A stretch of 64,000 bases of DNA, from assembly GCA_963818095.1 (NCBI GenBank), contig CAWFRA010000024.1, positions 121,432-185,431 of the forward strand, read 5' to 3'. Numbering within the stretch: position 1 is the first letter of the stretch; every line of letters starts with the position of its first letter. Below are positions 1 to 64,000 of this stretch, piece by piece. Origin of the DNA: an uncultured delta proteobacterium. Its GTDB lineage: Bacteria; Desulfobacterota; Syntrophorhabdia; Syntrophorhabdales; WCHB1-27. A program made the translations under genes and the position numbers. Under the pieces are notes generated by a model. The model was not told the DNA's origin and searched no databases. It saw nothing but the letters and a program-made list of their open reading frames with translations.

Positions 1-17
1 ATGTAGATCGTCGCCAT
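1..17 (-). CDS. nuoG: NADH-quinone oxidoreductase subunit G, first codons only (gene runs off the left edge)
   Basis: Minus-strand ATG at 17..15 reads M-A-T-I-Y, 3 nt after the nuoF stop (21..23). The position fits nuoA-B-CD-E-F-G order. Only 5 codons are visible. Confidence 0.3.
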
Positions 18-20
18 GAC

Positions 21-1322
21 CTATGCTTCCCTGCGTCTGTACGGGCACCTTTTCTCCTCTATGTGGCGGACGAACTCTGCCTTGAAAAGCTTCAACGCGC
101 TCGCGAGCGGCTCTATCGCGCCCGGTGCGAGGGCGCAATAGGTGCGGCCCATCCTGAGCGACGACGTGTGGTCGGCCAGGACCTCCAGGTCTTCAGGCCT
201 CCCTCTGCCTTCCTCGATGTCTCCCAGGATGCGCGCGATCCAGGGCAGGCCGTCACGGCAGGGGGTGCACCAGCCGCACGACTCGCGGGCAAAGAACTGC
301 TCAAGGTTGCGGACCATGCCGATAGGGCAGGTCGCGTCGTCCAGGACGATCATAGTGCCCGTCCCCATGCGGCTGCCCGCCTGTTTTTCCATGACGTCGA
401 AAGTCATGGGCGTATCGAAAAGGTCCGGCAGGACGAACTCCGTCGAGCCGCCGCCGGGTATGACGCCCTTCACTGTGTATCCATCGACCATGCCGCCCGC
501 GTGTTCTTCGAGAAGCTCCCGTATCGTCGTCCCCATCGGCAGCTCCCACCAGCCCGGCCTCTTCACGCGCCCGGAGACCGCGTAGACCTTCGTGCCTCCG
601 TCGTCCGACAGGCTCAGGCCCTTGTACCACTCCGGGCCGTGCCTCACGATATGGGGGACGTTCGCGAGGGTCTCCGCGTTGTTGACTACGGTCGGCTTCC
701 CCCACAGGCCGTTAGTGCCGGGGAAGGGGGGTTTGGCCCTCGGGATAGCCCGCTTGCCTTCGAGGGCGTTGAGCAAGGCCGTCTCTTCTCCGCAGATATA
801 GCGGCCGGCGCTCACGTGGACGTGCATTTCGAGCGCGAAGCGCGAGCGCGCGACGGACGGGCCGAGGTAGCCCGCCTCGTATGCCTCCCTGATGGCTGCG
901 GCGATCCGGCCGCCGGATGCGCCGTAGCCCCATCGCAAAAAGACGTAGGCGGTCTCCGCCTCTATTGCGTAAGCGGCTATGATCATCCCCTCGATCAACT
1001 GGTGGGGGTTGCCCTCCATGAGCACGCGGTCTTTGAAGGCCCCCGGCTCCATCTCGTCCGAGTTGGAAATGAGGAACTTGGGGCGCGGCGCGCCCTCGCC
1101 TATAGGCGTGAAGCCCCATTTGACGCCTGTTGGGAAGCCCGCGCCGCCACGGCCGCGCAGGTTAGCCGCCTTCACAATCTCCTGCACCTCTTTCGGCGTC
1201 ATTTGGCGCAGGACTTTTTTGAGGGCTTCGTAGCCCCCCGTGTTTTCGTATTCGGCGAGGCTCAGGGCCTTTCCGTCCGTCCGCATTGTGCCTGTGAGCG
1301 GCCTTTCCGTGCTGCCCCTCAT
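21..1322 (-). CDS. nuoF: NADH-quinone oxidoreductase subunit F (51 kDa, NADH/FMN-binding)
   Basis: ORF 21..1412 (-) carries GRGGAGFPTGVKW and ESCGWCTPCRDG motifs typical of NuoF. Start moved to ATG 1322, which overlaps the nuoE stop as ATGA. Confidence 0.9.
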   Translation of the reverse strand: MRGSTERPLTGTMRTDGKALSLAEYENTGGYEALKKVLRQMTPKEVQEIVKAANLRGRGGAGFPTGVKWGFTPIGEGAPRPKFLISNSDEMEPGAFKDRVLMEGNPHQLIEGMIIAAYAIEAETAYVFLRWGYGASGGRIAAAIREAYEAGYLGPSVARSRFALEMHVHVSAGRYICGEETALLNALEGKRAIPRAKPPFPGTNGLWGKPTVVNNAETLANVPHIVRHGPEWYKGLSLSDDGGTKVYAVSGRVKRPGWWELPMGTTIRELLEEHAGGMVDGYTVKGVIPGGGSTEFVLPDLFDTPMTFDVMEKQAGSRMGTGTMIVLDDATCPIGMVRNLEQFFARESCGWCTPCRDGLPWIARILGDIEEGRGRPEDLEVLADHTSSLRMGRTYCALAPGAIEPLASALKLFKAEFVRHIEEKRCPYRRREA

Positions 1323-1783
1323 GCGTACCTGCCCAGTATGTCCGCGAGTCCGTCCGGCGACACCGGCCCGTGGAGGTCGGCGTCCACCATAATGGCGGGC
1401 GCCCGGTCGCATGCGCCGATGCAGGAGATCGGCAATAGCGTAAACCGGCCGTCGCCCGTTGTGCCGCCTAAGTCCACGCCCAGATGTTTTTTAAGCGCCT
1501 CCAGCACGGCCTCGTGTCCCATGACCCAGCAGGCGACGCTGTCACAGACGGCGATGACGTGCCTGCCGACCGGCTTCCTGAAAATGAAGGGATAGAACGT
1601 GGCTACAGCATCGAGCTCGTCCGCAGTCATGCCCAGCAAACCGGCTATCTCAGCGATCTCGTCGTCCGGCACCCAGCCGCGTCTCTCCTGCACTGCTTTC
1701 ATCGCCTCAACGCAGCCCGCCCTGCGATGGGGATAGATGCGGACTGCTTCCTCGATTGTTTTTATCTCGTCATCGGTCAGCAT
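1319..1783 (-). CDS. nuoE: NADH-quinone oxidoreductase subunit E (24 kDa, 2Fe-2S)
   Basis: 154-aa ORF with the Cys pattern CDSVAC...CIGACDRAP of the thioredoxin-like 2Fe-2S subunit. Lies between nuoCD and nuoF. Confidence 0.9.
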   Translation of the reverse strand: MLTDDEIKTIEEAVRIYPHRRAGCVEAMKAVQERRGWVPDDEIAEIAGLLGMTADELDAVATFYPFIFRKPVGRHVIAVCDSVACWVMGHEAVLEALKKHLGVDLGGTTGDGRFTLLPISCIGACDRAPAIMVDADLHGPVSPDGLADILGRYA

Positions 1784-1784
1784 A

Positions 1785-3539
1785 TCAGCGGTCGCAGTCT
1801 CCCATTACAAAGTCCAGGCTTCCCAGTATCGCTACGAGGTCCGATATCATTGCCCCCCTGCACAAGAGCGGCACTGCTTGCAGATGGGCGAACGACGGCG
1901 TCCTGATGCGCGTCCTGTACGAGCCTGTCTCGCCGTCGCTCACGAGGTAGTAGCTGCTGTATCCCTTCGGCCCCTCCGTGCCTGCGGTAGCCTCGCCCGG
2001 CGGCACTACCGGCCCCCAGCTTACCTCCAAAAAATGGTGGATGAGCGTCTCTATGTCGCGCGTTGTGCGCTCTTTCAGCGGGGGCGCAGCCCGCGTCTCG
2101 CCTGCCTTGTACGGCCCGGCAGGCATGTTTTCGAGGCACTGTTCGATGATGCGCAGGCTCTGGCGTATCTCCTCGACGCGGACGGCCGCCCTGTCGTAAC
2201 AATCGCCCCGGCTGCGCACAGGTATATCAAAGGTGAACCGCTCGTAGCCTGAGTAAGGCCGTTTCTTCCGGAAGTCCCACTCCATGCCGCACGCCCGCAA
2301 ATTCGGGCCGGTGTAGCCCCATTCAACCGCCTCGTCCAGACTCATCGCGCCGACGCCGATTGTGCGCGCTTTGACGATGCGGTTCTTCATGACAATCGTG
2401 TCGTACTCCTTGAGCCTCTTCGGCATGTATGCGAGGAAGTCCCGCACGAGGCCTTCCCATCCTTTCGGCAGGTCGCCCGCCACGCCGCCGATGCGAAACC
2501 AGATGGGGTGCATCCGGTAGCCGGCAATCGCCTCTATGATCCGAAAGACCGCCTCCCTGTCGTCGAACGTGTAAAAAACGGGGGAAAGCGCGCCCAGGTC
2601 CTGCGCGAACGTGCCGTACCAGACGATATGGCTCGCGATGCGGAAAAGCTCCGCCATCATGACCCTTATCACCTGCGCCCGCTCCGGCGCCTCGATGCCT
2701 GCCAGGCGCTCGACTGCGAGGACGTAGGGTAGCTCGTTCGCTACGCCCGCCAGGTAATCGATGCGGTCCGTGTATGGGATAAAGGTGTGCCATGACTGGC
2801 GCTCGCCCATCTTTTCCGCGCCCCTGTGGTGGTAGCCGATGTCCGGCGCAGCGCCGACGATCTCCTCCCCGTCCAGCTCGAGCATGACGCGGAAGACGCC
2901 GTGCGTGCCCGGATGGTGCGGACCGAAGTTGAGGAACATGAAATCCGTGTCGCGCCTGCTGCGGGTGATGCCGAACGACTCGGGACGCAGCCGCAGGGCC
3001 TCCTGTTCTGCATCCGCCTTGTCTTCGGACAGCTCGAAGGGGCCCATCTCCGTCGCCCTGGCGGGGTGGTCTTTGCGCAAGGGGTGGCCCTCCCAGGTCG
3101 GAGGCATCAGGATGCGCCGCAGGTCCGGGTGACCCGTAAAATCGATGCCGAACATATCGAACGCCTCGCGCTCGTACCAGCCTGCGTTCGGGAAGAGGCG
3201 CACTGCGCTCGGCATGGAGAGAGCGCCTGCGCTAAGGCCCGTTTTTATGCGGACGTCCGCGTTGCGGCCGAAAGACATAAGGTGATAGACGACGGTGAAA
3301 TCACTCTCCTGCGGGCCGGGCTTGTGCGTGCGGGTGCGCTCGTCGATTGCCGTCAGGTCGCAGAGCATGCGGTATGGCTGGTCCGCCTCGTTCTTCAGGT
3401 AAGCGAGTACGTCGCCGGCAGTCCCGGCAGGCGCCCAGAGAGTCGTAAGCCCGTCCTTCGTCGCCTGCGGCGTAAGGGCGCCTTTCCCGAAGCGGCCTTC
3501 CAGTTCTGTTATGACGGGGTCGGGAGCGGTCGCGTTCAT
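1785..3539 (-). CDS. nuoCD: NADH-quinone oxidoreductase fused subunit C/D
   Basis: 584-aa ORF. The N-terminal third is NuoC-like (30 kDa) and the rest is NuoD-like (49 kDa), ending ...[10 protein letters not shown]. Its ATG overlaps the nuoB stop (ATGA at 3536..3539). Confidence 0.9.
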
Positions 3540-4141
3540 ATCTCGTCGGGCGGGCGTAAACGGCCTTGCGCCCTGCGCGCCGCCCGCGTCATCTCCCTTT
3601 TGGAAGGCATTTCCGCCTTTGAGACGCGCTGGCTCCCCGCGACCCAGCTAAGGGGCCGCTTCTCGCCCTGCACGACCTCGCGGAGCATGAGCAGCCCCTC
3701 CATGAGCGCTTCCGGCCGGGGCGGGCATCCGGGCACGTAGACGTCGACGGGCAGGAAGCTGTCCACCCCCTGCACTACGCTATAGATGTCGTACATGCCG
3801 CCTGAGTTTGCGCAGGCGCCCATCGAGATGACCCAGCGGGGCTCCATCATCTGCTCGTAAAGGCGTTGTATGACGGGCGCGAGTTTTTTAAAGACCGTGC
3901 CTGCGACGATGAGGACGTCCGCCTCGCGCGGGCTTCCCCGGAGCACTTCAGCGCCGAAACGGGCGATGTCGTGCCTGGGCGTGACGCTGGCCGCCATCTC
4001 TATGTAGCAGCAGGATGAGCCGAAATTCAGGGGCCAGAGCGAGTTCTTACGACCCCATGCGACGAGGTCGGAAAGCCGCGAGAGGAGGACGCCGGGTGCG
4101 GCCCCGCTGTCTACGGGGGGCATATTCTTCTTTACATCCAC
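3536..4141 (-). CDS. nuoB: NADH-quinone oxidoreductase subunit B (N2 cluster)
   Basis: 201-aa ORF with [15 protein letters not shown] and PGCPPRPE motifs. Confidence 0.9.
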
Positions 4142-4153
4142 CCAGGACCTCCT

Positions 4154-4573
4154 TCATATGTGCCTTGTTCCTACGGCCGCCCGCCTTTCGCGTTTTCCGT
4201 AAACGGCCCAGTCGAGGCCGCCCATGCGCCACAGGTAGGCGAGGGCGGCAAGGAGCAGCCCCACGAAAACAGACATCGCGGTAAACCCCGGCCAGCCGGC
4301 CTCGCGCAGCGCGACGGCCCACGCGTAAATGAAGACGCTCTCGACGTCGAATACCACAAAGAACATGGCGATCAGGTAATACTTGACGTCGAAATGTATC
4401 CAGGCCGCGCCTGTCGGCCTGATGCCCGACTCATACGGCTCGCCCGTCTGCGCGTCCATATGGCGTTGGCCGAGGAGATACGACGAGACGACCATGAAGG
4501 CGGCGAGCAGCACGACCGCCGCCGCATAGGCGGCCAGTGGCCATAGCACTGCCTGTGCGCCGTTAGCATCCAT
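4154..4573 (-). CDS. nuoA: NADH-quinone oxidoreductase subunit A
   Basis: 139-aa ORF with three hydrophobic segments. It is the first gene of the nuo cluster. Confidence 0.8.
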   Translation of the reverse strand: MDANGAQAVLWPLAAYAAAVVLLAAFMVVSSYLLGQRHMDAQTGEPYESGIRPTGAAWIHFDVKYYLIAMFFVVFDVESVFIYAWAVALREAGWPGFTAMSVFVGLLLAALAYLWRMGGLDWAVYGKRERRAAVGTRHI

Positions 4574-4585
4574 CAGCTTTCGTTT

Positions 4586-4614
4586 ATTATTGTTCCCACA
4601 GGTTGGTTTGTCAA
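4586..4614 (-). promoter_or_regulatory. sigma70-like promoter candidate for the nuo operon
   Basis: The minus strand reads TTGACA (4614..4609), a 17-nt spacer, then AATAAT (4591..4586). The -10 ends only 12 nt before the nuoA ATG and no SD is visible. Confidence 0.3.
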
Positions 4615-4624
4615 TTTTTTGTGT

Positions 4625-4800
4625 AGGGGGGCCGGGATCTTTTGGCGCCTTTTCCCTGTCTCTCGGGTCCGCGCGTCCTCACGTACTTACGACGTACGCT
4701 CCGGGCGGCGGCCCCTCGATCACGGGAAAATTCATCCAAAATCTCCCGGCCCCGTCACGGACATATTACGTCTAACCGCCCACGGCACCCCTCACCCTAC
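4625..4800. repeat. Intergenic dispersed repeat, copy A (related to 17924..18155)
   Basis: Shares the block AGGGGGGCCGGGATCTT (4625..4641, identical to 17924..17940). Also shares a core CTCGGG..CGCG.GTCCTCACGTAC.TA.GACGTA.GCTCCGG (4662..4704 vs 18003..18043), plus ATCTC.CCGGCC and CCTCACCC blocks. Confidence 0.5.
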
Positions 4801-5013
4801 CCTCTCCCCCAGGGGGCGAGGGGAACAGAAAGAGCAGTATCCCAACTATCGCCATAGCGCGACCCCGCAGCAGGCGCGAGTCCAGCCGCCCAAAGCATTG
4901 GTTTAGTTTTTTTGCTCTTCTTCCGCGATTGAGAATCTGCCCGCGTGCGAGCCTGCCACCCGCCAACCATCCCTTGACAACCGTCGCCTAAAAGCGTTAT
5001 TGTCAATAAGTTC

Positions 5014-5526
5014 ATGGACCGGACGCTGCTTCTTAATACTACGTTCGAGCCTCTCGGCGTGGTTTCGTGGAAAAAGGCGGTTACGCTCCTGTTCCTTGAA
5101 AAGGTCGAGGTAATCCGGGAGTATGACCGTGAGGTGCGTAGCGTCTCTATGCGGGTCCGCCTGCCGGCAGTCGTAAGGCTTCTCACCTTTGTGCGCCCCA
5201 AAAAACTCCGCGTGCGGTTCTCCCGGAAGAACGTCTTCCTCCGCGACAATTACACCTGCCAGTACTGCGGCGAGCGGTTCGATACCAAGCACCTGACGTG
5301 CGACCATATCACGCCCAGGTCGAGGGGCGGCCTGACAGAGTGGTCGAACATCGTAACTTCCTGTATTTACTGCAACCATAGAAAGAGCGACAGGCTCCCG
5401 GAGGAAGCGGGCATGATACCGCTGAAGAAGCCGGGCCGGCCGAGCGGGGTGCATGTGCTCATGCTGGGCCTCGGCGCGGGGGGCTACCCCGATTACTGGA
5501 AGGATTTCGTATTCATGAGGGACTAA
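5014..5526 (+). CDS. HNH endonuclease family protein
   Basis: 170-aa ORF with CQYCG...CDHITPRSRGG...N..TSCIYCNHRK (HNH / Zn-finger pattern). Confidence 0.8.
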   Translation: MDRTLLLNTTFEPLGVVSWKKAVTLLFLEKVEVIREYDREVRSVSMRVRLPAVVRLLTFVRPKKLRVRFSRKNVFLRDNYTCQYCGERFDTKHLTCDHITPRSRGGLTEWSNIVTSCIYCNHRKSDRLPEEAGMIPLKKPGRPSGVHVLMLGLGAGGYPDYWKDFVFMRD

Positions 5527-5528
5527 AG

Positions 5529-6020
5529 ATGAAGAGGATTTGGGCGCCGTGGAGAATGGAATATATCGCTGCCCCGCCTAAGACGGGCAGGCAGGCATGC
5601 TTCCTGTGCATCGAGCCGAAAGACGACGATTCCGCGCTGGTGCTCCTGCGCAAAGGCCTCGCCTTTGCCGTCATGAACCGCTACCCATACGCAAACGGCC
5701 ACGTGATGGTCGTGCCTTGCCGGCACGTCGGCAGCATCGAGGAGATAACCGATGAGGAGACGCTCGATTTGATGGGCCTCGTCCGCATCGTCTCGTCCGC
5801 CCTCCGCCAGTCGTTCGGCGCCCAGGGCCTTAACATAGGGATCAACAATGGCAAGGCGGCAGGCGCCGGCCTCGAAGAACACATCCACATCCACGTCGTC
5901 CCGCGCTGGGTCGGCGACACCAATTTCATGCCCGCTATAGGGGAGACGAAGGTCATCTCCGAGCACCTTTACGAATCATACAGGAAGCTCAAGGAAAAGG
6001 TGCATGAGCTGGTTCTTTGA
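5529..6020 (+). CDS. HIT-family nucleotide hydrolase/transferase
   Basis: 163-aa ORF with the histidine triad HIHIHVVPR and NRYPYANGH. Confidence 0.85.
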   Translation: MKRIWAPWRMEYIAAPPKTGRQACFLCIEPKDDDSALVLLRKGLAFAVMNRYPYANGHVMVVPCRHVGSIEEITDEETLDLMGLVRIVSSALRQSFGAQGLNIGINNGKAAGAGLEEHIHIHVVPRWVGDTNFMPAIGETKVISEHLYESYRKLKEKVHELVL

Positions 6021-6753
6021 CGGCTCCGCGCCCGTACTGACCGCAAAAGACCTGGTCATCGCGTTCACCAATAAGCGTCCGGAAGAATTGCGCCTGCCCA
6101 AAAGGGCGGCGATCGTTTTCACCCCTGCCGACCTTTCCGCGCTCGTCGGCCGCACGGGCGCTGCGCCTGTGGCGGCATGGCTGCCGTTCCGCCGGTTTTA
6201 CAGGACGGCCGGGGGCGGCACGGTGCTGGCGCGCTCAAGCCTGGGCGGGCCTGCCCTGGCGGCACTCGTGGAGGAGCTTGCAGCCTTCGGCGCGGAAGAG
6301 TTCTGCCTGTGGGGCTATTGCGGCGGGATCGGCGGCGGCGTGCGTCCGGGCGACGTCGTCCTTGCGACGGAGGCGGTCCGGGAAGAGGGCACGTCGGCGC
6401 ACTACCTGGAAAGCGACGACAGGGTTGTCGCGTCGGCGTGGGCGGACGAGTGGCGCGCGCAGGCGGATGAAGCGGGGTTTTGCGCAGGGCGCGTGTGGAC
6501 CACCGACGCGATCTACAGGGAGACGGCGGACAAGGTCGCAAGGTATGCGGAAGAAGGCGTGTTAGGCGTGGACATGGAGGCGGCTTCCCTCTACGCGGCG
6601 TGCAGCCACAAGGGGTTGCGGGCCGTCGCGTTCCTGGTGGTGTCGGACCTCGTCGGCGCGGGCGGATGGCAGAACGGGTTTCGCGGGAGCGAGCTGAAGG
6701 CGGGGGCGGGCAGGCTGTGCGAGTTTGTAACGAAGAAGTTCTGCGATTTCTAA
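6004..6753 (+). CDS. Nucleoside phosphorylase family protein (PNP/UDP-1 fold)
   Basis: 249-aa ORF with ...GVDMEAASLYA... and GRVWTTDAIYRET, resembling uridine/purine nucleoside phosphorylases. The start is uncertain (17-nt overlap with the HIT gene). Confidence 0.7.
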   Translation: MSWFFDGSAPVLTAKDLVIAFTNKRPEELRLPKRAAIVFTPADLSALVGRTGAAPVAAWLPFRRFYRTAGGGTVLARSSLGGPALAALVEELAAFGAEEFCLWGYCGGIGGGVRPGDVVLATEAVREEGTSAHYLESDDRVVASAWADEWRAQADEAGFCAGRVWTTDAIYRETADKVARYAEEGVLGVDMEAASLYAACSHKGLRAVAFLVVSDLVGAGGWQNGFRGSELKAGAGRLCEFVTKKFCDF

Positions 6754-6798
6754 CGTAAAAAAGCGAGAAGGCTGAACCAATGCTTTGTGCGGCTTATT

Positions 6799-6828
6799 TT
6801 GACAAAGAAAGTTGTTTATGCATACAAT
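6799..6828 (+). promoter_or_regulatory. sigma70-like promoter candidate upstream of the liv operon
   Basis: TTGACA (6799..6804), 18-nt spacer, TACAAT (6823..6828). Implies a roughly 235-nt leader before the GTG at 7066. Confidence 0.35.
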
Positions 6829-7065
6829 AAAACTTGAGTTTAGTTGTTCGGAACATGTGGGTTCGAAGGTGAAATTCCTGCCTACCGTTTGAATAAACTG
6901 ACTCACCCCAAAATCATCCTGTCGTTCTCATCCTGCATCCGGGCGGAAAGACCGGTTTTTGCCGGCATGATACTGGGTTTTTCGTGGAGGCACGATCCAA
7001 ATTGGGCATAAATGCGGTACTAAGGAATAGATCGGAAGCCATATATCTCGATTAGGGAGGTCCCT

Positions 7066-8206
7066 GTGAAGCTATTAGGTCGTGCTCTGGTAGGCGTGGT
7101 CGTTGGCTTATTTCTTTTGTCGGCCCTCATAACGCCGGCTTTTTCCGCTGCAACCAATACCATCAAGATCGGTTTTGCGTTCAGCATGACCGGCGGCGCG
7201 GCGGTATACGGCGCCAGCCAGAAAGAGGGCGTCCTCCTGGCGGTCGACCAGATCAATGCCGCTGCGGGCAGCGGATTGCAGATCGTCCCCGTCTTCGAGG
7301 ATGACGCATGCGTGCCTCAGCAGGGGACCAACGTATTCAATAAGCTCATTAACGGGGACAAGGTCTCGCTTATCATCGGACCGACCCTCAGCAACACGGC
7401 CAAGATCACCGACCCTATCGCCCAACAGGCGGGCGTGCCGGTGCTGGCCATCAGCAACACCATCTCCGGTATTACCGAAATCGGCAACTACATCTTCCGG
7501 GACTCCCTGACCGAAAACGTGGTCATCCCTCACACCGTCAAGATTGCAAAAGAGAAGCTGGGACTAAAGAAGGTCGCGATGCTGTATGGTAACGATGACG
7601 CGATGACGAAGGCCACCTATGAGGTGTTTAAGAAAGTCCTTCAGTCCTCGGGCATCCAGATACTGGGCGAGCAGACCTTCGCCAAGGGCGACCGCGACTT
7701 TTCGCCGCAGTTGACCCAGATCAAGGCCCAGAACCCTGACGCGATCATCTGCGGCGCCCTGGCAGAAGAAGCCTCCGGGATCATCAGCCAGGCGCGGCAG
7801 CTCGGAATACCGAAGACGGTGCGCATCATAGGCGGCAACGGTCTTAACTCTCCCGGCCTGATCAAGAATGCCGGCGACGCCGCCGAAGGGGTGATCGTGG
7901 GTGCTGCCTGGAACATCTCCTCCAAGGCGCCGTTGAACGTCAAGTTCGTCAACGAATATACGAAGAAGTACAACCGCGCCCCGGACCAGTTTGCGGCCCA
8001 GGCTTACGCCGGCGTGCAGATCGTGTATCAGGCGGCCAAAGCAGCCGGAACGCAGCGATCGAAAGGCGCTTCGCGACTCCCTGGTCAAGGTCAAGAACCT
8101 CGATACCGTGTTGGGCCGTTTCTCTTTTACCGAGGGCCGTGACGCTTCCCACCCCAGCATAGTGCAGGAGATCAAAGGCGGAAAGTTCGTAGTGCTGGGC
8201 AACTAA
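7066..8206 (+). CDS. livK: Branched-chain amino acid ABC transporter substrate-binding protein (apparent frameshift near 8050)
   Basis: Signal peptide plus a Leu/Ile/Val-binding-protein-like sequence. ORF 7066..8142 loses similarity after ...QAAKAAG. The conserved C-terminus (DRKALRDSLVKVKNLDTVLGRFSFTEGRDA...KGGKFVVLGN) continues in the +1 frame (ORF 7991..8206). Confidence 0.8.
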
Positions 8207-8218
8207 GACGAGTAAGCG

Positions 8219-9109
8219 GTGAGCCTGCTTCTTCAACAGTTGGTTAACGGCCTTTTCATAGGCAGCGTGTATGGGCTGTTCGCGGTGGGCTACACCCTGG
8301 TCTTCGGGGTGCTGGATATATTGAACCTGGCCCACGCGGCCATCTTCACCCTCGGCGGCCTGATAGCTTTGTGGCTGGTTCAAAATGCGGGATTATCCAT
8401 CTGGCTTGCATTCCCGCTGGCGACAGTCGCGGCGGGTGTGCTGGGCCTGCTGCTCAACCAGGTGGCTTTTGCCCCCCTGCGCAAGCGCAGCGACAGCCAG
8501 TTCTCCGGACTGATATCGTCCATTGCGATGGCCATTATTTTTGAAGCCTCGGCCCTGGGGCTGTTCGGGGCGAGGTCCGTGCGCTTTCCGGTAGGCACCA
8601 TCGGCACATATACCTGGCAGATCGGGGGAGTAACGATCACCTTGCTGCAGGTGGGAATTGTCTGCGTCGCTGCCTCGCTGATGGTCATCCTCACGCTCGT
8701 CATGGGCCGCACCCGCGTCGGTAAAGCCATCCGCGCAATAGGCGAGAGCGAAAGGGCGGCCATGCTCCTGGGCATCAACGTGAACGGCGTCATTGCATTT
8801 ACCTTTTTTGTCTCTTCGGCACTGGGCGGCGCAGCGGGCATTCTCTTCGGCCTCTACTTCAACAACCTCACGCCGGACATGGGCCGCTCCATCGAGCTGA
8901 AAGGGCTGGCGGTGATCATCCTGGGCGGCATGGGGAGCATCCCCGGCGCGATCCTGGGAGGGCTGGCTTTCGGTCTGAGTGAAGTGCTCACCGTGGCCAT
9001 CACCGGTACGTCCAATCTGCGGGACGCCGTCGCCTTCGCGGTCCTCTTCGCGATCCTTCTGATCCGGCCGTCCGGGCTTCTGGGACGCGGGAAAATAAGG
9101 GAGGCCTAA
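8219..9109 (+). CDS. livH: Branched-chain amino acid ABC transporter permease
   Basis: 296-aa polytopic membrane ORF of LivH type, lying between the binding protein and the second permease. Confidence 0.85.
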   Translation: MSLLLQQLVNGLFIGSVYGLFAVGYTLVFGVLDILNLAHAAIFTLGGLIALWLVQNAGLSIWLAFPLATVAAGVLGLLLNQVAFAPLRKRSDSQFSGLISSIAMAIIFEASALGLFGARSVRFPVGTIGTYTWQIGGVTITLLQVGIVCVAASLMVILTLVMGRTRVGKAIRAIGESERAAMLLGINVNGVIAFTFFVSSALGGAAGILFGLYFNNLTPDMGRSIELKGLAVIILGGMGSIPGAILGGLAFGLSEVLTVAITGTSNLRDAVAFAVLFAILLIRPSGLLGRGKIREA

Positions 9110-9115
9110 AGGCAG

Positions 9116-9988
9116 ATGGAGTACCTCCTTCAGTTCTACGCCATATACGGCAGCCTGATAGCCTTCATCGGCATCAACGCCCTGCTGGCTCTGAGCATGA
9201 ACGTGACCCTTTCAGCGGGCATGCTCTCCCTGGGCAACGCGGCGTTCGCGGCGGTGGGAGGTTACACAGCCGGAATCCTGAGCGTCCATTTCAAGCTCCC
9301 TTATGTAGTCTCTCTCACGGGGGGAGTCTGCACCGCCGGGCTCGTGGGCCTGATTATCGGGTTGCCCGTGCTGCGGCTTCGGGGAGTCTTTCTGGCCATG
9401 GCGACCCTTGCTTTCGGCGAAGTGGTGCGCCTCGCGGCAGTCAATCTGGACATCACCGGCGGAGCCGAGGGCCTGACCGGCATCCCCAATGTTACGAAGA
9501 CCTGGATGATCTATTTAGTCCTGGCCGGGGCAGCCTATTTCATCGCTGTCCTGCGGCATTCGCGTCTGGGGTGGGGGCTGGTCAGCATGCGCGAGGACGA
9601 GACCGCCGCCGGCTCTCTGGGGATCCATATCACCTATTACAAGGTCGTGGCCTTTGTCGTCGGCGCCATGATAGCCGGCCTGGCCGGGGGCATGTATGCC
9701 CATCTGAACTACCTGATTACTCCGCGTGATTTCGGTTTCTTCATCGCCGTAGACCTGCTGATCTACAACATCGTCGGCGGCCTGGGTGTCTGGTACGGCC
9801 CGATCCTCGGGGCGGCTATGCTCACCGCCCTCCCGGAGGTCCTGCGGGGCGTGGGAGTGGCTGCCGGGCCGATCCGCATGGGGATCAACGGGCTTATCCT
9901 GCTCCTGGTGATTCTCTTTCTTCCCAACGGCTTGGCTTCGCTCCTGTCGAGGGGCCGGTCCAGGGCGGCGAAAGCGAGGGCAAGATGA
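9116..9988 (+). CDS. livM: Branched-chain amino acid ABC transporter permease
   Basis: 290-aa polytopic membrane ORF of LivM type. Its stop overlaps the livG start. Confidence 0.85.
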   Translation: MEYLLQFYAIYGSLIAFIGINALLALSMNVTLSAGMLSLGNAAFAAVGGYTAGILSVHFKLPYVVSLTGGVCTAGLVGLIIGLPVLRLRGVFLAMATLAFGEVVRLAAVNLDITGGAEGLTGIPNVTKTWMIYLVLAGAAYFIAVLRHSRLGWGLVSMREDETAAGSLGIHITYYKVVAFVVGAMIAGLAGGMYAHLNYLITPRDFGFFIAVDLLIYNIVGGLGVWYGPILGAAMLTALPEVLRGVGVAAGPIRMGINGLILLLVILFLPNGLASLLSRGRSRAAKARAR

Positions 9989-10755
9989 ACAGCCTGCGCG
10001 TCGAAAACGTATCCCGGAGCTTCGGCGGCGTGCGAGCCCTGGATGACGTTTCCTTCTTCGTTGAACCCGGGACCATCCACGGCTTGATCGGGCCGAACGG
10101 GGCGGGCAAGACCACCCTGATCAATATCCTGAGCGGCCTGCTTCCGCCGAGCGCGGGCCGGATGAGCTATAAGGACCATGACCTCCATCGCCTTGCCGTG
10201 CATCAGATGGCAGCCATCGGAATAGCCAGGACGTTTCAAAACATCCGCCTGTTTCCGCACATGAGCTGCCTGGAAAACGTCCAGGCCGGCCAGCACCTGC
10301 GCTCGCGCCGGGCGCTCCTTCCGAGACTGCTCCGCCTGCCGTCGGCTCGGCATGAGGACCGCAGCCTTTATAAACAGGCGATGGAGACACTGGCCCGCGT
10401 GGGGCTGGACGACAAGGCCGATTACCAGTCCCGCAACCTGTCATATGGTGAACGCCGCCGCCTGGAGATCGCGAGGGCCCTGTCCCTTAACCCCAGCTTG
10501 CTGCTGCTCGATGAGCCGGTGGCAGGCATGCGCCAGGGGGAAGCGACCGTCGTGGCGGACCTTCTGCGGTCCCTTTGCCGGGAGGGTATGACCATCCTTT
10601 TGATCGAACACAACATGTCCTTTGTCATGAGCCTATGTCAGCGCATCACCGTCCTCGATTTCGGCCGGGTGCTCACCACCGGCAGCCCGGCGGAGGTTCG
10701 GGCCTGCCATGAGGTGATCGAAGCCTACCTGGGCGCGGGAAAAACACATGCTTGA
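9985..10755 (+). CDS. livG: Branched-chain amino acid ABC transporter ATP-binding protein
   Basis: Walker A GPNGAGKTT, signature LSYGERRRLEIARAL, Walker B LLLLDEP. Confidence 0.9.
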   Translation: MNSLRVENVSRSFGGVRALDDVSFFVEPGTIHGLIGPNGAGKTTLINILSGLLPPSAGRMSYKDHDLHRLAVHQMAAIGIARTFQNIRLFPHMSCLENVQAGQHLRSRRALLPRLLRLPSARHEDRSLYKQAMETLARVGLDDKADYQSRNLSYGERRRLEIARALSLNPSLLLLDEPVAGMRQGEATVVADLLRSLCREGMTILLIEHNMSFVMSLCQRITVLDFGRVLTTGSPAEVRACHEVIEAYLGAGKTHA

Positions 10756-11503
10756 GGTAAGTGGACTCACCGTATCATACGGGCACATCGAGGCCGTGCG
10801 GGATGTCTCTTTTCAGGTAGCCCAGGGGGCCATAGTTTCCCTCGTGGGACCGAACGGGGCCGGCAAGACAACGATCCTGAACGCCCTCAGCGGCGTTGTC
10901 CCCGCAATTCGGGGCAGCATTCGATTTCAGGGAAGAGATATTACGCATGACAGCCCCCATCGGAGGGTCTCGGAAGGGATCGTACAGATCCCCGAGGGGC
11001 GGTTGGTGCTGGCCAACATGACCGTTCGGGAAAACCTGGAGCTGGGCGCTTACCGCCGGTCCGCCGGCGAGGCCAGGGCGACCATCGCCGCCATGGAGGA
11101 ACGCTTCCCGATCCTTGGCGAGCGCCGCAAGTCGCTCGCGGGCACTCTTTCGGGCGGGGAGCAGCAGATGCTGGCCATTGCGCGCGGTTTGATGGCAAAG
11201 CCCAAGCTGCTGCTTCTGGACGAGCCTTCCCTCGGACTGGCGCCCCTTCTGGTCCAGACCATTTTCGAGATCGTCGGCGAGCTGCACTCCGAGGGCCTGA
11301 CGATCCTGCTTGTGGAGCAGAACGCGCACCAGGCCCTTTTGGTTTCATCGCATGGTTATGTGATGGAAAGCGGAAAGATCGTACTGGAAGGCTCGGCAAG
11401 CGAGTTGATGGCCGATCAGGCCGTGATAGATTTTTACCTGGGCCAGGTCCAGGCGCCCGCGGTGACAGACGTACATTCTTGTGCGAAAGTCATTCCCGAT
11501 TAA
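10748..11503 (+). CDS. livF: Branched-chain amino acid ABC transporter ATP-binding protein
   Basis: Walker A GPNGAGKTT, signature LSGGEQQMLAIARGL, Walker B LLLLDEP. Confidence 0.9.
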   Translation: MLEVSGLTVSYGHIEAVRDVSFQVAQGAIVSLVGPNGAGKTTILNALSGVVPAIRGSIRFQGRDITHDSPHRRVSEGIVQIPEGRLVLANMTVRENLELGAYRRSAGEARATIAAMEERFPILGERRKSLAGTLSGGEQQMLAIARGLMAKPKLLLLDEPSLGLAPLLVQTIFEIVGELHSEGLTILLVEQNAHQALLVSSHGYVMESGKIVLEGSASELMADQAVIDFYLGQVQAPAVTDVHSCAKVIPD

Positions 11504-11545
11504 ACCCACGGACGCACTCTGAACGTTCAGCGACGCTCAAGTCTT

Positions 11546-12133
11546 CTACAAGCCCTCCCTGGAAAGGGCGGCGAGCTGGCGTATCGTCCTCTTCAGGGCC
11601 CCCATCATATCCAGATAGAGGTAAGAGGCCTTCGTGGAGCAGAAGCCCTTTATGAGCCTGTCTTCGTGTTCCACGGAAAAAGCGTCGACCATCTCATGAA
11701 GCCGGTCGACGTCGGACTGCACGCGTTGGCCCAGGTGGCAGTTCTTCGTTATGAAGACGTCCCTTGTGTCCTTAGCGAGGTCCTGGGCCCCGGTTATGAC
11801 GGCCTTGATCTCATTGAGACCTTTGTCAGTGAAGGGTACGCCGGAATCCAGCTTGGTTGTCGACGCTCTCAGCAGGTCCCCCATGTCGATGCCGAGCTTC
11901 TGGATGGTGGGCAGGATTGTCAGGAACTTGATCTCAGCCGTGCTCTTTTCCTTCTTGCGCGTGACCTCATCTGAAAGCGGGAGATAGGACTTTAGTGTTT
12001 CTTTGAGTATCGTGTTGGCCCTGTCGAGGCAATTTCTGTCTTCAGCGAAGATGCACTTCCTCGCCTGTTCGAGTATCGGGATAACGGAACCCAGTATGCC
12101 GCAGATCGTCTGTGTGTACTCTTTCTCCTCCAT
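11546..12133 (-). CDS. Hypothetical protein, possibly PhoU-like helical domain
   Basis: ORF 11546..12280 (-). The preferred start is ATG 12133, preceded by GGAGGAAAAGACT. The helical sequence is weakly reminiscent of PhoU/Na-Pi-cotransporter-associated domains, and the family call is tentative. Confidence 0.35.
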   Translation of the reverse strand: MEEKEYTQTICGILGSVIPILEQARKCIFAEDRNCLDRANTILKETLKSYLPLSDEVTRKKEKSTAEIKFLTILPTIQKLGIDMGDLLRASTTKLDSGVPFTDKGLNEIKAVITGAQDLAKDTRDVFITKNCHLGQRVQSDVDRLHEMVDAFSVEHEDRLIKGFCSTKASYLYLDMMGALKRTIRQLAALSREGL

Positions 12134-12335
12134 AGTCTTTTCCTCCCCATACAAAAAATAACACGTCCGGGGCTGAATGTGAAGGGGAGGTGGCGCCCTG
12201 ACCGTCATGCCGGGTTTCTGTCCGGAAGCCGGTATAGAAAAGAAGAACTGGATTCCGTGTCGGGCACGGAATGACGGCACACACGAATGCCTGCGGGATA
12301 ATCGATTAAATGGAGAAGCCGGGCACGCGCCCGGC

Positions 12336-12375
12336 GAAAGAGAAAGGGAAGGGGCCGGGAAATTAACCCGGCCCC
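12336..12375 (-). terminator. Intrinsic terminator after the paaK-like gene and small ORF
   Basis: Perfect 9-bp stem GGGGCCGGG / CCCGGCCCC (12351..12359 and 12367..12375) with a 7-nt loop. It is followed on the minus strand by a T-rich run (TTCCCTTTCTCTTTC). Confidence 0.5.
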
Positions 12376-12382
12376 ACTCTCA

Positions 12383-12532
12383 TTACTCTTCCGGGGTGTT
12401 GAACTTCAGCAGATACACAAACGTCAGGATAATGGAGGCGTTTTTCAGCAGGGAATTATTCCCGTCCGCCAGCGCCTTTATCCTCTCCGCGCTCTTCTCT
12501 ATGTTCTGGATTTCTTTCCTTATCTCGTCCAT
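12383..12532 (-). CDS. Small ORF (49 aa) translationally coupled to the PaaK-like gene
   Basis: My own translation: MDEIRKEIQNIEKSAERIKALADGNNSLLKNASIILTFVYLLKFNTPEE. Its ATG (12532..12530) overlaps the corrected paaK stop (TAATG), and the terminator follows. It is below the 60-aa cutoff of the ORF track. Confidence 0.35.
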   Translation of the reverse strand: MDEIRKEIQNIEKSAERIKALADGNNSLLKNASIILTFVYLLKFNTPEE

Positions 12533-13838
12533 TAGTGGTCACCTCTCATGTCCTTGAAGCGTTTGGCCTTGAGGTCGTACCTGGGCAGCGTGCCCTCCGG
12601 CTCGACCTTTACCTTGCAGGACAGGTTTGTCTTGATCTTGTGCCTTTCGCTGAGCCGCTTGGCCACATCCTGGGCCGCGCCGCCTCCACCTTCGGGTCGC
12701 ATTCGATCCTGAGGAGGATATTGTCCATGATGTCTTCGCGGGTCACGACTATCTCGAACTCGACGATCTCCGGGAACTCCGACCTGATGAGCTGCTCCAC
12801 CGTCTTGGGGGAAAAGAGGACGCCCCTGATCTTCCGTATGTCATCCACCCTGCCCACGATCTCCATGAGCTTGAGCGAGGTCCTGCCGCATTCGCACTGG
12901 TCCGGCCCCTTGATCGCTACGTCGTTCGTGTTGAAGCGCAGCACCGGGAAGGACCTTCTGCCGAGCGGCGTGATGACGATGACGCCCTGCTCGCCGACTG
13001 CGACTTCCTTCGACAGCGTCTCGCGGTCGAGCATCTCCACCAGGAAGAAAGGCTCTACGATGTGCAGCCCTTTCTGCGCCTCGCACATGCCCGCGAACCC
13101 GCAAGTCTCCGTGCTGCCTATGTGGTCGAACATCTTGCAGCCGTAAGTCGCCTCGATCCTCTTGCGCGTAGCCTCCGGCAGCGGCTCGCCTGCGCCTATC
13201 ATGCGGTCCATGCCGAATGACTTCGGGTCGATCCCCATTGCCATGGCTTCCTGCGCGATGTTCAGCATGTACGTGGGCGTGCCCGCCATCGCGTTGGCCT
13301 TCAGCTCGATGATCTTATTGACGCGGCCCTTCGTGTCGAGGGCGCCGCCCGGCACCACTTCGCAACCGAGTTTCTCCGCAGCGTAATGGGCCTCCCAGAA
13401 GGCGACATAGACGTTGTAGCCGAAGGGGAGGAAAAGCCTGTGCCGGGGCCTGAAACCCGCCATCCAGAGAATGTGGCACCACGATTCGATCCTCCACTGC
13501 CAGCTTTCGTAAGACTCGGGCACGTAGACCGGCCTGCCCGTCGTGCCGCTCGTCTGCCTGAAGGACGAGACCTCCTCGATGGGCACGCCGAGAAGCCCGC
13601 CGTAAGGGAAGGGCTCGACGTTCTCCTGCCATTTCCGCAGCTCTTCCTTGTACGTGAAGGGCACCTTCTTGATATCTGCGAAGGTCTTGATGTCGCCCGG
13701 CTCGATCCCCTTTAGCTTTTCCGCGTAAAGCTTGGAGTTGGCCTTTGCGAAAGCGAAGAGGTTCTTGAAGTACTTAAACTCCGTGTTGTCCAGCTTTTCT
13801 CTGGGCAAGGTCTCCGTGTACTTGTTCCAGTATTCCAT
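12532..13838 (-). CDS. paaK: Phenylacetate-CoA ligase / coenzyme F390 synthetase family (apparent frameshift near 12680)
   Basis: ORF 12609..13838 is PaaK-like (SSFRQTSGTTGRPVY AMP-binding motif). After ...IECDPKVEAA the conserved tail (AQDVAKRLSERHKIKTNLSCKVKVEPEGTLPRYDLKAKRFKDMRGDH*) continues in another frame to the stop at 12532..12534. Confidence 0.8.
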
Positions 13839-13961
13839 GTTTGCCCCCTTGGTTAGGTCTTTCCGGCACGTTGCTATCGTGTCTGCCGCGGCGGCAGGCA
13901 GTATTTCAGTGAATAAAATGACGCCTCATACAGTGATGCTATAGCAGTGCCCGGTGCCTTG

Positions 13962-14781
13962 TCAAGACAATTTTCCGGCCGCCTTCTGCCTGCCGGCCGG
14001 TTTTCCTTTATAGCCTGCGTCGGCCGATATTGCGGACGCCGCCTCAAGGAGCCTTGCCGCTATCCGCTTTACGCGGTCGGTTCCGACGGACAGGTGAATA
14101 AACCCGACACCCAATGCGGCCGTGACCTTACCGGTATAGTCGCGGATAGGCGCCCCGACTCCGCCGACGCCTTCTATGGACCTTCCTTCATCGAATGCGT
14201 ATCCTGCGTCGCGGATAGAACGCAGCGACACCTTAAGGGACTCCGCGTCGAGGAACGAGTTTTTCGTTGTTGCGACCAGGGGGTGCGCGACAAGGAGCGC
14301 GTCCACTTCTTCGGGCGGCAGGAAGGCCATTAGCGTCAGGCCGAGCATGCCCCAGTACGGCGGGCGTCGCGAGCCTACGTTTGATGTGAAGCTAATCGGC
14401 TCCTTCAGGCCCTCCCTCTTGTCGAGGTAGAGCAGCTCGCCTTCGTCGAGGACGCCCAGGAAGATCGTTTTGCCGAGGTCCAACTGGAGGCTTGGTTATG
14501 TGAGGGGCGGCGATGCCGGCCAGCGAAAAGGAGGAGGCGACGACGCTTCCCAGCTCGAAAAGCTTTACGCCCAGGGAGTACTGCTTCTGCTCGTGGTCCT
14601 GCCGCAGGAAACCGTAATTGACCAGGGTGGCGCACAGCCGGAATACGGTCGCTTTGGAGAGACCGAGGCTTTCCGAGAGCCTGCCCAGTGTCAGGGATTT
14701 CCTGTCGCCGTTGAAAGCGGTCACGATCTGCAGGGCCCTTTCGAGGGACCTGTTGTAAAACGGTTTACTGCTGCGGGCCAT
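13962..14781 (-). CDS. IclR-family transcriptional regulator (apparent frameshift near 14490)
   Basis: The N-terminal HTH part is ORF 14392..14781 (LERALQIV...LGLSKATVFRLCATL). The C-terminal effector domain is ORF 13962..14483. The two halves are contiguous after a 1-nt frame change. Confidence 0.8.
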
Positions 14782-14898
14782 TCACCTTATTCACGGCGTC
14801 TCCTTTGCTATATGCCGGATTATGCCATCTAATGAAACAGTATATAATAGAATGAACCGCATTTGCATCTATAAGTTTTTATGATCGGTCGATATTTT

Positions 14899-14925
14899 TA
14901 AAGTATTCCCCTGTTATGCCGATAA
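14899..14925 (+). promoter_or_regulatory. FliA (sigma28)-type promoter for motAB
   Basis: TAAA (14899..14902), 15-nt spacer, GCCGATAA (14918..14925). This is an exact match to the TAAA-N15-GCCGATAA consensus, 62 nt upstream of the motA GTG. Confidence 0.65.
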
Positions 14926-14987
14926 TCGATGATATATAAGGGACCGGGCGTACCGGTCCGCAGCACGTCCGGAAAAAGGACTAAAAA

Positions 14988-15842
14988 GTGCTCGTAATAA
15001 TTGGGAGTATTGTTGTTCTCGGCGCAGTCCTCGGCGGGTTCGCCATGGAGGGGGGGCCGTTTTTGGTCCTCATGCAGGTCGCCGAATTCATCATCATCAT
15101 CGGCTCCGCCTTCGGGGCCCTCCTTATCTCCACGCCGGTGAAGACGCTTAAGAAAATTGTCGCAAAGGCGCTGGGTAGCCTCAAAGGCGGCGAGGACGGA
15201 GAGAAGGTCTACCTCGACCTCTTGAGGCTCATGTACGAGGTTTTCCAGATCAGCCGTAAAGAGGGTCTGATCGCGCTGGAAAGCCACATAGAGGCGCCTG
15301 GAGAAAGCTCCATCTTCAAGCAGTATCCCCGGTTTCTGGGAGATCGCAAGCTCCTCACCTTCATGTGCGACACCTTCCGCCTCGTCATTCTGGGCGGCGT
15401 GCCGCCGCACGACATGGAGTCGCTGATGGACCTCGACATAGAGACGCAGCACCATGAAGGCACAAGACCCGGCATGATACTTCAGAAGATCGGCGACTCG
15501 ATGCCCGGCCTCGGCATCGTCGCAGCAGTGCTCGGCATCATTATAACCATGCAGGCTATCGGCGGGGCGGCCGAGGAAGTGGGCCACAAGGTAGCAGCGG
15601 CCCTTGTCGGCACCTTCCTGGGCATCTTCCTTTCTTACGGCTTCATCCAGCCTCTGGCGACGAACTTCGATATATCGAACGACGAAGAATCGAAGATATA
15701 CGAGGCGATCAAGGCTGCGATGGTCGCCTTCGCAAAGGGCTTCAACCCGATCGTCTGCGTCGAGTTCTCGCGGCGGACGATCCCGGAAGATTGCAGACCT
15801 TCATTCCAGGAGATGGAAGACCACGTGAAGGGCAAGAAATGA
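14988..15842 (+). CDS. motA: Flagellar motor stator protein MotA
   Basis: 284-aa ORF of the MotA/TolQ/ExbB proton-channel family with MotA-like length and topology. It has a sigma28 promoter upstream and motB overlapping downstream. Confidence 0.9.
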   Translation: MLVIIGSIVVLGAVLGGFAMEGGPFLVLMQVAEFIIIIGSAFGALLISTPVKTLKKIVAKALGSLKGGEDGEKVYLDLLRLMYEVFQISRKEGLIALESHIEAPGESSIFKQYPRFLGDRKLLTFMCDTFRLVILGGVPPHDMESLMDLDIETQHHEGTRPGMILQKIGDSMPGLGIVAAVLGIIITMQAIGGAAEEVGHKVAAALVGTFLGIFLSYGFIQPLATNFDISNDEESKIYEAIKAAMVAFAKGFNPIVCVEFSRRTIPEDCRPSFQEMEDHVKGKK

Positions 15843-16666
15843 TCGAAGAGGAACGCAACGTCCCCGTAAGGACGATAATAAAGAAGAAAAGAGGACACGA
15901 AGGGGGCCACGGCGGGGCGTGGAAAGTGGCATACGCCGATTTCGTGACCGCGATGATGGCCCTGTTCATCGTGCTCTGGATAGTCGGGCAGAGCAAAGAC
16001 GTCAAGGACGCCATCGCCGCATATTTCAAGGACCCGGGTCTTTTCATGGCGGCCAAGAAGGGTATCATGTCGGGCCCCGCGACGTCGAAGACGGTTAACG
16101 CGCCTGTTGCGCCCGACAAAGAGGCAGGGGAGATGGCAAGGCTCAAGGCGGAAGCGGACAACTTGAGGAAGGCGATAGCGGCCACCCCCGACTTCAGCAA
16201 GTTCAAGGACAAGATACAGGTGACGGTAACGCAGGAGGGCTTGAGGATCGACCTCGTCGAGGCATCCGAAGGGCTCTTTTTCGACATAGGCAAGGCGCAC
16301 CTGAAGCCGGAAGCCGTCAAGCTGATCCGGCTCATCGCGCCGCGCCTCGGCGGCCTCGGAAACGATATGATCCTCGAAGGATACACGGACGCCAGGCCGT
16401 ACGCGTCCAGAGACTATACGAACTGGGACCTTAGCGCGGACAGGGCCAACGCCGCCCGCAAGGTGCTGGAAGACGGCGGGGTCCGCAAGGACCAGGTGCG
16501 GGCCGTGCGCGGGTTTGCGGACAGGAACCTGAAGATACCCGATAGCCCGTACGATTTCAGGAACAGAAGAGTCAGCATTCTCGTGCCGAGCCAGTCCGCG
16601 GCACAGGCGGTGCGGGCCGACCGCCCCCCGGCAGGCCCGGCAATGCCGCCCAAGGGGAAACAGTGA
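15839..16666 (+). CDS. motB: Flagellar motor stator protein MotB (OmpA-like C-terminal domain)
   Basis: Start chosen at ATG 15839 (ATGA overlap with the motA stop). Has the N-terminal plug/TM segment WKVAYADFVTAMMALFIVLW and a C-terminal OmpA-like region GYTD...SADRA...NRRV. Confidence 0.85.
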   Translation: MIEEERNVPVRTIIKKKRGHEGGHGGAWKVAYADFVTAMMALFIVLWIVGQSKDVKDAIAAYFKDPGLFMAAKKGIMSGPATSKTVNAPVAPDKEAGEMARLKAEADNLRKAIAATPDFSKFKDKIQVTVTQEGLRIDLVEASEGLFFDIGKAHLKPEAVKLIRLIAPRLGGLGNDMILEGYTDARPYASRDYTNWDLSADRANAARKVLEDGGVRKDQVRAVRGFADRNLKIPDSPYDFRNRRVSILVPSQSAAQAVRADRPPAGPAMPPKGKQ

Positions 16667-16667
16667 C

Positions 16668-17882
16668 ATGATGCGGTGCACAATCAAAGCTCCGGTGCTC
16701 GCGGTGAGTGAAGACCCGCAGACGCTCGTCATGATCGCCGGGATCCTCCGTCAGGACCCGATGCTCGACATCAGGCCCGCCCGGAGTTTCGAAGAGGCGT
16801 GGCGCAGCGCCGGCCAACAGCCCCCCGAGTTGCTTATCCTCGACCTCCAGGCGGCCGCCGGCATCGAGTCCCACCCCGTGCTGACGTGCGGGGACGGCCC
16901 GCCTGTCCCTGTGCCCTCCCTGGTCGTCTGCGAGACGGCCGAGGTGCCCCTTGTTGTCCCCCTGCTGGGGAAGACGGCCGATGACTGCATCGAAAAGTCG
17001 CTCTGTCCCGGCGTGCTCCTGACGAGGGTGCGGTCGATGATAGGCACGAGGCGGCTGGAGGACGAGCTTGCGGCGGAAGAGGAGCGCCTCTCCGATACGA
17101 GCGACCTCCTCAAGAAGAATTTCAAGGAGATGATCGGCCTGCTGCACAACGTGCTGGACGTGCGCATCCCCGGGGCGAGCGACCGCGCGCGCGACGCCAA
17201 AGAGATAGCCAAGTTCATGGCGGGCAGGCTCGATTACCCTGACGAAAAGCGCCGCCACCTTCTTTTTGCCGCTCTCATGCACGAGATAGGCAAGATCGGC
17301 CTGCCTGATTCGCTTCTGGGCAAGGGCTACATCGGCCTGTCCGTATCGCTGAAACCGGCCTACCGCCAGTATCCCGTTATCGGCTCGATTATCGTATCGA
17401 CCATATCGGGCGCCAGGGCCTCCGCGGAGGCGGTATACCACCAGCTAGAGAACGAAGACGGCTCCGGTTTCCCGGACGAGCTTGTCGGAGACGAGATACC
17501 GGTCAGCGCCAGGATCCTGCGGGCCATCGTTTACCAGGAAGAGCTGAAGATGGAGGGGCGCTCGACGGAGGAGATCGTAGAGCGGGTGCGCTCCGCAATG
17601 CATTCCATTCTCAATGAGCGTATAGCCAACCTGCTGATAGAGTACCTGCTCAGCCACAGGACGAGCGCAGATACGAACAAGCTGAGACTGCGCGTAGACG
17701 AGCTGAAAGCAGGCATGGTGGTCGCCGAGGACATTTACGCTGCAAGCGGCGTGAAGCTGCTGCCGAAAGGCGTGCGCCTACAGGACAAGACGCTGGCGGT
17801 GCTGGCGGAGAGGAATGAGACGGACCCGATTATAGGCGGCGTATACATACTAACCGACTGGGGAGTGTTGTACGGTACATAA
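16668..17882 (+). CDS. Receiver-like domain / HD-GYP-type phosphohydrolase
   Basis: 404 aa. The N-terminus is CheY-like (LLILDL). The central domain is HD (HEIGKIGLP ... HHQLENEDGSGFP, a GYP-to-GFP variant). The C-terminal roughly 70 aa (LRVDELKAGMVVAEDIY...) resembles accessory domains seen on HD-GYP proteins. It starts 1 nt after the motB stop. Confidence 0.75.
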   Translation: MMRCTIKAPVLAVSEDPQTLVMIAGILRQDPMLDIRPARSFEEAWRSAGQQPPELLILDLQAAAGIESHPVLTCGDGPPVPVPSLVVCETAEVPLVVPLLGKTADDCIEKSLCPGVLLTRVRSMIGTRRLEDELAAEEERLSDTSDLLKKNFKEMIGLLHNVLDVRIPGASDRARDAKEIAKFMAGRLDYPDEKRRHLLFAALMHEIGKIGLPDSLLGKGYIGLSVSLKPAYRQYPVIGSIIVSTISGARASAEAVYHQLENEDGSGFPDELVGDEIPVSARILRAIVYQEELKMEGRSTEEIVERVRSAMHSILNERIANLLIEYLLSHRTSADTNKLRLRVDELKAGMVVAEDIYAASGVKLLPKGVRLQDKTLAVLAERNETDPIIGGVYILTDWGVLYGT

Positions 17883-17913
17883 GACGTTGCGTAGGCGCAA
17901 CGTCTTATGTACC
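17874..17913. repeat. Perfect 18-bp inverted repeat (hairpin) spanning the stop codon of the HD-GYP gene
   Basis: GGTACATAAGACGTTGCG (17874..17891), loop TAGG, CGCAACGTCTTATGTACC (17896..17913). No U-tract follows. The arm motif GTACATAAGACGT recurs at 18022..18034 inside repeat copy B. Confidence 0.8.
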
Positions 17914-17923
17914 GATGTCTTGC

Positions 17924-18155
17924 AGGGGGGCCGGGATCTTGCCCCGCGATATATAGAAAAACTAATCGCGGGGCAATACATTCCGGCCTTTCGCGTCGTT
18001 TCCTCGGGCGCGAGTCCTCACGTACATAAGACGTAAGCTCCGGCTCGCTTGGTCGGAAAGCAACGCGAACGACCCTCCCCTCCTTGCGTCGGGTGGGTGC
18101 CCCGTCGGAAATCTCTCCGGCCGATCAGACCTAGCCTATCCCTCACCCGTTAAGG
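17924..18155. repeat. Intergenic dispersed repeat, copy B (related to 4625..4800)
   Basis: Has the same conserved blocks as copy A. It also carries an extra internal hairpin, GCCCCGCGAT-14 nt-ATCGCGGGGC, at 17941..17974. Confidence 0.5.
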
Positions 18156-18204
18156 AAGTGGCCACTGGGAGCTGCCGCGTCCGGCTTTCAGTCGCTGCTT
18201 TTCT

Positions 18205-18792
18205 TCATGGACTGTTCAATTGGCCGACGTCGATCCATTCGGCCAGGAAGCTTGCGTAATCGGGCTCCAGGTGAAGGGTGGAGTAAAGGAAGACGGTGCC
18301 TTTCGACGTAGTTGTCCGGCGGATATCGCCGTATTCCTCCATGCCGGCCATCCTTCCAAGGCATGACGAAACCTCCTCGGGCGTCAGGTCGAATGGGGTA
18401 TCACCGAACATGCCAAGGGGGACCGGACGCGGATAGAGCCTGGAATTCTCGCGGACTATGTCCGTTACGAGAAGCAGCGGGTCCTGGCCTTTACGGATAA
18501 GGAGTCCGGCGTAGGCGTCAGTCATGGCCCGGCCGGAATAGTAGCGGGCGACGCCGTCCCCGCCGGCGACCTCTTTCAGCTCTCCATTCCGCACGACCGT
18601 TTCTTTCAGAAATTGCCCAAATGCGTCAAGGTCGAGACGTTCTAACGGCCCGATAGTTCCGGCAAGCTCGCTGCGGATGTCTTCCGCCGTAACGAACCGG
18701 CCGGCGGCGCTGCTCCTTTCAACGAACTTGATTACGGCCTCCCTGGCCGCTGCCTCGGTTTGTTCCCTGGTCTGTCCGCTCTGTTTGTCCAC
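18205..18792 (-). CDS. Hypothetical protein, last gene of the AOR operon (occupies the position of E. coli ydhW)
   Basis: 195-aa ORF, 40 nt downstream of the AOR gene on the same strand. I recognise no motif. Confidence 0.6.
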   Translation of the reverse strand: MDKQSGQTREQTEAAAREAVIKFVERSSAAGRFVTAEDIRSELAGTIGPLERLDLDAFGQFLKETVVRNGELKEVAGGDGVARYYSGRAMTDAYAGLLIRKGQDPLLLVTDIVRENSRLYPRPVPLGMFGDTPFDLTPEEVSSCLGRMAGMEEYGDIRRTTTSKGTVFLYSTLHLEPDYASFLAEWIDVGQLNSP

Positions 18793-18831
18793 TGTTGCTT
18801 CCTTCCTTTGCGACCCGGCGCCTTCACATGC

Positions 18832-20937
18832 CTACGGCAGGAGCCCTTTCTTACCCAGCTCCGCGGCAACGTAGTCGAGCCCCAGCTTCCGGTAGGTTTC
18901 GGCGCGTGGCGCTCCCGTCTGCTCATCCCACCCGCACTCTTTGTAGAACATGCCCTTGCCCTTCTCGATGTCCGCGGGGTCCATGCGGATCGTCCCCTTA
19001 GCGAAGGGCGCCTTGCCCGATTTGTCCATAAAGACCCAATCGGGAACGGTGTCGTGCCTTGTGCGCATCTCTTTGGTCCCCATGTCACGGATCGTCAGCG
19101 CCCGGTGGAGCTGAAAGATGCGCTCTCCCACCTTGTCCAGCTCCTCGCGGCTCTTTTTGTCGCCGGTAGCGATACTGTAAAGGACCGATTCGATGGAGTC
19201 GTCACCCCGGTAGCCCCTCTCTTTCAGCGGCGAGGCAGCCCACGGCCCCATCCAGTTGCACACGGACAGAGAATCGTGCAACTCCTTCCTGACGAGGGAC
19301 CACTTCGCGAACCTGGCTTTGTAGACGTTCATCGGCGTGTATGCCCCTACTGCGTCGACGGCGTCGGGGGAACCCCACAGCTCCGAGCTCAGACGCTTCT
19401 GGACCTCGAGGGGCAGCCCGTTCCGCGTCAGGTTGACCTGGGAATGGCACTGGGTGTCCCGGTTATAGATCGTGTTGATAATGACCCCCGACTGCCCGGC
19501 GTCCTCGTTCGCGTGGTGCTTGGGATGGCCCATCTTCCAGTAGACAAGCTCGTGATCCTTCTTCCACTCAGCCTCCGAAAGCCCCCAGCGCTCAAGCATG
19601 TACCCGGTGCCGAGACCCATGGCCGTGCCCAGCTCTCCCTGTTTGTATGCGATCTTCGGCATTATTTCGAAGAGGAAGCCGGGGTCGCCCTTTTCGTACT
19701 TGTCCCAGGAGAAGCTCTTGTATTCGGCCTCTCCGATCTTCCCTTTTATGATCCCCTCGTAATGCATCTTGATGAAATCCCGCTGCATCTGCGAGTAGTT
19801 GCACCATATGCCGAGGTCGTCGGCCAGGTGCATCCCGACCATCGCGGCCTCTATCGCCGTCTCTCCCTGAGGCCCGTCCGGGAAGCTTTTGTAGAACCAT
19901 GGGCCCATCATCAACCCCGCGCAGGTATTCTGCCCCCTGTCCGGTATCCCGTACTTAGCCGCGACCGAAGGGACTTTCACCATCGTATGGCAGCGGATAG
20001 GGCAACCGGTGCATCCGTTCCCCCTCACCGTATACTTCCATGCCTTTTGGCCCAGGTAGAACGCCATGTTGTTGGTCCGGTAGGCGATATGGTTCAGGTT
20101 GTGCGGCTCGCACGTGCCCGTGTCTATCGCCGGCTCAGCCGCTCCCCATTTCCGGCCCTTTGACGCGAGCCACCTGGTCCCCGGGGCGTGATACTCCGCC
20201 CAGGGCTGAGGGCTGTTGGGGACTACGTGCTGGTTATTGGCGCCCAAAAGGGACAGGTGGTATTTTACGGCTTTCTCCCATTCGTCCTTGCTTCCCGCAA
20301 TCCGGACGCTACCTGTCCCGACGACGCCGATAGCCTTCAGGTTCTTCGAGCCCAGGACGCCTCCGACCCCGCCGGCGGAGTGGGAATATCCGTTCATGAC
20401 AACAGCCATGGGGACCAGGTTCTCACCCGCCTGGCCGATCGCTGCCACCGAGGCCTCGGGTCCCATTTGCTGGCTGATCTCAAGGGTCGTGCGACGGATC
20501 CCCTGGCCCCACATGTGGCGGGCGTCCTTGATTTCCACCTTCCCGTCTGCAACGAAAAGCCACACCGGATGGTCAGCCTTCCCTTCGATGATGATCGCAT
20601 CATACCCTGCAAACTTCAGGGACGCTGCGAAATGGCCACCCATATGTCCGCTCGCCACCAACGGCTTCGGCCAGCACGTCGGCCAGAGGGTCGTAATAGC
20701 CGTGCGCCCATTGCAGGGGGCGCCGGTGCCTGCCAGGGGCCCGACTGCGAAGATGATCTTGTTCGCCGGCTCGAAAGGTTTCGTCCCGGTCGGGACCTCG
20801 TCCCAGATCACTTTGTAGCCTATGCCTGTGCCTCCCAGGTAATCCTTGTATTTCTCTATCGTATCTTCTTTCGAGATCCGGCCCGTTGACAGGTCGACCC
20901 GAAGGACCTTACCCGCCCATCCTCCTTGCTTCGCCAT
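18832..20937 (-). CDS. aor: Aldehyde:ferredoxin oxidoreductase family protein, long (YdhV-like) form
   Basis: 701-aa intact ORF. The N-terminus MAKQGGWAGKVLRVDLSTGRI...GGTGIGYKV...GPLAGTGAPC is typical of AOR N-terminal domains. Its length and termini resemble my recollection of E. coli YdhV (roughly 700 aa). Confidence 0.9.
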   Translation of the reverse strand: MAKQGGWAGKVLRVDLSTGRISKEDTIEKYKDYLGGTGIGYKVIWDEVPTGTKPFEPANKIIFAVGPLAGTGAPCNGRTAITTLWPTCWPKPLVASGHMGGHFAASLKFAGYDAIIIEGKADHPVWLFVADGKVEIKDARHMWGQGIRRTTLEISQQMGPEASVAAIGQAGENLVPMAVVMNGYSHSAGGVGGVLGSKNLKAIGVVGTGSVRIAGSKDEWEKAVKYHLSLLGANNQHVVPNSPQPWAEYHAPGTRWLASKGRKWGAAEPAIDTGTCEPHNLNHIAYRTNNMAFYLGQKAWKYTVRGNGCTGCPIRCHTMVKVPSVAAKYGIPDRGQNTCAGLMMGPWFYKSFPDGPQGETAIEAAMVGMHLADDLGIWCNYSQMQRDFIKMHYEGIIKGKIGEAEYKSFSWDKYEKGDPGFLFEIMPKIAYKQGELGTAMGLGTGYMLERWGLSEAEWKKDHELVYWKMGHPKHHANEDAGQSGVIINTIYNRDTQCHSQVNLTRNGLPLEVQKRLSSELWGSPDAVDAVGAYTPMNVYKARFAKWSLVRKELHDSLSVCNWMGPWAASPLKERGYRGDDSIESVLYSIATGDKKSREELDKVGERIFQLHRALTIRDMGTKEMRTRHDTVPDWVFMDKSGKAPFAKGTIRMDPADIEKGKGMFYKECGWDEQTGAPRAETYRKLGLDYVAAELGKKGLLP

Positions 20938-20952
20938 GGTAACCTTCCTCCT

Positions 20953-21690
20953 CTACTTTTTGTGGCACTCATTGCATGCCGCTGCCTTGGCCGGAGCGAC
21001 GATGGCGCTCGGCGCCACCCGTGGTGCTATCTTATCCGTTAAGTCGCGCCACGCTACGTACATCAGGGCCTCGGCCGGGCAAGCCTCAACACATTTGGGT
21101 TTTCCGTCGCAGAGGAAGCATTTCGTCGCCTTGTTGGTGTCGGCGTCGAAAGACATCATCTCCCATGGACACGCCCTCTGGCACATCTTGCACCCGACGC
21201 ATTTATTGGGGTCAACGACCCTCGCATTCGTGGGGGGCTTCACCACTATGGCGTCATTCGGGCAGGCGTTCGCGCAGGGAACGGGATGCGGGCACTGCTT
21301 GCAGAGGTCTTGAAAGACAAGCCCGTTTCCCCAGGTCCCCTGGGCACGCTGGCCGTAAAAAACACCATTCACGCCGAAGTTAAGATTTCGGCTCACCTTG
21401 ATCCTCGAGATGGTCGGGGAGGCTTTGCCGTCGTTAAACTCCGTGCAGGCGAACTCGCACCGCCTGCAACCCACGCACCTGGTAGGGTCCGCGATCACGA
21501 TCCCTTTCGCCTGGTCCATGATGACGAGGGGAGCGTCCACGGCCTTCGCCTTCAATGTCCACAGAGCCGTCATTCCCACTACCGTTGCCCCGCTCCACTT
21601 CAAGAAACCCCTTCTGGAACAGGAATGATCCAGGCCTGCTATTTCCAGGAGTTTTTCCAGCTCCGGGTGCTTTTCGTCCTGATCGCCCAT
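20953..21690 (-). CDS. Tat-signal 4x[4Fe-4S] ferredoxin-like subunit (DmsB/YdhX-YdhY type)
   Basis: Preferred start is ATG 21690, preceded by CAGGAGGAAAAC. Twin-arginine motif SRRGFLKWSGATVVGMTALWTLKAKA. Four Cys clusters: CVGCRRCEFAC, CKQCPHPVPCANACP, CVGCKMCQRACP, CFLCDGKPKCVEACP. Confidence 0.8.
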   Translation of the reverse strand: MGDQDEKHPELEKLLEIAGLDHSCSRRGFLKWSGATVVGMTALWTLKAKAVDAPLVIMDQAKGIVIADPTRCVGCRRCEFACTEFNDGKASPTISRIKVSRNLNFGVNGVFYGQRAQGTWGNGLVFQDLCKQCPHPVPCANACPNDAIVVKPPTNARVVDPNKCVGCKMCQRACPWEMMSFDADTNKATKCFLCDGKPKCVEACPAEALMYVAWRDLTDKIAPRVAPSAIVAPAKAAACNECHKK

Positions 21691-21830
21691 GTTTTCCTCC
21701 TGCCTGCTCAAATATTTCAGAAATCGTCCATCGATTTCATATTCTTCGGGATCGGCGCTACCGGCGTTCCATCGCTGCGTGTTATCCTGTCCTAACACGC
21801 GTGGTTAACAAATTCAATGAAATAATGTAC

Positions 21831-21850
21831 TTATGTCATTTATGACATAA
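21831..21850. promoter_or_regulatory. 20-bp perfect palindrome in the divergent AOR / histidine-kinase intergenic region
   Basis: TTATGTCAT-TT-ATGACATAA (9-2-9) in an AT-rich spacer, about 140 nt from each flanking start codon. Confidence 0.3.
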
Positions 21851-21994
21851 TTGCATATGCCCCGAGATCGACCTTGTTGTTTAGTTTACTGTTAACGATT
21901 GCGGGTGAAAAGCTGCCCGCCGGTCCGCTCATAGAAAGGATGCATCCTCCTCTTTATTCGCTTCTCAAGACAGGGTAAAATATGGCTGCTTGTC

Positions 21995-24664
21995 TTGGTG
22001 ACTAAGATGAACGTACGGGACGTACCGGTCAGAGACTATATAAAGGCCGTCATCATCGTAGCGGCTGCTGCCGCCCTGCGCCTCGTTCTGGGGCGTTTGT
22101 TCGGGGTTACCGCACCTTTCGTCACCTTCTATCCGGCGGTGATATTCGTCGTCCTCTTTTGCGGCACAGGCCCCGCATTGCTTTCCATCCTGCTGAGCGC
22201 ACTTATCGCCGACTTCCTCTTCCTGCAGCCCATGTACTCATTCAAGGTAAAGGCCATCGGAGATATTGTGGCGCTGGTGCTGTTCTATCTGAGCGGACTC
22301 ATCCTGACCGTTATTGCCGGCAGACTGGGGAAGATCAGGGTGCTGGAGGCCAGGCAGGAGAGCGAGGCGGCCTTGCGCCGTTACCAGCTTCTCGCCGGCG
22401 GATCTCGTGACATCATTCTGTTCGTGCGCCGTGGGGACGGCCGCATACTGGAAGCCAATCAAGCCGCAGCCAAAGCATACGGCTACAGCAATGAAGAGCT
22501 TCTCTCACTGACCATCTACGACCTGCGAGGCCAGGAACGTTCGCTGACCGACTCCCAGATGGACAAAGCCGGCTCGTCGGGCATCCTGTTCGAGACGGAC
22601 CACCGGCGGAAGGACGGGACGACTTTTCCCGTGGAGGTAAGCTCGCGAGGCGTCTTCATCGGCACCGACCGGGTCCTGCTAAGCGTGATACGCGATATAA
22701 CCGAGCGCAAGAGGGCCGAGGAGGCGGTGAGGGAGAGCGAGGCGCGGTTCTCGAAGGCTTTCTACGGGAGCCCGAGCGCAATGACAATCACCCGGCCAGC
22801 CGACCAGACTCTTATCGATGCCAACGACAGCTTTTTGAAGCTCTTTGGATATAGCAGGGAGGAGGCCATTGGGCGCAGGATCGTAGCAGACCTGAACGCC
22901 TACGTTAACCCTGAGACCGACCGGGCGACAATTGTCCGCCTGTTCGAGGAAACCGGGAAGGTCCCGGACCTCGAAGTCCGCATGAGGACCAAAACGGGTA
23001 AAATCCTCACAGTATTGTTTTCGAGCGAGATGATCGACTTTGCGGGTGAGGGCAACGTTGCTTGCAGCACGATTATCGACATCACCGAGCAGAAACGGAT
23101 GGAAGAAGAGCTGCGCAAATCGCATGACGAGCTGGAGCTGCGCGTTCAGGAGAGGACCGAGGCCCTCCGCCGGCAGGCCGACTTGCTCGAGCTCGCCCAT
23201 AACGCCATTCTCGTCCGCGACATGGACGGCAGGATTACCTTTTGGAATAGGAGAGCAGAAGAGTTGTACGGCTGGACAAAGGCCGAGGCCCTGGGCAAGG
23301 TCACGCATAGCCTTCTTAAGACCGAGTTTCCGGTTCCCTTGGCAGAACAAATGGCGGTACTGACCGGGAGAGGGCACTGGGAGGGAGAGTTGCAGCACAC
23401 GGCGAAAGACGGCCGCCGGATGGTAGTGGCAAGCCGGCAGGCTTTGCAGCGTGACGCGACCGGAAGCCCCACGGCTATCCTGGAGATCAATCTCGATATC
23501 ACGGATCATAGGCGACTGGAAAAACAGTTCCATCAGTCCCAAAAAATGGAGGCCCTCGGCACGCTCTCAGGAGGCATTGCCCACGATTTCAACAACATTC
23601 TTGCCGCCATTATCGGCTTTACCGAATTACTGCAAGACCACCTCCCGGAAAACAGCAAGGAGAGGCGCAACACCAAAAGAGTTTTGGAGGCGGGCCTCCG
23701 GGGACGTGACCTTGTCAGGCAGATGCTCACCTTCAGCCGGCAGACCGAACAGGAGAAGAAACCTCTCCGGTTGAGCAGTATCGTCAAGGAGACGGTAAGG
23801 CTGCTCAGGGCGTCGATACCCTCCACTATCAGCATCAAAATGTCCGTGAAAAGCGAATCGGGCGTTATCCTGGGCGATCCTGTTCAAATCCAGCAGGTGC
23901 TTATGAATCTGGCGACAAACGCCGCCTATGCAATGAGGGAGAAGGGCGGGACGCTCGACATAGAGCTTTCCGACTTCAGCATCCCCCGCTCTAACGGAAA
24001 CCACGGCATGGAGCCGGGGTTCTATATGAAACTCGTTGTCCGCGACACGGGGTCAGGCATACCGCCGGAGGTGATCGATAAGATATTCGACCCCTTCTTT
24101 ACTACGAAGAAGCAGGGGGAGGGGACGGGGCTCGGCTTATCCGTTGTCATGGGGATCGTGAAACAATCCCGTGGGTATATCACGGCGGAAAGCGAACCGG
24201 GCAAAGGATCGACCTTCACGGCCTATTTCCCGAAAGTCGAAGAAGAACCGGTGGCAGAGTATGTGGGCGGAGAGACCATCCCTACGGGGCAGGAGAGGGT
24301 TCTCTTCGTCGATGACGAGGAAGCGTTGATCGAGATGGGAGAAGACCTGCTCGCCGAGCTTGGTTACGAGGTAGTATGCCGGGACAGCAGCCGGGAAGCC
24401 CTGGCGCTTTTCAGGCTCGATCCGTCCCGGTTCGACGTTATCATTACAGATCAGACCATGCCCGATATGACCGGTCTGGAACTTGCGCGGGCAATAATGA
24501 ACATCAGGCCGGACATGCCTGTCATAATGGCTACCGGTTTCAGCCACCTAGTAGATGCTGATTCAGTAAAGGCTGCCGGGATAAAAGGGTTTGTGATGAA
24601 GCCCCTTACAAAGAGGGAGTTGGCAATGACCGTCAGGCGCGTGCTCGACGGCGAGGGCGAATGA
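21995..24664 (+). CDS. Hybrid sensor histidine kinase (membrane DUF4118-like N-terminus, multiple PAS, HisKA, HATPase, receiver)
   Basis: 889-aa ORF with several PAS-like repeats (...RDITERKRAEEA..., ...DITEQKRMEEEL..., ...DITDHRRLEKQ...). H-box HDFNNILAAIIGFTELL, G-boxes DTGSGI / GTGLGL, C-terminal receiver with ITDQTMPDMTG. The start is uncertain (TTG 21995 or ATG 22007). Confidence 0.85.
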   Translation: MVTKMNVRDVPVRDYIKAVIIVAAAAALRLVLGRLFGVTAPFVTFYPAVIFVVLFCGTGPALLSILLSALIADFLFLQPMYSFKVKAIGDIVALVLFYLSGLILTVIAGRLGKIRVLEARQESEAALRRYQLLAGGSRDIILFVRRGDGRILEANQAAAKAYGYSNEELLSLTIYDLRGQERSLTDSQMDKAGSSGILFETDHRRKDGTTFPVEVSSRGVFIGTDRVLLSVIRDITERKRAEEAVRESEARFSKAFYGSPSAMTITRPADQTLIDANDSFLKLFGYSREEAIGRRIVADLNAYVNPETDRATIVRLFEETGKVPDLEVRMRTKTGKILTVLFSSEMIDFAGEGNVACSTIIDITEQKRMEEELRKSHDELELRVQERTEALRRQADLLELAHNAILVRDMDGRITFWNRRAEELYGWTKAEALGKVTHSLLKTEFPVPLAEQMAVLTGRGHWEGELQHTAKDGRRMVVASRQALQRDATGSPTAILEINLDITDHRRLEKQFHQSQKMEALGTLSGGIAHDFNNILAAIIGFTELLQDHLPENSKERRNTKRVLEAGLRGRDLVRQMLTFSRQTEQEKKPLRLSSIVKETVRLLRASIPSTISIKMSVKSESGVILGDPVQIQQVLMNLATNAAYAMREKGGTLDIELSDFSIPRSNGNHGMEPGFYMKLVVRDTGSGIPPEVIDKIFDPFFTTKKQGEGTGLGLSVVMGIVKQSRGYITAESEPGKGSTFTAYFPKVEEEPVAEYVGGETIPTGQERVLFVDDEEALIEMGEDLLAELGYEVVCRDSSREALALFRLDPSRFDVIITDQTMPDMTGLELARAIMNIRPDMPVIMATGFSHLVDADSVKAAGIKGFVMKPLTKRELAMTVRRVLDGEGE

Positions 24665-24865
24665 TACCTCTTTGCCTCTGTCCGCTTTTCAGGACGCTAT
24701 CCTTATAAAAGGACAAAAAGACTTGCCGGCGCGGCCTTCGGATCAGGCGCCGTCCGATCGCGGTTTCTCTGAATTCCTTCGAATTCGCGGAATTTCTTCT
24801 CTTCTTACCTTTCGGCACTGCAATTGCAATAAGGAGAGTACGTTACACAACATGATGGAGGCAAC

Positions 24866-25015
24866 ATGAAAGGACGAAGAGAAACTGAAGACCTGGCCGA
24901 GACGAGCACGAAGGCAGGCCGCGTCGAAGCCGAGATGCTTAAGGTCCTTCTGCGGACGATTGCGCAAACCGGCCGCTCCGATCGTGGCCTGAATCACCGT
25001 CTTCTTGTGAAATAA
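24866..25015 (+). CDS. Small ORF (49 aa), hypothetical
   Basis: My own translation: MKGRRETEDLAETSTKAGRVEAEMLKVLLRTIAQTGRSDRGLNHRLLVK. A GGAGG lies 5 nt upstream of the ATG. It is below the cutoff of the ORF track. Confidence 0.3.
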   Translation: MKGRRETEDLAETSTKAGRVEAEMLKVLLRTIAQTGRSDRGLNHRLLVK

Positions 25016-25041
25016 AGTCAACGGACCGGATGGAGGATGAT

Positions 25042-25188
25042 ATGGAGTACAAGCGTGAAGAGACAGCCGCCACCTCCCCGACGGCCCATAAAAGACTAAT
25101 GACCAAAGGCTTAAAGGACGGGGTATCACTCTGGGTTGGGTCGTTGTTTTCGCTGGCGTATCCATGGTTCCGGCTGTTTTATGGATGA
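25042..25188 (+). CDS. Small ORF (48 aa), hypothetical, hydrophobic/aromatic C-terminus
   Basis: My own translation: MEYKREETAATSPTAHKRLMTKGLKDGVSLWVGSLFSLAYPWFRLFYG. GGAGGATGAT precedes the ATG, and a plus-strand terminator follows at 25209..25243. Confidence 0.3.
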   Translation: MEYKREETAATSPTAHKRLMTKGLKDGVSLWVGSLFSLAYPWFRLFYG

Positions 25189-25208
25189 TAAGTTCCGTGA
25201 GGCGAACG

Positions 25209-25243
25209 CGCCCCTTCCATCACTGGTGGAAGGGGCGTTTCTT
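25209..25243 (+). terminator. Intrinsic terminator (plus-strand orientation), overlapping the 3' end of the convergent radical SAM gene
   Basis: 11-bp perfect stem CGCCCCTTCCA / TGGAAGGGGCG with a 7-nt loop, followed by TTTCTT. The minus-strand stop codon of the 25220..26116 gene sits in the loop. Confidence 0.5.
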
Positions 25244-26116
25244 GTTGAAGTCCGGCCGATACGATTCGGCGCTCTCCATCTCCTGAATAAAAACGTTCCC
25301 GAAGCCCTTCTCCGCAAGCAGGTCCACGAGAGGCGCGTACTCGTCCGGCCTGATGCGCCTGTTGATGATGGCGCGGGAATCTGCGCGGTGCGCCGGGTAA
25401 TACTGGGACATGAGGCTGACGGCAGTCTGCGGCCCGAGGTTCTGCGCTATCCAGCCGATAATGCGCCTCGTCCCAGCCAGGCCGCCCGGCAACACCAGGT
25501 GGCGGATTAAAAGCCCCCGCGTCGCCACTCCGCCCGACAGCGTAAGGTCGCCGACCTGTTCTTTCATCTCTTTGATTGCGGCCATCGCACAGGCGGGGTA
25601 GCCGGGCGCGGCTGAAAGCTCTTCCGCTATATGCGCGCTCCAGTATTTGAGGTCGGGCATGTAGATATCGATGAGGCCCGCAAGGGCGCGGACCGTCTCT
25701 ACGGTCTCGTAGGCGTTCGTGTTGTAAAGGAACGGTATGCCGATGCCCTTCTGCTTTGCGCGCGCTATCGCATCGCATATCTGCGGCGCGTACGGCGTGG
25801 GGCTGACGAGGTTGATGTTGTGCGCCCCCTTCGCCTCCAGCTCCAGAAAAATATCGGCAAGCTCCGCCGGCCGGACGACCCGGCCCGACTCTGCCTGGCT
25901 TATCTGGTAGTTCTGGCAGAAGAGGCAGCGCAGGTTGCACGGCGAGAAGAAGACCGTGCCGGAGCCGCGCTTGCCTGAGACGGGCGGCTCCTCGCCGAAG
26001 TGGAGGCCGTAGTGGGCGACTACGCAGTCTGCGCCGCAGCGGCAAAAGCCGCGCTGCCCGGCAGTGCGGTCCACCCCGCACTTCCTGGGACAAATCTCGC
26101 AGTGGTTAAGGTCCAT
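25220..26116 (-). CDS. Radical SAM protein, PflX-like (pyruvate formate-lyase activase-related)
   Basis: 298-aa intact ORF. CNLRCLFCQN (CX3CX2C) follows an N-terminal Cys-rich CEICPRKCGVDR...GFCRCG segment, as in COG1313-type proteins. Confidence 0.8.
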   Translation of the reverse strand: MDLNHCEICPRKCGVDRTAGQRGFCRCGADCVVAHYGLHFGEEPPVSGKRGSGTVFFSPCNLRCLFCQNYQISQAESGRVVRPAELADIFLELEAKGAHNINLVSPTPYAPQICDAIARAKQKGIGIPFLYNTNAYETVETVRALAGLIDIYMPDLKYWSAHIAEELSAAPGYPACAMAAIKEMKEQVGDLTLSGGVATRGLLIRHLVLPGGLAGTRRIIGWIAQNLGPQTAVSLMSQYYPAHRADSRAIINRRIRPDEYAPLVDLLAEKGFGNVFIQEMESAESYRPDFNKKRPFHQ

Positions 26117-26164
26117 CCGATATTATAACGCATTTGGGGCCCGCGCAAAGGGCCGATATTTTTT

Positions 26165-26193
26165 TTGAAAAACGCGGCGCAATAGACTATAAT
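26165..26193 (+). promoter_or_regulatory. sigma70-like promoter candidate for the PAS-LuxR gene
   Basis: TTGAAA (26165..26170), 17-nt spacer, TATAAT (26188..26193), 57 nt upstream of ATG 26251. Confidence 0.45.
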
Positions 26194-26250
26194 TTCGCCT
26201 GACCTCTCACCGTCCGTTCGAACATCATAACGAAAAAAAGAGGGAACGTA

Positions 26251-26841
26251 ATGGGGAGTCGTAAAGACAAGCGGGATGCATTGAGCTTTCAGTGGGACGC
26301 GGCGCTCGACGCTACGTCCGTTTTCATCTCCATCCACGACACGGATTACAGGATTGTAAAGGTAAATGCCGCCCTTGCCGCCTTGCTGCAAAAAGACCCG
26401 GCGCAGATTGTCGGCCGCAGGTGCTTCGAGGTGGTCCACGGGGCCGCGACACCGCCTGCGCATTGCCCGCATACGAGGGCGCTGCAGACCGGTAACCACC
26501 AGAAAGAGGAGTTTTTCGAGCCCAACCTCGGCATCAGGATCCTTGTATCCGTCTCGCCTTTATTCGGGCCGGACGGCAGGGTAAACGGCTCCATCCATGT
26601 AGCCAAGTATCTGGGCGGCGTTGCGGCCGCGCCCGGCCCGGCGGTCGCGCCGGTCCTTACCGAACGGCAGAAGCAGATACTAAAGCTATTCTGCGGCGGC
26701 CGGGTGACGAAAGAAATAGCCTTCCAATTAAACATATCTCCAAGGACGGTCGAGTACCACAAGTACCAGATGATGAAGAAGTTTTCCGCCCGCTCTTTCT
26801 CCGAGCTTGTCGCCCAGGTCCTCACCGGCGACGTCATTTAA
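26251..26841 (+). CDS. PAS-domain LuxR-family transcriptional regulator
   Basis: 196 aa. N-terminal PAS-like region, then a C-terminal LuxR/GerE HTH (LTERQKQILKLFCGGRVTKEIAFQLNISPRTVEYHKYQMMKKF). Confidence 0.8.
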   Translation: MGSRKDKRDALSFQWDAALDATSVFISIHDTDYRIVKVNAALAALLQKDPAQIVGRRCFEVVHGAATPPAHCPHTRALQTGNHQKEEFFEPNLGIRILVSVSPLFGPDGRVNGSIHVAKYLGGVAAAPGPAVAPVLTERQKQILKLFCGGRVTKEIAFQLNISPRTVEYHKYQMMKKFSARSFSELVAQVLTGDVI

Positions 26842-26905
26842 GGCGGTTAGTTAAGCAATAACTATTTCATACCCGGTAATCCCCCGCACTAGTAATTTCC
26901 CTAGG

Positions 26906-26932
26906 TTAATCACATATCCTCCACACCGATAA
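26906..26932 (+). promoter_or_regulatory. sigma28-like promoter candidate upstream of the chemoreceptor gene
   Basis: TTAA, 15-nt spacer, ACCGATAA (26925..26932) compared with the consensus TAAA-N15-GCCGATAA. The -35 is imperfect. Chemoreceptor genes are commonly FliA-dependent. Confidence 0.35.
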
Positions 26933-26995
26933 ACAAATAAGGGGCAAGCGGCGGGACGGGGCGCCTTCCAGCGACAACTACGACAAGGAGTCTTA

Positions 26996-28631
26996 ATGAG
27001 GCTATTCAGCGATGTCAGGACAGGATGCAGGCTGGCGACCGGGTTCGGCATAATCCTGTCGTTGATGATAACTATCGTCGTTACGGGGCTCGTCTACCTC
27101 AACCTGATGCACCGCACGGTCGAGCGGATAGTCAAGGTCAATACGGCCAAGATAAGCAGCGCCAACGACGCAAGGTCCGCTCTGGCCGATATCGGCCGGC
27201 TTGCCGAAAAGCTTGTCATGTCTCACGACGGCGCGACAGCCCTCGCAGCCGGGAAGAAGATTGAAGAGAAGGACGCCTCCTCGGCGGCGTCCGTCAGGGC
27301 GCTCGAATCCCTCGAGATCAACCCGGAAGGCAAGCGGCTCATAGCCGGGCTGAAGGAAGAGGGCGCAAAGGGCAAGGTACTGGCAGGCAGCGTCATTGCG
27401 CTGATCATGGACGGAAAACATGCTGAGGCGGTTGAGCGTTACGCAGGGCTCGCAGCGAGCCTTGAGGCGTCCATCCGCGTTGCGGAAGATATAGTCAGGT
27501 ACAATGAAGGGCGCATACAATACAGGTACGAAGAGGCGAAGGGCCGTTACTCCGCGGCCATGATCGTTTTCCTGGTGCTCGGCGCGGCCGCCCTGCTCGC
27601 CGGCGCTCTCCTGTCAAGGCGGACAACGCAGAGCATCACCGTGCCGCTGGCGCGCTGCTCGGAGCATATAGGCCTGATGTCGAAGGGCGACTTTTCCATA
27701 CCCGTTTCAGCGCACGCCCTCAGCCGCAAGGATGAAATGGGCGCTCTTGCCCGCTCGATGGACGTGATGAACACCAATCTCAGAAAGATGCTCGCGGACG
27801 TGGCGGCATCGGCCGAGGACGTCGCATCTGCAAGCGGGCAGATGAGCGTTGCGGCCAAACGGCTGTCCGAGGGCGCGAACGACCAGATGAACCGGGCGGC
27901 ACAGGTGGCGGCCGGCTCCGTCGAGATGGGCCAGACGTCCGGCGAGATCGCGAGCAACTCGAACTGTATGGCGGTATCGGCAAACGAGGCCGTGCAGGTG
28001 GCCAGGGGCGGGCAGGAGGTCGTGGACAAGGCCATCAGGGAAGTAAACGTGATCGCGGGGACTATGGAAACGACCCTGGGGTTTGTCAGGGACCTGGGCA
28101 GCCAGTCCGAAAAAATCGGAGACATCGTCACCACGATCAACGGTATCGCTGACCAGACGAACCTCCTGGCCCTGAATGCGGCAATCGAGGCGGCCAGGGC
28201 AGGGGAGCACGGCAGGGGCTTTTCCGTGGTGGCCGACGAAGTGAGGAAGCTCGCCGAGAGGACCGCCTCATCGACGACCGAGATAGCCCATATGATCAAC
28301 GCGATCAGGGAAGGCGTAGAGAAGACAATAACGTCGATGGACGGCGCGAAAGAGAAAGTCGCGGCCGGGGTCGAGTTCTCTTCTCAGGCGTCCGTCGCCC
28401 TTTCACGCATCATAGAGAGCATCGACCACCTTCACGGAGGCGTCCATCAGATAGCGGCGGCCACGGTGCAGATGAACATGACAACGGAGGAGATTGCGCA
28501 GGGACATCGACGGGATTTCCACGGTGACGAAGGAGACTTTCACTTCTTCAAAGGAGATGTCGGACGCAGCGACGAACCTGTCAGAGCTGTCGCGTTACCT
28601 GGAAGGCGCGACCCATTCGTTCAAAGTCTAG
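26996..28631 (+). CDS. Methyl-accepting chemotaxis protein (apparent frameshift near 28502)
   Basis: TM-periplasmic-TM-HAMP-MA architecture with the highly conserved [40 protein letters not shown]. After ...TTEEIAQ the natural tail ([42 protein letters not shown]) is in the next frame, ending at 28631. Confidence 0.85.
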
Positions 28632-28636
28632 CCCGT

Positions 28637-30311
28637 TTATACCTGCTGTTCCGTCACGAACTCCCTTATCTGCAGGTGCACGAAGCGCTCTCCCATCTGC
28701 TCCCTGAAGGCGGGGGAGGCAACCACCTGCACGCCGGGGACGTCCGGGACGTCAACGCCCCTCTGCAAAAATCCCTGCCAGACGCGGGACCTCCGGTCGG
28801 TGAGCCTGACTGACCTGTTGCCTGTAGTCGAGACGGCTGAAGGCGACAGGAGGAAGCCCGGCCGTGGGTTGCCGAAGCCGAAAGGCGCAAGCAGCTCCAG
28901 CGACTCCACAAGCTCGGCAGTCAGCTCCTCGAAGTCGACGACGCCATCGACCGCTACGATCTTCTCCGCCCCAACGAGTGCGGCCGCCACCGCTTTTTCG
29001 AAAGCGACGGGGAAGCTGTGCAGCGCGTCGTCGCGCAGGGAGAGGCCGCATGCGAATTTGTGGCCGCCGAACCGCAGGAGCAGGTCCGCCAGCGTGCTCA
29101 CGGTGCCGAAGAGGTCGAGGCCGGCGACGCCCCTGGCAGAGCCCTTCCACGTCCCGTCAACGCGGGTAAAGATGATGCACGGCTTGCCGGAGCTTTCGGC
29201 CAGCTTCTGAGCGGCTATGCCGATGACGCCGACGGGCCAGTCTTCTTTATATAACACGAGGCTTTGCTTCGCGGCTGCCCCGTTTGCCTCCATCATCTCC
29301 GTCGCCTCGCCTATGACTGCCCCCTCCATGTCCTGGCGCGTCCTGTTGGCGGTGTTAAGTGCGGAAAGAAGGGTGTCGCACTCCTCGATGCCGCCGGCAA
29401 TGAGGAAATCGAGGGCGGCCTTGGGGTGGGAGACGCGGCCGGCCGCGTTAATCCTGGGGATGATGATGAAGCTCAGCGCGTAGTTGTCGAGTTTTTGCCT
29501 GTAGATCATCTTCAGCCTGAAGAATGATTTGAGCCACTGCCTCGGCTGTTTCTCCATCATCTGCATGCCGAACTTGACTATCACGCGGTTGTCGCCGGTC
29601 AGGGGGACCATGTCGGCCACTGTCCCGAGGGCGGCCAGGTCGAGCTGGCGCTTCAGGTTGATGGGAGCGCGGAGCATGCCGCGCGAGTCCATGACCCTCC
29701 GGAGCGCGATAAGGAAAAAGAATGCCACGCCGCACGCCGCAAGCTCGCGCGTCGGGAATACGGAGTCCTTTCGCTTGGGGTTGACCAGGGCAGCAGCAGC
29801 GGGGAGGGGGTCGGTCGTCTCGTGGTGGTCTATGACCACGACGTCCATGCCGAGGCTGTTGGCAAGCTCGACCTCGGCTACGTTTGACGAGCCGCAGTCG
29901 AGGCAGACCAGCAAGTCTACGCCCCTGCCGCGAAGCTCTTTGACCGCCTGCGCGTTGAGCCCGTAACCCTCTTCCCGGCCAGGCAGGTAGACTTCCGGGT
30001 GCACGCCGGCCTCCACGAGGAAGTTGAGCACGAGGGCCGTCGCAGTTATGCCGTCCGCGTCATAATCGCCGAAGAGGCCTATCCGCCTGCCCGACTTCAC
30101 GGCGCCGGCGACCGCGTCTACGGCCAGCGGCCATGTCGGGCAGGGAGAAGGGGTCGGAGAGGTGCTCTATCTTCGGATAGAGGAAGCGCTCCGCGTCCTC
30201 GCACGTTCCGATGCCCCGCGATGCCAGGATGCGCGCCACGATGGGCGGGAGCTTCAGGCCGTCTTCGAGCAGGGCGGCGACGTGCGCATCGTGTTCAGCG
30301 ATTTTGAGCAA
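28637..30311 (-). CDS. recJ: Single-stranded-DNA-specific exonuclease RecJ (apparent frameshift near 30127)
   Basis: ORF 28637..30100 has DHH motifs ([20 protein letters not shown]). The N-terminus (ORF 30060..30311: ...ILASRGI...[20 protein letters not shown]) joins it after a 1-nt frame change (…[22 protein letters not shown]). Confidence 0.85.
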
Positions 30312-31206
30312 GCGCCTTCCCTTTGATCGCGTCTATCCCTGATATATGATGTGAATCGAGATACTTCCCGATGCCTTTTACGATCCTGGGTATGGCGAAG
30401 GGGTCGATGAGCGTTGCAGTGCCCACCTGGACTGCGGCTGCCCCGGCCATGATGAATGCGATGGCGTCGGAGGCGTCCATGATGCCGCCCGTGCCGATGA
30501 CAGGGATCGGGATTGACGACGCGATGTCCGCAACTGCGCGCAGGGCAATGGGCTTCAGGAAAGGCCCGGAGAGGCCGCCCCTCGCAGCTATCTTCTTGCC
30601 TTCGAGGTCTATGGCTGTCGCCGGAAGGGTGTTGAATACGGTGACCCCGTCCGCGCCTGCGTCATACGCCGCCCGCGCTATGTCCACGATGTTGGCCACT
30701 TCAGGGGTGAGCTTCGCCAAAAGGGGCAGGCGCGTGACGCCTTTGATGCGCCTGACGACCCTGTAGACGTCATCCGGGTTCTTCCCCATACAGATGCCGC
30801 CCTGCTTGATGTTGGGGCAGGAGAGGTTCATCTCCAGGGCGCAGACGAAGTCGTCTTCAGGGACGGCCTCGGCGCACTGCGCGTACTCGTCTTCCGAGAA
30901 CCCGAAAAAATTGACTATGACCGGCGTCTGCCTTTTTTTGAAGAGGGGAAAGACCTCCTCGAAGAAGCGATGGACCCCGATGTTCTGGAGGCCGATGCTG
31001 TTCATGAGGCCCGACCTGTCCTCCCAGATGCGCGGCTGCGGGTTGCCGTGGTGGGGCAGAGCGGAGAGGCCTTTGGACACATGGGCGCCCAGAGTATCCA
31101 GGGGCCAGAAAGGCTCGATTTCCACGCCATAGCCCAGCGTGCCCGACGCGTTCATGACCGGGTTGCGCAGGCGCTTTCCGAAGAGGGTTACAGAGATATC
31201 CGCCAT
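30295..31206 (-). CDS. pyrD: Dihydroorotate dehydrogenase, class 1B catalytic subunit
   Basis: 303-aa ORF: ...NPVMNASGT...NLSCPN...GGLSG...GTGGI..., followed upstream by pyrK. Confidence 0.9.
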   Translation of the reverse strand: MADISVTLFGKRLRNPVMNASGTLGYGVEIEPFWPLDTLGAHVSKGLSALPHHGNPQPRIWEDRSGLMNSIGLQNIGVHRFFEEVFPLFKKRQTPVIVNFFGFSEDEYAQCAEAVPEDDFVCALEMNLSCPNIKQGGICMGKNPDDVYRVVRRIKGVTRLPLLAKLTPEVANIVDIARAAYDAGADGVTVFNTLPATAIDLEGKKIAARGGLSGPFLKPIALRAVADIASSIPIPVIGTGGIMDASDAIAFIMAGAAAVQVGTATLIDPFAIPRIVKGIGKYLDSHHISGIDAIKGKALAQNR

Positions 31207-31955
31207 ATATCGAAGACCGGTCCTTCCTTGCAGACCCGCTTGTAGGGTTCTTTTTCATCGTCCGTTTTCCGGACGCAGCCGAAGCAGACGCCGAAGCCGC
31301 AGGCCATGCGCTCTTCGAGCGATACCTGGCACGGTATGCGTTCTTTACCCAGGAGGCCCGCGAGGCTCCTGTACATCGCCTCCGGCCCGCACGCGAATAC
31401 CTGGAATGGTTTCTTGATCTCTCCCATGCGGTCGGCCAGCAGGTCTACAACGTTGCCCCGGCAGCCGAACGAGCCGTCTATCGTAGAGATATAGGGCTCG
31501 CACTCCGCGATGCGGCCGAGCAGGCCCACATCGTCTGCGGACGTGCAGCCCCAGAAGAGGGACGCCTTGTTTTTCATGCGCGCCCACAACAGATGGACCC
31601 CGGCGATCCCTATGCCGCCTGCCACGATCACGGGCGTATGGCCGGGAAGGGGAGTGAAGCCGTTGCCTAAGGGCCCAAGCACGGTGAGCCTTGCCCCGCG
31701 CACCATGCCCCCGAGATGCGCTGTCCCCGCGCCTGCGACCCTGTAAAGGATGCGGAGGACCGACCTGCCGTAGTCGTAGATGCTGAACGGGCGGCGCAGG
31801 AAGACGCCTTCCCCGCCTGTCCTGACCATCACGAACTGGCCGGGTGAGGGCGCATGCATAGGCCTGTCCAGCCTGACTGCGGCCAGGTAGTGGCCCGGTA
31901 CGACAAGCTGGTTTTGAATGATCGTGCCTTCTATGTCGTCGATAGGATTTATCAT
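31188..31955 (-). CDS. pyrK: Dihydroorotate dehydrogenase electron-transfer subunit
   Basis: 255-aa FAD/NAD-binding ferredoxin-reductase-like ORF with the C-terminal 2Fe-2S Cys motif MACGFGVCFGC. Adjacent to pyrD. Confidence 0.85.
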   Translation of the reverse strand: MINPIDDIEGTIIQNQLVVPGHYLAAVRLDRPMHAPSPGQFVMVRTGGEGVFLRRPFSIYDYGRSVLRILYRVAGAGTAHLGGMVRGARLTVLGPLGNGFTPLPGHTPVIVAGGIGIAGVHLLWARMKNKASLFWGCTSADDVGLLGRIAECEPYISTIDGSFGCRGNVVDLLADRMGEIKKPFQVFACGPEAMYRSLAGLLGKERIPCQVSLEERMACGFGVCFGCVRKTDDEKEPYKRVCKEGPVFDIWRISL

Positions 31956-32419
31956 TCCGCTTTCAACTGCATAACGAGGGCGTCCTCGTTCGTCTCCGTG
32001 TAATATCTTTTCCTCCGGCCGACCTTCCTGAAACCGAGCTTCTTGTAGAGCTGGAGTGCGTGCGCGTTGCCCTCGCGCACTTCCAGGAAGAAGTCCCGCG
32101 CGCCCCGGCTCTTCAGGATGTCGATGGAGCGACCGAGCAGCAGGCCCGCGCAGCCCTGATTCCTTTCTTCCGGCGCGATGGCGACGTTCAATACCTGCAC
32201 CTCGCCGGCTATCACGTAGAAGTTTGCATAACCCATGACCTTCTTGTCAATCTTTTTCATCAGGATGACGCTCATGGAGAATGGGAAGGTCATCGTTTCG
32301 CGGAACAGTTTCCGCGACCACGGCGCTGCGAAGGAGCGGTGCTCGATGCCCAGCACCTCGTCGAGGTGCTCTTCCTTCATCTCGACTATCTCGACATCAG
32401 GGAAGGAGTCTTTCTGCAC
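31952..32419 (-). CDS. rimI: GNAT N-acetyltransferase, RimI-like
   Basis: 155 aa with the acetyl-CoA motif RNQGCAGLLL and overall RimI-like size. Confidence 0.7.
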   Translation of the reverse strand: MQKDSFPDVEIVEMKEEHLDEVLGIEHRSFAAPWSRKLFRETMTFPFSMSVILMKKIDKKVMGYANFYVIAGEVQVLNVAIAPEERNQGCAGLLLGRSIDILKSRGARDFFLEVREGNAHALQLYKKLGFRKVGRRKRYYTETNEDALVMQLKAE

Positions 32420-32978
32420 GCTTCAGGTCCTCCTCCGTGTTGACGTTGTCGAAGACAGAGACGCCGTCAGCCATAAACAGCGGGCAAAACGGGAGTATCT
32501 TTACTGAGAGCATGGGAAAAACGCCGGTCACCTTCATCCTGCGCCGCTCGATTGCGGTCAGCATCGGCGAAATGCAGCTTCTTGCATAGAGGGCGTGCAT
32601 CGGCTCGAGCCCGCCTTTGGTCCTCGGCACGACTACGTCCCCGCCGTCGTAGGCGTCGAGGACATAGCGTATCGACTCCGGCCTGACGAACGGCATGTCG
32701 CACCCCATGATGAAGACAGCCGGAGAATCGGCGTACATCAGGGCGGAGACGATGCCGGTCAGCGAGCCGGGGACGGGCAGGATATCGGCGATAATGGGCG
32801 CGTCAACGCCTTCGATGGCGTTGTGGATGCTCGACACGACGACGATCCTCTCAAACACCTTACGGGCGATGTCGTAAACGTGCTTGACGAGGAACGTATC
32901 GCCTATCAGGGCCGTCGCCTTGTCGTGGCCCATCCGTCTGCTCCTGCCCCCGGAGAGTATGGCGCAGGTGACTTCCAT
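32397..32978 (-). CDS. mobA: Molybdenum cofactor guanylyltransferase
   Basis: Start chosen at ATG 32978 (MEVTCAILSGGRSRRMGHDKA, the MobA LAGG-like N-terminal motif). The ORF track extends to 33038. Confidence 0.75.
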   Translation of the reverse strand: MEVTCAILSGGRSRRMGHDKATALIGDTFLVKHVYDIARKVFERIVVVSSIHNAIEGVDAPIIADILPVPGSLTGIVSALMYADSPAVFIMGCDMPFVRPESIRYVLDAYDGGDVVVPRTKGGLEPMHALYARSCISPMLTAIERRRMKVTGVFPMLSVKILPFCPLFMADGVSVFDNVNTEEDLKRAERLLP

Positions 32979-33174
32979 CGATTCAAATTTAACACCTTTA
33001 AGTGCCGGCAGTAAAGCGCACCCGGCGGAAGAGAGCACAGAATTACTACAGCGCCAGGCTGTTGTCTATGGCGGGGAACCGGTTTTTATAGAAGACTCTG
33101 GCCGGTTCTCGACAAATCGAAGCGGCCATTGTAGATTATAGCAGCGATAAGATTGTCGGACAAAGGGGTCATTC

Positions 33175-33639
33175 GTGGATATTACAGGGTCGGAGCAAAA
33201 AGGGGTGCGAGGCTGGCTGCTGTTGCTCTGCCTCAACCTGACGATCCTCGACCCGATGGCCGTCCTCGTCAACCTCTTCACTGTGAGCGAGGTGGCGAGG
33301 CCTTATTTCGGCCAGCAGCCTGGGCTCTTCCATCTCATAATGGTCAACGGAATAGTTGGGATAGCACTGGCGGTTTTCAGCCTCTATACAGGCGTGTCGC
33401 TCTTCAGGCGCACACCGGGCGCGCCTCAAACGGCCCGCTGGTACTTCGCCGCCATATCGGCTTATGCGGTCGTATCGCCTTTTCTTCCTTTCCTTCTGCG
33501 CTCGGAGCAGCTTTCAAACCGGGAAACCCTGTATATAAACTCCCTCAATTCCTTTTTCACCCTGATCTATGCGGGCGCGTGGCGGCTCTATTTGAAGAAG
33601 TCGAAGAGGGTGCGCGAAACCTACGGCCCTGACGCCTAG
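33175..33639 (+). CDS. Small polytopic membrane protein, function unknown (DUF2569-like)
   Basis: 154-aa ORF with about 4 hydrophobic segments. The family assignment is from memory only. Confidence 0.5.
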   Translation: MDITGSEQKGVRGWLLLLCLNLTILDPMAVLVNLFTVSEVARPYFGQQPGLFHLIMVNGIVGIALAVFSLYTGVSLFRRTPGAPQTARWYFAAISAYAVVSPFLPFLLRSEQLSNRETLYINSLNSFFTLIYAGAWRLYLKKSKRVRETYGPDA

Positions 33640-34787
33640 CGGAAGTGGTGGTCTTTCCATTCGTCCGCCGCGATATCGACTAACGGTGCGGACGTCTCCT
33701 CCCAGGGGCTTCTCTGCCAGTCCGGGGCTTTGTCCGTTTCCGCTATCCAGGGCGGCACGGCGAGAATGAAATGACGGGCCAGGGCCTCGACATACGGCTC
33801 GTAGAGGCTGCGAAGCACGGTCAGCTTGCTCTCGGCGTCGGCCGGGTCGTCCAATGGGAGGCCGGTCGCCTCAAAAGCGGCTTTCAGCCGCAGGAAACCC
33901 CTTTCATCCAACCTGTCTCTTTTCGGCCTTTCGGGCGGCCTGTTGAAGACTACGGCCAGATCGACGACCGCGTGGCGGGCTATGGCGAAGGTCCGCTGCG
34001 CCTGCCTGGCGGCCAGCCCGCTTGTGAATGACATGAGGACTGCCGAGACGTCGAGCATCACGGTTAGGGCGGCCAGCCACGACTGGTCGTCGTGCTGCGA
34101 CCTGTAGTAGGCGAGGACCGGATAGGAGAGATGGCTTTCGAGAAGCTCGGCGCACCACCTTTCCCACTGGCTGAGCTGGTCCCGCAGCTCTTCCATTCCC
34201 CCTTCGTGGTCATGCCTCTCCAGCATGCAGGCTGCGCTGGGCGGAGAGCCGGCCCTGGCGTCGAGCATTGAGATATCCGCCTCGCGGCGCGAGAACGACT
34301 GGTTAAGGGCGGGCAGATAAGCGATGAGCAGGGCGAGGAAGCCGAAGCCGAGCCCCGCCTCCGCGACCGTTAGCAGTCGCGCCCCTGTCGAGGTAGGCCT
34401 TATGTCTCCGAGGCCCAGTGTAAAGAAGGTAGTGCCGCTTACGTAGAGGTCGGAGACGAAGTGGTGTTCGCCCCCGCCTGCGAAAGAAGCGCCGAGTGAA
34501 TAGTCGATCATGGCGAAGCCGAAGACGAGCGTGGACGCCCAGACGACAACAAGGAAGAGCAGCGACAGGGGGCCGTAGTAGGCGAGCATGTTTTCCTGGC
34601 GGCGGCTCGACAGGAACCTCCGGGCGGGGACGCGCCATAGAAGCCAGGTGGCCCGGTAGAAGAGCCGGGTGAGCCTCAGGCGGCGGCTGACGCGGCGGGG
34701 CAGCACGATCGTCTCGAAGCCGTCCCACAGGACAATGGCGACAAGGACCATCGCGGCAATAGCAATCGAAATGGCGATCGGGTCCAC
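33636..34787 (-). CDS. Two-TM potassium-channel-like protein with large cytoplasmic C-terminal domain
   Basis: 383 aa with a pore-like sequence TTFFTLGLGDIRP (a TxGxGD selectivity-filter variant) between hydrophobic helices. Confidence 0.7.
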   Translation of the reverse strand: MDPIAISIAIAAMVLVAIVLWDGFETIVLPRRVSRRLRLTRLFYRATWLLWRVPARRFLSSRRQENMLAYYGPLSLLFLVVVWASTLVFGFAMIDYSLGASFAGGGEHHFVSDLYVSGTTFFTLGLGDIRPTSTGARLLTVAEAGLGFGFLALLIAYLPALNQSFSRREADISMLDARAGSPPSAACMLERHDHEGGMEELRDQLSQWERWCAELLESHLSYPVLAYYRSQHDDQSWLAALTVMLDVSAVLMSFTSGLAARQAQRTFAIARHAVVDLAVVFNRPPERPKRDRLDERGFLRLKAAFEATGLPLDDPADAESKLTVLRSLYEPYVEALARHFILAVPPWIAETDKAPDWQRSPWEETSAPLVDIAADEWKDHHFR

Positions 34788-34826
34788 TCCTAAGAGATAA
34801 CTCTATTGGGCCGGGCAGTCAAGCAA

Positions 34827-34992
34827 TTACTGGGGCTCAGCGCCCCCTCGCCGGGCAAAGCCCGTGCGAGCCTCCCCCCTCGGCGCGGCGCTTTGCTTGC
34901 TTTGTACAGTTACTGGGGTTCAGCACCCCCTCCAGCGGCAAAGCCCGTGGAGCCTCCCCCCTCAGCGCGGCGCTTCGCTTGCTTTATTTTAG
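34827..34992. repeat. Tandem direct repeat, 2 x 83 bp, intergenic
   Basis: TTACTGGGGCTCAGCGCCCCCTCGCCGGGCAAAGCCCGTGCGAGCCTCCCCCCTCGGCGCGGCGCTTTGCTTGCTTTGTACAG (from 34827) recurs from 34910 with roughly 10 substitutions. Each unit has internal GC-rich dyad symmetry (AGCGCC...GGCGCT). Confidence 0.8.
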
Positions 34993-35030
34993 CCGAGGGC
35001 CAGGGCCACGGCATGCCCGACCGGCGGCGG

Positions 35031-35080
35031 ATAAAAAGCCGAAGGACCGTACCCGGCTCACCGGGTGCGGTCCTTCGGCT
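35031..35080 (-). terminator. Intrinsic terminator after dctP
   Basis: 13-bp perfect stem AGCCGAAGGACCG / CGGTCCTTCGGCT enclosing a second stem ACCCGG/CCGGGT. On the minus strand it is followed by TTTTTAT. Confidence 0.6.
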
Positions 35081-35096
35081 CACAACAGGTGCGATG

Positions 35097-36158
35097 CTAG
35101 TAGGTAAACGGGGTAGGTATTTTTTTGGCCTTTTCCTGCCCCTTCCAATATTCTATTCTCTCTTTGATGAACGCCAGCCAACCATCCACCTCGGCCGGCT
35201 TGAAGCCCTTCGATACCATGTCCTTTTTGAAGTCGGCTATCACGGGCTGGACGGCCTTTACCCATTTGGCGCTCTCCGCTTCCGTTATGGGGATGTCCTT
35301 CCCTCCCTGCTTGAGGAAGAAGTTCCTTCCTTCTATATCGATATTATTAAAGCCTACGGCATATTTCTCAATGAACTCCTTACCTACGTCGGTGATTATC
35401 TTCTGCTCTGCCGGGGGCAGTGCGTTCCATTTCGCCTTGTTCATTATTATGTAGAAGGCATAGACGCTGCCCACTTTCCATGAATCCGTGTTGTACTTCA
35501 GCAGCTCGCCGGTTTTGAAGCCTTTGTAAGTCTCCATGGTCAGGTAGGCCCCGTCCACTACGCCCCTCCTGATCGCCTCGTACAGGTCGGGCGTCTCTAT
35601 CGGCATGGGGACTGCGCCGAGGGCGCGGACGATGTCTCCGCTCCTGCCCGTGCCCCTGATCTTCATTCCTTTCATGTCTTCAAGCTTGTTCACGGGCTTG
35701 CTCACCGTCTGGATAACGTTGACCGGGCTGGTCGTGAAAAGGATAGGATGGTAAGTGTCCCATTCCTTCGGCTTGAATGTCTCGTAGAAATCGTTGGCTA
35801 CATGGGTGGCTATCCAGCTGCTCGGGAAGCCGAGAGGCAGCTCCATGATCTCCATAACGGGGAAGCGGCCCCTGGAATACGAACAATGGGAGAAACCGAT
35901 GTCGGCGATGCCCGTGGCGACCCCGGCTGCCATCTTGGTAGCCGACAGGAGCGTGCCGCCCGTGTACGGCGTGACTATGAGCTTGCCGCCCGATCTTTTG
36001 TTGACCTCATCGCAGAAATTGGTCATCAGGATAGAAACCATGTGCACCGGCGGATGGTAGCCGGCGAACTGTAGCCTTATCGTCGCGGCGCCGGCAGGGG
36101 TATAGACTGCCAGGACCAGGGCGATGCAGCAGACTGCTAACATAAATCTTCTTACCAT
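35097..36158 (-). CDS. dctP: TRAP transporter substrate-binding protein
   Basis: DctP-family sequence with a signal peptide (MVRRFMLAVCCIALVLAVYTPAGA). Start chosen at ATG 36158, preceded by GAGGAGGAGCAC. Confidence 0.85.
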   Translation of the reverse strand: MVRRFMLAVCCIALVLAVYTPAGAATIRLQFAGYHPPVHMVSILMTNFCDEVNKRSGGKLIVTPYTGGTLLSATKMAAGVATGIADIGFSHCSYSRGRFPVMEIMELPLGFPSSWIATHVANDFYETFKPKEWDTYHPILFTTSPVNVIQTVSKPVNKLEDMKGMKIRGTGRSGDIVRALGAVPMPIETPDLYEAIRRGVVDGAYLTMETYKGFKTGELLKYNTDSWKVGSVYAFYIIMNKAKWNALPPAEQKIITDVGKEFIEKYAVGFNNIDIEGRNFFLKQGGKDIPITEAESAKWVKAVQPVIADFKKDMVSKGFKPAEVDGWLAFIKERIEYWKGQEKAKKIPTPFTY

Positions 36159-36233
36159 GTGCTCCTCCTCTTTATAATTGTGTTGACCCAACGTATTTGC
36201 ATTTAATATCTCCTGTTCGCCCGTGCGTCCTTC

Positions 36234-37538
36234 TTACTTGAAGAAGAGCGACGGGAGCCAGAGCGCGAGCTGCGGGAAGGCCAGCATCATGCCCCAGACG
36301 ACGACCAGGGAGAGGAGAAAGGGCGTGACCCCTCTATATATCCTACCCATCGGCTCCTTGGTGATGTTCTTCACCACGAAGACGCAAATGGCGACCGGCG
36401 GAATGACTACGCCTATCATGACCACGACGCCGATTGTGATGCCGAACCAGATGGGGTCGAAGCCCAGCTTGAGCACGGCAGGGTAGAATATGGGGGTCGC
36501 CAGTATCATGAAGGCGAGGTCGTCTATGAAAGAGCCGCCGATCTCGTACACCAGGCATATCATTATCATGATGACGTAGCGGTTCAGGGGGAGGCCGACC
36601 ACCCAGTCGGCCACCTGCTGCGGGATGCCCGTCACGGCGATGAAATGGCCCAGGATCGTGGACCCGGCTATCAGCATAAGGAGCATGCCCGCCGTGCTGA
36701 TTGCTTCTGAAATGGAGGCCGCGTATTTCTTGAAACTGAGGTTCCGCTTCAGGACGGAAAGGGCCAGGACTGCGAAGGTGCCTATTGCGCCTGCCTCGGA
36801 CGGCGTGAAGAAGCCCGCCATTATGCCGCCGACCACGAGACAGAAAACGACCAGTATCCACATAACCTCAGGCAAAGACCTGATCCTGGCGCCCCAGGTG
36901 GACTTCTCCGATCTCGGGGCGAGCTTCGGGTTGATGCGCGCCCAGCCGTAAATGATCCCGATGAAGAAAAGGGCGATGATAAGCCCGGGGAGGATGCCCG
37001 CCAGAAAAAGCTGGCCTATCGATTGCTCGGTCAGGATGCCGTATATGATGAGGACGACCGAAGGCGGTATGATGACGCCCAGGGTGCCCACCGTAGCGAC
37101 GATGCCCGTTGACAGCCTCCTGTCATAGTTGAACCTGTCCATCTCAGGGATGGCCACGCTCGCAAAGGTGGCGGAGGTGGCGGCCGAAGAGCCGCATATG
37201 GCCTTGAAGCCCGTAGCGCCGAGGACGGTGGCCATTGCGAGGCCTCCGGGGATATGGCCGATGAACTTATTCGCCGAGTTGTAGAGCCGCACCGCAATGC
37301 CTGCGTGAAAGCCGATTTGTCCCATGAGTATAAAGAGAGGGAAGACCGTGTAGCCGTAATTGGTAATGACGTCGAAGAGGTCCCTGCTAAGTAGGTTCAT
37401 GGCGGACGGGAAGCCCTTCAGGTAGGCGAACCCGGCGAACCCTATCAGGGCCATGGCGAAACCGAGCTCTATGCCGGTGGCAAAAAGCAAAAGGAGCGCT
37501 GCGAGCGCTGCAATGCCGATAATGCTGATCTCATTCAT
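36234..37538 (-). CDS. dctM: TRAP transporter large permease
   Basis: 434-aa polytopic membrane ORF of DctM type. It overlaps the dctQ stop. Confidence 0.9.
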   Translation of the reverse strand: MNEISIIGIAALAALLLLFATGIELGFAMALIGFAGFAYLKGFPSAMNLLSRDLFDVITNYGYTVFPLFILMGQIGFHAGIAVRLYNSANKFIGHIPGGLAMATVLGATGFKAICGSSAATSATFASVAIPEMDRFNYDRRLSTGIVATVGTLGVIIPPSVVLIIYGILTEQSIGQLFLAGILPGLIIALFFIGIIYGWARINPKLAPRSEKSTWGARIRSLPEVMWILVVFCLVVGGIMAGFFTPSEAGAIGTFAVLALSVLKRNLSFKKYAASISEAISTAGMLLMLIAGSTILGHFIAVTGIPQQVADWVVGLPLNRYVIMIMICLVYEIGGSFIDDLAFMILATPIFYPAVLKLGFDPIWFGITIGVVVMIGVVIPPVAICVFVVKNITKEPMGRIYRGVTPFLLSLVVVWGMMLAFPQLALWLPSLFFK

Positions 37539-38016
37539 AGTCGCCCCTCCAAATTTTCATGATGTCCAGAATGAAGACCAGACACTCAAGGTAGCAGCAG
37601 ATCCCGACGCCGTAAGCTACCGGGAAGAAGGGTATCCGTATTGTGGCGGACACCTCGCCGGAAAGGCGGAATTCATTGCCTACTGCGAACATGTTGTACC
37701 CGATGAGGATGAAAAGGCCGAGGCAGAGGAGCCGCGTGACCGTATTCATCACCGCCTTGCTGTGCGGGGAAAGGCGTTCGAGAAGGAACTCCATGTAGAC
37801 GTGCTTTCGCTCCAGGGAGACCTTGGGGATAGTAAAGCCGATCACGAGGGCGAGACAAAGTGCGACGATCTCGTATGTCCCTATTATCGGGTGGCCGCCG
37901 GCCCGGCCTACAACGTCCCCGACCGTGAGGAACATCATGAACGTTAGCGCGGCGCCGCCGATGACGGTCACCACAATTCGGAAGACGCGAAGGAAATTTT
38001 CCAGACAAGTACCCAT
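37531..38016 (-). CDS. dctQ: TRAP transporter small permease
   Basis: 161-aa four-helix membrane ORF immediately upstream of dctM. Confidence 0.75.
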   Translation of the reverse strand: MGTCLENFLRVFRIVVTVIGGAALTFMMFLTVGDVVGRAGGHPIIGTYEIVALCLALVIGFTIPKVSLERKHVYMEFLLERLSPHSKAVMNTVTRLLCLGLFILIGYNMFAVGNEFRLSGEVSATIRIPFFPVAYGVGICCYLECLVFILDIMKIWRGDYE

Positions 38017-38040
38017 AATGCCTCCTTCATGGGGAAGTCA

Positions 38041-38121
38041 TGTGGAACTTTTTGTGGATTGTGGATTGTATGCAGGCCGATCAGCTACTTCCCCGTTGCG
38101 AGAAAGTTCCATTGTGTGGAA
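38041..38121. promoter_or_regulatory. Cluster of TGTGGA(A/T) motifs upstream of the TRAP operon (candidate operator)
   Basis: TGTGGAA at 38041, TGTGGATT at 38053 and 38060, and the inverted repeat TTCCA-TTGTG-TGGAA at 38107..38121. All lie 25-105 nt upstream of the dctQ start. Confidence 0.25.
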
Positions 38122-38395
38122 TATAACCGCCCCATACCTCACGAAATGCCCCACAATCGGAGTGCATCAAGCTTGCCAGGGCCGTTTACGCAATAATCCG
38201 TATATGTTCAGAAGGGTTGGGGTGGAATTGGTATCGATTGTATACAAAACTTTTGCTGCTGTATGTTGCAGCAACTGTGATATGCCTCAGTAAATCTTTC
38301 AAATATGCAGGTTGACAGAAAAGCAGGCGCGACCAGGGCAGGGGATCGGAACGAAGAGCTCACATTATGAATTTTGATAAGAAGGGTCTTGAGCG

Positions 38396-39280
38396 CTAGG
38401 GGTTTGCCCCGGCCGGGCCGGCGGGTGTCTCCGCGGCCGGAAGGGCGGTTGCCGCGTTCGGGCGGCTGTTTGTCCTTATCACCTCAATGCGGTCCCTGAC
38501 CTCGCCGCTCATGTCCATCACCGTGAGAACGTAGAAGTCGCCCGTTTTCTCGGCGAGTATGTAGCCGATGGAGTGGCCGTTCTTGCCCGGCCAGCTCCTG
38601 CCGCCCGCCCTGGTGCATATCACGTAGGCGATGCCGTCCTTGACCATGCGCTCGTAGATATGGTCGTGGCCTGCGACCACAAGGGAGACGCCGCTTTGGA
38701 CGAAGAGCCTGTGCAGCTCGTCCCTCTGGGACCTGTTGCGGTCGAGGCCGTGAAGGGGCAGGGCAGGGAAGAGCGGCTCATGCATGAAGACCATCTTGTA
38801 CCGGAACGGCTTCGCAAGCACACCCTTCAGCCATGCTAGCTGGTCGCCCGCAATGCGCGATTCCTCGCCCGGCAGCTCCGTACACAGGAAGACGAAAAGC
38901 GTGTCGCCGTCCGCGAAAGAGGAGTAAGGCTGGTCGAAAAACTGCGAGAACGTCCCGAACGAGTCTTTGCCCCGGATATCGTGGTTGCCGGGCGCCAGGT
39001 AAAGGGTCTTGCCCGGCCCCGTGATGTCCTGGAACCTTTCCCATTCGTAGCTGTTGCCGGGGTTGTTTATGGCGTCGCCCAGGTGGAAGATAGTCTCTAC
39101 CCCCTGGTCCTCCAATGCGCGGATGATGTCCGGATAGGCGGTATGGTATGGCGAACCCACGTGGGTGTCGCTCACGATGGCGAACTTCTCTGTCCCAGCC
39201 CACGCAGAAAAGGGGCCGGCGAGGAACAGGACCGAAATAAGAACGGGGACGATAAAGATGCGGCGAAAGGTGTTTCTCAT
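38396..39280 (-). CDS. Secreted calcineurin-like metallophosphoesterase
   Basis: 294 aa with a signal peptide and the motifs DTHVG, GDAINNPG, GNHD, GHDH. Confidence 0.75.
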   Translation of the reverse strand: MRNTFRRIFIVPVLISVLFLAGPFSAWAGTEKFAIVSDTHVGSPYHTAYPDIIRALEDQGVETIFHLGDAINNPGNSYEWERFQDITGPGKTLYLAPGNHDIRGKDSFGTFSQFFDQPYSSFADGDTLFVFLCTELPGEESRIAGDQLAWLKGVLAKPFRYKMVFMHEPLFPALPLHGLDRNRSQRDELHRLFVQSGVSLVVAGHDHIYERMVKDGIAYVICTRAGGRSWPGKNGHSIGYILAEKTGDFYVLTVMDMSGEVRDRIEVIRTNSRPNAATALPAAETPAGPAGANP

Positions 39281-39457
39281 GGCGTTACTATAACTTAGAC
39301 GGGAATCAAAAAAAAGGGGAAGCGCGCGGGTCCTTTAGCTTTCGCCCCCTTGTTTTTTGGCGGCCGGCGGTCATATACTGTAGGACTGCCCTGTATAGAG
39401 TGGCCCTCATCGGTTGGTACGCCTTTGGCGGATAGGACAGTAATGTAAAGGGGTTAT

Positions 39458-40351
39458 GTGATGAACAGAAGAGAATTCCTCAAATTGTCGGGCTCGTTGC
39501 TCGTGATGAGCCGATTTTTGGGAAACCGGGCAGCCGCCGCAGCGGCCGCAGGCCCTTCAATAGTATCGGTAGCGGAGGGCAAGGATTACGGGGCGATAAC
39601 GCGAAGCGCGGTCAACGCCATCGGCGGATTCGGCAGGTTCGTCAAATCCGGCAATACGGTAGTGATCAAGCCTAATATGGGCTGGGACAGGAGGCCCGAG
39701 CAGGCGGCTACAACGCACCCCGCGGTCGTTAAAGCGATTGCCGAGGAGTGCGTGAAAGCCGGAGCGAAGAGGGTGAAGGTCTTTGACAACCCGTGCAACG
39801 ACATGCGCAGGTGCTACGAGGACAGCGGCATCCAGGCGGCGCTCAAGGGCATGAAGAACGTCGAAGTCCGCTACATGGAGGACGAGCGTTACAAGAAGGT
39901 GAAGATCAAGGGGACGTTCCTCAAGGAATGGGAGATTTACGGCGACGCCCTCTCTGCGGACGTAATTATCAATGTCCCCATCGCCAAGCACCACTCCCTG
40001 ACGCAGGTGACTCTGGCGTGCAAGAACATGATGGGGATCATGGGGGGCGACAGGGGCTATATCCACAGGCAGATCGAGGACGCCCTGGCGGACCTGAACA
40101 GCACGGTCAAAAGCCACCTCATCATCATCGACGCGACGCGCATTCTTACGGCCCACGGCCCGACCGGCGGCAGCCTCGCGGACGTGAAGGTCCTGAACAA
40201 GGTGATTGCCTCGACCGATATAGTCGCAGCCGACGCTTATGCGACCGGGCTCTTCGGGCTGAAACCGCAGGACATACCGATAACGGTTACCGCGCACAAG
40301 AGGGGCCTTGGCGAAATGGACCTCGACAAGATAAAAGTAGTGCGCGCATAG
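39458..40351 (+). CDS. Tat-signal DUF362-family protein
   Basis: 297 aa. N-terminus MMNRREFLKLSGSLLVMSRFL...AAAAAA (twin-arginine type). VVIKPNMGW... is typical of DUF362. Confidence 0.7.
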   Translation: MMNRREFLKLSGSLLVMSRFLGNRAAAAAAAGPSIVSVAEGKDYGAITRSAVNAIGGFGRFVKSGNTVVIKPNMGWDRRPEQAATTHPAVVKAIAEECVKAGAKRVKVFDNPCNDMRRCYEDSGIQAALKGMKNVEVRYMEDERYKKVKIKGTFLKEWEIYGDALSADVIINVPIAKHHSLTQVTLACKNMMGIMGGDRGYIHRQIEDALADLNSTVKSHLIIIDATRILTAHGPTGGSLADVKVLNKVIASTDIVAADAYATGLFGLKPQDIPITVTAHKRGLGEMDLDKIKVVRA

Positions 40352-40375
40352 GAGAGGAAAACTATAAGGGAAGGC

Positions 40376-41890
40376 ATGAAGCTGAAGCCCGCACGCATCT
40401 CCCAGTTACTTTTCCTCGCGTTCTTCCTTTTCCTTTTCATAACCACCGATTACAGAGGCAAGGACGAGATATCGGTGGCGATGAACGCCTTCTTCAGGAT
40501 GGACCCACTCGTCGCCGCGACCTACATCCTGGCTGCGAAGACATTCACGCTGCTGCTCCTCCCCGGTCTCCTGGTCCTTATATGCGCGCTCTTTCTCGGC
40601 AGGTTTTTCTGCGGCTGGATGTGCCCGCTGGGGACAGTCATCGACCTCGTCACGGACCGCATACCCAAAAGCAGGCCGCTCTCCTTCTTGAGGGGCAGGC
40701 TCAAATATTACGTGCTACTCACCATCCTGTTCGCAGCCCTGTTCGGAATGAACCTGGCGGGCATCCTCGACCCTATCGCCATTCTCGTCCGCTTCCTCAC
40801 GTTTTCCCTCTATCCGCTCTTCGGCTTCATTATGAAGTGGAGTTGGGTGGGGCTCTACGGCGTCATGGGCGATTCAAGGGACTACCTGGAGCCCGGCTAC
40901 GGGTTCCTCAAAGCCTACGTGCTGCCTTTCAGGGACACGTTCTATCCGCTTGCCCTCGTGTCGCTTATTTTCTTCGGCGGCGTGCTTTTTCTTGAGAAGT
41001 TCGAGCGGAGGAACTGGTGCAGGAACCTCTGCCCGGCAGGTGTTCTTCTCGGCCTTATCGGCCGTTTCGCGCCCTTCAGGAGGCTGCCCCCGAGGCTATG
41101 CAGCGACTGCGGTATCTGCGCGGAGCGGTGCCCCGGCGCGTTTAAAGAGGACCACTACGTAAAAGAGGGCTGCGTCCTTTGCATGGAGTGCGTGAGGGAA
41201 TGTCCCCAGCAGCGCGCGCGTTATGCCTTTCGCCTGAGGCCAAGGGCGATCAGGCAGGGCCTGCACGTATTCGAGCCGGGAAGGCGCCTCTTCGTGACGG
41301 GCATCGTATCGGGCCTGTTCTTCTCCCGGATGGTCGGCAGGAGGATAGCGCCGCAGCAACAGACGAACCTGCTGCGGCCGCCGGGTGTCGGAGGCGAGGA
41401 CGCATTTCTTGAGAGGTGCGTCAGGTGCGGGGAATGTATGAAGGTCTGCCTGAGGAGCGCCCTCTATCCTGCGTCGCTCCACGCGGGACTCTACGGGCTT
41501 TACACGCCCATGCTCGTACCGCGCCTCGGTTATTGCGAGTACAATTGCAGCCTGTGCGGCCAGGTCTGCCCCACCGGTGCTATACCGAAGCTGCCCATCG
41601 AGGAAAAGAAGAAGGCCGTCATAGGCCTCGCGGTCTTCGATAAGAACCACTGCCTGCCGTATGCAAATAAAATGAACTGCATGGTCTGTGAGGAGCACTG
41701 CCCCATCCCGGACAAGGCGATCAGGTTCGAGAGCGTCCGCGAGACTGGCTACGACGGCAAAGAGCTTATCCTGAAGAAGCCCTATGTCGTCGAGAGCACG
41801 TGCACCGGCTGCGGCATCTGCGAATACGTCTGCCCCCTCCAGGAGAAGGCCGGCATAGAGGTCTTCAAGAAGGTCAAAAGGAAGGTCTAA
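40376..41890 (+). CDS. Integral-membrane polyferredoxin (NapH/MauN-like N-terminus plus six CX2CX2CX3C motifs)
   Basis: 504 aa. The membrane part has GRFFCGWMCPLG and NWCRNLCPAG. The C-terminal part has CSDCGICAERCP, CVLCMECVRECP, CVRCGECMKVC, CSLCGQVCP, CMVCEEHCP, CTGCGICEYVCP. Confidence 0.75.
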   Translation: MKLKPARISQLLFLAFFLFLFITTDYRGKDEISVAMNAFFRMDPLVAATYILAAKTFTLLLLPGLLVLICALFLGRFFCGWMCPLGTVIDLVTDRIPKSRPLSFLRGRLKYYVLLTILFAALFGMNLAGILDPIAILVRFLTFSLYPLFGFIMKWSWVGLYGVMGDSRDYLEPGYGFLKAYVLPFRDTFYPLALVSLIFFGGVLFLEKFERRNWCRNLCPAGVLLGLIGRFAPFRRLPPRLCSDCGICAERCPGAFKEDHYVKEGCVLCMECVRECPQQRARYAFRLRPRAIRQGLHVFEPGRRLFVTGIVSGLFFSRMVGRRIAPQQQTNLLRPPGVGGEDAFLERCVRCGECMKVCLRSALYPASLHAGLYGLYTPMLVPRLGYCEYNCSLCGQVCPTGAIPKLPIEEKKKAVIGLAVFDKNHCLPYANKMNCMVCEEHCPIPDKAIRFESVRETGYDGKELILKKPYVVESTCTGCGICEYVCPLQEKAGIEVFKKVKRKV

Positions 41891-42312
41891 GAAACCCCCG
41901 GCCCTTGTCCCCGCTTCTTCCCGGCAAATCGCGGCGGAATAAAGATAAAGGTCAGAACGACGAGCACCCCGAACCCTACGTGCAGCACCATGAGGAAATG
42001 GGGTGAGAGGTCGTGGAAGACGATTAGGCGGACCAGGCGGGCGACTAACGAGATCTTCTTCTCTACCGTCTGGCCGGCCAGTTGCCGGAGGTTATATTCC
42101 CATTCCGTAAGGGGGCAGACCAGGCGCAGGGCCGCCTCGGCCGCTACCAACCCGACTGCGGCGAGATGGGCGACGCGGAATGCAGGCAGCCTGATAAACG
42201 CCCAGCGGAAAATAGCGCCCGCGAGGATGGCTGCCTCTCCCCCGACTGCGAACAGGACGTAGCACAGATGGACGGTTACGATAAGGTCTGCAAGGAAGGC
42301 ATAGAAGGCCAT
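41887..42312 (-). CDS. Small membrane protein, function unknown (DUF2784-like)
   Basis: 141-aa ORF with 4 hydrophobic segments. The family assignment is from memory only. Confidence 0.5.
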   Translation of the reverse strand: MAFYAFLADLIVTVHLCYVLFAVGGEAAILAGAIFRWAFIRLPAFRVAHLAAVGLVAAEAALRLVCPLTEWEYNLRQLAGQTVEKKISLVARLVRLIVFHDLSPHFLMVLHVGFGVLVVLTFIFIPPRFAGKKRGQGPGVS

Positions 42313-42336
42313 GAGAAGAACGTAGGCCGCAGCGGG

Positions 42337-43119
42337 CTATCCTGCAATCTTCGAGCGGAGCAGCCCGAGGCAGACGGCGGCCTTCCTCCTGATCGGGCTG
42401 TGCGAAAAGTTTCTGTGGCGGTACGAAGCCGTTTTGCTCGTGATCCTCAGGAAGCCGTTATTCCGCATGTAGGCGTCCACCCTCTTTTCGAAGGAGTCGC
42501 CTCCGTAATAGGGGAACCTGCTTTCCGATATCGCGTTCGCCTCCCCGTAAATGGGGCGCCTGAACGCGGCGACCGGCACGAGGTAGCACTGGTCGGAGAA
42601 GCCGTGGCCGATGAAGAAGCTCTCGCCTTCCGCGACCGACTCCTCCCTGGCCCGGTGGAACTTGTCGTTCCACGTGGGGTTTGCGACAATGATACGCGGG
42701 TCCGCCTCCATTTTCTCAATGGCGGCGTCTATCCATTCATTGTCGTTGGCAATTATCGTGTCGCTCGAAAAATGGAGCAGGTAGTCCGTCGTGCAAAGGT
42801 AAATGGCCGTAAGCTCCGCTATTGAATAGTAGTACCCTTTGCCGAAGGCGGAAGGCCCGCAGCCGAAGAAGGCGAGCGCCTCTTGCGCACGGTCGGAGAC
42901 GCGCACGCACGCGTCGATTACGCCCTGATTGATGAGTCTCGCTGCCCATCGCTCCACCTCGTCCGGGTCGTTGACGTTATTGATGTGGAGGACCGACCGG
43001 TCGAAGGTGTAGCGGCAGGCGTCCTTCATTTTTTTCAGGCGGCCTGCCTTGAGCAGGTATTCCCAGTCGTTCTCGTAGCATTTGGTTTCGAAGGTTATAG
43101 TGCGGCCCTGCACGCCCAT
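42337..43119 (-). CDS. Hypothetical protein
   Basis: ORF 42337..43188 (-). The likely start is ATG 43119 (MGVQGRTITFETK...). I can name no diagnostic motif, though it may have a glycosyltransferase-like fold. Confidence 0.45.
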   Translation of the reverse strand: MGVQGRTITFETKCYENDWEYLLKAGRLKKMKDACRYTFDRSVLHINNVNDPDEVERWAARLINQGVIDACVRVSDRAQEALAFFGCGPSAFGKGYYYSIAELTAIYLCTTDYLLHFSSDTIIANDNEWIDAAIEKMEADPRIIVANPTWNDKFHRAREESVAEGESFFIGHGFSDQCYLVPVAAFRRPIYGEANAISESRFPYYGGDSFEKRVDAYMRNNGFLRITSKTASYRHRNFSHSPIRRKAAVCLGLLRSKIAG

Positions 43120-43322
43120 CCGCCATCCCGCCTTTGCGCAGTCTTTGTGATTACAGCCAATTATTGCACAGGGCCACAAGCACTTCAATAGCGATGTGGG
43201 GACTGCGCGCGCATTGTTTGGCTCGCCCGGAGGGACGTGATATAATTAACCAAGGAAAAGCGTACCGAGAGGCAAAGCATGCAATCGAATACGCTGTTGT
43301 CTATTATTCCCCGGAGGAGAGT

Positions 43323-43523
43323 ATGGCACGAGCACTGAAGGTCAATATCAGCGCGGAAGAGGTGATCGAGGCAGTCAAGGAGATGGGCGGGAAGGAAAGG
43401 GAAGCCTTTCTGGAGAACCTCCTGGCTGCGACAGCGCCCGAATATCTGGCGAGTATTGAAGAAGCGCGGGCCGACTATAAAGCCGGACGGGTGAAAACGC
43501 ACGGGAAGGTCTTCGGCAAGTGA
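43323..43523 (+). CDS. Small antitoxin-like protein (66 aa)
   Basis: ATG 43323 preceded by GGAGGAGAGT. Sequence: MARALKVNISAEEVIEAVKEMGGKEREAFLENLLAATAPEYLASIEEARADYKAGRVKTHGKVFGK. Its stop overlaps (GTGA) the start of a RelE/ParE-like stub. Confidence 0.45.
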   Translation: MARALKVNISAEEVIEAVKEMGGKEREAFLENLLAATAPEYLASIEEARADYKAGRVKTHGKVFGK

Positions 43524-43594
43524 CCTATAGGCTGGTTTATACCAGGCGGGCCGTCAAAGATATCGAAGGGCTCGGACGTGTATATTATTTTTAA
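43520..43594 (+). pseudogene. Truncated RelE/ParE-type toxin remnant (24 codons)
   Basis: It reads VTYRLVYTRRAVKDIEGLGRVYYF*. The first roughly 18 residues match the canonical RelE/ParE N-terminus (Y-x-L/I-x-[FY]-x3-A-x-KD-[LI]-x-x-L), and then the ORF stops. Confidence 0.4.
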
Positions 43595-43611
43595 CCGAAA
43601 GGAGGTGGCAG

Positions 43612-43836
43612 ATGGCTAACAAGGTCAGTATCGTCATAGAGAAGGACGAGCACGGATACTATGCCTACGCACCCGAGCTGGAAGGGTGTCACACGCAGGG
43701 TGATTCCCTCGAAGAGACGATCGAAAATGCGCGGGAAGCCGTTGTCCTTTATCTTGAGACGCTATCGGCTGATGAAATCAAGCAATTGCTGAGCAAGGAG
43801 ATCCTTACGACCGCGATAGAGGTCCAGGTTGCCTAA
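43612..43836 (+). CDS. hicB: HicB-family antitoxin (UPF0150)
   Basis: 74 aa: MANKVSIVIEKDEHGYYAYAPELEGCHTQGDSLEETIENAREAVVLYLE is the typical HicB N-terminal domain. No intact hicA is adjacent. Confidence 0.7.
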   Translation: MANKVSIVIEKDEHGYYAYAPELEGCHTQGDSLEETIENAREAVVLYLETLSADEIKQLLSKEILTTAIEVQVA

Positions 43837-43846
43837 ATTACGCCGT

Positions 43847-44761
43847 CTACGGCGCGTACAGTATCTTTCCCGAATCCCTGAAATCATAATTTCCGAGCCT
43901 TGCCACCCTCGCGCGGAAGGTGTCCGACCTCAGGACCTCCATCAGCGTCTGCACGCCGCCCTGGAAGAACGTCTGCTGGTTGAGGATCATATCGAACCTT
44001 TCGCGCGTGATAGGGATGAATGAGAGGCCGAGAAAGCTGGAGACCGCCACGGTGGCCACGCCGACGTCCGATTCCCCGGAAACGATGGAGAGACCCACTT
44101 CGAGGTGCGTATTCACCTCGTTCTCGTACCCCTGAATACCGGCGGAGTCGATGCCGAGGCGGCCGAGGTTGTGGTCGATCAAATTGCGGGTGCCCGACCC
44201 CTTTTGCCTGTTGATGAAGCGGACTTTTCTGCGGATGAGGTCCTCGAAGCCCTTTATGCCCAGCGGGTTGCGGTGTGCGGCCAGAAACCCCAGCTCCCTG
44301 TAAAAAAGGTTGACCACTACGGGTTTTATATTCGGCGCATAAATGGGCAGGAAAGGGATATTATATTCGTCCGTTTCGGGGTCGTACAGGTGCGACCATG
44401 CGATGTCCGTGTAACCCATATTGAGCGTTTTCAGTCCGTCGGTGCTCCCGGTGCTTGCCGAGAAGAGGTAGAAATCGGGGTGCATCCTCCGCACGTCCGT
44501 GTGCAGCATGTCGAGGATCGGGTCGTTGCTGCCGGAGGCGAGAAGACCGCCTTCGATCCTCTCCGTTTTCCGGCTAACCTGCTCGAGGGCGGATTTGGCG
44601 CTCGACTCGATCCATTCGTCGATGAGCTTCCTGGGGAAGACCCATTTCCCGGTGACCCGCGTAGCCGGTATCCTCTTCTGTCCGATCAGGGCGTATACCT
44701 GCTTCCCGTTGATGCCGAGATAACGCGCGACTTCTTTCGTGTTCATCATCTCTTCGGACAT
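43847..44761 (-). CDS. HTH (excisionase-type) plus periplasmic-binding-protein-like domain regulator, COG1910/TunR-like
   Basis: Start chosen at ATG 44761, preceded by GAGGAGGTGCAGCGC. N-terminus MNTKEVARYLGINGKQVYALIGQKRIPATRVTGKWVFPRKLIDEWI. The C-terminal roughly 230 aa has a PBP-like fold (…ASGSNDPILD…STGSTDGL…GSGTR…). Confidence 0.65.
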   Translation of the reverse strand: MSEEMMNTKEVARYLGINGKQVYALIGQKRIPATRVTGKWVFPRKLIDEWIESSAKSALEQVSRKTERIEGGLLASGSNDPILDMLHTDVRRMHPDFYLFSASTGSTDGLKTLNMGYTDIAWSHLYDPETDEYNIPFLPIYAPNIKPVVVNLFYRELGFLAAHRNPLGIKGFEDLIRRKVRFINRQKGSGTRNLIDHNLGRLGIDSAGIQGYENEVNTHLEVGLSIVSGESDVGVATVAVSSFLGLSFIPITRERFDMILNQQTFFQGGVQTLMEVLRSDTFRARVARLGNYDFRDSGKILYAP

Positions 44762-44899
44762 GCGCTGCACCTCCTCTTCATAGAGATGATAAAAGATAGG
44801 GCGCGCTATGTCAAAGGCAAAGCGGAAGCGGGCGCGGGCGAACGCGACAAGGCGTGGCATCAATTGGTATTTATTATCCTTTTTTGTCCGTCTTTTCCC

Positions 44900-44928
44900 T
44901 TGACACGAGGGCCATATCTTGATTAAAT
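44900..44928 (+). promoter_or_regulatory. sigma70-like promoter candidate for the five-gene radical SAM operon
   Basis: TTGACA (44900..44905), 17-nt spacer, TTAAAT (44923..44928), 55 nt upstream of ATG 44984. Confidence 0.45.
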
Positions 44929-44983
44929 CTGAATGATCGGCGGGACGCAAAACTCCTTAGTAAAAAACGGTTCGGGGAACGAA

Positions 44984-45256
44984 ATGGAAAGCCACGAAGA
45001 GATTCGCCTGCGCATCGACGAGAGGGTCGGGCGCCTTATGGAGGCGAGAGGCATCACTAAGCAGGACATTCAGGTGGTGATCGGCCACGCGGAGGCTACA
45101 GGGGAGAAGTTCGTAAACCCTTCAAACGGGCGCTCCCTGGCTTCGCTGCGGCCGGACAGGGTCACCTTCTGGGTCGAATACAGCAGCATTGGCGACGAAT
45201 ACGATGTCATTAGCGCCTATTCGCACAGGATGGAGATGAAGAGGCCGGGGATATGA
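44984..45256 (+). CDS. Hypothetical 90-aa protein, first gene of the radical SAM operon
   Basis: MESHEEIRLRIDERVGRLMEARGITKQDIQVVIGHAEATGEKFVNPSNGRSLASLRPDRVTFWVEYSSIGDEYDVISAYSHRMEMKRPGI. Its stop overlaps the next ATG (ATGA). Confidence 0.55.
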   Translation: MESHEEIRLRIDERVGRLMEARGITKQDIQVVIGHAEATGEKFVNPSNGRSLASLRPDRVTFWVEYSSIGDEYDVISAYSHRMEMKRPGI

Positions 45257-45462
45257 GCGAAAAGTATGAGGCAGCCTGCGGCGGATGGATTTGCAACAAG
45301 TGCGGGGTGCCGCCGGAAGTGCAGACGGTCAGACTCCAATACAGGAGGACGATCTTTGCCGCCGACCTCCCCGCGTGTCCCGGATGCGGTATGATACTTA
45401 TTGATGAAGAGCTGGCGACCATAAAGATGTTCGAAGCGGAGCAGGCCCTCGAAGACAAGTAA
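45253..45462 (+). CDS. Zinc-ribbon-like 69-aa protein (two CxxC pairs)
   Basis: Contains CNKC...CPGC. Translationally coupled to the preceding gene. It may correspond to what RefSeq calls the DVU_1557 family redox protein (from memory, unverified). Confidence 0.6.
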   Translation: MSEKYEAACGGWICNKCGVPPEVQTVRLQYRRTIFAADLPACPGCGMILIDEELATIKMFEAEQALEDK

Positions 45463-45483
45463 CCGCAGAGTGCGGTCATTCGC

Positions 45484-46152
45484 ATGACTATCGATTGTTC
45501 CTTTAACTGGCCGGACATCGGACGCGTCACCGGACCCTGCATAAGGCCCGGAGGTCCTGCGCTCACAGCGCGGGCCCTCGATGCCTGCGGCCTGCCGCCC
45601 GGCAGTCTTGCCGCAGATATCGGATGCGGGGCAGGGGGGACGCTTGAATACCTGGAGGCAGCCGGGTTGCAAGGCGTGGGGTTGGATTGTTCCGGTGCGC
45701 TCCTCGGCGAGGCAGCATCGCGGTGCGCATCCGGCCGTCTCGTCGGCGGACGCGCGGAGGCCCTGCCTTTCAGGGACGCATCTTTCGACGCCCTCTTCTG
45801 CGAGTGCGTCCTTTCGGTCGTCGGCGGGAAAGAGGTTGCCCTGGCACAATACGCCCGTGTCCTGAAAGGAGGCGGGCGCCTCGTGATAAGCGACGTCTTC
45901 GCGCCTGGCGGCGCGGGCCCCGGGCAGCCGGGCGGTGAAGGCTTTATCGGTAAAGAGTGGCTCACCGGCCTTTTGACCGGCCTCGGTTTTTCTGTCATTC
46001 TATGGGAAGAATATGAGAGGCAGCTTAAGGAGTTTGCGGCGCGCATGATCTTTGCGGGCGCCTGCCTGCCGGGCGCGTGGAAGTGCGGGCAGCGCCTGAG
46101 CTACTTCCTTCTCGCAGCAGTGAAAGGCCACGGCAGGACTGCCAGACTATGA
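45484..46152 (+). CDS. Class I SAM-dependent methyltransferase
   Basis: 222 aa with motif I DIGCGAGG and post-I/II LPFRDASFDALFCECVL...VLKGGGRLVISD. Confidence 0.8.
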   Translation: MTIDCSFNWPDIGRVTGPCIRPGGPALTARALDACGLPPGSLAADIGCGAGGTLEYLEAAGLQGVGLDCSGALLGEAASRCASGRLVGGRAEALPFRDASFDALFCECVLSVVGGKEVALAQYARVLKGGGRLVISDVFAPGGAGPGQPGGEGFIGKEWLTGLLTGLGFSVILWEEYERQLKEFAARMIFAGACLPGAWKCGQRLSYFLLAAVKGHGRTARL

Positions 46153-47568
46153 ACGATACGACGAAAAACGCCTACCCATCGGAGACGATGAGCGTCTGCC
46201 CGGTCTGCCTGAAGAGAATCAAAGCTACGCGGCTCGCCGAAGGCGGCGACGTCTTCCTCGTCAAGGAGTGCGCGGAGCACGGCGCTTATCGGACGGTCAT
46301 ATGGCGGGGGGAGCCGTCGATGGCCGAATGGCGGAGGCCCAAAGAGCCGGTGCACCCGGAGGTCTGCTACGCGGCCGTTGAGAAGGGCTGCCCCTTCGAC
46401 TGCGGCTTATGCGCGGAACACGTGCAGATGCCCTGCTCGGTCCTCATCGAGGTGACCGACCGGTGCGACCTGGCCTGCGCAGTCTGCTTTGCCGATTCGG
46501 GCCGGGGCCGGGAAGGGGACCTGCCCCTTGATAAGATCGAATGGCTTTTCGGGCGCGCCATGGCAGCGGTCGGGCCGTGCAACCTGCAATTGTCCGGAGG
46601 TGAGCCGACCCTGCGCGACGACCTGCCGGAGATCGTAGAGGCAGCGCGAAGGGCGGGCTATTCTTTCATACAGGTCAATACGAACGGCGTGCACCTGGGG
46701 CGCGATATCGAATACTGCAAGCGGCTCGCCGCGGCAGGCCTTTCGTCTGTTTTCCTCCAGTTCGACGGCGTGGACGACGGTGTCTACCGCTGCCATGCGG
46801 GGCAGGCCGCTCCTGGACGAAAAGCTCCGCGCCATCCGCAACTGCGGAGAGGCGGGCCTGGGCGTCATCCTCGTGCCTACCATCATCGCAGGCGTCAATT
46901 CAGGCTCGGTGGGCTCCATAGTCCGCCTTGCCATGCAGCTCGCCCCCATAGTGCGCGGTATCCACTTCCAGCCGGCGAGCTTCTTCGGCCGCTTCCCGAA
47001 GCAGCACGGGGACGAAGGCCGCTTTACGCTCCCGGAGCTGATGAGGGCCCTGGAACAGCAGACTGCGGGACTTATGAAGATGGCCGATTTCTCGCCTCCG
47101 GGCTGCGAGCACGCTTACTGCTCCTTCCATGCCACGTATATGATCCAGGCGGAAGGGGGTTTGAGGGCGCTTGGGGAGTCGAAAGCCGGGACTTGCTGCC
47201 CGGCCGCCGGGGCCGGCGGGGTAGGGAAGACCATCGAGACAGTATCGCGCCGCTGGACGCTGCCGTCTGCGCCGTCTCTGCCCGGCCGCCCGTCGCCTGC
47301 TTCAAAGATTCCCTGCTGTGGCACGGCAGGGGCTGACGCGGTGCGGGTCGAGGGCGCGATCGACCTCGACGACTTCCTGCGAAACATCGCGGAGCGGAGC
47401 TTCACCATATCGGCGATGGCCTTCCAGGACGCGCATAGCCTCGATCTCGAGCGCCTGCGCGGCTGCTGCATATCGGTCATCAGCCCCGACGGCAGGCTCA
47501 TCCCGTTCTGCGCTTACAACTGCACGGCCACGGACGGAAGAGGGCTCTACCGCCGGCAGGAAGCATGA
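46149..47568 (+). CDS. Radical SAM enzyme, COG1964-type (N-terminal Zn-ribbon; apparent frameshift near 46790)
   Basis: ATG 46149 overlaps the methyltransferase stop. Motifs: CPVC...C..H, CDLACAVC (CX3CX2C), GGEPTLR. After ...FDGVDDGVYR the sequence continues in ORF 46780..47568 (MRGRPLLDEKLRAIRNCGEAGLGVILVPTI...CCISVISPDGRLIPFCAYN). Confidence 0.85.
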
Positions 47569-48897
47569 TACCCGTCACACCCCTGGAAAAATGGATCGCA
47601 GAAAAGGCAGGCATCGGCCAGGCGACGACGGGCAGGGCGTTTGCCGATGCCCTGGAGGATTACCAGCTCCGAAAGGTAAACGAGACAATCGATTACGCCC
47701 GCCGCAGCGCACCTTTCTATCGCCGCAGCCTTGCCGGGCTTCCCGACGCGCCCCTTGACACTCTCCCGGTGATCGGCCGGGTGCCGTTTACTACGCCCTC
47801 GGATATCGCAGCCTCCCCGTTTTCTTTCCTAGCCGTACCGCAGGACGACATAGCCCGCATCGTCACCCTGCGCACATCGGGCAGCACGGGGGAGGCCAAG
47901 CGCATATTCTTCACGGAGGAAGACCTGGAGCTTACCGTGGACTTCTTCCATAACGGCATGGGCACGATGGTGCGGCCTGGGCAAAAGGTCGCAATCCTCC
48001 TGCCGGGCGAGAAGCCCGACAGCGTGGGCGACCTTCTCGCGCGGGGTTTGCGGAGAATGGACGCGGACGTCCTTATATACGGACCTGTGTCGGACCCGCC
48101 CGGCGCTGCGCGCGAAATAGCCTCATTCGGGGCCCGTTGCCTCGTCGGCATCCCTACGCAGGTGCTGGCCGTCGCGCTTTCGGAGCCAGGGTCGGCAATC
48201 GGCAAGGGGGCCATAGAGAGCGTGCTTCTGAGCACGGATTACGTGCCCCGTGCGATAGCCGGGACGCTGGAGAACGTCTGGGGCTGCCGGGTGTTCGGCC
48301 ACTACGGCACGACGGAGACGGGCCTCGGCGGCGGCGTCGAGTGTGCAGCGCTTGAGGGCTACCACATGAGGGAAGCCGACCTCTATTTCGAGATCGTGGA
48401 CCACGAGACGGGCCATGCGTGCCCCGACGGCGTAACGGGCGAAGTCGTTTTCACGACGCTTACGCGCAAAGGCATGCCGCTAATTCGTTACAGGACGGGA
48501 GACATGGCCCGGATGATCTCTGAGCCATGCCCTTGCGGGTGCGCCCTGCGGCGCATGGATCGCGTGAAAGGCAGGTGGGAGGGGAGGACCAGCCTGGGGC
48601 CGCAGGCCATGCTTGCGCTGCCCGACATGGACGAGGCGCTCTTCGGCCTGCCCGGCCTCCTCGATTACCGGGCCTCCGTATCGAAAGGCGACGACGCCAT
48701 TTTCCGCCTGCACCTGGACGTTTACGGTTCGGAAGGGGCGCACCTTTACGGAAGCCAGCGTGATCCGGGCGATAGGTGAGCTGGACGCCGTGCGCACGGC
48801 CGTGGCAGGCGCGTCTCTTGCGGCCCCGACCGTCCGCTTCTCAAAGGAAGGCGCGTGGGTGACCACGGGAGTAGCCAAGCGCAAAATCGTCACGTAG
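47565..48897 (+). CDS. PaaK/F390-synthetase-like adenylate-forming ligase (apparent frameshift near 48740)
   Basis: ATG 47565 overlaps the radical SAM stop. Motifs: TSGSTGEAKR, GHYGTTE, YRTGD. The tail continues in ORF 48613..48897 (…FTEASVIRAIGELDAVRTAVAGASLAAPTVRFSKEGAWVTTGVAKRKIVT*). Confidence 0.8.
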
Positions 48898-49192
48898 GTT
48901 GTGCCGCAACTTCGGGGTTATTCTTCCCCCCACTCAAATCTTCTTGACTAGAAAACCGGGCGTGTGATAGGGTAGCTCTACACTCGCTATTCAGCACAAT
49001 TGTTTATCTAACATTTTAGCCATTTGAGGAGCAGACATGAAAGGACGGATGCACATCAGCACGGCGATCGCGTTGATTGCACCATTCGCATCGCCCTTTC
49101 AAGACATGCGTTCTCGAGGCGCCATGAAGCGTAATTCGGGAGGAGTCACGGTTTTTGACGTTGTTAAATTCTGAGGAAAGGGGTGTAACGAA

Positions 49193-51273
49193 ATGAAACG
49201 AAAGGTATGGTTATTGGTTTTAGTGGTTCCGCTCTGCGTCATGATTTCCGGCCTTTGCCTGGCAGAACAGCCAAAACACCAGGGCGGGCAGCCCCAACCG
49301 GCAAAACCGGCCCCTCAATCTCATCAGGCCCAACAACCAAAACCGGCCCCTCAATCTCATCAGGCCCAACCGGCAAAACCAGCCCCTCAACCTCAGGTGA
49401 AACAGCAGCCCAAACAGACAAAACCGGCTACACCTGTCCCCCGGCCGCAGCAAAAACAGGCTGCACAACCGGCGAAGACGCCAACACCCAGCCAGCCGGC
49501 CACGCCTGTGAAGACCGCAACACCGGTTCCGACACCACCAAGGGCCGGCGGCGAAATAGCGGCCACCTCCGCCCAGACCAAGACCATCCAGAATGTAGAC
49601 GGCAAGACGGTCATACCTTACCAGGAGCCAACGAAGCCGTGGCCTAACCCTCCCACCACTACTGCTCAGCCTACTCCTGTAAAGCCGACGACGACTGTGA
49701 CACCGCCGAAGACGACGACTACAACGCAGCCTCCGATGGTCACGCCGCCGCCGAAGACAACAACGACGACTACTACAATGCCGCCTAAGACAACGACCAC
49801 GACGACTGTGACACCTCCGAAGACCACCGTTACAACTCAGCCTACGACGGTTACTCCTCCGAAGACGACTGTTACAACGCAGCCTACGACGGTTACTCCT
49901 CCGAAGACGACTGTTACAACGCAGCCTACGACGGTTACTCCTCCGAAGACGACTGTTACAACGCCGAGACGACGACTACAACGCAGCCTACAACGGTCAC
50001 GCCGCCGAAGACTACGACAACCACTGAGCCTACTACCGTCACGCCTCCAAAGACGACGACTGTGAGTACGCCTACGACGGTTACTCCTCCGAAGACGACT
50101 GTTACAACGCAGCCTACAACGGTCACGCCGCCAAAGACCACGACTGTGAGTACTCCTCCGAAGACGACGACAACCACTCAACCTACGACGGTTACTCCTC
50201 CGAAGACGACTGTTACAACGCCGCCTACGACTGTGACACCGCCGAAGACGACGACTACAACTCAGCCTCCGATGGTCACGCCGCCGCCGAAGACAACAAC
50301 GACGACTACTACAATGCCGCCTAAGACAACGACCACGACGACTGTGACACCTCCGAAGACGACGACTACAACGCAGCCTACAACGGTCACGCCGCCGAAG
50401 ACTACGACAACCACTCAGCCTACTACCGTCACGCCTCCAAAGACGACGACTGTGAGTACGCCGCCTACGACGGTTACTCCTCCGAAGACTACGACTGCTA
50501 CAACGCCTCCGAAGACGACGACAACCACTCAACCTACGACAGTCACACCTACTAAGACTACGACTGCAACGACACCTACTAAGACTACGACTGCAACGAC
50601 ACCTACTAAGACTACGACTGCAACGACACCTACTAAGACCACGACTACTTTACCCCCGAAGGACACAAAAATATCTGTCGCCAAACCTCCGAGGGACAGG
50701 GTCATAGGGAACACTCATCCGGTAGACAGAGGGGACTTGCAGCGGAGCCTGCACGCCCCTGTGCGGAAGGAAGATGCAAGAGCGGCAGCCGATCGGTACC
50801 ATCATGAAGAGAGGGTACGTTTTACGAGGCACGTTGAGCCTGTCAGATTCGGGCCGGAGCACAGGGAGATACTGCACAGCGTGCGAATTGTACCGGCGAC
50901 TTACCATTATCGGCGCACCGTCTTCTATGAAACTTATGCCTGGGCTCCGCCGAGATATGTCTACACCATGTACCCGCGCTACGGACTATACGACGCGACG
51001 TTCCTGGCTTTTATGGTAGACCACGCCGCCGAGCGGCAATATGCACTTATGTACTATAACCACAGGAATGATGAGGCATTCGTGCAGTGGCGGCAGCAAA
51101 TGGACAGCATGGCAGCGGATAACGCCGAGCTGAAAGCAAGACTGGCCACGATGGACCAGGAAGTTGTCAAGCTGCAAGGGACGCCCCCAAACCCCAACTA
51201 TGTGCCGCAGGACGTCCAGGATGTTGCGCTGGCGCCGGACGTGGTAGAAAAGATGGCGCAGCCGCAGCAATAG
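49193..51273 (+). CDS. Secreted Thr/Pro-rich tandem-repeat protein with unique C-terminal domain (frame break at about 49966)
   Basis: Signal peptide MKRKVWLLVLVVPLCVMISGLCLA, Q/P/K-rich repeats, then roughly 330 aa of (TTVTPPKTT[VT]TTQP)n. The C-terminus is a roughly 200-aa aromatic-rich non-repeat domain. It is split into ORFs 49193..50065 and 50062..51273. Confidence 0.75.
49650..50650 (+). repeat. Coding tandem-repeat array (42-bp units, a 134-bp higher-order duplication and 27-bp units)
   Basis: The 42-bp unit ACGGTTACTCCTCCGAAGACGACTGTTACAACGCAGCCTACG is iterated. 49691..49824 equals 50227..50360 with 1 mismatch (offset 536 bp). A 27-bp unit, ACACCTACTAAGACTACGACTGCAACG, occurs three times at about 50546..50640. 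Confidence 0.9.
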
Positions 51274-51291
51274 AGCTTCAGCGCACTTTAT

Positions 51292-51328
51292 CGCACATCC
51301 CAGGGGTCGAAAACCCCTGGGATGTGCG
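51292..51328 (+). terminator. Strong hairpin after the repeat-protein gene
   Basis: 15-bp perfect stem CGCACATCCCAGGGG / CCCCTGGGATGTGCG with loop TCGAAAA, 19 nt after the stop. No clear U-tract follows. Confidence 0.5.
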
Positions 51329-51393
51329 AAACGAAGACATCGTAAGGAAAAGAAAGCCTGTAATACGCTTCTTAGGGCTTGTGAGAGTTACGT

Positions 51394-51437
51394 TTATTGC
51401 GGTTTAGCGATGAACGTGGTCGGCACGACCGACCGGC
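51394..51437. repeat. Direct repeat A: displaced copy of the gspI 3' end
   Basis: 40/44 identical to 52756..52799. On the minus strand one frame reads ...RSVVPTTFIAKPQ*, compared with the GspI C-terminus ...RRSVVLTTFIAKQQ*. Confidence 0.6.
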
Positions 51438-51901
51438 CCACCGTCACCCACCGTACTGGACTCATCGTAATCACCCATCGTGTAACGCCCTTCCGTCACG
51501 GTGCTGAAATGAAAGATGGGCCGATCGACGCGCCTGACGACGAGCGGACAGTGCTTCATGCCGCCGGGCACGAATATCATGCTGCTCCTTGTAAGTATGT
51601 GCTGTTCGTCCTCCAGCCAGAATTCCACCTCTCCGCCGAGATCGTACGGGTCTTGCGGATTGCTCCCGAAAAAACCGATGATCTCATCGGTGCTGTGCGT
51701 GTGAGGGTGGTTCATGGGCATGTCCTCTGTCGGCGGCCGCAAGTACCATGCGCAGTTCATCTGGAAGGCGCCCGGCGCCACCTCGTCATCCATCCACAAT
51801 ATCCTGGTGGCCCATTTTGCGTACTTCGCGTTATACTCCGGCGAGAACCTGGCAGTTTTCAGCTCGCTAACGATGTACTTCCCATATTTTGTTTCTGCCA
51901 T
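51404..51901 (-). CDS. Hypothetical protein, possibly cupin-fold
   Basis: 165-aa ORF preceded by AAAGGAGGTAGGTCGCT. The HPHTHSTDE...G...H pattern suggests a cupin metal site. Its last roughly 11 codons run into direct repeat A. Confidence 0.55.
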   Translation of the reverse strand: MAETKYGKYIVSELKTARFSPEYNAKYAKWATRILWMDDEVAPGAFQMNCAWYLRPPTEDMPMNHPHTHSTDEIIGFFGSNPQDPYDLGGEVEFWLEDEQHILTRSSMIFVPGGMKHCPLVVRRVDRPIFHFSTVTEGRYTMGDYDESSTVGDGGPVGRADHVHR

Positions 51902-52154
51902 AGCGACCTACCTCCTTTTGTAGTTAATGTAGTCAATCAAACTTTATCCGTTATGTAAAGACCTTGGGTAGGGAGAAGGCGGACTCGTCAGCACGAAGCA
52001 GGGGGGCGTGTAATTCGTCCGGCCGCGCCTCCGATGGCGGGCGCTTGTACCCGAATCGAATCCTACGTGCCATAATCTTCCTGAACTCGCTTGACTCCTT
52101 TCGATATGTACACTATAATGTACCTCTAGCAGTACGTTACAAATGAGGTGAGAC

Positions 52155-52427
52155 ATGCAGACGATACCCATGATAGAGGCGAGAAAAAAGCTGACATCGC
52201 TGCCCGAAGACCTGGAGGCCGGGGGTAGAGACCGGACGGTGGCCGTCACCCGGAGGGGAAAACCCGTGCTGGCAATAATGTCGTGGGAGTTTTTCGAGGC
52301 CCTGTACGAGACAATAGAGATCATGGGCGATGAAAAACTGATGAAATCCTTTCGGCGAGGCGTGAGGGAAGCGCAGGAGGGCAAAACGATCCCGTGGGAA
52401 AGCGCGAAAAAAGAGCTGAAGGACTGA
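52155..52427 (+). CDS. Phd/YefM-family antitoxin
   Basis: 90 aa: MQTIPMIEARKKLTSLPEDL...VAVTRRGKPVLAIMSWEFFEALYETIEIMGD is the typical Phd/YefM N-terminal fold. Confidence 0.75.
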   Translation: MQTIPMIEARKKLTSLPEDLEAGGRDRTVAVTRRGKPVLAIMSWEFFEALYETIEIMGDEKLMKSFRRGVREAQEGKTIPWESAKKELKD

Positions 52428-52753
52428 CCTGGGCCATACGCATCACGCCCACGGCCCTCGAAATGGTCAGAGGCGTAACGGACAGGCGGGTCAGGGAGCT
52501 GATTGCAAAGAAGATCGACCAGCTCGGTCGCGACCCTGACAAACAGGGCAAGGAGCTGCACGGTGAATTGCGGGGATATCGCTGCGTGCGTGCCGCCGGG
52601 CAGCGGTACAGGATAATCTACCGCGTGGAAGCGGCAGCCGTGATCGTCCTTGTCGTCGCAGTAGGGCTCCGCAAAGAAAGCGACAAGAAAGATATATATT
52701 CCCTGGCACAAAAGTTAATACGCCTGGGACTAATAGAGCCGGGGTCGCGTTAA
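52394..52753 (+). CDS. RelE/ParE-family toxin
   Basis: ...WAIRITPTALEMVRGVTDRRVRELIAKKIDQLGRDPDKQGKELHGELRGYRCVRAAGQRYRIIYRVEAAAVIVLVVAVGLRKE. It overlaps the antitoxin 3' end. The exact start is uncertain. Confidence 0.75.
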   Translation: MGKREKRAEGLTWAIRITPTALEMVRGVTDRRVRELIAKKIDQLGRDPDKQGKELHGELRGYRCVRAAGQRYRIIYRVEAAAVIVLVVAVGLRKESDKKDIYSLAQKLIRLGLIEPGSR

Positions 52754-52755
52754 CG

Positions 52756-52799
52756 CAGGTTTCTGTTATTGCTGTTTGGCGATGAACGTGGTCAGAACG
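52756..52799. repeat. Direct repeat B: the functional 3' end of gspI
   Basis: Partner of 51394..51437 (4 mismatches in 44 nt). Confidence 0.6.
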
Positions 52800-53197
52800 A
52801 CCGACCGGCGTTTCTTGTCCCAGAATATCTCCACGTCTATCTGGCGCACGTTCTGGATCGGCGTCTCGGTCACCGTCGCCTTATACGTAAAGTCCGTCGG
52901 CCCCAGCGTGGCGGCCGAGCCTACGGAGAGCACGCTGCCGGGCGCAGGCGCCTGCTGGGCATAGATCGGCCCTTCGGTCTGCCCCGGCTCCGGGTAGCCG
53001 AGCCTCTCTATCTCTTTCATCTTGTCGTCCGCGGCAAACGTCGCGTCCGTTATCTTCCTCGCGTGGTATTCCATGTCTACCGACGTTAGTACGAGACTGA
53101 TAAAGGAGACGAGTGCGAGGGAGGCGATCGCGATCGCGATCATTACCTCAAGTAAAGTTGTCCCTGCCCTTGATGGTGATTTCCTGGATATAGCCAT
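52766..53197 (-). CDS. gspI: Type II secretion minor pseudopilin GspI
   Basis: 143 aa with a prepilin leader and methylation motif (...[16 protein letters not shown]). Confidence 0.75.
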   Translation of the reverse strand: MAISRKSPSRAGTTLLEVMIAIAIASLALVSFISLVLTSVDMEYHARKITDATFAADDKMKEIERLGYPEPGQTEGPIYAQQAPAPGSVLSVGSAATLGPTDFTYKATVTETPIQNVRQIDVEIFWDKKRRSVVLTTFIAKQQ

Positions 53198-53681
53198 TAT
53201 CCCCTGTGACCTTTGCCGTCAAAGGATTTACGATTAATGAATAGGGTCCCGGGTCTCCCTCCACGTGGATGACGGCCCTGTCTACCATGCCGCTGGTATA
53301 GAAGGTCATGTAGCACTTGCCCTGCGAATACGGCTGCCCGTTGATCAGTATCGTCCTTGATCCGGTAGTCCTTCGGCAAGATCGAGGCGGCCCGTCTCCA
53401 CAAAACCCGTTCTTCAGGTCGATCCTCCCGATGCGCGCCGTGTTGTTCGTCACGTCGAACTCGATGACCCTGTCCTCGTACTTCGAGATCGCCTCTTCCC
53501 TGATGATGGCGACGTCGATCGAGAACTTCTCCAGCAGCGCCTCCTTCCCTTTTTTCGTCCCCACGTTCCAGTTGACGGAAGCGAAGGTGAGGAAGATAGA
53601 GAGCAGGAGGATGACAACGAGCAGCTCGACTAAGGTGAAACCCTTAGTCCTTCGAGAGGTCAAGGCTCGTAATGTCCGCAT
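53148..53681 (-). CDS. gspH: Type II secretion minor pseudopilin GspH
   Basis: 177 aa with a prepilin motif (...[16 protein letters not shown]). The start is uncertain (ATG 53681 or the downstream TTG). Confidence 0.7.
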
Positions 53682-54103
53682 CCTTGCCTGTTCCGCCCGG
53701 CTCGCCGTCGTGGCCGTAGCTCACGATCTCGTAGTCCTTCCCGTCCGTCGTGGGGGAGGTGTAGTAGTAAGGCTTGCCCCAGGGGTCCTTGGGGACGTCC
53801 GTGCCGTCGAGGTAGCCCCCCTCCCTCCATTTTATCGGGACGGGCGCGCGTCTCAGGCTTCTTGATGAGCGCCATGAGGCCCTGCTCCGTGGTCGGATAC
53901 GAGCCGCAGTCTATCTTGTAGAGCTTCAGGGCGCTCTCGATGGCCTTGATGTCCATCTTGGCCTTTACCCTGCGGGCCTCCTCCGGCCTTTCCATGATCC
54001 TCGGTATGAGCAGCGTTGCGAGGATGCCTATGATGACGATGACGATCATCAACTCGATGAGGGTAAAGCCTCCCCGGTTTTTCTCTATTCTTGCGCGTAA
54101 CAT
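53644..54103 (-). CDS. gspG: Type II secretion major pseudopilin GspG (apparent frameshift near 53850)
   Basis: ATG 54103 preceded by AGGAGGAACC. The N-terminus is ...[21 protein letters not shown]. After ...KKPETRA the conserved tail ([66 protein letters not shown]) is in another frame. Confidence 0.85.
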
Positions 54104-54120
54104 GGTTCCTCCTTGAAACT

Positions 54121-55338
54121 TCATTTGATCAGCACCTTGTTCATCTCGAACAGGGGCAACAGTATCGAGACGAGAATAAACGCTATAACCGCCCCCAGTA
54201 TGACTATGATGAGCGGCTCCACCATCGACGTGAAGGCGGCTATCTTCTGGTTCGCGTTGTTTTCGTAATACTCGGAGACGCTCGACAGCATCTCCTCCAG
54301 GTTGCCGCTCGACTCGCCCACCGAGACCATGTCGGCTATATACGGCGGGAAAATGGACGTCTCCCGAAGCGCAATCGAGAGGTCGGCCCCGCGCTCGACC
54401 ATCCTGGACATGTTCAATACCGCTTCCGCCACGATGGTGTTCTTCATCGTCGAGCTGACGACGACGAGCGACTGGAGCATATGGACGCCGCTCCGCAGCA
54501 GCGTGCCGAGGATCTTGGCGAACCGTGCCCACCAGGACCATCTGGTAAAGGGCGCCGAACATGGGGAACCCCAGGACAAAGTTGTCCCAGAACTGCCTGC
54601 CTTTCGGGTTCTTCTTGACCCACCGCATGACGGCGAAAAAGGCGATGGCGTGCGAGAGATTACGAAGAAAATGAGGTAGCTGTTGACGAAATCGGTTATG
54701 GCCATCAACAACTGCGTGGGCAGGGGCAACTGCTGGTTCATGCGGTCGAATATCTTCGTGACCATCGGCACCACGTAGCCGACCAGAAAGAGGAGGACGC
54801 CGGCGCCGACGACAGCACATAATGGCCGGGTAGACGAGGGCGGCCTTGATCTTCGACCTTACCATCGCCCGGCTTTCCAGCAGGTCCGCCTGGTACCTGA
54901 GGATCGAGTCCAGGGCGCCTGTCTTCTCGCCGGCAGCCACGGAGTAAATGAACAGGGTATCGAAGATCTCCGGGTAGGTCTTGAGGGCTTCCGAAAGCGA
55001 GGCGCCGCCTTTCACTTCGTCGCGCAGGTAGCCGACTATCTCTTTTTCCCTGTCGCCTTCGAGCTGGTTGGTCATGATGCTGAGCGCCTGGAAGAGGGGC
55101 ACGCCGCCCTTAAGAGGGAGGCAAGCTGGCGCGCGAGCTGCACGGGCAGCCTCTGCTTGATGCCGAAGGAAAAGAGGAAACGTTTCTTCTTCCCCTGGGC
55201 CGTAGATTCTTCTTTGAGCGAGACGAGATAGAGGCCCCTGCTCTTTATCTCGTTCTTCGCGGTAGACTCGACGTCGGCCTCCAAGCGGCCGTGCTCGAGC
55301 TTCCCGTTCTTATCGACTGCATAATACTTGTAATTCAT
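54121..55338 (-). CDS. gspF: Type II secretion inner-membrane platform protein GspF (two apparent frameshifts, near 55090 and 54812)
   Basis: Three collinear pieces: 55072..55338 ([13 protein letters not shown]...), the start of ORF 53660..55102 (PLFQALSIM...ALVYPAIM), and 54121..54774 (...[20 protein letters not shown]...FEMNKVLIK). Confidence 0.85.
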
Positions 55339-55395
55339 GCTGTACCTTATATAAGCGCCGGCTTGAACGTTTTCCGCCGCTCCTGTTTACTTCCT

Positions 55396-56926
55396 TTACT
55401 CTATCGTCACCCGGACGATCTCGGCGATTGTCGTGTCTCCTACAAGGGCCCTGGCGATGCCGTCCTGGCGCAGCGTAGTCATCCCGTTGCGGACCGCCTC
55501 CGTCTTTATCTCCTCGGATGACGCCTTTTCCTGGACCATCTGCCTGTATCTTGCTGTTCAGGGTGAGCAGCTCGAAGACGCCGATCCTGCCGAGATAGCC
55601 GGTGTTCAGGCATTCCGGGCAGCCGGTCCCTTTATAGACGACGCCGCCGGTCCCCCCATGCTCCTCCAGCATCTTGCTCTCGAATTCCGTAGGCTCGTAG
55701 ACCTCCTTGCAATGAGGGCATATCCTCCGGACGAGGCGCTGGGCGAGGATGGCGGTGATGGAAGAAGTGAGCAGGTAAGACTCGATGCCCATGTCAACGA
55801 GTCTCGTAAGGGCGCTCGGCGAGTCGTTCGTGTGGAGCGTCGAAAAGACAAGGTGGCCGGTCAGGGCCGCCTGTATGGCGATCCTCGCCGTCTCTTCGTC
55901 CCTTACCTCGCCTACCATGATAACGTCCGGGTCCTGCCGCAAAAAAGACCGGAGGGCCCTTGCAAAATCGAGCTGTATCTTCGGGTTGACCTGTATCTGG
56001 CCGATGCCCTGGAGTATATACTCCACCGGGTCTTCCACGGTCAATATATTCTTCTCCGGCGTGTTGATGTGCTGGAGCACGGCGTAAAGCGTTGTCGTCT
56101 TGCCGCTGCCTGTCGGGCCCGTGACGAGAAAGACGCCCTGCGGCCTCGTGATCGAGGGAAACGACCTTCTTCTCCAGCTCGCCCGTCATGCCCATCGAGT
56201 CGAGTCCGATGAGCGCCGCGCCCTTGTCGAGGAGGCGCATGACCACCTGCTCCCCGTAGGCGGACGGTATGATCGAGACGCGGACGTCGATGTCCTTGTC
56301 GTTGACCCGCACCTTGATCCTTCCGTCCTGCGGGAGCCTTTTTTCGGCCACGTCGAGGCCCGCCATGACCTTGATCCTCGACACGATGGCGTTCTGCGCC
56401 CGCTTCGGGGGCTTGTACGTGTCGTAAAGGAGGCCGTCTATCCTGTAGCGGACGCGCAGGTCTTTCTCGAGGGGCTGGATGTGTATATCGCTCGCCCTGT
56501 CCTTCGCCGCGATGGAGAAGAGCAGGTTAACCAGCTTGATGATGGGCGGCTCGTTCGCCGCGTCGTCGAGCAGGTCGTGGCCGCTCGGTATCTCCTGGGC
56601 GATTTCCGTCAACGCGGTCTCGCCGAGGTCTTCGACGACGCCGATCACGACCTCTCTGCCCTGCTCCTCCCTGAAGACGTTCAGGAATTCGAGGAACTGT
56701 TCCTTCGGCACGCGCTTCTTCTCGATGGCCATGTTCGAGAAGATGCCCGAGCACGTCGGAGCGCGACGCCCTGCTCGTCATCGCAGACTGCGACAACGAG
56801 GGTCGGCGGGTCGTCCTTGACGCCCAGCGGGACGACGCCGTTCTTCTGGAAGAACGAGTGGTGTATCCTGGCTATGCGGTTCGGGACCGGCGCCAGCTCT
56901 TGATCGCGTGATGCCAAAGATTCCAT
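55396..56926 (-). CDS. gspE: Type II secretion ATPase GspE (three apparent frameshifts, near 56745, 56155 and 55545)
   Basis: Pieces 56681..56926, 55794..56732 and 55310..56080, plus a tail I translated myself ([48 protein letters not shown]). Walker A is recovered as [15 protein letters not shown] after frame correction. CPHC...CPEC tetracysteine motif. Confidence 0.85.
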
Positions 56927-59002
56927 TACTTCTGTCCTTGTTGCATTTTGTCGGGCGGCACGAGCAGCTTCTGCTGCAGCGCCTTCTTCTCCTCGCTTAT
57001 CTTCGTGAGCGTATTCGAGTCGTAGATGATCCTCGGCGTGAGGAAAACGAGGAGATTCGCTTTCTGGTCGCTCTTTGCGCTGTACTGGAAGAGCTTTCCA
57101 AAAATAGGGATGGAGCTGAGCAGCGGCACGCCCTGCTCCGTGTCGGATGATGTATCCTGGATGATGCCGCTTATGACGATGGTCTGGGCGTCCCTGACGC
57201 CGACCGTCGTCTTCGTGGACCGCTTCGTCGTCGTCGGCGCCGGCTGCTGCCCCGAGCCGACCGTGGCCAGCGTGCTCGTTATCTGCGTGACCTCGGTGAA
57301 GATGTTGAGATAGACGAGGCCGTCCTTATTGATGTAAGGCTTTACTTTCAGCTTCACGCCCACGTCGCGATAGTCGAAGTTCGTGATCGGGTTGCCGGCG
57401 GAGTCGAGGCGCACGCTCGTCGTGTAAGGCACGTTGGAGCCTATGAGCACCTCCGCCTCTTCGTTGTTGAGGGTCAAAAGCTGCGGTGTGGCGAGGACGT
57501 TCGTCTTCACGTCCGCGGCGAGGGCCTGCACGAAGGACTGGACGCTCGGGAACGAGATGCCGCCGAAGTTTATCGTCTGCCCCACTACGCCTATATTGAG
57601 CCCCGACTTGAGCGCGCCCAGCGCGGTAGCCGGCTGGTTCGCGGCGATGCCCGCTGCCAGGGGAACGAGGGCGCCGCCCGTGGCTGCGCTTGTGCTTATG
57701 ATGTTCCCGCCGATGATCTTCGATCCGTTGTTTGCGCCGCCGACGACCCACTCGACGCCCAGGGTCTGCGTCTTCTGGAGGGACAGCTCGATGATCGCGG
57801 CCTCGACGAGCACCTGCGGCTTGTACGTGTCGATCTCCTCCACGATGCGCCTTATCTCCCTGATGTCTTCAGGGGGCGCGCTGATGAGCAGCGAGTTCGA
57901 CGGGGCATAGGCGGTGATGAAGACCTTCTCTCTCGGCGTCGCCGCCTTCTTCCCTTCTGCGAGAAGGGCTTGCAGCGACTTCGGCCAGGTCTGCCGCGTT
58001 CGTGTGCTGCACGTTGTAGACCTCGATCCCGGAAAGCTGGCGGGAGACGGGGATATCGACCTCTTCGATTACGGTCCTGAGCCTCTGGAGGTTCGCCGAC
58101 GTATCGATCAGGATTAGCGCGTTGGCGGAGGCAACGCTCACGAGATAGGCGTCCCTCGACATGAGCGGCCTGAGGACCCCGACCATCGCGTTGGAGTCGA
58201 GGTAATGCAGGGGGTAGACCAGCGTCGTTATCCGCTCCTCCGGGGAGAGGGTCATGAACTTCTTCCGGTCGAGGGTCTCGACTGCCATGCCTTTTGCGTC
58301 CGCGGCCCTAACTACCTTGTCGGCCTCCGGCGTCGCCATGATCGTGAAGCCGAAATAGTTGAGGACGCTTTCGAAAACCCTGAAGACCTCTTCCTTGCTG
58401 AGGGTCCTCGGCGAGAGCACCGTCACCCTGCCTTTAACGATCGCCTCGTCGTAAATAAAGTTCCTGCCCATGATGTTGCTGACGAACCTGATGAGGTCCC
58501 GCAGCTCGATATTGTCGAACTGCATCTGGACGAGGCCCCCGGACGACGGCGGGGTCACGGGACGGGCACGGACGGGCGACCTGGCTTCCGGCGCAGACTG
58601 GGCCGCAGACGGCGGCGCGGCCTTCTCGGGTGCGACAGGCGGCGCGGGCGGAGGCGCAAGAGGCGGCGGCGCCTGGGTCACGGCTCGCTGCGCAGGCGGC
58701 TGGGGCGTACCGGGTTCCTGGGCAGGGGCGGCTGCCTGGGACGATGACGGCGGCGGCGCCTGGAGCGCGGCCGGAGGCGGCGCAGGCGGGGCCTGCATTA
58801 GCTGCTGGGGCGGCGCCTGCGGCGGCTTGATATCAGACGGCTGGGAAGGGCCCGTCGGGGCCACGGCCTGGACGCGCACTACAACGCCCTCGGGCAGCGA
58901 AGCCGGACCGTTCCTGTCGCTCTGGGCCATGGCTGCCTGCGAGACGGCCAGGGCGAGGGCGAGGCAGGGCCATATCAATAGTGCGCTTTTTCTGTGCAGC
59001 AA
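56926..59002 (-). CDS. gspD: Type II secretion secretin GspD (apparent frameshift near 57977; long Pro/Ala-rich N-terminal insert)
   Basis: N-terminal ORF 57869..59002 has a signal peptide, a roughly 130-aa P/A/Q-rich tract, then N0/N1-like domains. C-terminal ORF 56926..57843 is the secretin domain. The two join as ...AEV/LQALLAEGKKAATPREKVFITAYAPSNSLLISAPPEDIREIRRIVEEIDTYKPQV. Confidence 0.85.
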
Positions 59003-59023
59003 CGATCACCCCTCCCGCTTAAC

Positions 59024-59938
59024 CTATCTTATCTCGTAGCGGAGCGTCTCGGACTTCCCGCCCCGTAAAACCTTAACTTCGAAAGCGGTCGCGTTCTTTA
59101 GCGCCTCGTAGACCTGGTTCATATCATTGGCAGAAGAGAGCTTTTTCCCGTTCACTTCCTGTAGCGTATCGTCGGGTGCTATGCCCATCTTCTGCGCTAT
59201 GCTCCCCTGGTCCACCGCGACGACCTTCACCCCATCCGCCACCGGCTTGATCGCTATCGAAGACATGAGCGTATTGCCGTCCGCTTTGAGCCGGTCCGCC
59301 AGGGCCCTGGAGATGCGCGTGACCGACCCGTCTCTCTTTATATCGTCCTTCCCGGCCTCGATCTTTGCGACAACGCGCTTCGCGGCAGGCTGCGCCGCGG
59401 GCGAGGGTATGCCCATCCCTCTGGAACGCTCGGCCGCCGACGCGAAAAGTCTCAGCACTATATCGAAGTCCCCTTTCTGGAGGCGCACGGAGTCCTTCCT
59501 GATTTCTTTGAGGGCAAGGCCGCTCTCGATTACCTCGCCCATCTCATAGGCCCATACACCTTTCGGTCCGCCCCTGTCGATGATCGCGTAATTGTCGCGA
59601 TTGCGTGCGCCAAGCATAACCCCTTTGAGCGCCATTGTCTTTACGATCCCGTTAAGTTTTTCTTCCTCTATCTCGGCGGCCGTCTTTTGCTTAGGGATCT
59701 CTGCCTCCAGCTTTGCCCGGAAGAGGTTCCTCTGAGTGATGGCGGCGTAGTCGGGCCCGCTGGGGGGCGCCTGCGTACCGGCGGTCCTGAGGGCGGCCAC
59801 GGCCGCGGCCATCTGGGGCGGCCCGTCGGGCGCCTTGAGGAACGAGGCGTTAATCATCATGAGGACGATCGCTCCTGCGATCACCCCCACGAGGGTGGAA
59901 ACGCCTAGAATAATCCCCTTCTTTCTATCGTACCGCAT
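59024..59938 (-). CDS. gspC: Type II secretion protein GspC (N-terminal TM, C-terminal PDZ)
   Basis: 304 aa. TM segment GIILGVSTLVGVIAGAIVLMMI. C-terminal PDZ-like region GVKVVAVDQGSIAQKMGIAPDDTLQEVNGKKL. Confidence 0.7.
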   Translation of the reverse strand: MRYDRKKGIILGVSTLVGVIAGAIVLMMINASFLKAPDGPPQMAAAVAALRTAGTQAPPSGPDYAAITQRNLFRAKLEAEIPKQKTAAEIEEEKLNGIVKTMALKGVMLGARNRDNYAIIDRGGPKGVWAYEMGEVIESGLALKEIRKDSVRLQKGDFDIVLRLFASAAERSRGMGIPSPAAQPAAKRVVAKIEAGKDDIKRDGSVTRISRALADRLKADGNTLMSSIAIKPVADGVKVVAVDQGSIAQKMGIAPDDTLQEVNGKKLSSANDMNQVYEALKNATAFEVKVLRGGKSETLRYEIR

Positions 59939-60103
59939 TTTGTTCCGATAGCCCTTGATTTATTACGATCTTGTTTCCGTCTTCCGGTTTTCCGGCCCCG
60001 GCGTCTATGCACCTTCCGGCCAAACCGCATGAAACAACCGTAGTTGTCGGGTAGCCCTGTCTCGCGAATTCTCTTGTAGTTCTTACCATATAGGGTACCA
60101 TTA

Positions 60104-61216
60104 TCACCTTCGCAATGTCAACGCGCATCCCGTCGGGGAGGCGCCCCCGGCCCTGTCGCAGCAGGCACTTGCGCGCCTTGCTGCCGCGCCCCCTGACCTG
60201 AGGCCGCGGCAGGCTGAACAACTGCTCGCGCCGCCCCTGCCGGTGTGCCGGGCAGGACGCTTGGCGATACGGCCCGCTGACCCGCCTGTGGCGCCGCAGC
60301 CGGCGTAGCCGTCGCACCCGGCGCCCGGCGCCGCGGCCTGCTTCATCTCTTCCGGTCCTTTTGGTGCGTCCGGGGAGGCAACGGAAACTATCGGCGCGCT
60401 CTGGCTGCCGGTTATGTTGATGGTGCCTTTGCCTTTGAGGGGGAAGGCTGCGGAGCGGCCCTCGTAAGAGAGCTTCATGTCGATAGTCTGCTCGGGCTCT
60501 CCCGATTCGACGAAGCCCGACCCCGCGAGAGATACGAAATCGCTCTTCAGGGCCAGCTTCGCGATATTGATCCGCGGCCCGTCTATCTTCCCCTCTATGG
60601 CTATCTCCTGGTAGGGGATGATGAGGCGCGGCATGTTAGTGATCTGCAGGTCCTTCACCTGCCCGCTTTTAAGGTTGAGGCGGAAGGAGCCCACCTGCTT
60701 GTCCGGCCGTCCGGGGGGCGTCTCCTTCTTGATGACGCCGTCGAGTGTGCCTGTCATGCCCTTGAACCACGGCAGTACGCCTTCCGGGCACCCGCCCAGG
60801 TTCACATGCTCGAAGGTGAGGGATACATTCGGGTTCGAGGAGGGCCCCATCATGGGAGAGCCCCGCAGGACGCATTTAAGCACGCCGCCGTAAAGCGACG
60901 CCTTCGAATGGATCGTCAGCTTCCCGGTCAAAAGCGACAGGGGGTTCCAGAAGATGTCGATGTTCGACAGCTCGAAGGGGGCAGTCTGCCCTTTTGCCCC
61001 GTCCGGCTTCAGGTAGACCTTTGATGCGCCGATGCCCATCAGCTTCGTCGTTACGCCTTCCATTGAGACCGCGATCCTTCCCGAGCCGAGCACGTTCTGC
61101 AGTGCGAGCCGCAGCGCCTTCTGGTAAGGGAAGAAGAGGTAGACGGTGAGGGCCGCGACGAAGACCGCCCATCCCAGAACACAGGCATAAAAGGTAAGGT
61201 CTTTTCGCTTAACCAT
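60104..61216 (-). CDS. gspN: Type II secretion protein GspN-like (C-terminal roughly 90 codons of uncertain frame)
   Basis: N-terminal TM plus a roughly 280-aa beta-rich domain, in the position after gspM. Beyond about 60330 all three minus frames are open and low-complexity. Confidence 0.6.
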   Translation of the reverse strand: MVKRKDLTFYACVLGWAVFVAALTVYLFFPYQKALRLALQNVLGSGRIAVSMEGVTTKLMGIGASKVYLKPDGAKGQTAPFELSNIDIFWNPLSLLTGKLTIHSKASLYGGVLKCVLRGSPMMGPSSNPNVSLTFEHVNLGGCPEGVLPWFKGMTGTLDGVIKKETPPGRPDKQVGSFRLNLKSGQVKDLQITNMPRLIIPYQEIAIEGKIDGPRINIAKLALKSDFVSLAGSGFVESGEPEQTIDMKLSYEGRSAAFPLKGKGTINITGSQSAPIVSVASPDAPKGPEEMKQAAAPGAGCDGYAGCGATGGSAGRIAKRPARHTGRGGASSCSACRGLRSGGAAARRASACCDRAGGASPTGCALTLRR

Positions 61217-61727
61217 TCGAGCGCCTCTCCATCACTGTGGCCTGCATCTCAAGCGCGCCGGTATTGTTCGCGGGCAGGGAAAGCCGCAGCTTGCCCACGT
61301 AGAAGCCGAACTCTTCGGCGTTCTTGACGAAGGAGATCACTTCTCCGAGGGGCACGTTAATCATCTTTATCTCGACGGCCGTCTGCTGCGCGCCCTTGTC
61401 GCCCTTCTCCGTCACCGGATGGAGGGTTGAGAGGGCGCCGCCGATGAATGTCTTGCCTACCAATTCCTCGACGGACGCCAGCGTCACGGGCCGCTTCTGG
61501 ACGTGACCCTGCACGGCCTTGTCGGCTGCGTGCTTCCTGGCTTCGTATATGTCCTTCAGTTGAAGCACCTCGGCGTAATCCTTCTGTCTCGACTGTATTC
61601 TCCTTTCGAGGGTGCGCGTGTCCTCGCTCGTGAAATAGGCGAAAAGGGCCGAGATGGCGAAGACGCCGATGAAGACTATGACCCAGATATTTTGCGGGAC
61701 AGCCCGCAGTTGTTCGGGGACTTTCAT
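61209..61727 (-). CDS. gspM: Type II secretion protein GspM
   Basis: 172-aa bitopic protein (TM IWVIVFIGVFAISALFAYF) lying between gspL and gspN. Confidence 0.65.
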   Translation of the reverse strand: MKVPEQLRAVPQNIWVIVFIGVFAISALFAYFTSEDTRTLERRIQSRQKDYAEVLQLKDIYEARKHAADKAVQGHVQKRPVTLASVEELVGKTFIGGALSTLHPVTEKGDKGAQQTAVEIKMINVPLGEVISFVKNAEEFGFYVGKLRLSLPANNTGALEMQATVMERRSNG

Positions 61728-63041
61728 AATACACCCCTTATCTTGAATTTCACCTGCCTGCCGGCCGCTAGGTCCAGGTTCTGCATCTCCACGTGCGAGA
61801 CCCCCTTTATCTGCTCGAGGGCCGCCTTTATCTTCTCTATCGAGGCGAAGGAGACGGTCGTGCCCGTCATGGAGAACTCCTTCTCATCGGATGTGAACTC
61901 GTTTAGCTTGACGTCTACGTCGGGCCCTATCTTTGCGCTGATCTCGTTGAGGACGGCCAGCGGGTTAGCGCCGACGGCCACGGATCCGGGCTCCTTGTCG
62001 AGGAGCCGTATCTTCTCGCGGAACATCTTGACGGGCTCTCTCACAGGGGGCGATTTCGGGAAGGAGACCCTGTAAATCCGGCCCTGCTCCGACACGAGGA
62101 ATTGATAGGCGCCCTCCTTGAAGTGATGGTCCAGCGAGAAGAGGACCGCGATAAGGATGCCGGCGCACGCCAGGGCGACGGACCCGTACAGGGCCGTCCT
62201 GGTGAAGAGGAAGAGGGCGGCGTTGCGCCTGTCCCCCGTCAGGTTTATCCTGCCCTTTGGCGTGATGGAGAGCAGGGCGGCGCCGACTGCGGGCCACAGC
62301 CACTCCTCGGCGGATTCATCCATAAGGAGGTGCTTGAGCGAAGGCGTCTCCACGCGTATATGGAACGTCTCCTCCAGGTGCTGCTTCAGGGGCTGCGCGT
62401 CCGCCGCGTCGCTCACCATGAAATACGCGCGCGGGGTGAACGTCTTGTCTTCCGCCATCTCCCTGAACGCCTCGTCGAGTGCGTCCGATTGGGAGGTGTG
62501 GAAGAACTGCCTGAGGTAGCAGAGGTGGTCGGCCTTGAAGGCCATCACGACCATTGTGCTCCCGTTCTGGTGGAGGAAGACGAAATCCCCGTGGTAGACG
62601 ACGTTGAGCCACCGGAGGGCATGCAGGACCGCTATTGCCTGCATCGTTGTGATGCGCACGTGTTTGTCCTGGGCGATGGTATCCGTGAGCGACCTTGGGG
62701 ACTGCGGCGGCCAGCACCGTGCCTTTCGCCGCCTCCACGAAATCGATTGCCAGGTCTTCGACGGAGACGGGCAGTCTTTCCTCCAGCTCTCCACCTATGA
62801 CCATCCTTATCCGCCGCCTGTCCGTAAAGGGGAAGGTGAGGGTAAAGAGGTACCCCGATCCGTTATCGACGGCGATGCCGTATCCCACGTCGGCCAGCTC
62901 TGCCTGGAGCGCGGAAAGGTCGTCTTTCTCCTGGACCTTCAAGTCGGCTATCTTCCCGTCCCGCGCCGAGAGCGTTACTCCGCACCAGCCGCCGTTTCGC
63001 TGAATTATAGCCGCGCCTCTCTTTCTCAAAATTCCCTCCAT
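61724..63041 (-). CDS. gspL: Type II secretion protein GspL (apparent frameshift near 62700)
   Basis: N-terminal cytoplasmic actin-like part in ORF 62316..63041. The rest, including the TM ALYGSVALACAGILIAVLF and a periplasmic domain, is in ORF 61724..62794. Confidence 0.7.
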
Positions 63042-64000
63042 GAAATGGTCGTCACCGTCGAAGAATCTCTTTTCAGAAGGGCCTCAACGTTCTTCGCGAC
63101 TCTGCCTATAGTATACCTGCTGCGGACGTTAAAGTAAGTGGAGTTAACCTTCGCCAGCGGCGTGATGGTCGCAGCCTGGGTCTGGCTTATCTTTACCGCA
63201 GCAGTGAGGTCGTTCATCGTCTTCAGGTCGTGCTCGTCCCTGTAACGGACGAGGTCCTGCACGTCTCCGTCGGGCAGTGGTTGGGCGAGCCCTGCGGTCC
63301 GGGTCTCGAGCACGGTCTGGAGGACCATGAGCGACGACGTATTGGCGTTCACCTTGCCGTCCGTCGGCGCTACTGTCAGGTAGCTCTTCAGGTCCTTGTC
63401 CACCAGCAGCTCTTTGTCGAACCCCTTGACGAGGGAGAGCTCTTCTATGGAGTCGAGAGGTCCGTTCTTGCAGCGATAGCCCTTCTGCCTGTAATAATCG
63501 TCCTCCGCGCCTTCGCTCCCCGTCACTTCACTGTTCGAGTCCATCCAGTCGATCAGGGCATCGACGATCTCCGGCTTGCCGCCGAGCTTGGCGATGAGGG
63601 CCCGGAGGCGCGCGTTCAGGTCCTGGTCGATCTGGTCGTTGACGACCTTGCCGGTTGTAGATTGCGCAGTCGACGACGTCGTAGAGCCCGTCGTCGCCTG
63701 GGAAGCGGTCGTCTGGGCCGAGTTGTCCTTGACGGTCCCCACCAGGTTGTTGATCGGGATCTTCGCGTCCTCGTCGGTGATCGTCACCGCGAGAATGCCG
63801 TTCCCGAGGGAAAGGCCGGGGAAGGGGGAAGCCCATTTGTCCCTCTTCGAATCAAAGCTCGCGTCGTCCTGTTTCAAAATGCCTATGGCCCCTTCGACGC
63901 CGGAGCGCGCCATGCGGATCGCCTGGACGGAGTTCCTGAAATTCTCCGCCTGGATGAGGTTGAGCTGCACCTTGGCGTTGAAGACCAGGATAAGCGGGAA
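63026..64000 (-). CDS. gspK: Type II secretion minor pseudopilin GspK (5' end beyond the right edge)
   Basis: GspK-like sequence (...DEDAKIPINNL..., ...DALIDWMDSNSEVTG.GAEDDYY...). The frame stays open to position 64000 (...FPLILVFNAKVQLNLIQ). Confidence 0.75.
   Translation of the reverse strand, partial: FPLILVFNAKVQLNLIQAENFRNSVQAIRMARSGVEGAIGILKQDDASFDSKRDKWASPFPGLSLGNGILAVTITDEDAKIPINNLVGTVKDNSAQTTASQATTGSTTSSTAQSTTGKVVNDQIDQDLNARLRALIAKLGGKPEIVDALIDWMDSNSEVTGSEGAEDDYYRQKGYRCKNGPLDSIEELSLVKGFDKELLVDKDLKSYLTVAPTDGKVNANTSSLMVLQTVLETRTAGLAQPLPDGDVQDLVRYRDEHDLKTMNDLTAAVKISQTQAATITPLAKVNSTYFNVRSRYTIGRVAKNVEALLKRDSSTVTTISWREF

Follow-up and report, generated by a model that had tools for sequence, protein, structure and literature searches.

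A gene with a one-base frame break in an uncultured Syntrophorhabdales bacterium probably encodes an exported Thr/Pro-repeat protein with a C-terminal domain of a widespread unnamed family

Comparison with described systems

Pro/Thr-rich ("PT") linkers and mucin-like regions occur in secreted bacterial proteins, and TonB/TolA-type proteins are envelope-spanning. The protein encoded at 49193-51273 of the window, i.e., of the whole 64,000-nucleotide stretch of DNA analyzed here, resembles both groups in part. As in PT linkers and mucin-like regions, tandem Thr/Pro units that are expected to be extended follow an export signal and precede a folded domain, and the tandem Thr/Pro-rich repeats characteristic of mucin-like PT-linker proteins reach 334 aa within an exported architecture. 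Unlike PT linkers, however, the spacer is strongly cationic and stands at the mature N-terminus, not between two folded domains. The succession of an N-terminal hydrophobic segment, a Pro-rich spacer, and a C-terminal globular domain is that of TonB/TolA-type proteins, whereas the length of the spacer (460 aa) is far above what the periplasm would need. No TonB_C or TolA domain was detected in the window protein with Pfam and NCBIfam at E<0.1, where coiled-coil noise was the only signal.

Contingency loci switch by means of homopolymers or of repeat units whose length is not a multiple of three. The window gene resembles such phase-variable loci in combining intragenic tandem repeats with a frame break, but its repeat periods are multiples of three, and its frame is lost through a point indel within one unit rather than through a change in unit number. 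In addition, the domain family has a link to yjfJ-type PspA operons, of which DUF2491 and DUF350 are components (PMC11237479); this link concerns distant members of the family and not the window locus.

Gene layout and the Thr/Pro array

As read, the gene falls into two open reading frames (Table 1). The upstream frame (49193..50065, +) runs from a signal-peptide-like N-terminus through Q/P/K repeats into Thr/Pro units and, past the break, continues for 32 Arg/Leu-rich junk codons up to a stop at 50065, and the downstream frame (50062..51273, +) holds the rest of the repeats and a nonrepetitive C-terminus. Judged from its sequence architecture, we consider it rather likely that 49193-51273 is one real gene for an exported protein, which has 693 aa once a missing A at 49966/49967 is restored.

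Table 1. Features of the Thr/Pro-repeat gene and its flanks, in window coordinates
Feature	Position	Strand	Basis or remark
Shine-Dalgarno-like sequence, GAGGAAAGGGG	49173..49183	+	9 nt 5' of ATG, from sequence
Predicted Sec signal peptide, MKRKVWLLVLVVPLCVMISGLCLA, cleavage after CLA	49193..49264	+	KRK n-region, ~19-aa hydrophobic core, AXA-like end
Q/P/K/A-rich low-complexity linker, ~128 aa	49265..49648	+	TRF, composition, counterpart of relatives' Q/P linkers
Thr/Pro-rich tandem array, 21/42-nt units, 334 aa once repaired	49649..50649	+	Repeat detection, composition
134-bp higher-order duplicate, copy 1	49691..49824	+	Single mismatch (at 49726) versus copy 2
Frame break, one base short (CCGAGACG where paralogous units read CCGAAGACG)	49966..49967	+	Unit alignment
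134-bp higher-order duplicate, copy 2	50227..50360	+	Matches 49691..49824
27-nt units encoding TPTKTTTAT, 3.8 copies	50545..50646	+	TRF, 98% matches
Conserved all-alpha C-terminal domain, 185 aa + stop codon	50716..51273	+	Homologues, conserved columns, AF2
Perfect 17-bp stem-loop	51291..51329	+	18 nt 3' of stop codon; without U tract

The predicted signal peptide is directly followed by EQPK, and its layout is kept in homologues, with endings that read CLAEE, CVAEE, GRADD, or AFA. Its hydrophobic core (~19 to 20 aa) is long for a signal peptide and is closed by a conserved AXA-like site; because this end is a cleavage motif, the N-terminal segment is probably removed. Two other readings were tried and rejected: a lipoprotein, since the conserved Cys has no preceding lipobox, and a substrate of the neighboring type II secretion system, since the association is not conserved. 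In the linker that follows (P, 24%; Q, 19%; A, 13%; K, 10%), TRF found 2.6 copies of a 36-nt repeat with 91% identity within 49302-49395. Thus, the signal peptide and the Q/P/K-rich repeats that had been described behind it in the sequence-only reading are both present in the upstream frame.

The array consists mainly of Thr (54%) and Pro (22%), with Val and Lys at 8% each, and is strongly cationic with one Lys per 7 to 14 aa. It had been described as about 1 kb of 42-bp units; the array itself was confirmed, but its basic period is 21 nt, i.e., 7 aa, with TTVTPPK alternating with TTVTTQP or TTTTTQP. TRF scores for the repeats of the gene (150 to 450) were far above chance. A 134-bp duplicate with one mismatch and a set of 27-bp TPTKTTTAT units, both reported earlier, were recovered at the positions given in Table 1, and 3.9 near-identical 42-nt units occupy 49802-49964, ending directly before the frame break.

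The array contains 15 copies of the peptide TTVTPPK, which are encoded by six DNA versions with synonymous differences only, and seven copies of TTTTTQP in four DNA versions. Since the copies exist in several synonymous forms, the peptide has been maintained while the DNA diverged, and by this evidence the array is genuine coding sequence. Younger duplications (the 134-bp segment and three identical 42-nt units) are superimposed on older divergence among units, and the repeat-unit duplication proposed earlier is evident in the tandem units as well as in the 134-bp duplicate; the unit comparisons thus show an array built through unit duplication. Both its formation and its changes in length would be due to slippage or unequal recombination among the 21/42-nt units. 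Codon usage in the array is distinctive, avoiding ACC and CCC, whose shares are 7% and 1%, compared with 38% and 34% in the remaining window genes.

The sequence architecture supports the earlier description of an exported protein with a low-complexity Thr/Pro spacer. The array presumably forms an extended, disordered, or PPII-like spacer at the mature N-terminus, which, given its Thr/Pro/Lys composition, would be cationic and might be glycosylated. Among the directly neighboring genes that were examined, we saw no glycosyltransferase. The stem-loop behind the gene has a fold energy of -38.8 kcal/mol (z = -7.5) and was not called by a consensus terminator scan; it may be terminator-like or stabilizing, as far as its predicted fold indicates.

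The frame break and its possible causes

The reading frame changes exactly at 49966/49967, as noted in the sequence-only reading, which had ascribed the change to the absence of 22 nt. When the 60 nt around the break were aligned to the rest of the array, two kinds of solution were obtained: a 22-nt gap relative to the unit at 50194-50275, and a 1-nt gap over 48 to 50 nt relative to the units at ~49688 and ~50337, in which GACGACTGTTACAACGCCG-AGACGACGACTACAACGCAGCCT stands against CCGAAGACG. The latter solution keeps the 42-nt register and makes the broken unit a 41-nt copy of a 42-nt unit, and one inserted A yields the 693-aa frame with the unit TTVTTPKTTTTTQP. Because 22 is 21 + 1, the putative 22-nt deletion can be resolved into an in-register unit difference plus the loss of a single base. 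Thus, the 22 missing nucleotides represent one possible alignment only; the loss of a single base is enough to explain the break and agrees with the register of the units.

The same kind of lesion recurs nearby. At least seven further frame breaks were found within 11 kb in the conserved genes for TrsS, GspD, GspE, GspF, and GspG, so that, with the one at 49966/49967, the segment from 46.8 to 58 kb holds at least eight, all single-base in character. TrsS (46077-47568) matches NCBIfam NF045646 in two frames (positions 2-210 versus 204-441, scoring 315 and 300 bits), and the GC3 phase switches within it at ~46.8 kb. GspE is spread over three frames, which carry the MshEN domain, T2SSE positions 2-137, and T2SSE positions 163-327, respectively, with scores of 238 and 131 bits for the T2SSE pieces; one of its frame switches was located at 56115-56152 by tblastn with a Comamonas GspE query. 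The two T2SSF domains of GspF lie in different frames (at least two), and one GspF piece continues without a stop into GspG, where the frame switches beside a G6 run and the best repair is the removal of one base. GspD is split into 57869..59002 and 56926..57843. Several of the breaks are at G or C runs. In the correct frames GC3 is still high, and so are the domain scores across the breaks. In the first 45 kb of the window, a crude GC3-phase segmentation detected no frame breaks. The lesion is therefore not special to the Thr/Pro gene, and its recurrence in TrsS and the four Gsp genes points to assembly indel errors or to regional decay.

Between these two, an indel error of the assembly ranks as the most likely cause and a real pseudogene as the second. 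We thus favor, with reasonable though not high confidence, a 1-nt indel error in the assembly as the origin of the break over a regulatory or recombinational event. In favor of an error, P0178 in another ENA assembly is a frameshifted copy of the intact relative P0002. The closest genome match (70% identity) is a Microflora Danica (MFD) long-read MAG, which is Nanopore-only; MAGs of this project were assembled with Flye from Nanopore reads only and received a single round of Medaka (PMC12313526). The change from AA to A is not an error in a long homopolymer and counts against an assembly error. The alternative of a real one-base mutation, which would make the gene a pseudogene within a decaying region that includes the type II secretion operon and TrsS, draws on the distribution of the breaks, which are concentrated in 46.8-58 kb while the first 45 kb appears intact; for seven events spread evenly over 64 kb, the chance that all fall into the last 28% is ~1e-4. 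Against decay, every lesion seen is a frame change of one base, the conserved stretches examined showed no in-frame stops, the domains still score high (T2SSE, 238/131 bits; TrsS, 315/300 bits) with an intact GC3 phase, and of one related gene there is an intact copy in one assembly and a frameshifted copy in a second. Several breaks at G or C runs likewise argue against it, although real indels favor such runs too. On balance, we regard a real pseudogene as unlikely. The clustering of breaks in 46.8-58 kb is unexpected for evenly distributed errors and would also suit local gene decay. From a pseudogene, two products would remain: a secreted Thr/Pro fragment of 290 aa carrying an Arg-rich tail of 32 aa, and a C-terminal domain that lacks an export signal.

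The remaining explanations are tied to the repeats or to translation. All repeat periods of the gene (21, 27, 36, and 42 nt) are divisible by three, and unit slippage or unequal recombination would therefore change its length but never its frame. The gain or loss of units thus does not shift the frame as in phase-variable genes, the break being a 1-nt gap inside a unit, and the on/off mechanism suggested in the sequence-only reading finds no support. It is true that the unit at 50194-50275 has 22 extra nt at the corresponding place and that the array has been recombinationally active, as the 134-bp duplicate indicates. A 22-nt slipped-strand or recombinational deletion acting as a phase-variable switch is nevertheless hardly credible, because two paralogous units explain the break by a 1-nt gap in register, slippage by units keeps the frame, alleles of a relative vary by whole in-frame repeats only, and identical lesions occur in unrelated neighboring genes. 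A collapse or expansion of the tandem array during assembly, which would account for the break, the repeat number, or both, has in its favor that the break lies at the end of the 3.9 near-identical 42-nt units, where read alignment is ambiguous, and that short-read assemblies of the relative differ in repeat number, some of which may be collapses. However, an in-register collapse would take out multiples of 21 nt, and on its own it cannot produce the observed loss, which is not a multiple of three, and the array contains many diverged units that anchor the assembly; we consider mis-assembly highly improbable, and the collapsed repeat proposed earlier does not account for the break. Programmed -1 ribosomal frameshifting, for which nothing speaks beyond the existence of the break, was rejected: no slippery heptamer (X XXY YYZ) is present at ACA ACG CCG AGA CGA, and no homologue needs a frameshift, so that this mechanism is effectively refuted by the sequence.

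The earlier interpretation is retained as regards the exported spacer protein, the duplication, and the in-frame length variation of a relative, and is abandoned as regards the 22-nt deletion and the on/off switch; likewise, the features observed in the sequence-only reading stand, except for the 22-nt gap, the basic period of the units, and the "unique" C-terminal domain. The case calls for caution, as a break in a repeat array resembled recombination or phase variation and yet was a one-base lesion amid many such lesions. The remaining interest of the locus is in its undescribed domain family and length-polymorphic linker, not in the frame break.

The C-terminal domain family and its linkers

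The C-terminal domain, described as unique in the sequence-only reading, has hundreds of homologues. We found 31 by phmmer (E, 1e-43 to 1e-114), and a profile of the 185-aa domain retrieved 519 cluster representatives with a cutoff of E≤1e-3; tightening the cutoff to E≤1e-10 left 364. That the domain had not been recognized is understandable, as no curated library recognizes it either: the last 207 aa gave no match in Pfam, NCBIfam, or PHROGs, and the C-terminal domain together with the N-terminal region returned only sub-threshold coiled-coil noise in these libraries (MbeD_MobD, FtsB, and RodZ). Searches of the PDB by sequence with profiles A2 and A3 matched designed coiled coils only, and all family members are named "hypothetical protein" in their sources.

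Within the family, the domain comprises 175 to 185 aa, and its most conserved residues are G90, R67, Y71, P79, D93, Y114, L139, and P164 (window-domain numbering); the window domain carries the family residues at the conserved columns. Close relatives are proteins of 270 to 350 aa in which a signal peptide precedes a low-complexity linker and the domain, and the window protein shares this layout once the 1-nt repair joins its two frames. In MGD0488840.1 from a Syntrophorhabdales MAG (P0013) and its relatives, the domain is 45 to 71% identical to that of the window with all conserved residues present, and these proteins share the start of the mature protein (LCLAEQPK) with the window protein. 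In our reading, the unnamed family is widespread and extracytoplasmic, and the domain is its conserved functional part. The domain is probably a partner-binding or oligomerizing head in the periplasm or envelope.

An AF2 model built with 13 sequences was weak (pLDDT 68), whereas 101 diverse family members gave a very confident one (pLDDT 96.9; pTM 0.92). The latter is compact and all-alpha, and of its eleven helices, a long one that spans domain residues 137-151 explains the coiled-coil-like matches. Foldseek searches against the PDB and BFVD gave no match (best E, 2.5; TM at most 0.25). For the domain of this sizeable unnamed family there are now a boundary, a very confident all-alpha model with no counterpart in the PDB, evidence that it is extracytoplasmic, and fusion or neighborhood links to TAXI and to DUF2491/DUF350.

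The linkers are conserved in neither composition nor length. They are rich in Q/P/K, H/S/D, S/R/K, G/Q, or A/P, with a median length of ~90 aa and a maximum of 209 among 102 representatives, and one locus (L022) has G/Q repeats of ~385 aa or more. The linker of the window protein (~460 aa; 128 Q/P/K plus 334 Thr/Pro) is the longest and the only Thr/Pro-dominated one seen in the family. Besides, near-identical alleles of P0013 in different assemblies encode 243, 257, 278, and 285 aa and differ by whole 7-aa QQAQPQR units only, all in frame. The length variation suggested earlier is therefore present in a close relative, and these alleles imply that in-frame length polymorphism is a family trait, though some may be short-read collapses. 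These comparisons of predicted proteins show a spacer free to evolve in length and composition, and the linker is a clear natural example of unconstrained composition combined with in-frame repeat-number polymorphism.

Distant relatives provide information on location. A further domain of ~270 aa lies C-terminal to the family domain in 25 of 102 representatives, and all seven examined carry there a TAXI-type solute-binding domain (PF16868, TIGR02122). The TAXI domain (NMT1_3/TIGR02122) was found in distant family members only and is absent from the window protein. Downstream of the TAXI-fusion gene, three contigs have genes for DUF2491 and for a coiled-coil protein (~255 aa). In Azospirillum brasilense (NZ_CP032340.1, 776971-778695; L030:2764-4488), a single gene encodes a signal peptide, a G/S/R linker, the domain core (E, 5e-19), a clear transmembrane helix, RRR, and DUF2491; genes for DUF350 and that coiled-coil protein come next. 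DUF2491 and the coiled-coil partner occur together at L026, L028, L029, and L030 only. Neither they (by tblastn) nor DUF350 were found in the window, and the neighborhoods of close relatives likewise lack all three. An identification of the 255-aa partner as PspA was not confirmed by Pfam or NCBIfam.

The family-wide signal peptides, the TAXI fusions, and the transmembrane-DUF2491 fusion imply that the domain lies outside the cytoplasm. More speculatively, and at low confidence, the domain could define an undescribed extracytoplasmic family with a fold absent from the PDB and serve as the periplasmic sensing or anchoring module of PSP-like (DUF2491/DUF350/coiled-coil) envelope systems and TAXI proteins, with an N-terminal spacer that evolves rapidly, is length-polymorphic, and tunes its reach; the window protein would then be an extreme, Thr/Pro-expanded stand-alone form. 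The family member in the cultured A. brasilense is where the domain could be studied.

No conserved gene neighborhood is common to the window and the loci of relatives; a common downstream Ser/Thr kinase-TPR pair was found at the Thermoanaerobaculia loci only. The family is carried by MAGs of Syntrophorhabdales, Smithella/Syntrophaceae, Thermoanaerobaculia, Terriglobales, and Aminicenantes, several of which, going by their record names, come from studies of bog, peat, permafrost, or soil.

Clustered frame breaks and variants of the family genes

Single-base frame changes break each of GspD, GspE, GspF, and GspG in the type II secretion operon of the window, and ORF 53660..55102 is a chimera consisting of a GspF piece and GspG. 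The TrsS gene is likewise divided into two frames, split at about 46.8 kb; the DVU_1553-family AMP-dependent CoA ligase that follows it is intact (NF045666, 459 bits). The frame breaks are concentrated in the window's last third (46800-58000), and GC3-phase segmentation detected zero frame breaks in positions 1-45000. This clustering may be due to local coverage, a strain mixture, or real decay.

Frameshifted versions were also found among close relatives of the window protein. P0002 (336 aa) is its closest intact relative, and P0178, P0179, and P0180 are frameshifted or truncated versions of P0002 in other ENA assemblies, the frame of P0178 being lost after 158 aa. Besides, four proteins of a Syntrophorhabdales relative (P0013, P0182, P0183, and P0185) are near-identical alleles, the sole difference among which is the gain of one copy or the loss of three or five copies of a 7-aa unit, QQAQPQR.

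Codon usage and linker length

The Thr/Pro array (49649-50649) favors ACT and CCT over ACC and CCC, both of which are avoided (ACC, 7% versus 38% in other genes; CCC, 1% versus 34%). Its GC3 is 0.55, whereas that of the other genes in the window is about 0.79. Apart from the window protein, a very long linker was seen only in a Syntrophorhabdaceae relative, in which G/Q-rich tandem repeats of roughly 385 aa or more lie N-terminal to the domain. The metagenome-assembled genome MFD02138.bin.2.11 carries a paralogue pair on one contig (L006) and the closest relative on a separate contig (L002).

Coordinates of features in the window and in loci (L-numbers) carrying family genes
Feature	Location	Remark
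TrsS radical SAM (seleno)protein (NF045646), then DVU_1553-family CoA ligase	window 46077-48779	
Perfect 17-bp stem-loop	window 51291-51329	18 nt past stop codon of gene under study
Phd/YefM antitoxin and ParE-family toxin pair	window 52155-52753	
Type II secretion operon: GspK, unassigned ORFs, GspC, D, E, F, G, pseudopilins	window 52766-63970	minus strand
Two paralogous family copies	L006:5740-6603; L006:10991-11893	one MAG contig, about 5 kb apart
Syntrophorhabdaceae relative with long linker	L022:4993-6675	
Three-gene cassette	L026:1532-4954; L028:5867-9047; L029:220-3382	
Domain core-TM helix-DUF2491 fusion and downstream genes	L030:2764-5771	Azospirillum brasilense NZ_CP032340.1 776971-779978

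Neighborhoods of the family genes

In the cultured bacterium Azospirillum brasilense, the domain core is joined to DUF2491 via a TM helix in one protein, and the fusion gene is followed by DUF350 and a gene for a 256-aa coiled-coil protein; the copy of the record in the plasmid collection lists no annotation for this stretch. A cassette conserved in three other loci has the order of a signal peptide-linker-domain-TAXI protein, DUF2491, and a coiled-coil protein (about 255 aa). This third protein may be PspA-like, an identity for which Pfam and NCBIfam gave no confirmation.

In Thermoanaerobaculia (L009, L010, L012, L018, and L021), the family gene has a conserved pair downstream, a Ser/Thr protein kinase-TPR gene and a TPR gene, and three of the five loci also encode downstream a 286-aa protein with no Pfam match.

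Within the window, the stem-loop beyond the gene under study (−38.8 kcal/mol; z = −7.5) is without a U tract and was not called by the terminator scan. A cupin-like ORF lies on one side of the toxin-antitoxin pair, and the type II secretion operon ends on the other.
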